DNA of 64,000 nt from Chlorokybus atmophyticus (GCA_009103225.1 RHPI01000026.1:1-64000), one strand, 5' to 3'. Shown: positions 1 through 64,000, numbered from the stretch's first letter. The notes: a model not told the origin generated them from the letters alone. Translations and numbers: made by a program.

Positions 1-491
1 ATGGAATTCATCCCGGACCTCGACCACAATGCCCACTACGCCCCTGGCAGCGCCGCCAACGATCCACCAAACGCCACATACCCTCAGCATCACGCCCCTG
101 TAAGGGCATAGCTTGGCGGAGCTATCAATGGTGTTTTCATGCGCAGGCACAGCACTTGTTTATGGTACGAACTGCCATTGCCACTGTACAAAGGTACCAA
201 TTCAATGATACCGTTTGGCAAAGGCATCTTCGTACCATTGAAACGGTTCAATCAGGATATATATGCAGAGACTCACCCTGGACGTGCAATGGCTCGATCG
301 TACCATAATAATGGTACGACGGAGCCAGTGAATGGCGGCCAGATTTTCCGCCTCTGGCATGCAAGGGTAGCGGTGGCGGTGGCGGTGGCGGTGGCGGGTG
401 TGCGTGTTGCTGGATATAATGCAGGTTACATTGGCGACACCTGTGTCGACGTCAGTAGTGAAATACAGGAGTCCTTTGTCCGTATTGCTAC

Positions 492-965
492 ATGCGCTTC
501 GCCACACGCAGCTCGGTCTACATGCACATTGTTAGCAGCAGGGTGTGCAAGCAAATCAGGCTGTATGTCGGCCAGCGTCCATTACAGTACGATGCGGGTC
601 ATGTTGAACCAGGGAGTTCGATCCAGGATGCGCACATGCTCGATGCTGAAGGTATCCTCCAGGAGACACACGCACAGCAGCAACAGGAGGAGGAGGAAGT
701 GAACGAGGGCTTTTGTTGTGTGCGTGTGCCTGAGAAACCTGTGGCACGCCAACATGGAAGTGGAGGCGTCCCTTCGCACGCGAAATTCAGGTGGTATGGC
801 TCGGAGCATGCACTTGACCCGCTCGCTGAGACAGAAGCGGCATTTAAATGGCTGGCACAACCGTTTGAGGAGGAAGAGCAAGCTCCGGCGACTCCTCCAC
901 AGGCCCCAGCGCGTGGTGCTTTGTTCCATGATGACGAGCAAAGCAATGATGGAGAGGAGCTGTAG
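492..965 (+). other. Possible C-terminal coding fragment of an unidentified, possibly transposon-derived protein
   Basis: 157-aa ORF with a protein-like acidic tail (QQQQEEEEVNE...EEEEQAPATPPQAPARGALFHDDEQSNDGEEL) just upstream of the tandem array. No recognisable domain. Confidence 0.2.
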
Positions 966-1345
966 CGCAGTTGGTAGTCCGTTTAGCTAGTAGTGTACAT
1001 AGCTGCAAGGCTCTTGTGACTGAGTGTTGTGCATCTTAAACCAGCTCCGTCAAGCGTCATCATGCATGTCAATACTTGCATCTCTATGATATACAACAAA
1101 ACGGCAGGCATTCGAGTCACATAATTGAACTACCAGCCTTGGCAAGTGACTTAAAGACACTGTACACATTTCAGGTACATGTACACAACACTGGCACATC
1201 ACGATGCTGGCAGTCAGTGACATTCGCGTGTAGTCGTGCTATGCAAATACATATAACGACAGTTAGGCATCAGTCACCTTCAGTTGCTTAAAGAATGCCT
1301 TACAATATCGATAATTACCTAGTTGGTGCTTGTGAATTAGGCTTA

Positions 1346-1690
1346 ATCGCCTGCGCTTGACTAGTGTGTAACTTGCAGGTGCCTGTCACATAGGCTGAGT
1401 CACCTAAGTATGAATGATGTGTAATTTGCAAATGCCTGCTAATTAGGTTTAGTTACCTGTTAAGGCCTGATGTGTAACTTACAGGTGCCCGTTGATTAGT
1501 TGTGGTCACCTAGTAAGGCCTGATGTGTAATCAACAGGTGCCTGTTAAAGAAGTAAAGTCACCTGTTAAGGCCTGATAAATAACCAACAGGTGGCTGTTA
1601 ATTAGGCATAGTCACCTGCTAAGGCCTGATAGGTAATTGACAGGCGCATGTTAATCAGGCATAGTCAACTGTTAAAGATTAAGTTGTAAC
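1346..1690 (+). repeat. Degenerate 53-bp tandem repeat, about 6-7 copies
   Basis: Unit approximately GTCACCTGTTAAGGCCTGATGTGTAACTTACAGGTGCCTGTTAATTAGGCATA. Unit starts at 1399, 1452, 1505, 1558, 1611 and 1664 are exactly 53 bp apart. Confidence 0.9.
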
Positions 1691-1694
1691 CAAA

Positions 1695-1731
1695 AGGGCC
1701 TGATAGTAACGGAAGTTACTATCAGGTCCCT
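1695..1731. repeat. Stem-loop closing the tandem array
   Basis: AGGGCCTGATAGTAAC-GGAA-GTTACTATCAGGTCCCT: 16-bp stem with one bulged T and a 4-nt loop. Confidence 0.85.
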
Positions 1732-1809
1732 GTATCGAGATTACAGGTGGACTGAGCCACGACAGTCTAAATTAGTATTCGCAGGTGCACGGCCGTTGCC
1801 AATATTTAA

Positions 1810-2297
1810 TCAGCCGGCAGGGGAAACATATTGCGACGTACCTGTGTATTTACAAGTGTGGCAAGGTTGCGCAATGTGCTTTTGTATCATTTGTCATGCC
1901 ATCACAAACATGGTAATGAGTGCGCGAATTAGGACAATTCGTGCTCCGGTGGCAAATAATAATGGTATTGCAAGGCCACTTACCTTCAACATGCTTGAAT
2001 TAACATGTTACTCATGCTTATACACGGGGTCATTATGCTGCGTTGGCAGCTTTACGTAACGTCATGCCATCGACTTTAAAATTGCGCGTGCTGCACTATT
2101 AACCACTGAGCACAAACATTGAGACATTCTTCTCGTTCAGCAAAACAAGATGTATATGTAATATAGATTGTGCGCTTTATTGTTGTCAGACATGTATCGA
2201 TGGTATGTGGCTCTTCGTATGACAGCGACTTTGATTGTCTTAGCCCATTGGTAAAAGCGTCAATGTTGTTCTCATGTCGCTCTTTGGGTTTGCTCAT
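1810..2297 (-). mobile_element. Possible decayed retrotransposon gag fragment
   Basis: Minus-strand AFTNGLRQSKSLSYEEPHTIDTCLTTIKR resembles the gag F..GL...P.Tl motif. Downstream CHTCKYTGTSQYVSP has CX2CX4(H)X4(C)P zinc-knuckle spacing, with the last two ligands lost. Confidence 0.3.
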
Positions 2298-5200
2298 GTC
2301 AATGTAAGGTTACACTCGTTGAGGCATATGCCTGTATACAACATGCATGTTACATAAAAGGGCAGTTTACAACTAAAATATAGTATACATGCCCCATGTT
2401 TGCCATCAATGTTGAAGTTGAAGCTACATAAGTTTAACTTATGTCTCATTGCATGAGCATACGGTGGGAACATAAACAAAAATACTCGGGTGCAAACCTT
2501 TGTGAACGAATTGCGACAAGTACATTGAACAGACAACAATGAAGATATTGTGGTTGATTGCAGTATGCATACATGATGTAGCTTGTGTACAACTTGTGAT
2601 TACGCCATCATCATATTAATTGCTGCAAGTAGTAAAATAATGGGCATTATCAACATTTCACGTGTGCCACATAATGCACAACCGGTCTGCCGCAGCGGCT
2701 GCGACCTAAGCATTTGAACGTAAAGAGTCTTTTCACTACCGGGCCAGGAGCAAAAAGTACGTATATTGTATAATTGCATGGATCCTAAGATAAGTATTCT
2801 GATTCTGCACCAGAGCTAATAATATATAGCTTACGAGCGATAACTTTAGATTATGAAGCTCATTTGGGGGTGGACTGGTTATGTAGTTAAGTAACTGCTA
2901 AAACCATCACCATATTCATTAATTTTAATATCATCGGAGCAAGTTGAATGTTCGTGCTATCTTACCCATGGCCTCAACCCAGCCTCAACTAGACTCTTAC
3001 TCATCCTCCCAACCCATCCCTAGCATCTCTTGCCGCTCCGACCCCGAGACCCCCCTCTCACCCTCCAACGCCGACCGCTGCCATGGATAGCCCGATTTAC
3101 GACAGCTGGCGCATCTTAAGGATGTCTAACCGTGTGCTGCTGTAATGTCATGATCATGATTGGAGGTGAGGGTAGGGTCGACTAGCTTGCTGACATGTTA
3201 TTTTGTGTAATGTAACATGTATATGTACACCCAAGATACCATGTTCAAGTTTAGATGTACACATGAATATGGCTACAACAAATGTTATTAAGGTGTTTCA
3301 ACATTGATCAAATACCAACATGTTTGGACATGCAGCAAGTATTATATAATGTTTATTGCATGTGCAAACTGTGTTGGTAATTTGTGGTAAAATGTACTGC
3401 AATTGAATTGGGTTTCATGGTTGCATTTAGTGCTTTCTATCGCGTCGTATAGCAATACAAAGTCATACGATCAAGAAAAATTTCAAGTACATGCATTTGT
3501 GTGATGTTAAAACTGATGTTCTCGAGCGATTGGCAACTAGACCAATAACATGATCAATTGGGCATGCGTGATCATCAAACAAATGTGATTTTGTGAATAT
3601 CCAATGATGGAAGTAAATACTATACTGTTGATCAAAAGGTGCCTTACAATATAGTGATACCTTGCAATGCAGTGCAATCTTAAATATGTTCATGTCAATT
3701 GGCAATCATCAGAATGAAAGGGTGCAAACTGTGACCAAACCTGGAGTAAATACATGGAAGCGCTAATAGTGTGGCAGATCGCATGCAGCAGCGTTGAGTG
3801 CTTGTGGCCATCAGCAATCTACCAGCGTTAAATATGGTTGCTGCAGCACATCGAGTTGGTCGACCGGGTGAACTGTCTATCACCAATCAATTGGCAGCTT
3901 GGTACATGGCTGCTGTGGAGCACGACGAGCTTATGGTGGACTACTCATGATTATAAATGGCGCTAAGGTCCGCAGTGGAGCTGTTTAAGTACATCGTAAA
4001 TATACACAGCGACAATCCGCCCGCCCAAGTCGGGACTATTCGTAACAACTTCGTGAATAGTTGCCGAAGTTGCTGGAAAATTTCTTGTGCGCTATTGTTG
4101 CGGAGCAACTTGCCACCATATTGCAAATGAGCGATCATTAATGCTTCTCTAAAATGTAGAAATTGTTTTCGACTTGGTTAGAGGGCTGTACACTACATTG
4201 CTCTCACATGCGGTGCTGGTAGACCAGCATTCATAACCTGAAATCGATGTGCCTTCAAATTGCGCTCGAAAGTGGCTGTCTGCCCCGCTCTTAAGAATTT
4301 GCAAGCAGAGTTGATCCTCTGATTTTGATGACATGCCAATTTATGCACTGCAACAACGTTTTGCAGCAATATTGAATGTTGCATTGCACATAATTGCAAC
4401 CCATGTGTACGCGCTAATAGAGCGCTGCACTGGCCTTAGCTTCATGCATGCAATTGCTTGACTGCTTGCGTGCACTACTTGCCTAGCATGAACCCTGTTA
4501 ACTGAGTATCACGCTCAAGCAGACTCTTTGAAGCACAAGTGAATGTCTATATCAGTCACGCTATCATCAATGAGCGCTGGCCCTACGTAAGCAAAAAACG
4601 CGCCTAGTCTCGCTCGGCATACCCGCACAGTTTTTTACCACCAACAGTTGGCATCAGGCATTCGCCATCATTGGAGCTATCATTTTAGCAATTGCTCATG
4701 TTGCAAACTGTTCGTACGAACTTCAACATTTATATATGTCAGCAACAATGATTTTCACGAGCAATACCCTAAATGCTTTACAAGATATACTACTCCAAAT
4801 GCTGCATGACCCGCCCCTTGTATACTAAGGGACGCAGCAATCACCTCCTAAATGAGAGCAAGTTGATGGCAGCGTTTCAAATGCTGCTTATTCGTTGAAT
4901 GAGGGATGCAGCAACCAACTTACTCAATTATACAAAGGGGACGTTCGTGTCCCTCATTTGATAATGATACACATAACACCATGCGTACAACAATTTTAGT
5001 CAAAGCACTTGTCGTTCCCGTCGTAGTGCTCTTTAACATAATAACGGGGACGTATATTACGAGGTGGCGATGGTTTTAACATGTTGAGTAGCGATCTCTA
5101 CAACTTGCGCACATTACGTATCATCAACAAACAATGTATAGTGATGATACACTCCACATCTTAATTGCATTGCACAATGGTATAACTAATAGACATGTGC

Positions 5201-5502
5201 ATTGTTGTCTCAACACATAGGATTACAAGATAGTGCGCATGATGTCACATGTCACTGATGCAACATATCCAAGCCGATTGCGGTTGCTATTGACAATCGT
5301 TGAGTGGCAAACTTGGCAGTTTGCTGTGGAGCAACAAGTCTGCACAAACAAACATCAAAAACAACACATGACATCAAGAACAAAGACCAGCACGCACACG
5401 TAAACATGGGAGCTGTTATGTTGTGAGTTGGCGCACAGTAATAAACATTATTGTGTGAGCACGGATGCATGCTTGTATTAACAAGTTGTGGCATGCCAAA
5501 GC

Positions 5503-8500
5503 TTACAGAAACGCAGTTTCAGAGCGAGGTCTTAGAGTTTGGGCCTCTTTGAGATAATCTGTACATGATGGCGCAATCCCACCTGCAACTTCAACTAGGG
5601 CATTGGCACCGAGAAACTCACTAAGAAGCAGTGCAGGATCCTTGGCTCCACCCCACTTCAGCAACTTACTGAGCAAATCATAACACATCAGAGGAGGCAG
5701 AGCAGCCAAAAGCCAGTGGACTAACAATAACATGATATGGCCAATGCGTAACAGCACCACGGCAGCGCCTGCTAACATGCTTACTTCCTGAGCTGTAAGC
5801 CGGCATCTGGGTTAAGAGAGTGCCCAGCAAATAGCCCATGCCACGCCCGAGCGGCCATGCAGGTTGCGTAGGGATATGTGTAGTAGGCTGCGCGGGTGAC
5901 AAAGGAATCAGCCCAACTGCATACACGCTTGTGCACACATTTGCCAGCACAGACACGAGTGCACACATATAACCTCAACACGGGAGCAGTTAACGCGGTA
6001 CCCACCAGGGCCATAGCTGATCAAGTGCGACACACGAGCTTGAGGAAAAGTGTTGGGTACATGTGGCATATTGAGGTGTTGCTCATGCAGCTCGGCAACC
6101 ACATCAGTTGTTGAGCCACCTAAAGGTTGCGGTCCGAACAGCTTCAATGCCATGGATGCATAAAACACCTACCAGAAGGAGGAATGTTCATATCAGGATG
6201 ACTCCACATTTCAACTGCACATGCAGACAACATTGGCAAGTACCTCCATCTGCGTTTCCAAAGCGGCAAACATGTGCTTTGACTTGGAGAGGCTTTGTAC
6301 AATTGGTTCTGGTATGGGCAGACCAGTCGAGTAATGCCTGGCAAACTGGCAGTGCACAGCCCATCAGTCCCTGCTTGCACCATTGTCCCAAGACATGACA
6401 GTTGCTTTGTGAGCGCACCTGTCTCAGATATGAATAGTCCCAAGCAAAGTACTGGAAGAGGTGTGAGGGTAGTTCAACCATGTCGAGCGCGCCGCGCGTG
6501 CCCGCAACATGCTGATATGTTGTCCTGGACAGGATTGAGTGCATGGCGTGGCCGAATTCGTGCAGCAACGTCTCAAACTCGCCGTGTGTTATCAGTGAAG
6601 GCTGGTTGGGAAGCGACTTGGGAAAGTTGCAAACGAGGGCTAAAACCTTTGGAAGGGGCCATACGATTAATAAGAGCTAAGTTGACGAACCTCAAAAGCA
6701 GCAAACAGAGAAGCTATGACTACATTCACCGGTGTTTGGTACTCAGTATTGGACAAGCTTTTGCCGCATCGAATGGTGAACTGCGCAGAGTGTGTGTACT
6801 TTCCGGGCCTCGGGTGCAGGTCAAGGTAGATCTCACCCAACAGTGCGCCGCCGGTTTTGGGGTCGCGTAGCACCAGCTTGCGGACATCCGCTGCCCAAAC
6901 TTCTCCCGGGAGGACGGTCTCTTCTCGCATGACGATGGCAAACAACTCCTTCACCAACAGCCCCAAGCCAGCCAGACAGGACTCCAGAGGGAAGAATGCA
7001 GCAATGGTCTGAAAAGCCCATCATAGCCGCTGTAAGCCATGCATACGTGTTGAGCAAGGAGTGGGAAAAAGTCAATGCACACGCCTTGCACACGCATATT
7101 ATTGTGCTGGCAACCATGCTGCTTGAGAGAACTTGTAGCAACTGAATTGATAGCGGCTGCTCTATGAAGCTAAGAGCTGGACGTACCCTGCCGTCAATGT
7201 TGCATGCTGTCGCCTTGGCTTGACCGACGTAAAAAGAGCGATCCCAAGGCATGATAGTGGGAGACTTTTGAGGCTCTGACCGTTCTTTATGCGCCCGCAA
7301 ACTGGCCAACTCATAGTTGATACGTGGCCTGCACATGATGGCATAGAACTCGCATGAGTGCAATGTTCACAGTTGCCATGCTTGGTAACATCTCCTTGAC
7401 AATAATTTACCGCAGCTCTGTGCTCAACGTATCAAGAAATGTCACGACAGTGTTGGGGTCCTTTGCTAACAGCGGGCTGATCATGTAATGCGAGTAGGAT
7501 GCAGAGTCAAGCATGCACGCGAGCTCATCGCGGGCAGCTATCAGCTCGTCCAAAACTCGCAAGTTATCCTTAGGACTGCCGTATCCCGCAAGATACACTT
7601 GCTGCCTCATCTGTAACATGCAAGTTAGCTGTCGCCATCCTGCAAGAACCAAACCAGGACACAGCAGTTTGCTACTTCGACATGTGCGTGTAGCCACGCA
7701 AGTAGTTGTGCAACAAACCCTGCGTAGGTATCCACCTGACTGTCTGGAAGCCACTTGAGCATGCTCGCCAGTACAAACGGTTCTGTCACCACTTCAACAC
7801 AAGGCTGGCCATCGCCACCAGCCTTTCGGTGGAGTGTCAGAGCAAGGGAAGGGGGCAGCTCGTTCACATTTGGTGGTGGCGTGATGACCACACGCCCGTG
7901 CTGGGTGGCAATGTTGCAAGCAAATCTGCCATGTTTTGGCACGTTAACTTCGTTGACACCACTGCATGTAAAGCTGAACTGGCATGCACGTACTCAGATT
8001 CCAACGCGGTGATGTGGTTGTTCAGCTCCACGACATGCTGTCGCCCCGCTGCACGCACAAGCTGTCAGCTGCTACTGCTGTGCCAGACACATTGCAAACA
8101 AGGCAATGACCGTCACAGATATACACACGCAGCGTGCACAGTTGTTCACTAATGAACAAGCAACTGCGGGGCAACAGGGATGTTGAGCCACACCGTCTGA
8201 TAGGTGCACGCCGCCAACACGCTCGAAGTCGTGTTTCAGCATTGAGGCAACCATGCGCTGCTCTTCAGTTTGCATACAACCAGCATTCATGGCGCGCACA
8301 AGGGCATGATACAGGCTGGGGCTGGAGTTGAGGCTCTGCAAGCGCCAAACATGCACCACTTCACAGACCAGATTCAACAAAAGCATATAGCCACCAGCAC
8401 GGAAGCGAATAGAACCACACCTGAATGTAGTGCGATAGCTGCATGTATGCATCCTGCGCTGCCTGCACAAACTCTCTGACCAATCAGGTCAACATCCATC

Positions 8501-9346
8501 AGGCAAAGAAGAGTCAACAGCAGACTGCACTGCACCGCGATGACATCAACGAGCCCCTCTAATAACACGCTTTGTTGTACCTATCTGTATGCACACTGCG
8601 GCATAGTTCAGCTGCATCCACCACCTTGCACACCTGCGGAAGGAAGCATATGACATAATGACATTTGGAGTGACGAGGTATCAATGTTCGCCTTGCAGCT
8701 GTACACTGCTACTGCAGGACACTACACTCGTGCACGCTGCCAAGTGAGGGACAAAGCTTACCGTGTTGGACAAATCGTCCAGCATGTTTAGCGTGTTTAT
8801 GGATGGCGGTGCGCGCTTTATTTCATGCTCCAGGTATTGACACCTAATTGAACAACAGGGGGGAAACATGTTGCGATGCTAAGCATGGCAGCGCAACTGC
8901 AGGTCACTATTCGCCGCACCAATAGGTTTGCAACTTGTAAGCCAAAGCATGGAAGTGCATGCGCTTAACTACATCACACACAGCCAACACGTCCTGAACA
9001 GCTGAGGGTGGGAAGAGGTTAGCCTGCAACGGTAAAGAATAGATGCAATGATATGAAACCACAGCTCAGTGGAACAGATCAAAGCTAAGTGCACTAGCAA
9101 CCTGGTCGTACACTTTTAGCCCAAGTGCTCAGGCCCATGCCCATACAGCACTGACCTCTCCATCGCTTCCCGTGCCATGACCCTGAACCCCGCCGCAGCG
9201 CGCAGCTGGGGGTAGCCAAACAGCCCCGTCGCCGTAGTTGTTGTCGTCGTCGTCGCCTGACGGCTCCATTGACGCCTACTACTGCCAAGCTGCTCGCAGA
9301 CGGTCCCTTGCTTGAGCGCCGACAGCAGCCGCAGCGCCGCCCGCAT
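5503..9346 (-). CDS. OCT1: Mitochondrial intermediate peptidase (M3 family, Oct1/MIP), multi-exon
   Basis: Arg/Ser-rich presequence MRAALRLLSALKQ...; TGLFGYPQL; IYLDLHPRPGKYTHSAQFTIRCG; zinc motif HEFGHAMHSILSRTTYQHVAGTRGALDMVELPSH; HLISYG..YYTYPYA; C-terminal LLKWGGAKDP. The introns I checked are GT-AG. Confidence 0.93.
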
Positions 9347-9628
9347 GCTGCAATGCATGCAGGCGCATATCAGAGTTCAACCGTCTACTCGCTTGCGCGT
9401 AAGGTACTGCAGTTGGCGAGCTGAGCTCCAAGCACACTGCTCCAAGTGTAGCAGCACATTGTCAGCTGATCTCAGCACATGCAAGCTTGCTCGACGAGCG
9501 TGTTGCTGTCACTGTTGCTTCTGCTGAGCTCACTGTTGTCGGCGCTTCTGCTGTTATCGTCGTCACCGTCCTCGTCGTTGTGGTCGTTGGCGCCGGAGCA
9601 GTCAGTGGCAGAGTTCTGTTTGTCCGAC

Positions 9629-12600
9629 ATGGCGGGGCCGGCGGCGGTGGCCGACGTGGTAGCGGATGGCGACAGCAAAGCTGCGCAAGAGGCCGTCCAG
9701 GTGCTGGTGCCCCGCAGCGACAAACGCGGCTACAGGGTAGCCACGCTGCCCAACCGCATGCAGGCGCTGCTGATTAGCGACAAGGACACTGACAAGGTGC
9801 ATGCTGGTTACAGTTGAGCTTGAGGTGACAACTGAACGCATGTGTGCGTGTTTACATGTTGAAAGCATGTCAACGGCACGACATGGCCAGCTGTCATCTT
9901 TGATGCTATCGCAAACATCAACAGCAGGCCAAAGTGGTTGTTAGACAGCATGGCAAGCATGAAACAGCACGGTGGTTGAAGCAAGCAGGACGGGACAGTC
10001 CCTGCGCACATATGTATGCAGAATTGAGCTTTGTGTCGCATGCAGCTGGATTTGTGCATGTGCAGAAAGCGTACACGTTGGTAATCATAACGAGCTTGCT
10101 TCTTGTTGAAAGTGCATGCAATTGAAGTTCAAAGTGCCCAGGCTGCAGCGGCTGTTGACGTGCGTGTAGGCTCCTTCTCCGACCCTGATGAGCTTCCCGG
10201 ATTAGCTCACTTTCTAGGTGAGTGACTGCAGCACAACGTTTCATCTCACAGCGCACATGCATGATGTTCAATGCAATGTGCTGTCTGCAGAGCATATGCT
10301 GTTCTACTCGAGTGAAAAGTACCCAGAAGAGGATGGCTACTCAAAATGGCTTCAGGAGGTGCCTTTATTCAATGTTACATAACAACACCAAGACAGAATA
10401 GTACTTGTCACTGGGAACGAGCTCATAGTAGACGCTTTCTGCAGCATGGCGGCCGATCAAATGCTTACACAAGTGGCGAGGACACCAACTATCACTTTGA
10501 TGTGAATGCACAGCACTTGCCAGAAGCACTGGACAGGTACGCAGTGCTGTTCAGGTTGTATGCACTGCGCCAAAGTTCACACAATGACACTTGGGTTGGT
10601 GGTTGGCATTAGGTTTGCACAATTCTTTCTATGTCCGGTCTTTGACCCAGACGCCGTTGATCGAGAGGTTCATGCTGTTGATTCGGGTATGCTTAAAACA
10701 ATTGCCAGCCACTGCGGTTGACCCATGCTATGTAACTGAACATAAGGTGGCTGATTTGTGCTTGTTTGTGCTGCTAGAGCATGGTAAGAACAAGCAGTCA
10801 GACGTGTGGATACTCAATCAGCTCAGCAAGCACACCGCTTCCGAACACCACCCCTATCACAAGTTTGGCACCGGTAAGGACTTTAATCAGCTCTCTCAAC
10901 CAATTGCGCTCCGTATGACAACTTTGCATCGGTAACATCTGTCAGCACAGCCCTTCCTTTGCAACTTGCAAGTGCTTACACATCTATGTTCACATGAAAA
11001 GTCATCAATCGGGCCAATGTCACATTTCAAACACACAGGTAACCTGCAGACGCTTGTTGATAAGCCAAAGGAGGAAGGCATCGATGTCAGGTTGCGCATG
11101 ATCGACCTGTACAAAGAGAAGTACTCCGCCAATCTGATGAAGCTGGTCATCTACGGACAAGGTCTGTTGGATTACATGGTCACCAGCCCAATTTGCGGGC
11201 ACTACTGATTGGTTCCGTGAGCAGAGAGTCTTGATGAGTTGGAAGCGTTGGCTGTCAACAGCTTTAGTGGAGTTGGCAACTCAAACAAGAGTGCACCTGC
11301 ATTTCCTGGTCAACCATGCACAGAGGATGAGCTGAAGGTATGGTAGCTCAGTAACCTTCAACCAACTCTAGCTATGTTTGATTGGTTGCAGCCTGTTGAA
11401 CAACAGCTTGTGTGACAGGTGCTCGTGCGCACTGTGCCTGTAGCCGAGACGCACTCCCTTCAGCTGTCATGGCTGGTACCATCAGAGCAGGAGCTATACG
11501 ACAAAGCACCTTGCCAGTATGTTGGCCACCTGGTTGGGCATGAGGGAACTGGCTCATTGTTTGCGTTGTTGAAGAGTCAGGGTAAGTGCTGTTAATGCCA
11601 TGTGTTTGTCATGCAATGGCATGCTACTTCACAGATGCGGCAATTGCATGCAGGCTGGGTCACCAGCCTTCATGCTGGCGAGTATGATAGCAGCAAGAAT
11701 TACACTTGGTTTATTGTAAGCGTGGAGCTCACCAACGAAGGGCATGGTGAGATGTTCTGTGCATGGTCACGACTGGTAGACGTTCCGACATTTCTCTGGT
11801 CACAATGCAGAGCACGTGAAGGACGTGGTGCAGTACATTTTCCAGTATCTGCGGCTCGTTAGAGAGCAAGGCGTGCAACAGTGGATCTTTGATGAAGTGC
11901 GCGCTGTGGCGGAAATGAAATTCCACTTTCGTGACAAGTCGCCTCCTTTCAGCTATGCCACATACCTAGCCTCAAACATGCAGGTGGCAATTGTTCGCAT
12001 GTTTGAACTGACTGCTATCATTGGTAATAGCAGTCAAGGTGTTAGTCATCAGTTATGGTTTACAAACTCAACTTGCCTGTCTTCAGATCTACCCGGCTGC
12101 GGATGTGCTTGCAGCATCACACCTGCCTCGCGTGTACGACGAAGCTGCCATCAGGTCAGTGCTGACGGCCATGACACCAGACAACGTCAGGATCATGTGG
12201 GCTTCCAAACGTTTCGATGGCGAGTTGCAGTTGCGCGAGCCATGGTATGAGACACAATACTCCCTGGAACAGCTGGGCCAAGACTGGTTAGAGGTACATC
12301 TGCCGCCAACAAGTTTTCTTTGACCTTCAGCCATACGCGAAGCACTCAACCATGTGTGCAAAAATCAGGCCAGTGCAGCAACTTCAATTGATGAGCGCCT
12401 GCAGCTTCCGCAAGCCAACCCTTACATTCCGACCAATTTTCAACTCAAGGAGCACGAACAACTGGTACTCAACAGTGCTGTCCACCTTTGCACACACTTT
12501 TCATTGCGGCAGCAAATTGGTTGCTTCTGGATGCTATGCCTGTATCAAACTGGTCATGCTGCTGACAGCTGTCGTTATGCAGCCCGAGCATCCAGTACTG

Positions 12601-14881
12601 TACCGGAAAAGCCTTTTCTCTCGTCTGTGGTACAAGCCGGATACTCGCTTCAGCACTCCCAAGGCGTATGTTTACATCGACTTCACATGTCCTGAGGCGT
12701 ACATTTCGCCCGCAAATGCTGTCTTGACCAGATTTTTTGCAAAGTTGACAATGGACTACCTCAATGAGGTTGCTTATCTTGCAGAGATTGCAGGGCTAGC
12801 GTACAACGTACAGACAACAATTGGTGGCTTTCAGGTACTGATTTGTTGGAAGCTAACAAGTCTTGGTTTTTCTGTAAGGTCCTGCATGTGACTGATCATT
12901 GAGAATATATGTATTGATCGTGTCTGCAATGATCAGTAGCAGTCTGTTTGTTTGTGTGTTTGTCGGTTGACTTCCAACCACGACCTTTGGCGTAGGTCAT
13001 CGTGTGGGGTTACAACGACAAGCTCGGCAAGTTGACACAAACCATACTGGACCACATTGCCAATTTTGACGTGCGCGAGGACCGCTTTGCCGTGATAAAG
13101 GTACTGATTTCATGTCCGCACTTCGCTGCATACTGTTGGCTCATCACGGTCTGCAGGAGAAAAGCATCAAAGACTTTGGCAATTTCAAGTATGATCAGCC
13201 ATACCAGCATGCGATCTATGAAGCTGCCAACGCGCTGGAGCAAAGGAGGTGGCATATTAAAGAGTATCAGCAGGTTGCACCCGCGCTGACTCCACAGCAC
13301 CTCCGCGATTTTGTGCCGAGGTTGCTGTCCCATGTGAACGCCGAGTGCTTCATCATCGGCAACCTCAGAGGAGAGGAAGCAACAGAACTCGTGAAGAGCA
13401 TTGACACCTTGCTAAAGGTATTTGTCGCTGTGTTGAGGTTATATCTGTATGCGTTGGCATGATAACCTCAACTGACAGAGTGGTGCCTAACAATATCCTG
13501 CTGACTTTACAGGACAAGATGGGTGCGCGACCACCCCATCCCGGTCAGTTACCTGAAAGGAGAATTGTCAAGCTGCCGGAAGGCGCAAATTACTGCCTGC
13601 AGGAGGCTGCTCCCAATGCCGAGGACTTGAACTCCGCTCTTGAACTGTATTTTCAGGTCCGGCTATCGCACGTACAAAATGACCACCACACAGTACGTTG
13701 GCTGCATACATGCTTACAATACAATCGCTCCAGGTTGGAAGGGACCAGCCAAGACTCAACGTACTCGCACAGCTCTTTGTTCAAGTGGCAAGGCAGGCCG
13801 CGTTTCACCAGCTGCGCTCGGTGGAGCAGCTGGGATACATTGTGTATCTGAACGGACGCGTTGATTACGGCATCAGAGGAGTGCACTTTGTGCTTCAGTC
13901 TACCGCTCACGATGCCGCTTACCTGGACCAGAGAGTAGAGAGTTTTCTTGTGACTTTCGGCCAGACGCTAGCTTCCATGACGGATGATGCATTCAAGGTA
14001 AGTCTCTGATTTTCACCATAGAAACTATATCACAGAAGCGGCATTACCTGCTTTGGCCATTATTGAACAAGCTTCTGTTCGTCAGGAGCATGTGGAAGCA
14101 CTCGCTGCCTCCAAGCTGGAGAAGTTCAAAAACCTTGGCGAGGAGGCGCAGCGGCACTGGGGCGAGATTGAAACGGGGACTTACATGTTTGACCGTGTTA
14201 ATATTGAGGTATGTCACCCGTGATCTGGCCGTCCAATCAGCGGATGTGTATGTATGACACCCATTACCCATATGCCTCTTTCGTTTTGTTACGGCAGTGG
14301 TGACATACTATCAACCACAACTCGAAGGTGCAATTCGCAGCCTTCAAGTTTGTTGTTTCTTCTTGGTGTTGTGCATCAACCGTGTGAGAATCTTGTCTGT
14401 CAAAAACAGGGTCCTTACAGCATGAACATGGTTGCCGTGTTTTGAACACTGCGGTCATGTTGCATCCAACCCAGCCGTTGCTGAAATAAGCAAATTTGCA
14501 ACTTTTTGCCACAATTGACTCATTTGGCTTCCATGTTGCTCACAGGTTGCTGAGCTTCGACAGCTGGCGCTTGGTGATCTCCTGCAGTTCTTCCAGAACT
14601 TCCTCTCCTCCTCGACGACAAAGCGGCGGCGCCTCACCTCACAGGTGTTCGGCAAGAACCACCGCAGCGCGCTGCATCCCAGTGTGCGAGAAAAACAGAC
14701 CCCTTCCCCCGCGCAAGAAGCGCAAGTGCTCGGGTTTGATGGCAAGGCGGAGCAGCTCACGCAAGAGTCCAGCATTGCTGTGACATTGGATGACGGCAGC
14801 CAGCTGATACTTGACGTCCAAGCTTTCAAGCGCAGTCAGGACTTGTATGGGTCGGTCAAGAGCTCCGCTTCTTTCAGGTGA
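9629..14881 (+). CDS. IDE: Insulin-degrading enzyme / insulysin (M16A zinc peptidase), multi-exon; possible upstream in-frame start at 9479
   Basis: SDKRGYRVATLPNRMQALLISD; spliced PGLAHFLEHMLF (HXXEH intact); HGGRSNAYTS..TNYHF; HPYHKFGTGNL; LWYKPDTRFSTPKA; FHQLRSVEQLGYIV; ends FKRSQDLYGSVKSSASFR*. Confidence 0.95.
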
Positions 14882-15448
14882 TTGTATCAGTGTCTGAGAT
14901 GGAAGGCTGAGTCGACTCTTTACAAACTTGTTGCGCGTAGTAACTGCAGAGCTCAACTGCGTTGCAGTTGGGCATTGGTAAACAGGCACGGCTAGGGAAG
15001 ATGGCAATAGAAACACAGGTTGTCTGCTTTGTTATGCATGTACGCGTACTCTGTGTTATCCTTCGGTAACTTAATTCAACACATTTACATGAGCAATTGC
15101 AGTGGCTGCAAGACTGGCTGCAAGGCTTCAGATCTAAGCAAGTCACTAGTGGCTGACAGCTTGTCCCTGGTGGGTGCACTCTAATGCAAACTAAGACAAT
15201 GTGCACCCTCCAAGGCACACGTAGATGGCTGCACTTCTCATTGTTGCGCCCGCTGATGTCACAACTATCCAGCATCAGCATCCTGGTCAAGTGCACGGTT
15301 GGTGTGCATTCATACAGCTGCAGTAGGTATGCATCTTCTACACTGAAAACGCACACCTCTCCACTGGCTCACGCCATCTACCTCACACCTCAGATCAACA
15401 CATCCACTCGCAACATCTATACCCAGCCACCTGCACCACCACCAACCC

Positions 15449-18400
15449 TTACCCCTTCTTCCTCTTCATCCGCTCAATGTTCTCGTACGCCCTCCCCGGC
15501 GCTATGCGAACAAAGTCCCCGAGGCGAGGCGGCATCTCACCATAGGCTCGCCGTTGGCACCCGCCCACGCACTCCACCAGGTTGGCAGGGAGATCCCCGC
15601 CGGTCTCTGCCTGGGTGAGCGCGCGGCGGAGGAGGGAGGCTAGGGCGGGGCGGTTGAAGGACGGGGGATCCAAAAGTTGAAGGGTGTCTGTGGGAAGGGT
15701 TAGTGTAGTGAGAGGTACGAGGCATCAGGATTGAGGGGCGTACATGTGCGCGCGTGCGCAAGATGTAGTTGGCATGGTGTGGATGAGCAAGACGTCTAGT
15801 ACAGTTGCTTTGGTATGCTCTCTGAGACTGACTCGTAGTGAAGTTGAGACGTGAGCCCTCAAGGCCCTCGCGCATCTGTCATGGCTGTTGTATCAACACG
15901 GGATGCGCTTTTGCGCTTTCACGCCGGTAAATATAGCAAGTGGTCTCTTGTCCCNNNNNNNNNNTGTCTGCTGTGTGCTCATAATGTGCGTCGAGCGTGC
16001 GGGTGAGAGCGACTGCTGTCCACTCTGTCAGGTGGGGCAACAATGTGTGGATAGCAAAGCCGGTAGGGCTGTCGCGGGGGCGCGGGATCGCCCTCGTTGC
16101 GGACGTCATGGGCGTGGAGTACGGCGCTCCCTATGTGGTTCAGCGCTACATTAGCAGGTAGCGACAAGCACGCACGCACACGCGCACACCACTCCTGTCA
16201 TGCGGCGTGGAGCGTGTCTAAGTTGTGTCTGTCTGGCATTGTCAGTCCTCTACTCGTGGAGGGTTACAAATTTGACCTGCGGCTGTACGTCGTCGTCACT
16301 TCCTTCAGCCCCCTGGAAGCATTCATATATAAAGAGGTGGGCATGCTCGCACACACTTACGCGCATGCACGTGTGCGTGAGAGAAGCAACAACATTGTGC
16401 ACATGCGGCTTGATCACAACCCTCGTTGTGTCTCAGGGCTTCGCGCGATTCAGCACTGTGCCTTACACGCTGGACGACCTCAGCAACCTGTACATACACC
16501 TAACTAACTCCGCCGTGCAGAACGAGCGCTTAGCCTCAGACCCAACAGCAAAACTCCCCCCTTTCCTCCCCCAACAACAACAACACCAACTCCACGTCCC
16601 CACCACCGACACAACATCTCCCCCCTCATACGACTCACTCTACGGCGGGAGCAAGTGCTGCCTCAAGCACGTGTTCACCCTGTTGGAAGAGTCGCATCAC
16701 CCAATAACAATCGACACAACAACTCTGTGGGAGCGAATCGTGTCGGATGTCGTGCTCAAGTCCCTCTTCGCGGCGCAGGAGGCCAGTCCCAACATCATAC
16801 CAAATCAACCAAACAGTTTCGAGCTGTTTGGGTATGATGTATTGATCGACTCGGATGCAAGGCCGTGGCTGATTGAAGTGAACTCGTCGCCGTCGTTGGC
16901 GGGAGACACGCCGCTCGACATCGCGCTCAAGACACAACTCATGGCAGGTGCGGGTGCATGTGCATGCATGTGTGCGTGCGTGCGTGCGTGCGTGCGCGTG
17001 CGCGTGCACGTGCGTGTGCGGGGTGTGCACCTGTGGGCATGCACGTGCAGGCGGGTGTGCGTGCAGGCGGGTGTGCACGTGTGTGCGTGCGCTCCTGCAT
17101 ATGGAATGGCGTGTATGAGCAATTGTGCTTGTAGGTTGTGTGTGCTGACAGCATGCATGCGCACGTACGCTGACTATATCTGTGATACTGATATAGTCAG
17201 CGTACGTGCGCATGCATGCTGTCAGCACACACAACCTACAAGCACAATTGCTCATACACGCCATTCCATATGCAGGAGCGCACGCACACACGTGCACACC
17301 CGCCTGCACGCACACCCGCCTGCACGTGCATGCCCACAGGTGCACACCCCGCACACGCACGTGCACGCGCACGCGCACGCACGCACGCACGCACGCACAC
17401 ATGCATGCACATGCACCCGCACCTGCCATGAGTTGTGTCTTGAGCGCGATGTCGAGCGGCGTGTCTCCCGCCAACGACGGCGACGAGTTCACTTCAATCA
17501 GCCACGGCCTTGCATCCGAGTCGATCAATACATCATACCCAAACAGCTCGAAACTGTTTGGTTGATTTGGTATGATGTTGGGACTGGCCTCCTGCGCCGC
17601 GAAGAGGGACTTGAGCACGACATCCGACACGATTCGCTCCCACAGAGTTGTTGTGTCGATTGTTATTGGGTGATGCGACTCTTCCAACAGGGTGAACACG
17701 TGCTTGAGGCAGCACTTGCTCCCGCCGTAGAGTGAGTCGTATGAGGGGGGAGATGTTGTGTCGGTGGTGGGGACGTGGAGTTGGTGTTGTTGTTGTTGGG
17801 GGAGGAAAGGGGGGAGTTTTGCTGTTGGGTCTGAGGCTAAGCGCTCGTTCTGCACGGCGGAGTTAGTTAGGTGTATGTACAGGTTGCTGAGGTCGTCCAG
17901 CGTGTAAGGCACAGTGCTGAATCGCGCGAAGCCCTGAGACACAACGAGGGTTGTGATCAAGCCGCATGTGCACAATGTTGTTGCTTCTCTCACGCACACG
18001 TGCATGCGCGTAAGTGTGTGCGAGCATGCCCACCTCTTTATATATGAATGCTTCCAGGGGGCTGAAGGAAGTGACGACGACGTACAGCCGCAGGTCAAAT
18101 TTGTAACCCTCCACGAGTAGAGGACTGACAATGCCAGACAGACACAACTTAGACACGCTCCACGCCGCATGACAGGAGTGGTGTGCGCGTGTGCGTGCGT
18201 GCTTGTCGCTACCTGCTAATGTAGCGCTGAACCACATAGGGAGCGCCGTACTCCACGCCCATGACGTCCGCAACGAGGGCGATCCCGCGCCCCCGCGACA
18301 GCCCTACCGGCTTTGCTATCCACACATTGTTGCCCCACCTGACAGAGTGGACAGCAGTCGCTCTCACCCGCACGCTCGACGCACATTATGAGCACACAGC

Positions 18401-21400
18401 AGACAGATACAGGCGCTTGCGAGCGCACACACTTGCGCACATGCACACACACACACACACACGCCGCTCGCATGTACACATCCCAACATCACGTGTACAA
18501 CCGCATCCCACCGCACCTGTCTCGTCCGTCCTGTCCCGCGCAATCCCCCGCTGTCATTTGCATGTTGACGTACTCGGTGGCGGTCCCGTCGAACGCCGCG
18601 GCGAAGGCGACCCACTCGAGAGGGAGTCGGAACGTGGGCGGGGACACGTTGTCGAAGGGGCGGGTGAGGGGACGGAGGAGGGAACAGGACGCGAGACGCT
18701 GCTTCAGCTGGGCCTGTTGACACGAGGTGACGCAATGAGGGCGTGTGTATGATGTGTCAGGGTGGTGCGCACACAGGTAGACACACACACAATTGCTGAC
18801 ACACGCATACAGACGCTCGCACACACGTGCACAAATATCCACACTCACGCTCACCCACCTGCACGCACCCACATGCACGTACGTGCGCACGCACACACCA
18901 CTGGTTCTCACCTTGCTGGTGAGGGACTTTGCGCCCGGGTAGTGGTTGACCCTCTGCCAGGAGAGCAACTCCGCATAGGTTACCTTCGGTCTCTAAACCA
19001 CACGCACATCCCAAAAACATCACCGTCACACCCTCCACAACACTCCCAAGCACCAACACACTTCACCACAGCAAACTGATGACACAAGTCACACATACCG
19101 CAGCCCAAGACCAGAGCAGATTCCAAGCACGCATCATTTTCACCCCACTCCTCATCTCATCCTTGTTGTTGGATGACTCCTTCTCCTTCTTCTCCTCTTC
19201 CTCACTACTATTCTCTTCTTCCACCACCACAAGCCATCCGATCCGTCCGCACGCCCGCGCCATCACGGCCGCGACCTCGGGGTGTCCTGCGTTGGCGGAC
19301 ACGAGGACGACGCGCTGGGAGGGGGGGAGCGAGGGGGGCCAGGAGGACAGCTCAAGGCAGAGGGCCTGGGGGAGGGACAGTGTGGGTGCATGTGTGTGTG
19401 TGTGTGTGTGTGACAGCCTGTTGTGCTTACTCTGCACACGGCGAGGAGGGACTGTGTGTCTTGGTGCTGTGTTGGATGACTCTGTGTGTTGCCGCTGCTG
19501 CTGCATTTGGCGCGGTGCTGTTGGCGAGCACTTAAGCCCGGAAAGAACGTCTCCAACATCCGGAAAATACCTGCCGTTGTGTGTGAGTGCGTGTAGGTGC
19601 GTGTGTTTGTGGTTGTTGTGCAAGCCGTTTCATCATGTGAATACAATTTACACGCTATTGCACACTCTCACAACGCCCACTTGCCTGTGTTAAGTCCACC
19701 ACCAAGCACGCCCATCCCCCGTCTGCGTGCCCGTGCGGTGTGTGCACTGTTGGCCATCACCGTCGACACACTCGACGCACACTCTCCAGACCCAACACGC
19801 TCCATCCGCGCACTCTCCTCCTCTTGACTACCCGGTCCTGCGTCCTCCCCGCACTCCGGTCGGTCCTGGGATAAGTTGGACAACACCGGCCCTGAATAGG
19901 ACCTCTTCTCCACAAGAGTGAGAGTGGAGTCCCGGGATCGGGTCGCGGGAGAGTCGGGGAGGGAACGTTCATGGTTTCTCACAGTGTTGGGTTCATCATC
20001 GTGGTCATGGTCGTGGTTGACTTCGGCTTCGTGCTGGTGGACGATGTGTGTGACAAGAGCGTGAGCAGGTGTGTCATCCCCCCCGAGGTAGTTATCGGCC
20101 TGGTCCTGGAACCCGCCCTTTCCAGGTGCGAGTTCCCCGGCTGTCTCAGCGCAGGCCTCTTCTTCCCCTCTACCTAATGCTACTTCTCCAAGTAGTCCTT
20201 CTTGTATTTGTCCTCCTGGTCCTCCCTCTAGACCTCCTTCTGATACTCCTACTCCTCCTGCCCCTTCTGGTTCTTCTCCTTCTCCTTCTCCTTCTCCTAC
20301 TTCTTCTACTCCATCTTCTCCTTGCTGGCACTGTTCTACACCTGTATCCTCCTCTTCATCTTCACTTGAAGAAGTAGTGACAGACGCTGATGATGCCGAT
20401 GGTGATGTGGACAAGGCAGGTGTGGGAGTAGACGTGAGAGGGTAAACACTTGCGTGTGGTTGTGTTGCGTGCTCTTGTGTTGTGGTTGTGCAACAATTGT
20501 CGTCTGCGTGATCGGCGTCATTGTCATGGAGAACAACGGTTTTATTGTTGGGATGCGCGCGTGTGTCCTTGTGGGTGAGAGGTGCAAATGGATCGATCTG
20601 CGATGATAACAGTCCGTTTGAACCCGTATCCTTCTTCATGTTGGAGTAGCGCGACAGGTGCCACTTGTGACGGGTACAATCCTGCCGCAAAAGAAGGGCA
20701 GTTCTGTGCGTTGCACTCGCACACACGCACACGCACACGCACACGGACACGGACACGGACACGGACACGCGCATGTGCTCATGCACACATAGGCGCACTC
20801 AAATGCTCGTGCGTATCCAGCCACACGCGAACACGTGCGCGTGTGCGTACTGACATGCACGCAAACCTGCACACATGCGCACACAGGCACGCGCTCACTC
20901 GCTCAGTGTCACTCGTGCACGCGCACGAACAGGCGCGCACGCATGCGCGCACACACATACACGCACGCACACGCACACGCACACGCACACTCGCACTCGC
21001 ACGCACTCACGCACGTGCATGCACATCTGCGCACTTGCCAACACACCCACATACGCACAAGCGCGCACATAGCCCATGCACGTTCTCACTCACGCACGTG
21101 CAAGCACACATACATATACATAAAGGCACGCGCACGCGCACACGCACACCTGCGCGCATGTCTCCAATGCCCCGCTACGCCGCGCCTCGGCATTCCTCCT
21201 CAGCTCCTCAGCCCTCTTGCCGTGCTGCTGCTGCTGCTGCTGCTGCTGTTGTTGTGGTTGTTGTTGTCGTGCCACCACGGGAGGAGGCGCGTACCGCGGC
21301 GGCGCGTCCACAACGTACGCTGCCGCAGATGCGTGTGGAAACTGTGACTTCTTCTGATTCTGAATCAGAGTTTGAGCCTGAACCTGAGGCTGAGCCTGGG

Positions 21401-21973
21401 CGTGAGACCACAAATCCTCCTCCTCCTCCTCCTCCTCATCGGTGTCCTCGTCGTCATTGTGCGTGTCAACAGTGGTGTCTGCAGTGGTTGTGTCTATCTG
21501 AGCGCAGAGTGTCCCGGCCTGCCGGCGCTCGGAGAGCTCTTGGGAGATCAGGTGAAGGAGCTTCACGCTGCACAACAACAACAACAACAAAAGTAGCATC
21601 ACAATCACCGTGCGTGCATGCATGCAGTCAGGCTTGCTTCTTGAGGCAACCGTTAGAGTGCGAATTGCGTTGAATTCCAACAGATGATGGCTTGTCGCAC
21701 ACATTATCGACTATGATGATGCAGCTACCACCGGCGACTGAACAATGCAGTGGCTAGCACTCTGCGTAAACCAGGTGGAGTACCCATCTCACTCACAGCT
21801 CAACACCACTCTCAACAACTGTAACCACTCAGAGTCACAAGGGCGTTAGAGGGCGTAAGGCTGCTGTACCTGCGCTCGTCCAGGCCGGCCGCTGACTCCG
21901 CCTCCTCCGCCAGCCTGGCCTCCTCCTCCGCCAGCTCTTCCTCCGTGGCGTCATACACGTCCCACGGCTCCAT
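15449..21973 (-). CDS. TTLL: Tubulin-tyrosine-ligase-like (TTLL) polyglutamylase with a long low-complexity N-terminus, multi-exon
   Basis: [107 protein letters not shown]. The exon ending at 17423 splices in phase to 15687 (LMADTLQLLDPPSFNR). ATG at 21973 (MEPWDVYDATEEE). Confidence 0.9.
15955..15964. other. 10-N assembly gap abutting the left arm of the fold-back
   Basis: Run of n characters in the sequence. Confidence 0.99.
15965..18405. repeat. Apparently perfect inverted repeat: arms 15965-17180 and 17190-18405, 9-nt loop TGTGATACT
   Basis: The mirror ORFs 16200..17735(+) and 16635..18170(-) translate identically except across the loop. Coordinates of mirrored features sum to 34370. 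Confidence 0.97.
19571..19684 (-). other. GC-AG intron in the TTLL gene
   Basis: Donor ACAG|GCAAGT and acceptor GGCAG|GTATTT give in-frame GLNT-G-IFRMLE. Confidence 0.55.
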
Positions 21974-21989
21974 CCTCTCTCTCCCTCAG

Positions 21990-22450
21990 GCCCGGCCTGG
22001 CCTGGTCCGGCCTGGCGTGGCCTGGTGTAGTGTTTCAAACAGACTCTGATGATCAGGCCTCGATCTGGATCGCTTCGGATCGGGATGGAGCAGTGAATCA
22101 ATCCAGTTCCAAGACGTAGGTCACGTGAGGGTGAAAGGCGTTTTCCATTGAAGTGAAGTGTTATGCGCTTTTAGATCTGAAGCTGAGACTGATAGCCGTG
22201 GCCTTGGAATAGACCCAGGCCAAGAGCAGGCCGGACCAGTACCAGGCCAGACCAGGCCAGAACCAGGCCAGGCCAGGCCAGAGCCGGCGGCGCTGAACAG
22301 CGGAGGCGGAGGAGAGGCTAGTCTATCCTGCTGCTAGAGCGCAAGGCGGTCATGGCGGTCTGGTCCCGACTGGCGGCCGCCGCCGCCGCCGCCGCCTGCG
22401 TGTGGGCGGCCGGCTCTTAGCCTGGTCGGGTCTGGCCTGGTCTGGCGGCA
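21990..22450. promoter_or_regulatory. Putative bidirectional promoter (TTLL / ODF3-like) with CCAGG/CCTGG pentamer clusters
   Basis: About 540 bp between divergent ATGs (21973 and 22511). Clusters GGCCTGGCCTGG near 22000, CCAGGCCAGGCCAGG at 22216-22281 and CCTGG..CTGGCCTGG at 22420-22446. Confidence 0.45.
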
Positions 22451-22510
22451 GTAGTAGACTGAAGCCTGTGTAACCCTGAGCTTGGAGCAGAAGGAGCTTA
22501 CCATCCAACC

Positions 22511-24800
22511 ATGGCGGATCTTAGCGAGTCAATGGATCTGGAACCCTCCGCCAGCCACATGGACGACCATCTCAACAACAACAACAACATCCATAACCAT
22601 GATCAAAATCCACTGTTTGAGGACATATCCTCTACCGACATCAGCCACACCGACGACGACACAACAACAAACAACAACAGCACCACCAACATTGCCGATG
22701 TGATGAGAGCCCAGCAGCCCAACACGCCGAAGAAGCAGCCGCCGCCGCACACGCCATCGACAGCGCACCAACACTCTGCACGCAGCCATCACAGCAACAA
22801 TAACCACAACAGTCACAGCAATCACAACCAGTCCAGAGGGCAGAGCAGAGTGGAGCACCATGTCGACCTCACAAGCAGCTTTGGAGAACAAGTAAGCGTG
22901 ATGTAATGGTGATGATGACGGTGTTATCTGATATTGGTGTCTGCGCGTATGTGTGCGCGTGCACGTGTCTGTGTACGTCTATGCATGCGCGTGTACATGC
23001 GCGTGTATCTGTGCAGTTGATGGTTCTTTTATTTGTATGTCCTTGTGTGCATATCTACGTGTGTATATCTCTAAGTGCATATGTGTGCACGCACACCGAT
23101 CCACCCACGCCCACCCACCCACCCACATGTGTCCGCTTGCGTGTGTGTGTGTGTGTGTGTGTGTGCAGATGTCATCCAGGCGGTCGAACTCGCCGGCACA
23201 CAGGTTCCCACTACAAAGCCGAGCACCGCCACCCGCGGCGAGTCCAACCAGGAGCGAGTCACCAGGTGAGTTCACTCACACTCATCCGCATGTTGATCAT
23301 GAAGGTTGTGTGTGAGTGTGTGACAAGTGTGTCTGACAACAACACGCGCAGGGCCGATGTACAACATGTCGTCGTCATTGGGACGCCAGACCCTCTCGCG
23401 CCACAACAGCAGCCCCGTGCACACCTTTGGCGCGCGCACGATGGACATACTCCTCAGCGACATCGACAACCGACCAGGTAGGGAGCTACGCAACGAACAC
23501 AATCCATGCCGCGCACACAGACATTTGCTTGCAAACACACGCAAACGCACAGGGGTACACCCTCACATGCACGCGCACATGCACAGTTGCATTCGAGCGC
23601 ACACACACGCATGCAGCCGTGTGCGTGAGCGCCCGCGCCCACGCACGCGCCTCTACTCAAACACACTCCCCAAACACACACTTACACACAAGGGTATATC
23701 TCGGAAGTGATTCATTCACAACTCTTCACACTTTCTCTCAGGTCCCGGTTCCTACCGCCCCTTCTCCTCTATGGGTCTCCACCCCTCCCCCTCTCCTTCC
23801 CTCTCCCGTCCCCCTTCCTACTCCATCCCCCTCTCCACCCGCTTCTCCTCGGCCCTCACGCCCTTCCCCTCCGACTTCGCCACGCCCGGTCCGGACTCCC
23901 CCGCACGACTGGCAAGGGGGTACTTGGGAGACGCGGCCAAGTACTCGTTCGGGGCGGGGGGGAGGAGCGTGCCGGGGGAAGGGGTGAAGGGGGCGAGACC
24001 GAGCTACTTGGATGGACCGGGTGAGTGGGTGGGTGGGTGGGTGGGTGGGGGATTGTGTGTAAAATAGATAGTATGCTAGGTTGGTAGCGTGCATGGTGTC
24101 GAGCACATGCGATGTCATGCACAGCACCCCCAGCACACAGCACATGCCCAGTCTTACGCCAACACTTGCTCACCACCGGGCTGGTCTTAACGCTACCTAA
24201 CACGCCAACCTCCTACCCGTGTGCGCGTGTTGCAAGTGAAGTGGTGCTGATGGTATGTGTACATGGTCTTGTCTATGCAGGTCCTGGTGAGTACCGGCCT
24301 CCGAGTTCGTTCGGGCAGCAGTGTATGGCGCGGCGGCAGAACGCCACGAAGGTCACCTTTGGCACAGCCAATCGCGACAGCACTCTCAAGGTGCTGCGTG
24401 TGTGCGCGCGCAGGCGTGCACACACATTGTGTCTAGAAGATGCGATGGGGTTTTGTGTGTATATAGAAGCCTTGCAGGCGCCGTGTGCTACGTGAGCAGC
24501 CTGCAGTATGTACGAATGCATGAATGTACACCCATGCATACATAGTGATGATTGAAAGAACTTGCACTGCCTGAATATGTGCGTTAGCGCACACAAACGT
24601 ACTCGTATGAAACACATGCGCATGCATGCGCGCACACGAGCGCGTGCGTGCGCGCACACACACATCTCATGTGACCATCAACAGGTCTTCCTATCGCACG
24701 CGCACGAGCGAGCCCTCGTCGGTCGCGAGTCCCCCGGCCCCCTTCATTACCTGGCCGCAAGGGGCTCAGAAGCCTTTGGCGGCCAACTCCAATCCAAAAG

Positions 24801-24832
<32 letters not shown>

Positions 24833-24843
24833 CAACACACAAC

Positions 24844-24874
<31 letters not shown>

Positions 24875-25060
24875 CCACACAGGAAGACAGCTCCCTCGTA
24901 TGGTTTCGGTACAGGCGGCCGCTTCTCCGAGACCAAGACTGTGCACGTGGCAGGAGGGGACAGGAGTGACAGCAAGGGCGAGAGGGTGTCGGTGTCGAGA
25001 GGGTGGGGAGAGACGCCCATACCGCCACTCACGCCGGGGCCGGGGACGTACCGCGCGTGA
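22511..25060 (+). CDS. ODF3/SHIPPO-1-like (sperm-tail PG-rich repeat) axonemal protein, multi-exon
   Basis: Spliced repeats SPGPMYNMSSSLGRQ, PGPGSYRPSSSMG, PGPGEYRPPSSFGQQ, SPGPLHY, APSYGFGTGGRF and TPGPGTYRA*. Several introns interrupt the PG codons in phase 1. Confidence 0.8.
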
Positions 25061-25934
25061 TGTTGGCGTGTGTGTGGTGCTGATGGGTGGGTGGGTGGGG
25101 GGGAGGATGGGGGCTTGTGGTGTTGGGTTTGTCGCGAGTATGTACTGATCTGTTGTACTGTCTGTTGGTGGTGGTCTCCGTCTCCGGGTGGTTGTTGGGT
25201 TGCTGAGTAATGGGGTATATTCTCTCGCTCTTTTGACTCGGTTGGTTGGTCAGGACAGTGGATGGTGGTATGGAAAATGCACTACTGCCATTGTCGCGCG
25301 CGCACAGACACCATGCATCGAGATTGGCCTGTTGCAGATGAAAAGGCGTATGAAATTGTTGAGATAGAACTCAGCACAACAATAGTCTAACGATTCAACA
25401 TGTGCACGACATAGGACGCACGTCATCTCCGCTGCATGCTACTACTCAGATGACTATGAATAGTAAGTCCAGCAATACTCGTGCGTTTTCAAGAGTTGCA
25501 TAGCAACAAAAGTTATTCCATGACTGACCCAGTCGCTCGGGCATGATAAGTGTGGTGCTTGCCACACGCCACATGTTGAGTTTTACGCCCTACGATACTG
25601 TACGCAAATTGACCATGGCTTGTTTTGAGGTCAGCAGGGCAATGCGGCTGAGCTACGGAATATCACGAAAGGCGTGTGCGAGTCCTCTATGCGTGTCGCG
25701 TTGTAACCAAAAGAATGACACATTGTGCAAAATGTTTGAACACACCAACGCACAGAAACCGCAATTAAATTCGACATGCAACGAGGTTAGCACACGGTCC
25801 GCAAGGCATACAGCAACTGCTGCACGCAACCCCTTCCACACACACCCCGCTCTGCACTGGCCATGCGCGCTTATCTCTATGGTAGCAACGAAACCCACAC
25901 ATGGTTTCTGTTGCACCTTCTTCACCCGCTTATC

Positions 25935-28900
25935 TCAACAGGTGTCTCGTTGCAGGGTCTTCAGGGCCGACGATAGCAGCGCTTGAGGCTTGTGTGGCAG
26001 TGTGTCTAGCTGAGACTGAATGATATTCTCAGCCTGTTGCACGTCAAGCATGTTGGCAAGATTATAGTCATCGTCCTGCAACAGCTGCACAACGCTTGTA
26101 GCTTCTGGGCCTAGCTTGCTGCCACTGAAACAGACTTGCAAGATGTCCAGAGCAATGACTATCAGGTTGTCGACCTGCTCCAACACACAGCCGTAGTCGT
26201 GTTTGGCAAGGAGGGTTCAGCAATTGCATTCAGCATTTTGTGCTAGGCTAGATCACTGGCACACAGTTGAGGCTAAATGAAAGTACTGCTTTCTGACACT
26301 CAGATATCCACCAGCGCAACTCACCTGGGAAGCATGGACTGCCTGCATGGCTGCACATATCGCACCAAACATGTCAATGGCGAGGACTTTTGGTGCAGAG
26401 CAGTCTGCCAGCACGTCCTTGCAGAGGTGCGCAATATGGCGTATACAGTTGCTAACGCCAGTGTCAACAGCAGCAGGCTTATCCGCCGCTGTGACGTATG
26501 TGCACAAGGCTTGACTGGCAAACTGGACTGAAGCCGAGGCCATAGCCAGTTCCCTCAAGTCTCGCAGCTGATCATGGCTTGCAGCGGTTGCGTCGGAGCC
26601 CGTGGCGGGTGATGAAGGCAGAGGAGCCAGACCTGTAGCCAAGACTGCTGGTACCAGGCCCTGCAGGACGCTGTAGAACAGTGAATCATACAATCCGTAC
26701 GATTTTGAACAGAATACACTGTTGCAACAGGTATGTTGATGATGCTTGCCGTGCATACTGCAATGCGCGCACCGTAAACTCTCCATGTGAGTGCAGCAAG
26801 GCAATATTTCAGCGCAGCCAGACAGGAGATGTTGCCTAAAGCTTGCCCACCCATCATGTACACTCGCGCTGACCAACTGGTGGGCCATCTCTTTGAGCAG
26901 TTGATGTTCTGAGCGACAAAGCGGCATTCTTATCAAAGAAGCCTGAAGCAGGAGAGGTGGCGGGGAGGAANNNNNNNNNNNNNNNNNNNNNNNNNNNNNN
27001 NNNNNNNNNNNNNNNNNNNNNNNNNNNNNNNNNNNNNNNNNNNNNNNNNNNNNNNNNNNNNNNNNNNNNNNNNNNNNNNNNNNNNNNNNNNNNNNNNNNN
27101 NNNNNNNNNNNNNNNNNNNNNNNNNNNNNNNNNNNNNNNNNNNNNNNNNNNNNNNNNNNNNNNNNNNNNNNNNNNNNNNNNNNNNNNNNNNNNNNNNNNN
27201 NNNNNNNNNNNNNNNNNNNNNNNNNNNNNNNNNNNNNNNNNNNNNNNNNNNNNNNNNNNNNNNNNNNNACGCAGGGGTCGTATGGGACAGCACCTATGCT
27301 GCGAGTTGGATCGCTGGGACTTTTGGGTTGAAACTGCCAGTTCCATGTGTCTGCGCTTTGATCGCCGACATGCAAGCCAGGCTTGAGACCAGCTGCCAAC
27401 TGCAGCTGCTGAATGTATACTAAAGCATGGCGTTCACCAATGCAGCAGAACTCAATCCCCTCCCGTACAGACTTCTCTACATTGGAAGGGAAGCCATCCT
27501 GGGATCCAGTGCAAGAGGTCGGTCTGGACTGTGCCCCGTCAGGAGGCTCGACAAGGGAAGTCATAAGTGGAAGTAAGCGCAGTTGTGTGTGCCAGCAAAG
27601 CTGAGTCGCCGCTGCTTCCTGTAGCACAAGTTGAAAACCCAGGCCATCATGCACAAAATCATTGGATTGAGTTTGGTGTCAATGATATGGACGTGGACAA
27701 AAGACATGTGCTGTACCGCAAGCAATGGTAACCAGTCGAGCTCCTGTATAACTTCCTTGCCATCGCTAGCCAGCAACGTGCACAGCGCAAGCACGGCATC
27801 ATCCAGAAGTTCTGCAGCCAGCTGCACAGCCTGCAAGGAGACATGCGCCACACCAGTGTCTTTGTCTCGCTCGCCTTCTTGTGCTCTAGTAGCAGGCCTT
27901 GACTCCGTCAGAGCAGCCAGGGACAGGAGCAACATGTCAGGGGAGCACTGCGACAGCAGCTTGGCCGTCCTCATCAGGCCGTCCTCAGAAAGCGACTGAG
28001 GTATTAGAGCACGCAAGAGCCGCAACACAGTGAACATGTCCGCTGAGGCCTGCAATCAAGCAACAAGCAAGGCGTGGGCGCTTAACCACTGGCAGCAAAA
28101 TACACAGCATGCAACGAACGCTTACAGGCTGTGCTGAGATGACGGGTAGGATACAGTACTTCAGTAGCATAATGGGCTTGAGCAGGGACTCTGTTGGCAC
28201 CTGGCACAACAGGACAGCATCAATGCTGCAGACAGGCAATCTACCATCTATAACAACGGACAATGCAGTACCTCTATAGTATAGACAGTGAGCAGCTCTG
28301 TGACCAGTGCCACAAGGGCATCTGAAGAAGTGCCAACCACCGTTGCCGAGCGCATGGCAAGTGTGCCCAATGTAACCAGCAGCATAGGCAGATCTGCACC
28401 AACCAGCTGGTACCGAGCCAGGGCAGACAACTCCCTAAAGACATCAGTAACGACAGGCACCTTTCCTGCATCCAGCAGATGCACGTGTTACTAATCTAAT
28501 GCGACCTGATGCCACAACAGCACAGCAGATGCTGTTGTGGCACAAACAATGAAGGAATTCACCTTCAAGGTGGACAGCATCCGCCACCAGCTGAGAAACC
28601 ACGACATCAGGAACAGCTACTGCAACTGGTGCCAGGGCTCTTGAGAACGCCAAAGCTGGTGGGGTGGTGCCATCGCCTGTGCCGTAAGCAGGCAGACTAT
28701 GGCTATTGGCAACTTGCCTGTTGGTCAAGCGGATCAGTGCCCTCCTGCATTCTAAGCGAAGCCCGCTGTCAGCTGCAATGTACTCTCTAACCAGCTCAAA
28801 GTCGTTCTCCAACATAACACGGCTTACGATCTGACTACGGTGTACAGGGTCTTCTACAATGACCAGCGCCGACAATGCTATTCGCAGCACCGTCGCAAAA

Positions 28901-30360
28901 CGCGGCCCGGGTTCTAGTTTTACTTTGTTCAAATGCATCTCTAGTGCCTTGAAGAGCTCCAAGACAACTGCCGCCGACGGTGCCTCACATATTCCTTCCA
29001 CGTGTTCACGTGGCCCAGTGTCCGGTAACTTGAGCAGCAAAAGCGGACTGTCTCTGTGACAAACACGGGCTTGCAGCATTGACAAACAGCGAGGGCGCAA
29101 CAGCAGCTTGGGTGACTGTATGATCATCCACAGCGCGGCATCTCCATCAGTCTGGATAGCAGCGCCATCGGTTCTATCAGAAGGCTGCATGAACCATTCT
29201 CCAAGACATAAGTGACCATGCAGCGCAGTGGCTGTCGACTTGCCACCCCCCGTTACACTTGTTAAACCCTCTGCTAGAGATGGTGCTTCCTTGACAAGAG
29301 CAGCAACTAACACGGGTACTTCCTGTGTTGAAGCAGGGTAAACGGTTAATTTTAGTTTTGCGATGCAACCTGCCGCATTGCCAACTGGCACACTTACTTG
29401 CCTGTGCCGGGCACTTGTGCAGACAGGCAATCAGGTGAGGAAGAGCAGATGGCAGTGTAGCCACAGCAGCAATAAGGGGGGTGGGAAGCTGCCATGACGC
29501 ATATGCGCAAAAGCTGTCTTCATGCTCATGCCCTGTGCAAACATGCCTAGACAGGATGAGCTGCTGGAAAAGGGTCACATGTGTTGAATCGCATATCTGT
29601 GTCCGAGTGGCTGACCTTGTTGTTGCCATATGTCCCATGTGTCGAACAAGATGGCGCAGATGTCATGCCATGTTGCAGCTTCCTCATCATTGTTTGCTTG
29701 TATCTCAGTCACATACTTGCCCAAGCACTCAGCCAGCATTGTCCATGCCTTGTTGTCCTCGTCATTGGCTTGCTTTTCAGCAAGCAATTGTCGCCAAGAG
29801 GTGAAGAAAGGGGCCAGTTCTTTCTGCAATGGTGTTGGTTGAACTTATCAGCAGACACTCCATGCCAATTGTGCGCTGCAATGTACATAGCGACGGGTAT
29901 GCTATTACCATAAGCAGCGCCATGCCAGCAATGCAAAGGCGTTCACACAAACGTTTTTGTACAAATGTCGTCTGTACAATGTACTCCACCAGACATGCTA
30001 GCCTACAGCTGACAAACCTTAATCCGCTCAACTCTTGAGCTGCTTCGCGGGATAGCTACCAAAACAGCTTCACGTGCTTCCTTGGTCAACCTGCCAGCTG
30101 GCGGCTTGGCGCTTTGGCGGCGGCGGGTGCCTGCCGCCATGTGTGTCGCAGCTCGCCTTTCAGTCGGACTTGGGCGATCTGCCCTGCTGCCAGTGCTTCA
30201 CCGCTCTTGGCAACACCAGCAGCAGCGACAGCAGTAGCAGCACGACTAGCAGCACGTCAGTCGGCCCGAGCTGCTTCACTTCCCGCCCCAGCCCTTCCGC
30301 CGCCGTCTCCGCCGCAGCGCGTGCCGTCTCGCCAGCTTGCATGCTGACGCCAAGCACCAT
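25935..30360 (-). CDS. Unknown large alpha-helical (ARM/HEAT-like) protein, multi-exon; 5' end uncertain
   Basis: Long open Leu/Ala-rich exons (28444-29430, 27561-28055, 26253-26908) joined by GT-AG introns in compatible phases; ends LSSALKTLQRDTC* at 25935. A decayed paralog at 50.2-52.6 kb supports the exon frames. Confidence 0.65.
26971..27268. other. 298-N assembly gap inside a predicted intron (27293-26909) of the unknown gene
   Basis: Run of n. The flanking donor ATAG|GTGCTG and acceptor CTCAG|AACAT give in-frame RSIEHQLLKE. Confidence 0.9.
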
Positions 30361-31137
30361 GACTGCGAGCAGCCATATAACATGCGTGCTTCAGCTTGAC
30401 CCAAATTGTTATCAAACACAGGCTTAACACCAAGACAACCGCTTCATAACTCAACGGCTGGTAGCAACAACCAGGTGGGCAAGTCAACAGGCACAGCGGA
30501 TTGCGTCGCCCATTGCCAATTGGACGCTCTTCAACAAGCAGCGAAGCACGGAACGAACAAGCACATCAATGGCTGCAAGCAGCTATAAACCTCACCTCAG
30601 CAGCTGAACTCCAATTTCGAGTCACCTCAGGCTGCTGGTAGGCAAACACAAGCCGGCTTCGGAAAACAGCCTACGAGGCCGTCCTCTCACCACAAACTCC
30701 TGCAGACTACCGCAACATGCGCAATCGTGAGCAGAACACCCAAATACCACAGCGCCTCTCCCCTACACCACAGGCACAGGCGGCAGGCAATGCCACAGGC
30801 AGCAGCAGCAGCAGCAAGTTCATCTTGCCTGAGCCGTCAGCAGATCTCGCTCGCGGTCCAGAGAACCTTTCCGACCCAGTTCCACAAACCCATTTCTTGT
30901 ATCGGAAGAGGCAGAGAACGATCCAGATGCAGTTACGCAACGTACCAAGGATGGTATCGTATTTAGGGTTTAAGACGACTTTGCCTTGGGCAGGGTAGCG
31001 GCGGCGGCGGTGGCGGCGGCAGTGTGGCGGGGTGTACGTGCTTCTTAATGGTGCTGTGTAGCTGCAAGTGGTTGTGTTAAATGATGTGGTCTGTGAGGCG
31101 ATGAGTTGATAGTTTTGGAGAAGGGTTAGTTGCGAGC

Positions 31138-34100
31138 ATGGCGCTGGTAGCGGCTGAGGCTGCTGCGGCGCCTTCCGCTCCAGGGCCTTCCGGCAGGCAG
31201 CCGGATGTGTCATCTGAGTGGGAGAAGCAGAAGCGCAATCCTCCGCCTCCCAATCTGCAAGCAGTCTCTGCGCCGCACATTGCCTCCTTTGACTGGCTGC
31301 TGTCCCAAGGCATACACGAAGCCATTTCAAGGGTAGAGCCAGTGGAGGTCACGCATACCAGCACCAACGCTCGTCTGCGAGATATCCCCTCTGCTGCTAG
31401 CTTGTCTTATGTTCCCTTGTTGCTTGTATCAAGTGCAGTACACCATAGCAAGTGTCTTTTCGTCATTGTGCATGCTCGCTGTACATTACTAGTGCAGCTC
31501 ATCTCATATGCATGCATAATCAGGCGTTGCGTGCTTTGTGCTAAGTACGTTAGCCACGATTGTTCCCGCCTTGACTGCTTCGCACTGTGGATGGAAAATT
31601 TGGTTCCGCATCATCCCCTGAAGGATCTCAGCGAAAATGCAGCCGACGAGCGACTACTGCCCAGCGAGGTAGGTGTGTAAGCGCTTGACCTTGCCCTCTA
31701 ATTGTAATTGTACACATGGAGGCGTTACCTATATGACCAAGGTTTCATGTCAGTCCTTGGCTCATTGTTTGTGCTGACATGCGTGCTTGTCGTGTGCTTT
31801 GCAGTGCCGGGAAGGGGGGCTTACGTACAGCGGGTCATTATCAGTTGATGTATGCTACCAAGTGGATACGGGACCTGTACAGCGCGCTACAAGGAAGGCC
31901 GGACAGTTTCCTGTCATTGTTCTGGTGCGCATGATACAAGCAATGCTTCATGGTGTTGGTTGCAAGCCACACGCTTCGCATGCAATTTGCCAATTGCTTC
32001 TGTCCATCACAGTCATCCTCCTCACGCCGGGCTGGTGTTGCAGTCAAAGCTGTGCCACCTGCGAGGGTTGTCGCAACAGCAGCTTGTCAAGGCAAAGGAG
32101 GAGCCGTTAGAGTTTGGCGGGTAAGTCACTTTGTTGTGTTGATCTTTCAACTCGAGTGTGCTGCGACAATACTGATTTAGGATACGAATCAGGTACTTCA
32201 TTGTGAACGGTATTGAGCGCATCATCCGCATGCTCATCCAGCCTCGCCGCCACCATGTTTTTGCGCTGAGGAGGTCTGCCTTCCTTAAGCGTGGTCCTCA
32301 GTACACAGATTATGGGACTACCATCAGGTACTTCGCACCCTGGCTTGAAGATGATTCGACATACGCAGTGTCACTTGCTAACATGCCTGCTCTTACAGGT
32401 GTGTACGTCCCGACCAATCAGCAATTACAGTGCGGCTGTATTATCTCCAGACGGGTTCATGTACTGTTGGGTTTAGTCTGCGGCGGCGCGAATATCTGAT
32501 ACCTGTTGGAGTTGTCCTTAAGGTATGTGCCCAACCATAATGCAGCATAGTAGTCACAAACTGCAGGCAAGCTTGCCAAGAACCTGGCATGGTATACATT
32601 CATGGTTGCATGCAATTGATAGTGCCGTCAGTCTGTTGGTGCTAGTCGTTTTCATTCTGAAAGCTGTACATGCAGGCCATGATGGAAACTACGGATCGTG
32701 AGGTTTATGAGAAGCTTGCAGCACCCAGCAGCCTTGGAAGCTCTGATCCAGAGGTATGTGCCTGATCAGGATGCACACGTCCTGACTGTGCTTCACCCAT
32801 GTGTCTCTCGCTCCACGTGCAGTTGGATGCAGCTGTGCAATACGCCATGGAACGAGCAGAGTTGTTGCTTCAAGAGACACAGAGGCTGGAGCTGTACACT
32901 CGTCAACACTGCCTTGCGTACTTGGGAAACCGGTTCCGTAGCGTGTTAGAAGTGCCCGAGACCAAAACAGACGTGGCGGTGAGGATGACTTGCATCAGGT
33001 TATGCATAACAGCTCTGTGGTCAATAAGCTGATTGCACGTCCATTACTGCTGCCTGGCAGGTCGGGGAGCAACTTCTCAATGACTACATCTTTGTCCACC
33101 TGTCACAACCCCACGACAAGTTCAACCTTCTGATATTCATGCTGCGCAAGCTGTTTGCACTTACCAGTGGAGCCATCGCTGCCGACAATGGTGATGCATT
33201 GCATCTTCAAGAATTGTTGCTTCCAGGCCATCTCATCAACATGTTTCTCAAGGTGCACGCAATTTGAACAGCGCCAGCAGCCCTCGAGGTCATGCAGCTG
33301 TACGATTGTGACTGACATTCCAACTTGCTACTGTCTGCTTTCAGGAAAAGATGCAGGAGTGGCTCAGAAAGTTTAAAGTCAACGTAGTAAAAAGTCTCGT
33401 AGAGGGTCTTGGGCCAAAACAAGCAGTCGACTTCAATGATCCAGCATATTTCAAGACAATCCTTGACAGAACACCGATTGACCTTGGGCAGAAGTTGGAA
33501 TACCTTCTCTCCACTGGCAATCTCCAATCCACAAGCGGGCTGGACCTGCAGCAGGTGAGTGGCTGGAACTTGCAATACTCCACAGTATGGCCGCCCTCTG
33601 GTAATGACGCTGATGCCGCCTGCACATTCCAGGCGACAGGTTTTACAGTGGTTGCCGAGAAGTTGAACTATCTGCGCTATTTGTCACACTTCCGGTCTGT
33701 TCATCGAGGCGCTTACTTTGCGGAGCTTCGAACTACAACCGTACGCAAGCTTCTACCAGAGTAAGCTTCTCGACTTCCGGCTGTTGCTTCTGTATCATTG
33801 CTTGCCTATCACTTGTCACCTGGACTGACACAACAACTTGGCAGATCGTGGGGTTTCATGTGTCCCGTGCACACCCCAGACGGGTCGCCTTGCGGCTTGC
33901 TCAACCACTTGACGATGACCTGTCAAGTGGTCACCGAAGTGCGTACTGATGAAAGTACCACAGAAAAGGCCATCGCCGAAGCTCTTGCTGACCGCGGCAT
34001 GATGCCGTTGTCGGCATCGCTGCCGTTACCACAGCCCCCTGCCTATCTCCCCGTCATGCTTGACGGCAGACTTCTTGGCTGCATCGCAAACGCAAATATC

Positions 34101-36594
34101 TCGTTTGCTGTTGCGGAGTTGCGTGCCCTGAAAGTTGACCGTCAGAGCAAGGTGAGCACATCCCAGCGTGTTCTGAAGCAGATTGCTCCTGCAGACTACT
34201 TTGTTAAGCTGCAAGTATGGTCCTGCCATAGGTACCGGAGCATCTCGAAGTTGCTTACATACCTCCTGAGCGATTCGGCCCATACCCTGGCTTGTTTCTG
34301 TTCACGCAAGCAGCAAGAATGATAAGGCCTGTCCAGCAAAGTGCTTCTGGCAAAAGGGAGATGATTGGCACATTCGAGCAGGTGCGTACATAATAGTCAG
34401 CAATTGGCAACCCTGCGCAAACGTGTCCTTACATGCATGAGACATGTTCTGGCAGGTGTACATGGACATTTACTGCCAGGATGGCGGTAATGGAGGCGGC
34501 ACAGAAGCAACGCATGTGGAGCTGCACCCCACTTCCATGCTTAGCATTGTGGCTAACCTGACACCCTGGTCAGACTACAACCAAAGTCCTCGTAACATGT
34601 ACCAGTGTCAGGTAAGCAGGGTTGCTTTACAGGCTGTTAGCATCAGGCAATCAGTGACATACTCGCCATGCTGAGCATTGTTTACATCGCAGATGGGAAA
34701 GCAAACTATGGGCCATACCATGCACTCGCAAAACCACAGGCCTGAGAATAAGGCTTACCGACTGCAGGTACTGCCCAAACTGGCCTCGACCTACAACATT
34801 GAAGTTGAACATGCCCTTCAAGCTTGCCACTAACTTGCATCAATCTACAGAGCCCGCAGACCCCCATCTGTAGGACAGATGTGTATGACCGGTACCCTAT
34901 GGACGACTATCCTGTCGGCACGAACGCCATTGTCGCTGTCATATCCTACACCGGGTATGACATGGAGGATGCCATGATTATCAACAAGTCTTCCATGGAG
35001 CGCGGCTTCTGCCACGCTTCCCTCTACAAGGTGTGTGTCGCCCCGATCTAAACCTACGCAACCAGTGTCCAAGGCTTAAGCTGTCTGTATTGCGCAGACA
35101 GAGACAGTAGACCTCAGGTCGCTACGGTCACAAGGCCAACCGATCACCAATGTGTTCGCCCGCGGTACTGATGACAAGTCCGGCAAAAGCAAGTTGGATC
35201 GGTTTGTTGATAGGGATGGCCTGCCTTTCATTGGCCAGGTCAGTTGTGTTTTGGTTCTTATTTTACCAGTCTTGGGCATGACTAACTGTGGGTAGCCGAT
35301 GTTTGCAGCCGCTGGTCAGTGACGAGCCATATTGCAGCACGGTGAACACGATCACAGGGAAGGCGAAGGTGCACAAGCTGAAGGGCACAGAGAGTGCAGT
35401 GGTGGAGCACGTCGCTCTGGTTGGCTGTGGTGCCACAGAGCAGCTACAAGCTGCCAAGGTGTGTGCGCGTGCGTCTGTGCATGTTGAGTCCTTCCTGTTT
35501 GCTGGTGTGCCAGGCACTCAGATAGTCCTGAACAAAAAGCGGAAGCAATGACGCTGTCCATCAGCTGTGATTTGTTCTCTCGTCAGCTTCAGGCATATTG
35601 TTTATGCACTGTACAATGGGTGAGCCCCTGTATTCACCACATGACATCCCGGCTCAATCCACGGTGCTACATGCACTTGGTCACACCTGTGCAACGAGTC
35701 TCCATCAGACACAACACTGACAACACTCCTTGTCACCAACAGATCAAGTTGAGGTATAACCGCAATCCCGTCATCGGCGACAAGTTCAGCAGTCGCCACG
35801 GGCAGAAAGGTGTCCTGAGCCAGCTCTGGCCAGATGAAGACATGCCGTGGGCAGCAACCACCGGGATGCGTCCGGACATCATCATCAACCCGCATGCCTT
35901 CCCGAGTCGCATGACCATTGGCATGCTGGTGGAGAGCATGGCTGGCAAGGCCGGTGCCCTACATGGCAAGTACCAGCGGGCGACTCCTTTCCAGTTTGAC
36001 GTTAAGGATGAGGAGGGCGGCGTGGTGGGCAAGTACGGCCGCGAGCTCGCTAAGGCGGGCTTCAATTACCACGGCACGGAGATCATGCACAGCGGCGTGC
36101 TTGGCACAGAGCTCCACTGCGAGATCTACCTCGGCGTGGTGTACTACCAGAGGCTCCGTCACATGGTGTCGGACAAGTTCCAGGTGCGCAGCACGGGACC
36201 CATCAACCCGGTCACGCACCAGCCCGTGAAGGGCCGCAAGCTCGGGGGCGGGATTCGCTTCGGGGAGATGGAACGAGACTCCCTCCTCGCCCACGGCGCG
36301 GCCTTCCTCCTCCACGACCGCCTGCACACGTGCTCGGACTACCATGTCTGCGACGTGTGCACCATCTGCGGCAGCATGTTGTCGACCAACCCCGTCCCGC
36401 GCGGTGTGGATGTGGGACTTGCTCCTAATGCGGGCGTGGGTGGTGGCGGCGGTGGTAACCACCAGCGGCGCGTGGAGTGCCGGGTGTGCAAGACCGGAAG
36501 GGGCATTGAGCGCGTGGCCATGCCTTATGTGTTCAGGTACTTGGCGTCCGAGCTGGCGGCGATGAACATGCGCGTGCAGCTAGAGGTGGCGTAG
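31138..36594 (+). CDS. RPA2: DNA-directed RNA polymerase I second-largest subunit (RPA2/RPA135), about 20 exons
   Basis: PHIASFD; [10 protein letters not shown]; [63 protein letters not shown]; [15 protein letters not shown]; [19 protein letters not shown]; [11 protein letters not shown]; [16 protein letters not shown]. Confidence 0.97.
31382..31585 (+). other. U12-type (minor spliceosome) AT-AC intron, first intron of RPA2
   Basis: 5' end G|ATATCCCCT; branch CCTTGAC at 31569-31575, with the A 11 nt from the 3' end; 3' end GCAC|TG. Splicing yields NARLRVWMENL. Confidence 0.8.
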
Positions 36595-37209
36595 AGGTTG
36601 AGGGATAGCTGTCATGTTGTGGCTGGAGAATTGTTACTTGCTGCTCTGGCACTGGTAGTCTGTGCTGGCTGGTGTGTGCAGCAGGTGTGTAGGTTGGTGA
36701 GATAGTTGTACAGACACGTGAATTGCTGCAAATTTTGCTCACACCCTGTGAGCAATTGTTGTTGTTTTGTTGTGGCGCATCACCGACTGTTGTTCCAGCA
36801 ATGTACCTCCAAAGGTAGTGTTGGCCTGCCTTCCATGCACTCATAACTCTTGCAGAAGATGAGACAACACTCCATCAATGTGCACACATGGTTTGTCTCA
36901 CAGGGACTGAATGTCTTTGGTTGGTTGTGCACCATGGCGATTGTGTAATTCCACTGACACACAAGTACAACTCTCACGTTGTCGCACTTGCACAGTGATT
37001 GTAGATATGTGCATACAGTGTTTCAGCTATGTGTATCGCATGCCAAGTGGTTCTGCAGCAGTTGCCATCGGTGCAATTTACTCAAATAGATCGTTGTACA
37101 AGGCATGGACATCTGCCGACAATTTCCCAAGACGGATGAATGAAAAACCAAATTAGGGCACCCGTGGTGTTAACCTACACCAGAACTGCATGCCATCCAT
37201 CCGTCTGCT

Positions 37210-38725
37210 TCACCAGAAGTTGGCTTTGATCCCGCTGGGCCGATCCCCCCTCGGCTTCTCATACTTCGACTCCACAACAGGCACCAACCCCGCCACCGCC
37301 AGATGACTCGCATCCCCTAGTCCGATCAGTCGCGGGGCGGCGAAGTCGGGCGAACGCTCGTCGAACAGCACGGTCGTGACGCTGCTGGGAGGCAACCAGA
37401 AGGACGCCCATGCGTGGGCCAGTGGGAGGGAGAGGAGGTGGGACAGGAGAGTGAGACCGAAACCACCGTGGCAGAAGAGAGCTAAGACGTCGCGGTTGGG
37501 CTGGACTATCCTGTACCTGGTGGAGTGTGGGTAGAGGGGATGAGGTGTGGGTGGGCGTTGGAAATGTACAGGATCGAGGACATATATGTGTCTATAAGCG
37601 TGCACGGGCGCGCGTGTTCATACCTGCCGCCCTCGCGCACGTAGCCATGGCGTGCAATGAATGCATCAGCGCAGGCGCACAGCTCCTCATACTGGCCCCG
37701 AACCTGTTCACAGCACAGCACACCATAAGCTACCAATGACCGTGTGAGACACACACACGCATGCCCGCACACACGCGTGCCGGCTCCTATGCATACTCAG
37801 CAAAGGCCTCTGCTAACGCCATCATCATAACCCAACCCCTCTCACCTGGTTCATGCCTGGCACGACATCCCACTGCGTGCGCTCCGTGAGCGGCTCCGCC
37901 ACCACGCCACCACGTATGAGCTCTCCTACACACAAGAGATTATCACACACACGCACACGCACACGCACACGCACACACCACATGCCACACCACCATACAA
38001 CAACAACATTATCTCACCAGGCGTGTCCCACAGGGCGTACCCGCCCTCGCCAGGCTTGCGACCATACGTCGAGCGGCCCCAAGACGACAGCTCCTTGGAC
38101 CAATCCTCAACATCCGCCTTCAGACCAGATGCATCCTCAAAGTACCTAACATCACACGATGAAGACGTTGTCTCGCTGACCAACATAACACAAGCACAAT
38201 GTGAGTATCAGTTGGAAAACTGATACTCGTGCACACAAGGTGGAGTAAGAATTTCTTCTCAAACAGCCCGATACATGACAAGGCACCACTCCAATGCATG
38301 CCAAGTACGACACGCGCATCACCACACCAGATAGATCTCTCTAATCCTGCGGCACGCAGAAACATCCAGCACTCATGCACAGTTCACTCATTCTCTATCA
38401 CCGTATCGACTGCAAACTTGTGTTCACTCATCCATGTATGCATGCATGCTGTGAATGCTCTCACTGAGCAGCTAGAGGACCGTGACATCAGCATGCTCAC
38501 CACCACCGTCACACCGGCATCACATTTTGCACCTACTCCTACGGACTTGGCGGTGTCTCTAGCTCTGCCCATCGGCGACGTGTACGCCTTCGTGACGGGA
38601 TGCTCCCGGTAGCCCATGCCGTCGACCAGGTGGCGGGCGAGCGCCGCCGCTTGCGCCCGCCCCACCTCGGTCAGAGTGTCCCCATTGTACTCCGGGTCCG
38701 CGTGACGGATGATCAGGAGCCTCAT
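37210..38725 (-). CDS. Histidine phosphatase / phosphoglycerate-mutase family protein of bacterial type, with spliceosomal introns
   Basis: MRLLIIRHADPEYNGDTLTEVGRAQA (RHA motif); YTSPMGRARDTA; ALWDTPG; FIARHGYVREGGRYRIVQPNRDVLALFCHGGFGLTLLSHLL; FWLPPSSVTTVLFDERS; LIGLGDASHL; ends GIKANFW*. Confidence 0.9.
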
Positions 38726-39033
38726 GGCGGACAAGGAGGACGACGACGACCTCCTGGCCGCCGCCGCCGCCGCCGCCGCCGATGGTCCTGGTGGAAACAC
38801 TGGCAGGGTGCAGATACTGCAGCTAGATACCGCATCTCTGAAGCAAGGTACCTTCAATCACGCAGAGTTGAGAGATGCAGTATCTTGATTGATTATCTTC
38901 GCGCAGGTCACGTGATGTTATACGACAGACCGCAGGGCAAAAGCTTCTCGTATGCGGCGGCCTCTATTTCTGGGCTTGTCACGTGGGAGAAATGGTTGTG
39001 CGAGAGAGAAGGAGGCAGAGAGGCAGGGACAGA

Positions 39034-39064
<31 letters not shown>

Positions 39065-39357
39065 TTGACCGACCGGAAGGGAAGGGCAGAGATGACGCAA
39101 AACAGCTTGGGAAGGACTTAGGTTTCTCTTCTTTGTGTGCCTCAGAAGTCAGACGGAAAGGAGATAGACGGAGCGAGTTGTCCTGGGCTTTGGGGCGGGG
39201 AGGGAGGCGGTCCAGGCCAGGCCACGCCAGGCCAGGCCAAGGCTAGGCTAGAATAGAGTGGACTGGACTGGGACAGCGGACTGAGTAGGGTGTTTGTGGG
39301 TAGCTGGGTGTGGGTGTGGGTGTGGGTGTGGGTGTCTGCGGGGATAGCGGCCTAGCC

Positions 39358-42935
<3,578 letters not shown>

Positions 42936-43572
42936 GAGGCAGATTATCTGGGTAGAAAGGGGGTCATTGATTTACGCATTCATTGTTTCAATTGTTTGGT
43001 ACGCTATAGTGTATATGGTATCACATTTTGATTTGGGCAACTGGCCCGTGCGCACTGACTCAAGCCAGCCGCTTGGTTGGAGCCACGCATTGAATTGCTT
43101 ACTGACCGACTGAACAAAAGACTTGCAAAATACTTGACTGGGATGTGATAAGATTGCCGTAGTGGCAAAATCAATCGCAACGGGTGGACATAAAAAGTGC
43201 TTGTACACTTTTGAAACAATGAAGCAAAGGACATGTAACTTTATCTCCAGAATGTTCTGATCACCTTGCATGGCAGCAGTCAGAGCCATTCACATGGTTG
43301 TGAGTAATCTCTCTCATCACTCTTTCACTGCCTAGCAAGTCCTTGCCAGCAAGCAATGCGCAGTCAACACCTATGCTGGAGAATTGGATACAACTCAACT
43401 ACAACACAACAATGTTGTTGTGTTCACCTCAACTATACAACTTACAAGCAGCGTGCTGTCTTATTGCTTCACTACCAATACTGTGATCAGATTGCCGTAG
43501 CACAGTCACAGCAGCTGTGCCAACCCTTCAATCAATGAAACCGCTAACATTATCCACTGTAACCACTGTACC

Positions 43573-45891
43573 TCACATGGTCCGGTCACCAACAACAACA
43601 TCGCTCACAGCCGATTGATAAAACTCGTTGAGGTTTTTCAGCACGCTGTCGTTGTCACCGCAAACGACAAACTCCTCAAGCTCCGTCTGCACGCACATAC
43701 GTCCACAAGTCAAGTAACAAAACCCCAACATAAAGACATTCTTGCAGCCCCTGTGTACAACCTAACACCTTACCTGCGAGAGGCTCCCGTTCTTCACGCA
43801 ATTGCCAAGAAAGCTGATGAGGCCGTCGTAGAAGCCGTCGTAGTTGACGAATATCATGGGCACGGGGAAGTTGGTCCCTAGCTTGTTGAGTTGTTTCAAT
43901 ACCAATATCTCTGCGAGCTCGTCGAGTGTCCCAATGCCACCCGGCAAGAAGATGAAAGCCGTCCGGTCAGCAACATTCAGCCGCATGCCCGCCTCCGTCA
44001 GCCCGATCTTGCGCGATGCCATGAAGAGACACGTTATCGATGCTGCGTGCATTGGGTTCTCACCTGACCAGCAAAGGAAGCGTGTGAGTGCTGTACTGTA
44101 AGTCTTGCGGGTAGCAAGAACACGCAGGGTGTTGCAACAGCAGGGAAACCCATAAGCACTTGTAAAACCAAGTGTACGCACATACGCGACTAAGTGTATG
44201 CAAATGCACATGTGAATGTGCCTACAATCCCTGCTTTTATGACAACCTGTGCCTTCTTGCAGGTGCGTGTGTGGCCAACGCACCATACCTACCTGTACCG
44301 GTGCTGACACCAAGTGACCATACCGGACTTTACAGCATCTCCCAAGAAAACCAACACCGACAGGATGCTAAATGATGTGGTTGTCTGTGCAATGCACCTT
44401 GTAGTGGCTAACCGACGCAGACAGCTATCTTGCATACCGGTGCGAGCGCATAAGGCGTTGTGAGTGCCCATCCATACCTGACACAACCTCACGGCTGCGA
44501 GTGGTTGCCTGTGTCAAGTGCCCAAGCTTACTACCAGGTTGGATGCAGATCACTAGTCAGTACCTTTCGGCTGTTGCCCAGGCGCATCCGACGCCTCCCT
44601 TTGCAACCTTATCGCCCCGACCGGATACCCTGGGACAGGTATGATGCCCACATAAGTCACATTGCACAGTGCACTCGCACACACACGCCATAAACAAACA
44701 CATACACGTACAAACCTGCCCCGTGTGCGCCTTCGGTGACGGCCCCCATCATCCCCTTGCCACCTCCGCTCCACGCGGGAGTGTCCAGTAGCCGCGCCAC
44801 AGCCCCCGCCAACTCGCGCGCGCGGGCGTAGAACGGGTGTGAGGGTGTGAACCGTGCGCTGCCAAAGTACACTGCACCCCTACCAATCTACACGGGAAGG
44901 ATGAGCAGGTGGATGGGGTGGATGTTTGGATTCACGCGCACACCATGCACAGTTGTTCTTGCCTTTGCGATGGCGCGGTAGCATGCAGCCATCTCATCGG
45001 CAATGGAACGACCGGTCCCCAAAATGAGGTCATCCTGCAGACGGCTGCTCTGGGAGTTTTTCTCGCGCTTTGCGCCGCGCTGGTACAGCTCCACTGCCTG
45101 TTGGCAAACAGGGCCAGCAAGGAAGTATCAACAGATGGTCATCATGTAGCACCATGCCGCATTGCATTGCGTGCTTCTTGTCATGATGAGTGTGCCGGTC
45201 AGGTGAACGCAGTGAGACAATTACCAGTTCAGTGAGAGAAAGCAAGTTCCAAACAAGCACAGCATGCACTGCTTGGCTGCGTTACTGCCACACCTTGCTA
45301 TTTGCCGACACGTTACACAGCTGGCGGAGCATGCACTGATTGCCGTGGGCATTGCAGGCCCTTTCAGAAGTAGTGCGCAGCACTGTCTGAACACACGTTG
45401 CAGCTGCAAGAGTGCGCCTTGGCAGGCTCAGCCTGCCACTATTTGAACCACTATGGTACTTGTCACTGCCAGCTTTGATTGATGTATGTTCATTTTTGTG
45501 TTCAACGATGCTTGTAGCACACACAGCCATGCGATATGGTGTTGCCTACATGTAAGCTTGTAGGCAATACCAGTGTGGCTGGTTCAGCAATTACTTCGCA
45601 ATAGACACTGCCTCAAAAGCCACAAGCTCTTGCCGAGAACGACCAACTCACGCGCTCGCGATTCGTTCTGCTTTACAAACGACAAAAAGTGATTCAACAC
45701 AGAAATATACTGTCCACTTTACATACAACCATTACCCTGCGTTGGCGTGAGTTGGCGAGCCATTGGTCCCAGGCTTTGTAGGCCACAGCGGCGGCGGAAG
45801 CTGCGGCAGCAAGCGCCACCGCTGCGGTCAGTGCTGCGGCGACGGCCGTGGACGCCGGTGCCCCACCTCCGCCACCCCCGGACGACGCCAT
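43573..45891 (-). CDS. LOG: LOG / lysine-decarboxylase-like family protein with a probable N-terminal hydrophobic anchor, multi-exon
   Basis: VYFGSARF; WSGGGKGMMGAV; RKIGL; FIFLPGGIGTLDELAEILVLKQL (PGGxGTxDE); PMIFVNYDGFYDGL; ends KNLNEFYQS...TM*. Assignment of the first exon (45891, MASSGGGGG...) is less certain. Confidence 0.85.
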
Positions 45892-47089
45892 GGCGATGAC
45901 CACCACGACACTGGCGGTGACTTCCGCAGCGATGTCGTTGAGCTGTGCGGCCTGGTTGGTTAGCTGGTATGGAAGGAAAACAGGAGCTTCCATCCGAGTG
46001 CACGTTGTCATGCATGACTGGAATCTGTTTGTTTTGTGGGTTTTGTGGATGTTGGCGCCAAACGCATTGGCTAAATTACCGGACATGGGCCGGCGTAACA
46101 ACGCAAGGCCATCAAAGGGACACCCTGAGGTTCTGTCCGGTAGATTGCCTGCTTTTGTGCCAAAATGTCCGATATTTTGACCGGTCCATGCGTTTGGCGC
46201 CAGCAGCTTTTGAAGCTATGAAGCTTTGTGGGCTGCACATTGCAGCTTACTTCAGGCAAGCTGCTATCTTGTCGGCGGCGGCGGCGGGGTTGTGTGTGTA
46301 GGCGTTGCTGTTGCGCTTGCGAAGCCTTGTGCTTCTGTCCGTGCCTTAAAAAAGAGCTTTGTCTGTCTCTGCCGAGGTGTGTTGCCACGCAAGCTTGCTA
46401 CAGTGCTTCGCCCCGGCCTGTCCAGTCAGGCGCTGCCAGTGTGTTGGCTGAGCTCTCTCTTCAGGTGGTCTTCCAACCTGCTGTGGTGGCTTTCTGCAAG
46501 GTGAGAGCGGTACCACAGAGGCTGCAAGGTGAACTGGTAGTGGTCCCTGCGTGCGTGAGGTTGCACCTGCATGCTGTCGGTGTGAGTGTGCTCAAGCTGC
46601 TGACAGCCCAGCCTGTAACGACCTGCAATTTTCACTGGCATGTAAATTCTGAGCACATTGCTGTTGCAGCTGCTCTGTAACTTGCTTGCTGCTCTCGCTT
46701 GCCGGAAACGTCTTTGCACTGCTGGCATGCATTAGTCACTTCTGTGTCTTGTCCGTTTTGGCTAAATACTGTCACAAGTTACATGGCAAAAGGTGTTGGT
46801 CATGCAGGTTGTTGTCATATCGACGACCGAACTGACAACCCGCCTGTCATGCAGGCAGCAGCAGCAGAGTGAACCCGTCACTGACCAGTTGAGCTGCTTG
46901 TTTGGTGGAGCCTGACAACTTCGGGTTGTGCTTTGGCAAGGTTGGTAGTTGCTTCTGCTGCTCTTGTCTATCGTTGCCTTAAGGGTTGCTGGCAGTCTGT
47001 GAACAGGTTTGACGCTTTTGTAGTTGCCAGCGTTGGCAGAGTCGGTTACCCCGCATAACCAATATGCGGCTTGTGACCATGTTGAACAG

Positions 47090-47843
47090 ATGGTAGCTGA
47101 AACCGCTGAGCCAGTGGAGCGCAAGCCTGACATCACCCACACGCAGCCGCCTGCTACAGAGCCAGCGGGAGAAGTCCTCAACATAAAGATTGTCAGTCAA
47201 GACAGCTGCGAGCTTCTATTTCGTGTCAAAAAGACGACTCCTTTTGACAAGGTCGGTTCCTGACAAGTGTGCTAGGATGTGCATTGGCACAAAACTGCTT
47301 GCTTTCTGGTGCACTGTCAGTATTGTGGTTGAGCTGATCATCACAGGCATTGTTGTAGTTGGCAGTTGCAGCTCCCGCACACTGTACTCCCTTGTCATGA
47401 TATGTGGACCAACAGCATGGCTGCCATGTAACGCTGATGTGTGTTTCGGGTACTCAACATGCTTGTGTGCCTTGCAGATCTTCAACTCCTACTTCCAGCG
47501 CAAGGGAGTGGATTCCAAGGCAGTGAAGTTTCTGTTTGACGGGTAAGCTTGGGAGGGGAGTGCATGAATGCCATGTTGCACAGAACTTCAGCTGTCACCT
47601 TTGTTATCAACTACACGGCTGCTGTTCACTCTCAAACAAGCTGGACCGCTTTCTGTGCAGGCATCGCATTCGAGGCGACCAAACACCTGGAGCTGTAAGT
47701 AACCTCGTGCTGTTATTGTGTAACATGTCAATGTGCTAGGTGTATGTTGCAGCTAACGCCATGCTTGGTGTGTGCAGTTGGAGATGGAGGATAATGATAG
47801 CATTGATGCCATGATTGAACAATTGGGAGGAAGTGTTTTGTAG
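47090..47843 (+). CDS. SUMO: SUMO (small ubiquitin-like modifier), 4 coding exons
   Basis: Spliced LNIKIVSQDSCELLFRVKKTTPFDKIFNSYFQRKGVDSKAVKFLFDGHRIRGDQTPGALEMEDNDSIDAMIEQLGG-SVL*, with a di-Gly followed by a 3-residue propeptide. Confidence 0.92.
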
Positions 47844-49229
47844 AAGCCATACGCTCAGCTGCCGAGGTATATACACGACCAATAGTTGTAACTTGTAGAG
47901 TGGTTCTTGTATGATGAAGGACGTATGACGACTGGTGTTGTTCTTATGACCAAAATGGCCATAAGAACAACACCTGTCGTCATACGTCTTGCACAGCACC
48001 ACCAGTCATAGGTGCAGATCGCACCAACTTCTGCAACAGCACCCAGCAGCATCGTTCCTTATACGGTTGTAGCCTTCTTGGGCAAGTGAGTACTTCATAC
48101 TGCACCTATAACCTTGTTATCTAGGCTGCCAAGTCATCAACGATTACATACAGCTCTTGCTTTACACACGGAAATCTGTGTGCCTGTGCCCTCGTGCAGA
48201 TAGTTACTGAGCATGCTGACAGTCATGTGTATATGTATATCGCCATTTTCGTGCAGCACATTTGTCATGCCTGAAGCACCTGTTAGCAGGAAAGGGTTAA
48301 GTAGAATCAAATCATGGCCACCAATGCACAGACATCTGCACCCCTGCCATGGCATGTCCCACACATAATGTAGCATACTATCTCTTGTACCTGGTGTACA
48401 GGACATGCGAGGTACTGTTGTGCATGTGCATGGCAGTGCCAATGTGACCAACCACGCATGCCATCACCATGTCGTTTACACACGGTACACCACCGCCGGG
48501 CTAGCATACAATATTTCTATGCAGTGTATAAGACATAACTACTACTTAACAGTGTGGAACACATCGTACACTCTGTTTCCTATGCCTGGTTGCGCGGTGA
48601 TGGAGACGTTCAAACAGCCTAACTTTACCCCCTCCATTTGGCTCTCTGCTGTGTGCTGATGCCATGGCCCTGCAAAACACGAGTAGTGCATATGACAAAG
48701 GTCAACACCTCTTATCACAAATAGAAAAAGCACACAGTGCAAACCAGGGTCAAGAAGATGCTGATTGCAGTTTTACAACGCTTGCCCCTTGCTGATCAGT
48801 CCAATTGATTGCAAGCATACGCTGTGTGCGCGCTGGCATGGTCTAGGTTCTGTCAACAAGCAACTGAGCTACTTGTTTTGCCCTGCATTTGCGCAGCGAC
48901 ACGCAGTTGCAAAAAGACAGTACGCTGCCTACTCACTGTGCGGCGAACGATTCGTGTGACATCTTGAGAACTTGAAAAACCTTAGAAGCTCTCGTAGTCG
49001 GGCACATGTCACTGTCACTTGTAGGCTCCGGCATCTCAAGAAAAGAGCGGATGACGAAGGGGAAACCATCATCTTCAACAATGCCGTCGCAGCAAGGAAG
49101 CATTGGTTCTGGCAGCAATGCTGCTGCCAGTAAGCGCTGAATGCAGAAGCACAAGTGGTAAAGCTGGCACCGATGCCACAGCTCGTGTTACCAATGCCAG
49201 AAGCACCCATTTCAACGCCCGAACTGGCG

Positions 49230-49760
49230 GGTGTTGCAACAGTTAACTCTATCCGGCAAGCAGGCGCTCTCTTCTCAAGACCATGCGACGCCAGCACTTT
49301 CTGGCCGGGGTTAGTGTTGCCAACACTAATGTTCGGGCACCAGCGTGGTGGCGAGACACACAACAGCATGTTGTCCTGCCGCAGATCGCTGACGGTTGGG
49401 GGGGTTCAAGTACGGGTCCCCCGCTGCCACTAACATGCCGACACAGCCAAGCGCGTGGACGCAACCGGCGAGAGAGATGCAAGTGTTCCGTTTCGTCACG
49501 CAAGGTGATGTGTTTGCGAGCGTGCCCCAGCATCACACACTCCCGACATCGCCACTGCTGACAGACCCTTTGAGAGACATACACCTCCTCTTTACCGTCG
49601 CTACCTCCACCTCCACCTGCAGCGTGTGACGTCCGACTGGATGAGCACAACAGGCATGTCGTGCGGAACAACAACAACAACAACAACGTGGCCACTTCTG
49701 TCTCAACGCCGTCCACGCCTCCGATAAAATGACCCTCGAGGGTATGCTCATTGCGTACGG
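49230..49760 (+). pseudogene. Possible decayed class-3 lipase fragment
   Basis: Frameshifted motif-like pieces LMFGHQRGG (cf. GHSLGG), FKYGSP and VFRFVTQGDVFASVP occur in the expected order. Confidence 0.3.
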
Positions 49761-50202
49761 TACGAACATGTTGGGGAGTGCGACGCAGAGGCAGGTTGCA
49801 GTTGTGGGGCTTTCGTGGAAGATGCACCCGGGGCTGTAAGCGTGGCGTGAGCGGATGGCGGAGTGGAAGTGCGTTGTGTTGAAGCAATGGCAAGGTGATG
49901 ATGAGCGATGCTTGCTTGCATTTGTGTGCACACACACGTGCGTTGTGTTGAATGCGCATGTACGCGCGCATGTGGTTGTGTGCGCACGCATGTGCACATG
50001 TGTGTGCGTGTGTGCACAGTGAGAGCTCGCTGCTGCTCTATAATGGCACAAACGCTTGCATGAATGCATGCAGACACATGCAAACGCCAAGCTGTCATCA
50101 AGCTGTCCTCTGTTTGCCCTCTTACACATGGAGCCGACAGCAAAGCCAGACAACGATATCCATGCCAGGGCGCCTCCCATCAAGTTAAGGCGGGCAGCAT
50201 TA

Positions 50203-52598
50203 GGCGATGCTGCTGCGAATAGCATTGTCTGCGCTGGTCAGTGTTGAAGACCCTGTACAGCGTAGTTGGATTGTCAGCCGTGTTATGTTGGAAAACGACT
50301 TGGATCTGGTTAGAGAGTTCATTGCAGCTGACAGCGGGCTCCGTTCAGAAGGCAGGAGGGCACTGATACGCTTGACCAACAGGCAAGTTGCCAATAGCCA
50401 CAGTCTACCTGATCACGGCACAGGCTATGGCACAACCCCACCAGCTTTGGCGTTCTCAAGAGCCCTGGCACCAGTTGCAGTAGCTGTCCCTGATGTGGTG
50501 GTTTCACAGCTGGTGGCAGATGCTGCTCACCTTGAAAGGTGAATGAATTCACTTCTTGTGAGAACAGCTTCTGCCTGTGCTGTTGTGGCATCACATTGCA
50601 GGAGTCATGCCTAACAGATGCACTTCCTGAATCCAGGAAAGGTTCCTCTTGTCATCGAGGCTTTTTGAGAGCTGTCTGCCCTAGCTACCAGGTGGTTGGT
50701 GCAGATCTGCCTATGCTGCTGGTTACAATGGGCACGCTTGCCATGCGCTCCGCGACATTGCTTGGCACTTGTGCAGACGCCCTTGTGACACTGGTCACGG
50801 AGCTGCTCACTGTCTGTACGTCAAAGGTACAGCGACCATGTATTGAGGATAGTAAGCTGCCTGTCTGCAGCATTGATGCTGTCCTATTGCCAGGTGCCAG
50901 CAGAGTCCTTGCTCGCACCCGATATGCTGCTGAAGTACTGTATTCCACTCGCTCCCCTGACATGTTGCTCATGTCCCTGGCTGCTCTGACGGAGGTAAGG
51001 CCTTTTACTAGAGCACACGAAGACGAGTGTGACAAAGACACTGCTGTCGCGCATGTTTCCTTGCGAGCTGTGCAGCTGGCTGCAGAACCTCTGGACAATG
51101 CCGTGCTTGCGCTGTGCACATTGTTTGCTAGTGCCGGCGAGGAAGTTGCGCACGAGCTCGACTGGTTACCAATGCTTGCGGTACGTGGCAACTGTCAACA
51201 TATTTGCACATCCATGTCGTTGATGACCACTTGGCAATGGTGATGCTTCTTCTTGTTCTGCGTTATGTCAAAGCACTTCACGACATGTTTTTGCAGGAAG
51301 CAGCAGCTACTCAGCTTCGCTGGAACACACAACTACGCTTGCTTCCACTCATGACTTCGCTTGTCGAGCCTCCTGACGGGGCACAATCCAGACCAACCTC
51401 TTGCACTGGATCCCAGGATGGCTTCGCTTCCAATGTAGAGAGGTCTGTAAGGGAGGGCATTGAGTTCTGCTGCATTGGCGACCGCTATTCATCGGTGTAT
51501 GTCCAGCAGATGCAGTCAGCTGCTGGTCTCAAGCCTGGTGAGCACGTCAACAACCAGAGAGCAAACACATGGAAGTGGCAGTCTCAATACAGAAAGCCTC
51601 GGCAGTTCAACTCGCAGCATAGGTGCTGTCCCGTGCATTCCGTCCCATGCGTGTTCCTCAACGCTACTAGTGCTCAGGCTGGCTTTGTGTTGGTTTTGAA
51701 CTGGCTTGATTGCTCAGGACGTCAACTGCTTACGGGTATGGCGCACCAGCTGGTCAGCGCGGGTCTACACGAGGGCTGGACAAGCTTCACGCAGCATCCA
51801 CTGTCTGGCTGTGCTGAAGTTCTGCCGTCCTGCACTCTTGTTGAGAATTTGCGTTACGTGCATTGCACTAAGCTCGGCAAGCAACAGCGTCCTGCAGGGC
51901 CTGGTGCCAGCAATGTTGGATGCAGGTCTGGCTCCTCTGCCTGCATCACCCGCCACGTGCTCCGATGATACTGCCGCAGGCTTTGATCAGCTGCGTGACT
52001 TGAGGGAACTGGCCATTGCTTCAGCTTCAGTCCACTTTGCCAGTCAAGCCTTGTGCACATACGGCGTCGAATAAGCCTGCTGCTGTTGACACTGGCGTGA
52101 GCAACTTCATACGCCATGTGGCTTGCATGTGCAAGGACGTTCTGGCAGACTGCTCTGCACCATAAGTCCTCGCTACTGACGTGTTTAGTGCCATGTGTGC
52201 AGCCATGCAGGCATTGCATAGCTCCCAAGTGAGTGTACGCTGGTGCATGTGCAATTGTTGGAACAACCTTGTCAAATCTCGGCTGTTTGCAAGCGTTAAA
52301 ATGGTAAGGGAAGCAATGCTGGAATTGCTCACGAAACCTGACAGCTGTTGTATATTACAGGTTGAACCTGATTGTTGTTGCTTTGGAAGTCTTGCAAGTC
52401 TGTTGCGGCGGCAGCGAGGCAACTCCAGAGTCTATGAGCCTTGTGCAGCTGCTGCCAGACGATGACCATGAGCTTGTCAATGTGGTTGACACGCAACGGG
52501 TCGAGACCATTGTTCAGTCTCAGCTAGACACACTGCCACACAAGGCTCAATCGCTGCTGCTGACGGCCTTGAAGACCCTGCAGCAAGACACCTGTTGA
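50203..52598 (+). pseudogene. 5'-truncated, frameshifted inverted duplicate of the unknown gene at 25.9-28.9 kb
   Basis: Example: MLLMSLAALTEVRPFTRAHEDECDKDTAVAHVSLRAVQLAAE vs MLLLSLAALTESRPATRAQEGERDKDTGVAHVSLQAVQLAAE. Introns are retained; there is an internal deletion near 50947 and frameshifts. Homology ends near the stop codon. Confidence 0.88.
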
Positions 52599-52599
52599 G

Positions 52600-55500
52600 C
52601 TCAGTATTGCTGGAGGATGCAAACAAGAGACCAATGCATGAGGTTGGTATTGTATTTGTGATTGGATTTGTAGTCCGGAGCAGAGTTATGTGGCGCAGTT
52701 ATGTTGCTTTTTGGCTTGCGGACCGTGTTGTACATAACATGCGCGACGCAACTGCTCATGCATGACACATGTAGTGCACAGCAACATGCAGCTCACACCT
52801 TTGTCGTACAACATGTAGACCACCCGGCTACTGTCACTTATCAACTTCACTACCTAGACTAATATTAACACCCCGTTAGCCATGTCGATCAGTACGTGCG
52901 TTCAGCACCTGCGCCAAGCACGAGCAGCATGTACATGAGGCAGTTCTGCTAGATTAGCAGCATGCATGGTGTTAGGCCTACATACATTGTCATGCATAGT
53001 AATAGGCACATGAAATCTCATGCCAACACTTCATACCACTTACTCACCACCGGGCTATTGCAAACTCTACCTAACACGCTACTTGTTTAACCCCATTGGT
53101 CACACCCGCTGCTATGCTAGTTGTTACTCAATCACCTGTCACGCAGACGTCACAATACGAGTGAACATTGTCTCTCCACACTCTAAGCAGCACACGATGA
53201 CAGGGAGACTCCCCCTCGTCGCCGCTCCAAACCCTCCATCGCCGTCGCTGCAAGTGCCGCACTTTGGGCCCGTGTTACGGTTTCGTTTTGATATTGTGCT
53301 CTGCGGTTTCATCAGCAGACCCGCACAACATGCATGCATTGCGCTCGCTCCTTGCAGGCATGTGTTGAACTTGTTGCAGGTTCAAGAAAACTGTTGTTGG
53401 TTTGTCATTCTTTGTTCATGGAAAATTTTCTTTATGATTGTAAGTCACTCACTAATGATCAACAAACTAAACGTCGAGATTTTGTGCCGCTGGTCAGATG
53501 GCATTGCAAATGTGCATAAAATGCGATGTGCAATTGCGCATGCATAATACATGTAGGTGGTACATGCATAGTACATATAATAGAGCATCAGGGCCATTGT
53601 AAACACAAGCAAACATGGCATCACACCGTACACAAGACTTTGTATAAGTGGGCCACAAGCCAAGCCAGCAAAGCACTACGGACACAGCCCAGCGCAACTA
53701 TACTACGGGGGGCTGGACCTTATGTGCGTGCAATGGTGTATGGCGAGGGCAAGGAGCAATAGGAGCAGCATCAGCGGCTCAGGTACCTGCGGGGGCAAGG
53801 AGAGGGGCGCAGGGAGAATTTTAGGCCATGACAAGAACTTTACACGACTGCTGGACCAGCCCCTCAGCTTGCAACTTGCGCCGCCAGCCGCTTGTGTGCT
53901 CCGCCAGCCCTGTTAAGAGCACTCTCAAGCAAACGGCTGGCATGGCCCGTATCACAGTATAGCCGGTAATCAAGACAACTGTCAACTTGGGTCAAATGAC
54001 AGGTTGCATGATCATTGTAGGTGGTACATGCAGCAAGCATTGCGACGATGAGCACAGGCCATGTTGTATGTGTGAACATGGTGCGTGTGTAGTAGCCTCA
54101 CTGCAGCTGACGCTTGTGCTCACTACACTTTGCCGCAAATGATTGTTGTAATTGTGCATGGGCAGCCCTACATCGCACAATGTTCACACAGCTTGCAGTA
54201 ACAAGCATCATTTTGACAACCGGGCTGGCCTAATCGTCTCATGATTAACATTATGTCTACGGTAAGCATCATGATGTCCACTGCGCATACAGCTACCTAC
54301 ACGCTGAAACACGCACACGGGCAAAGTCATGCACGCTATGTCTCTACATGTATACTACGCGAGCGACGCGTACGCCTCCGAGGTCGATGGGCTGTGTGCT
54401 TGCGGCGTTGCGCCTGATATTGTTGCCACTGCCGCTGTTCCGCGCTCGCTCGTGCGCATGCCTTGCGTTATCAACTCAGTTGTATGGCCCCCTCCATCCA
54501 CCACTCCTCTGCTCTTCGGGCTTATATGATGCGGCGCGCACAGAGCCGAAGCAAGTGCTCAAGACGCCACATATTCAAGGAGGGCCTCCCTCAGCATGCC
54601 GTACGTACCCATCGCCAGCGGGTAGATAGTGTCCGCCAGTGGTGGTTACCGTACAGGCGCCGCTTCGCTGCCTCCAAGTCGGCTGCGCGCACCGCCACTC
54701 TTGCTTGATCCCACCTACTGACACACGCGATGAAGGCGGCATGTAATAGCAGCTTCGTGACTGGGGCGGGTCAAACGCTTTCAAGTAAATGCGTCTGCCT
54801 TGCGAATCGCCCACACGAATCGTCATGACATCAATGCTCGCTATTGATGGTGAAGCCTGCTAAAGAATGCAGCCTCCGCTAATAAAATGAACATCTTATC
54901 ACGCACGGCGTCATTAGTGGCGGTATGCGCACAGCCGACCTGTAGCGGAATAGGTGTGCGCCCTTTGGCTGCACGGACCCTCTGCACGCGCCATGCGACA
55001 CGCCAGACAGCAATGAGTAAGACAGACCCAGACGCGTGGGAAGTGTTCGAAACACTTCGCGATAGGCTCGCATATTTTCCGCACCACCTATGTCACTATT
55101 ATAATATAATATAGTATAATATAATATAATATAATACTATTATAGAGGTGCTGGACTTAATGGTTGGACAAGCATGCACATACACTTCGGCAGCAATCTG
55201 ACTGCATGGCATCACCTTTATATCATGCATGATGTACTTCAGACAACATTACCCTCGCAACTAAAAAGCTATGCACAGCGATATGTTTTATACCATACAC
55301 CCCCAGTTCTTTAAGTACATCATGTTATCACCTGTATTGAGATAGATAGTGGCAATTGCTGCCTCAATTGTGATGTATAAGTAAAGCGCATGGCGCTACA
55401 CACATACCTAGCACAAGCCATCAACAATGCTAACACGCTTAGCAGAATACTACATTAGTCAACTGTGCGTGCAAGCATATGCAGGCCTCATGCCAAGAAT

Positions 55501-57000
55501 ACTGCAAAATTCAGCAAGGTAGCCAATACCCCGCATGTACAATGGTCGTAGATGAATGCCGTGGAAATGACCAGCTTGTGTAATGGCATGCTCGACCGTA
55601 ATTGCCCTTTTGAACAATGTCACATCTTTAGCGTGCAAGTGTAAGCTGCAATACATCGTAAGTTGACAAGTATCGCATAAGGTATCATCCGACATTTGAT
55701 AGCCGTCAGCCACGTGCTGCAACAACCGGCGTAAATGTAAAAAGTATAAAACATAACATACGTCAGTCTCATTGGCGTGACATTCTTAATGCCATGTTTC
55801 AGGCACACCACGCTTTTATAACTTCCAATGACGGTTTGCATGGGACACTTTGTGAGCTACTAGATTATCTGTAGTATAGCTTATAAGAAGATGGCCATGC
55901 AAACCGTCATTACGGGACCCATATTATTTTATTGGATAAAAGCCTTTAAAAAGTCAAGCCTCTTTGATAGTGAACGATGAACATTTTTTCAGACCTCTTT
56001 CATGATCGTGTTCAAAGTTCGTATAAGACTTATCAAGACACCCTTTAACTGTCATATTAAAGTTTGACGTAATACGTGCATGGAGACATCTAAGCTGGCT
56101 ACCGTTGGACAATAGTAAATACGCTGTGTGTTAAAGTCTTCTTAGCGTTGTTTCATTTGCTTAAAAAGACTCTTCCCGTCTCATCAACCAACACGTTGTT
56201 GTTAACACTAGACTAGCCGGTGATTGTACTGTATTCAATACTGTTTTTCATGCAACTTTGGTAACATGCTGCAATAAATGTAAAGCCAAAAAGATCACAC
56301 CCCCTTGGGAAGGCATTCCTAATGATGTAAACACTCGTGAAAAATCACCTGTTGGGCCAATGGCGATACGAGCATGGCGTGAAAACTTTAGACATGCTTA
56401 AAAGTATGCAGCCTGCAACTGCGCAATGTGCTATAGTGTTATCACTTAGCAACATTTTAAACTTGCTAAAGTGTGCGCAAGTGAACAAGCACTTGCTATT
56501 AGCAAATGCTTGCTAGCATGTAATGATGCTATTGCAAGGTTGGTAGCCACAATATGGTTGATACAACTTGTGTTATTTTATTAATCACCCATTAAGTCAT
56601 GCTGTATTGCAATTTTGATGTGACGTAAAAATTTTAAGGGTGCTACATTATAAATCAATAAAACTTAACGCCAATTTTATCGTGTAGGCCTTTTACATCT
56701 CCTTGCAACCATATATGGCACGACCATAGAGTAACGCACATACACAATTCGCAACTTGGTGGCCAAGAAAGTTCGCTATTCAGTGTTTCTTTAATGCGAA
56801 TATAATAACTTAATATAACAGCCATCCTACTGTTATCTGACAAAAGTCAAGACTCGAACTTCAGCCTGAATACAATCAGATATCTTAAAACATACCACAT
56901 ACTGTACTGTACTGTACGAATATGCAAGAGCTAAGTGTATACTACAAAGCTTCCCGAATGAATCTAACTCCAAAACATGATCCCCCCCCCCCCTCCCCCC
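52600..57000. mobile_element. AT-richer decayed block with Cys-rich ORF fragments; probable transposon relics
   Basis: No intact gene. Contains short stop-interrupted ORFs with C-x2-C pairs (PKCGTC...CCLECG; CCNKCKAKK), an (ATAAT)n microsatellite and a poly-C run near 56982-57001. Confidence 0.35.
55098..55140. repeat. (ATAAT)n microsatellite
   Basis: TTATAATATAATATAGTATAATATAATATAATATAATACTAT. Confidence 0.95.
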
Positions 57001-57729
57001 CGCTCCGAATTGCATCAGGCAATGACAATTTCAGCCCCAGCACTGGGCCAGCTTGATGTGCAACTCTTCGCTCACTGACAGGCTTCACAGCACAGGCTGC
57101 GAGACAGCACCACGCTGTCCGACAAACCTCGACATGCACGCGACTTTACATCGGTCAGTCACGCAACACCGCTGCTGGGATTGGTGACGTGATGCCAGCC
57201 GCACTTGTGCGCGCAGCGGCCGTTGACCGAGACACGGTCTGACATAACACTTGTCGCAGAAGCGTGTGAAAACGTACCATGTGACTCTGACAAGTGTGTC
57301 ATACTCTCACTACTTATGTCAGTGACACGTGTCAGCGGCGTCTCAAAAGCTTACCGCAGCATAATGTATGCTGTAATTATTAGGGTGTCGTTCCAGTGAG
57401 GGCGGAGGGTTACGCTCCGTACGTGGTACGAAAACAGGAAAGCAAGGAACGAACAGCGGTTTTCAGTCTGAGAGTGTGCACACAGTTGGTGTTTGTTTGT
57501 GATTGTCTGTGGTGTTGTATCCCCCCACAACTTGTGTAGCAACTGCCCACAGGCATCTGCTCTAAGGCCTGCACTATCATCTACACTGTTGATGTGTTCA
57601 CTGTGTTAACAGTCCCCCACAACCCTCAGTTTGGCAATTGGCGTCAGTGTGGTTGCGGTTGAGTGTGTCATTGTGTTGGGGTGTGGTGATGTGGGTTTGT
57701 TGGTGTTGTGTTGTTGCAAGGCGTGGGGG

Positions 57730-59968
57730 ATGGGACGCAGCAAGGCAGCGCCGCTGCTGCTGATTAAAGTCCGTTCCTCAGATCAGGTGTGTACCTGCGC
57801 CCCTGTTTGTTGGCCTACTGCATACACACAGAGACACAGACAAACATACACTCAGTCACACGCTTCTCTGCAACACACTTGAAACGTTGATTGGCTTGCT
57901 ATCAATACGTGTCCTGTACAGCTAGCATATCTTGCTAGATGCTGATTCCCGCACAAGCAGCGCCAACATCAGGACCACAACTTCTTGTGGTTTACACTTT
58001 CTCATGCAATCCCAAACATGGCTCCAAGCCCATGGTGCTGCAGTTTGTCGCGTATAAGACAACCTTGTAATCAACATAAACAATAGTGACAACACACAAA
58101 CGCACACGCATGTGGATAATCAAGTTGGTGATGCGCGCGCATACACGCACGCGCACACACGCACGCATGCGAGAGAGATCTACAACACACAGACAGACAC
58201 GCACGCGCAAGATGTATACCAACACAAGCACAGTCTTCTGTCGTTGATCATCTCTTGCGTGCAAACTAATGCAACATACCCCTCAGGTTCCAGATACGGC
58301 GCACACGCTATCCTACCAACAGCATGTCCAGATTATCTCCCCGTTCCCCAGCACACGGCCGCCGCTCTCTAGACATCAATAACAGTGTCAACAACCACAA
58401 ACCCACTACTATCGGCCACCTCCCGCGTATCGGGAAGAGTCTCGACATCCCCGACGCACGGTGGCGGGAGGATGACACGAATGGGAATGGTGTGGGTGTG
58501 GGTGTGGGTGTGGGTGCTGATGCAGCAGAAGATAATGATTTTGTTATTGGGGACGTGTTGGGTGTTGACAAGCGTGATGACGGTCGGCCTACCACATTCG
58601 ACCACGCGCTAGTAAGGGGATTGTGGTGTTGATGGTGGTGACGATGATGACGTGCACTTGTTTGTGTGTTTGCGTGTGTCTGCTGGACACTCGCGCCCAC
58701 CCCCGCACGTGCACGCACGCACGGGCGCAGACACACGCACACACTTCCCTTTCATGCGCAAGCACGCACGCACGCACACACCTCCAAGCGCAAGCACACA
58801 AGCGTACGCGTACACACACAACATTTCTCTCCCGCCAGCCTGAATTTCAGTGGGTGTCTGAGCGTGAGCGCGAGCGTCGCACCAGCGAGTTCACGCGCTC
58901 GTTGGACCGCGGGGAGCGTCTGCAGCGTTCAAACTCAAGGCCGAGGCTGTCTCTATCGCCGGCCGCGTTGCCGACGAGTCGCTTCTCCTCGCCGCCGTCT
59001 TCCTCGGAGTCCTCCGCCACCATGTCCCCCACCACATCCAACCCAACCTCACCCACCTGCACAACCTCACCGTCGTTGAACCACGTTGACGCCCTCGCAC
59101 CGCACATCAAGTTCCCGCTCTCACGCAGCCGATCACTGGATTCCACCTCAGACTTGCGGCACGTAAGCGAGCACACACACATGCATGTATGCGCGCGCGC
59201 GCACGCGCACGCACATGCCCNCCACACAGCAACCTCCATGTTATCATCATCAGGCGGCAAAGCTTGAGCGGAGAGGGACGTTGCAGGATCGTTCCCTCGT
59301 ATTGAGACACGAAGAGGTGCCCAACAACAACACCAGTTCCAATGAGAACCCCCCTCAAGGCCCCAACGGCAACGCTGCCAGCACGGCAGCAGCAGGGCCT
59401 TCCCTCACGCGGCGCATGACGTTCGGGCGATGGTATCTCCCACCTTCAGAGGTAGGATTACCGGCATGTTTACAAGTTGACATGTGTATTTTTGGGTTGA
59501 TGTGTCACGGTATGGTGTGTCACCTACAACATTATGATTTATTGTTGTTGGTTGGTGAAAGCACAGTGGCGCAGCACGCAGCAAGTTGCAGGCAGCAGCG
59601 GTGGTAGTGGTAATGGTGACAACGCCACGATGCCCGCTTCTGCTATTCCGTTGACCAGAGTCTTCCACACAGAGAAGGTGGGTTGTTGTTATTGTTGTGT
59701 TGAAGGTTCAGCATGTGAAATAAATGCCATACACGCGCAGCCTGAGGTTTTAGACGACGTCAAGCGAAGGTACGGCGGTAAAGCATTTAAAGGTGAGGAT
59801 ATGTTGCGCATGTGTACTAATTGAGGTTGTATACTAGCAGCTTGCAAACGACTGCTCGTCCGTGCAGAGTACCTTGTTGAGAAGGGCGAGAGCGTCCCTC
59901 ATTACCTGGAGAGGGTCACCACAATCAAGGAGGACCGCAAGGCCGCTCTGGCCCTTCACCTCCCAAAG

Positions 59969-60045
<77 letters not shown>

Positions 60046-60335
60046 CTGTGTCTGTGTCTGTGTCTGTGTCTGTGTCTGTGTCTGTGTCTGTGTCTGTGTC
60101 TGTGTGACTGTATGACTGTGTGCGTGCGAGCGCATGCGCGCTTATGTCATATAAAGCCACACACATCATCAGTCACACTCCATGCAGGTATCCGAATCAG
60201 GGCCAGGGGAGCCCGACGGAGAGCAGAAGGGCGAGCGTTCTGGATTCGCCACCATTGTCTCCGCGCGCGACGGAGGACAGGCTTTCGAACTCTCTTGCGA
60301 GGCTGCGCGCACTGTCCACGGCGCGAGATAGCTAA
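57730..60335 (+). CDS. Unknown Ser/Pro/Arg-rich protein, multi-exon; start uncertain
   Basis: Phase-compatible GT-AG exons give ...RRMTFGRWYLPPSE...PEVLDDVKRRYGACKRLLVRAEYLVEKGESVPHYLERV...RLRALSTARDS*. Introns are filled with CA/TG and TC repeats. Confidence 0.55.
59974..60106. repeat. Compound (TC)n + (TGTGTC)n microsatellite at the start of an intron
   Basis: Directly visible; begins at the donor GT. Confidence 0.97.
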
Positions 60336-60594
60336 CGTGCGAGACATGTGTTTGCAACTTGTGTTGAGATGTGTGTCTTGCTGAAATGAAGCGCACATGT
60401 TGCCAGGCCTTGCATATACAAAGGTTGTATTACACAATGTGCCAATGCTTGGTCCAATGCGCTTGACAACTCTTCCTGGCTGCTCCACACCCAAAGCCGT
60501 CAACTCTAGCTCAACAGCTACAAGCTGGCATATACGCAATGTCCTGTTGTACAAACCTATCACTATAACATGCTACTTTCTGCACAATCATCCT

Positions 60595-63500
60595 TCACCC
60601 TTTGAACCCAATCATACTGGACCCCTCGCCTGTTTGAACCGGCATGTACTGTTCGCTCAGTCGAATGGTCGCCACCCTGTTTTGCTCTTCCACGAGCAGT
60701 CTTCCCTCCGCAAGCAAATTTTGAAGCGTCAGCTGCACACGTGGTATGTTCAGCAAGTTGTAGCGATTTGGTCGTTCACGTCAACTCAAAGCATGCCCTA
60801 CAGCATTTGCAACACTGCTAAACGCTAGTTGTTACCGCAGGCCTGTCAAAGGAAGGCTTGGCCTCTTTGCTATTGACGAGCCGCTTTCCCATCTCTTTTT
60901 CTCCTCCTATGCTTTTGATCCACTGCGAGCATGTCATCACGAGCATCAGACAGTGGCACAGGAATCTGGCAGTAAACTATGCCTGAAGTGCTCGTGTTGC
61001 TACTTACCGTCCTGATCTGATCATCGTATGTACGCGAACGCATTGCGCCATAGAAGTCCAATGCTGCCACAGATCAACGTTTGCTTGTAATCAAGTCAGT
61101 GTTCAAAGCAGATACAGGTGCTTGTACAACCTGACTCTGGTCATGTAGTGCATGGCAAAGTGACGCAAAAGCCGCAGCATGGCTTGTTGTGGGTTGTTAT
61201 AAGGTTTTGGTACATACGCTGATCGGGGTATGCGTCTACAAGCACCGCAATGTCACGTTCTGTAAAGCCGTCATCTCTATACATGCGATGGACAACTTTG
61301 ATTATGTCCTCCCGCGTAGGCTGCCTGCCCAGGCAACATGTCACAGTCAGAGGCATAGGCTCGCGTCACCCTGGTAAAAAAGCCAGCCACCACACAGCAA
61401 CCCACCAAAGAAACTTCTCCATCCGACCATCACGTATGAGCGGAGCGTAAATGGTGCTCAAGTCATTGCCGGTAACAATGATCGGTATCCTTTGCACCAC
61501 CTCATCTTCACGCCAAACTTCTCCAATGCTCACTTGCTCGGGGTTGTCCGCCAGATTCATGAGACTCCCAACAACCATCTGGTTGTTTACAGTCAGTTGT
61601 GTATTGGCTGCCACCAACCAGTATGTTAATAACCGCCGCAAGCTTCATGACTACATGCACAGCTTTCATAATAGCCGCTCCCAGTGCAGTGCTTACCAAA
61701 TCGCCCAATGCCAGCATCCAAGTCGTTGATCATCAGACAGCCCAACTTTCCCTAGATGGTAACATTACATGACATAATTGGCATGTGTGCATGCTCAACT
61801 CTTTTCACTGAACTGGCACTGACGAGGACAGAGCAGGCTATACCTTAATTCTTGCGGAAGCCGAAGCCTCCTTGTAGCGTTGGCGTATCAGTCTTCCTGG
61901 TTCACCTGTGAAACACGCTCAAGCTCAGCCGCAGAGTGACCAGTCTTATCCGTGACAACATATGACAGTCGCGTACTTGTGCACTAGCAATACAAGCACA
62001 TGCCTGCCCACTCGCCCTCGAGCTCTCCCGCTGACATGATGACCGGTTCAACGCCGAGAGCCTTGAAGATCAGCTCACATTGAAACGATTTTCCCTGGCC
62101 CTTAGCACCCCAGACTCCTAAGCAATAGATCATGCTTAGGCTTTGGACGGCTGCTATCCAGCAGGATACAACACAGACTATCCAATAAGGAGATGCATAC
62201 CATCCCTGTCTCTGACATGTGCACTTACCCAGTATAAGTGGCACGCCCACATTTGTCTCTTTGGGCAAAATGTAGTTCTTCATGATGTGCATGACTACAA
62301 CAACAGCAAGGCATGTTAGCAACCGCTTGGTGAAGTCCTCAATTACTTCACTTCGTTTTCAAAGACCCCAATATGCATGGAGACTGCTAGGTGCTTGTGC
62401 TGCTCTGAGGGCAAGAGGCGTTCACGCACGGCTCAAATCAAGTTGACAACATCGGGGCGTTTTTTCCACTCACCAACTTTTTCCTACACCAAACCAACGA
62501 GTATACAACATAGTCAGCACCACGCTGAGTTGTTGTTGATTTCTATTCTGACATGTGCACAACAATGCTGTACAGTCAACATCCGTAACAACCAACCACA
62601 CCTACCAGCAAAGCTGGCGCGATATAGTAATCGCCTTGCAAGTGGTTGAACTCTCGTGTCACCTTCTGACGGTATTTGAACACAATGTCCGCTATAATAT
62701 CAAGTCAGCTTGCTGGGTGCTTAGCTGGCAACAGTGCATATCCAAGTTAACTCGAGTGCATGAAGGGGGCTCACCGTCTTTGCCAAGGAAGTCCCCTATG
62801 AACACATCATCAATGACACCTTGCTTGGCGCCGACAGCAATGTTCATGTTTTCCGACTCTTTTCCCTGCTCGCATTGACCATAGCGTCAAGTGCACAGCA
62901 AGGATACGGGATGACCGTGACGACAGTCAACATGTTTCCACAGTTCTGCACAGCGCGTGCTGAGTTCATTGACTGAATGCGAGGTAACTGTGACTGCCCA
63001 AACACTGGCTTGAGAGTACATTTGCTTGCGAAAGCCTCCACTACGTCATTGACCCAGAGATTCAAGACCCTTAAAGCCACCCAAGATGGTGGATCGCATT
63101 GTACAGACACTGTACGTTAGTTGATCGTTGCTGTACTCTACACTGTGACGAGCTGCTCTTTCATGCGAAAGCACTCCAAGTCTGTGCCATGCGCGAACTG
63201 CCCCTCTCAGCAATGTGCCTCTTGCATACAGCAATGTCCGTGCGTTCAGCATACCAGCCAATGCACTCATTGCGCAGCTTGCATTAAGATTATAACATGA
63301 TAAGACAGCATAAACGCACCAGCTTGACAAGGTAGTCGTTGCCCTCGGAGTCAACAGCCTCCCATGAGGATTGCTTCGACAGCCGCTTCTGGTTGCTGTT
63401 GCTGCTGCTGCTCGCTGCGCCTGAAGTGCCTGGGTTCTGTTCCTGCCTTTGCGCAGCAACCCTGCGTGTGCTGGGCCTGGCAGCAGCAGTGCCCCGCCCC

Positions 63501-63625
63501 CGGCCACGCCCACTACTCCTGCTGCTGGTGGGTTTCTTGCTGAACTCAAGAGCCTTGGGCCACAGAGTTCTCGAAGTCATCCCCACACCTTCCCCCACCG
63601 ACATTGTCACCGCCGCCGCCGCCAT
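60595..63625 (-). CDS. RCA2: Rubisco activase-like AAA+ ATPase (RCA2-type) with a plastid-transit-like N-terminus, multi-exon
   Basis: GAKQGVIDDVFIGDFLGKD; VPLILGVWGAKGQGKSFQCELIF (Walker A); IMSAGELEGEWAG; TVNNQMVVGSLMNLADNP; PIIVTGNDLSTIYAPLIRDGRMEKF; LDFYGAMRSRTYDD; ends EQNRVATIRLSEQYM...GFKG*. Confidence 0.93.
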
Positions 63626-64000
63626 CGCCGCTACAGCACGCCACTGCGGCAAATACTCACAGCTCGGACACAGCAGCAATGCCACTTCGGTGCCATGCCA
63701 GTTAGCTACGAGTCGATAGGCTTACTGGTACGCACCTAAGTCAGTAAGTGGCACTGGCAGTAAGTGGCTCACTGAGTGCGACTCTGGCATTACATGCACG
63801 GTAGTACCATAATGTAGCATTAAGCAAAACGTCATGACGTTCAATTCGCATGTTGTAATCCAGTCGCAAACAAGTTCTTTGCAAGTGAATACTCTGACAT
63901 GGCCGCGATGAGATCAAATCCAGAGACAAGGCTTAGCTTCACAAGTACATTGCGATTTTATAGTAGTTCTTCCGAAAAACATATTCTATAATTTTTATAT

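Follow-up and report, generated by a model that had tools for sequence, protein, structure and literature searches.

An AT-AC intron, very probably of the U12 type, is excised from transcripts of the RNA polymerase I gene RPA2 in the streptophyte alga Chlorokybus atmophyticus

Introns of the U12 type are characterised by a 5' splice site of the form /RTATCCTT (a slash marks a splice site throughout), a branch box TCCTTRAC located about 10–15 nt from the 3' splice site, and either AT-AC or GT-AG ends, while AT-AC introns of the U2 type carry a U1-like GTRAGT-type 5' site with A at position +1 and no TCCTTRAC branch box. In streptophyte algae, minor introns together with minor snRNAs have been described for Chara and Klebsormidium, and for Chlorophyta none have been reported (PMC10639083, PMC11347168); streptophyte algae were once lumped under the statement that green algae lack minor splicing (PMC10639083). 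In Arabidopsis, intron 1 of NRPA2 is a stop-free AT-AC minor intron of 96 bp (Suzuki et al., bioRxiv 10.1101/2020.10.19.345900). Only about 10% of NRPA2 transcripts are spliced at this intron in drol1 Arabidopsis, DROL1 being a protein of the U5 snRNP that is specifically required by AT-AC minor introns, and SMC1 is another gene named as containing an AT-AC intron in this plant (bioRxiv 10.1101/2020.10.19.345900). A literature search revealed no paper pairing Chlorokybus with U12; Chlorokybus does not appear in the text of the supplement to PMC10639083, and the Chlorokybus genome paper contains no discussion of introns.

The DNA analysed here, referred to as the window, is a stretch of 64,000 nucleotides from Chlorokybus atmophyticus (GCA_009103225.1 RHPI01000026.1:1-64000). 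It contains a gene for RPA2 (NRPA2 in plants), the second-largest subunit of RNA polymerase I, the identity of which was assigned by protein similarity, in agreement with a preliminary description of this DNA. The features relevant to the first intron of this gene are as follows.

31138..36594, plus strand: RPA2/NRPA2 coding region, 19 exons, 1185 aa, from RNA joints and three inferred GT-AG introns
31138..31381, plus strand: RPA2 exon 1, from the ATG to ...ARLR and the first base of a Val codon, ending at an RNA joint
31382..31585, plus strand: RPA2 intron 1, 204 nt, AT-AC, phase 1, very probably U12-type, from an RNA joint and a match in position to land plants
31382..31390, plus strand: 5' splice-site motif of intron 1, ATATCCCCT, with the U12 core ATATCC followed by C rather than T at +7 and +8
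31569..31575, plus strand: branch-site motif of intron 1, CCTTGAC, with the presumed branch point at the A of position 31574, 11 nt from the 3' end
31584..31585, plus strand: terminal AC of intron 1, from the RNA joint
31586..31668, plus strand: RPA2 exon 2, from RNA joints, the gene model and homologue alignment

When the last exon was searched against 1.8 billion representative proteins, the best full-length named matches were RPA2 proteins. Over 1183 aa, the spliced model shares 99.8% identity with the public protein jgi/Chlat1/7071 (eukprot), and we take Chlat1 to be the JGI portal code for Chlorokybus atmophyticus. The precomputed Pfam domains of jgi/Chlat1/7071 are PF04563, PF04561, PF04565, PF06883 (RNA_pol_Rpa2_4), PF00562, and PF04560, and through this near-identical protein the RPA2-specific domain 4 (PF06883) can be assigned to the gene in the window. 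The sole difference between the two models is found near the C-terminus (approximately 36480-36594), where the Chlat1 protein is without FR and has a different, longer tail; RNA contigs from two sequencing runs are colinear with the window over 35778-36700, which favours the window-derived C-terminus.

The next best match was jgi/Mesvir1/13505 from Mesostigma, with 59% identity; both the Chlat1 and the Mesvir1 entries were found by a word-index search seeded with a Mesotaenium protein. In a tree of 73 full-length RPA2 sequences, built with a fast alignment and FastTree, the window sequence groups with Gossypium, Closterium, and Mesotaenium (SH-like support 96), and Prasinoderma is placed outside this group. 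The near-identity to the Chlat1 protein, the position within the streptophyte clade of the tree and the taxonomy all place the organism in Streptophyta: Chlorokybus is a streptophyte, an early-branching relative of land plants, and not a chlorophyte. The suggestion in the preliminary description of a minor spliceosome in a chlorophyte-like alga is therefore not upheld, and that description had itself set out beforehand that a streptophyte placement would leave the intron real and make it much less surprising.

Transcript evidence was obtained from assembled contigs, rather than raw reads, placed on positions 30900-36700. In a search of sequencing runs, the contigs of two runs were found to hold 52–59% of the sampled words of 31000-36700, which is approximately the exon share, and they skip every RPA2 intron, indicating that they derive from spliced RNA. 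A joint 31381->31586, at which 204 nucleotides with the ends AT..AC are skipped, is present both in run X1 (study P1, 2021) and in run X2 (study P2, 2013), as the preliminary description had proposed from the G/TG junction. The two sides of the joint do not overlap, and with zero bases of positional ambiguity the position of the AT-AC cut is fixed. The exon bases between record positions 391 and 670 total exactly 279, so that no extra letters are present at the AT-AC joint. The bin depths are those of the spliced contig alone (for example, 94 exon bases out of 194 at a depth of 52 result in 25.2), and intron 1 is thus covered by no contig. Accordingly, no contig retaining intron 1 was found in X1 or X2, although contigs can drop rare forms and a minor unspliced fraction is possible. 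None of the internal GT-AG pairs within 31340-31640, including the one ending at TTAG near 31552, is used in the RNA contigs, so neither of the two alternatives considered earlier, internal GT-AG splicing or constitutive retention, is seen there. These data confirm that 31382-31585 is a real intron with AT-AC ends, removed exactly at these positions.

All 14 other joints in the transcript table are GT..AG; the three RPA2 joints missing from it were placed on the basis of GT-AG sites, reading frame, and homology. Altogether, the 17 other introns of RPA2 are 67-284 nt long, and all of them begin with GT and end with AG (CAG in 16 cases and TAG in one). The longest of them, intron 18 (35459-35742), has 284 nt versus 67-153 nt for the other GT-AG introns of the gene, and positions 35533-35674 on the plus strand within it match the full length of Rfam family RF01231 (snoR74, a plant H/ACA snoRNA) with 39.7 bits, which is below the gathering score of 44, and an E-value of 8.6e-5. 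The match shows conserved guide-pocket sequences, and an ACA precedes its end by 3 nt. The region 35429-35664 is covered by a separate X1 contig with a depth of 76.8 versus 52. The segment 35533-35674 is probably a snoRNA hosted by an intron of a gene for a Pol I subunit.

Intron 1 begins with ATATCCCCT and ends with GCAC, its 3' boundary being CCTTGACTGCTTCGCAC/TGTGG; its removal joins G/TG into a Val codon and yields ...TNARLRVWMENLV... in the protein. The coordinates, the 5' motif, the CCTTGAC box, the AC end, and the stop-free frame given in the preliminary description are exact to the base. The 5' splice site, /ATATCCCC, contains the invariant core ATATCC of the U12 type and has C at both +7 and +8; the branch box GCCTTGAC, with its A at 31574, falls within the range of distances from the 3' splice site that is characteristic of U12-type introns, and the terminal dinucleotides used in the RNA, AT..AC, are one of the two pairs found in this class. 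With lengths of up to 3 kb allowed, five other combinations of U12-like 5' splice sites and branch boxes occur by chance in the window, and only intron 1 coincides with exon borders set independently by RNA and protein homology. The predicted fold of intron 1 is unremarkable (z = -1.65). A Rfam search of the whole 64-kb window at the gathering score revealed no matches, and hence no snRNA, and a search of the region around intron 1 at E<=1 returned no matches.

A second U12-like candidate, on the plus strand at 61485-61860 (GTATCCTTT ... CCTTAAT ... AG), was rejected as a chance match, since it is antisense to minus-strand exons resembling Rubisco activase and neither of its flanks contains an open frame. 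These exons, identified by eye from the ORF list, occupy approximately 61366-62322 on the minus strand and encode ...VIMSAGELE... and ...IPIIVTGNDLSTIYAPLIRDGRMEKF....

Elsewhere in the window, a perfect inverted repeat of 1219 nt (15965-17183 and 17187-18405, with a 3-nt spacer) runs through an exon of a gene of the tubulin-tyrosine-ligase family and contains two mirror-image ORFs of 511 aa, both matching PF03133; the region 15965-18405 results either from a fold-back artefact of the assembly or from a genuine palindromic duplication. According to the ORF lists, long microsatellites of the (CA)n/(TG)n and (GA)n types are located at 41990-42360 and 59950-60110, and one of them contains an N.

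To read the position of the intron in other species, public NRPA2 proteins were mapped back to their own genomic loci, with the following results.

Chlorokybus intron 1: 5' ATATCCCCT, 3' CCTTGACTGCTTCGCAC/TGTGG, 204 nt, ...LR(V)/WMEN, phase 1
Cotton NRPA2 intron: 5' ATATCCTT, 3' TTCTTGACTTCGTATTTTAC, 406 nt, ...LR(I)/WLDH, phase 1
Marchantia NRPA2 intron: 5' ATATCCTCT, 3' TTCCTTGACTGTCCTCAC, 408 nt, ...NLR(x)/WLDK, phase 1
Sphagnum NRPA2 intron: 5' ATATCCTCT, 3' CCTTGACTAGTTCGCAC/TGTGG, same site as in Chlorokybus
Closterium NIES-64 NRPA2 intron: 5' GTAAGC, 3' CTACGCAG, ...FY(L)/WWEN, phase 1

The AT-AC introns of cotton, Marchantia, and Sphagnum are located at the same codon and in the same phase (phase 1) as intron 1 of Chlorokybus, which follows codon 81 of the spliced model; a comparison of this kind with RPA2 orthologues had been proposed in advance, and it establishes positional orthology. 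The 5' site reads ATATCCTT in cotton, ATATCCTC in Marchantia and Sphagnum, and ATATCCCC in Chlorokybus. In Marchantia and Sphagnum, the branch box is likewise CCTTGAC, at a distance of about 10-12 nt from the 3' end; in cotton it reads TTCTTGAC and lies about 14 nt from the end. The lengths of the introns differ, as does their GC content (0.47 in Chlorokybus, 0.29 in cotton, and 0.40 in Marchantia). The conservation of the splice motifs alone, with length and GC content diverged, points to continued selection by U11/U12 recognition.

At the protein level, the gap-free fit of the spliced product to plant NRPA2 that had been noted in the preliminary description is borne out by the homologue alignment, in which the junction RLRVWMEN aligns with LRIWLDH of cotton, MRVWLEA of Prasinoderma, MTIWIES of Saprolegnia, and LRMWLEE of Hondaea, and none of the aligned RPA2 homologues has an insertion at the intron 1 site. 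Outside streptophytes, no intron was found at this site in Saprolegnia or in the intronless metagenomic relatives P0013 and P0016. A GT-AG intron of Varroa was considered as a positional match and rejected, being located 4-5 codons upstream. With no intron at this position in Saprolegnia, P0013, P0016, or Varroa, nothing indicates that intron 1 predates streptophytes.

Two of the public models used in this comparison require correction at the junction of exons 1 and 2. The NRPA2 model of Sphagnum troendelagicum is wrong at the junction of exons 1 and 2 (locus L009, approximately 1175-1762) as a result of a GT-AG pair forced in place of the ATATCCTCT...GCAC intron; several exon-1 codons are lost in it, and the last bases of the intron are read as coding. 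The model of Closterium sp. NIES-64 (locus L003, approximately 3178-3500) skips the true exon 2 (WWENPSITKP...).

Taken together, these results make it very probable that intron 1 is an AT-AC intron of the U12 type, that it goes back to the common ancestor of streptophytes and that the minor spliceosome removes it. In the proposed course of splicing, the U11/U12 di-snRNP would recognise ATATCC at the 5' end together with the CCTTGAC branch motif located 11 nt from the 3' end, after which the minor spliceosome (U4atac/U6atac.U5) would cut at G/ATATCC and GCAC/TG. That minor snRNPs rather than the major spliceosome cut this intron in Chlorokybus is something we infer from sequence comparison; the inference is a strong one, because the motifs have persisted after the divergence from the land-plant line and because in Closterium, where the intron at this site is not of the U12 type, it carries plain U2-type signals.

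The replacement of the consensus T by C at both +7 and +8 would weaken the textbook pairing with U11 and U6atac. One could hypothesise on this basis that the minor spliceosome of Chlorokybus has a shifted or relaxed 5' splice-site specificity accepting C at these positions (ATATCCCC), perhaps because the 5' end of U11 and the box of U6atac that pairs with the 5' splice site have changed in compensation. If such a change were real, the recognition of U12-type 5' sites in the deepest branch of the streptophytes would represent a natural variant, but we consider it unlikely. C at +8 is already present in the bryophyte orthologues (Marchantia and Sphagnum), so that the Chlorokybus site is one further step away and represents a mild variant. 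The two C bases noted in the preliminary description are real.

The same two bases depart from the U12 consensus in a way that could also suggest a relic, namely, an AT-AC intron which is now removed by the major (U2-type) spliceosome, like members of the rare U2-type AT-AC class. This appears improbable. The 5' site ATATCC, with C at +5 and +6, is unlike GTRAGT with A at +1: it agrees with this U1-type consensus at only two of the six intron positions, and G is found at +5 in 14 of the 17 other introns of RPA2. A U12 branch motif and a spacing shared with bryophytes over a very long divergence are hard to explain otherwise than by U12 recognition, and the GTAAGC...CAG intron of Closterium shows what conversion to the U2 type looks like.

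Regulated retention was also considered, in which the 204 nt are kept in some of the mRNA as a translatable sequence, adding 68 aa to Pol I and providing a control on the synthesis of rRNA. The frame is open from the ATG at 31138, and reading through intron 1 adds 68 codons without a single stop; the length is a multiple of three, and about 7% of composition-matched shuffles are stop-free, which, multiplied by one third for length, gives a chance of about 2% for an intron to be both stop-free and in frame. The 96-nt orthologue of Arabidopsis is likewise in frame and stop-free, and the same idea has been raised by the authors of that study (bioRxiv 10.1101/2020.10.19.345900). On the other hand, the intron is uncovered by contigs in both runs, though rare forms tend to be lost from contigs; insertions at this site are absent from all homologues; the read-through peptide is rich in Cys and Leu and unmatched in any homologue; and the open frame is absent from the orthologous introns of Marchantia, with three in-frame stops, and of cotton, with 406 nt, a frameshift and six stops. 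Regulated retention of intron 1 is, therefore, very unlikely, and the control of rRNA synthesis based on it that had been put forward earlier finds no support in these data. Nor did the expectation that gene predictors would read through the intron prove correct: the public Chlat1 model has ...ARLRVWMEN..., meaning that the AT-AC intron has already been removed in the public annotation.

Finally, the notion that the junction is an artefact of reverse-transcriptase template switching or assembly, or that the stretch is coding sequence, could draw on the use of assembled contigs instead of raw reads, but it can practically be dismissed given that no repeat is present at the two borders, the identical joint occurs in two independent studies, the public protein model and all homologues favour the spliced form, and the position of the intron is conserved in land plants.

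The reading of intron 1 as an inherited U12-type intron places NRPA2 intron 1 at the base of streptophytes, as it is common to Chlorokybus, bryophytes, and angiosperms, with GT-AG ends in Closterium, and provides transcript-backed evidence that the earliest-diverging streptophyte algae still perform AT-AC splicing of the U12 type. Since minor introns of Chara and Klebsormidium and the orthologous intron of Arabidopsis were known, the Chlorokybus case represents expected inheritance and is no surprise. This result, which fills a sampling gap and overturns nothing, is predicted by vertical inheritance along the line from the eukaryotic ancestor to land plants; it has no bearing on reports that minor splicing is absent from Chlorophyta.

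Among the known systems, the AT-AC introns of the U2 type resemble intron 1 of Chlorokybus in their AT and AC terminal dinucleotides, and the difference lies in the ATATCC and the CCTTGAC 11 nt from the end of the latter. Chara braunii and Klebsormidium nitens (Larue and Roy 2023, PMC10639083) are similar in having U12-type introns in algal relatives of land plants, while Chlorokybus belongs to the earliest-diverging streptophyte clade. Closterium NIES-64 shares an intron at the same codon and in the same phase but differs in its GT-AG, U2-type signals, which suggests a likely conversion from U12 to U2 in that zygnematophyte lineage. Intron 1 of Arabidopsis NRPA2 is also close to it, being the first intron of the same gene, with AT-AC ends, and stop-free with a length that is a multiple of three, although it comprises 96 nt compared to 204 nt in Chlorokybus and its exact position is deduced from that of cotton.
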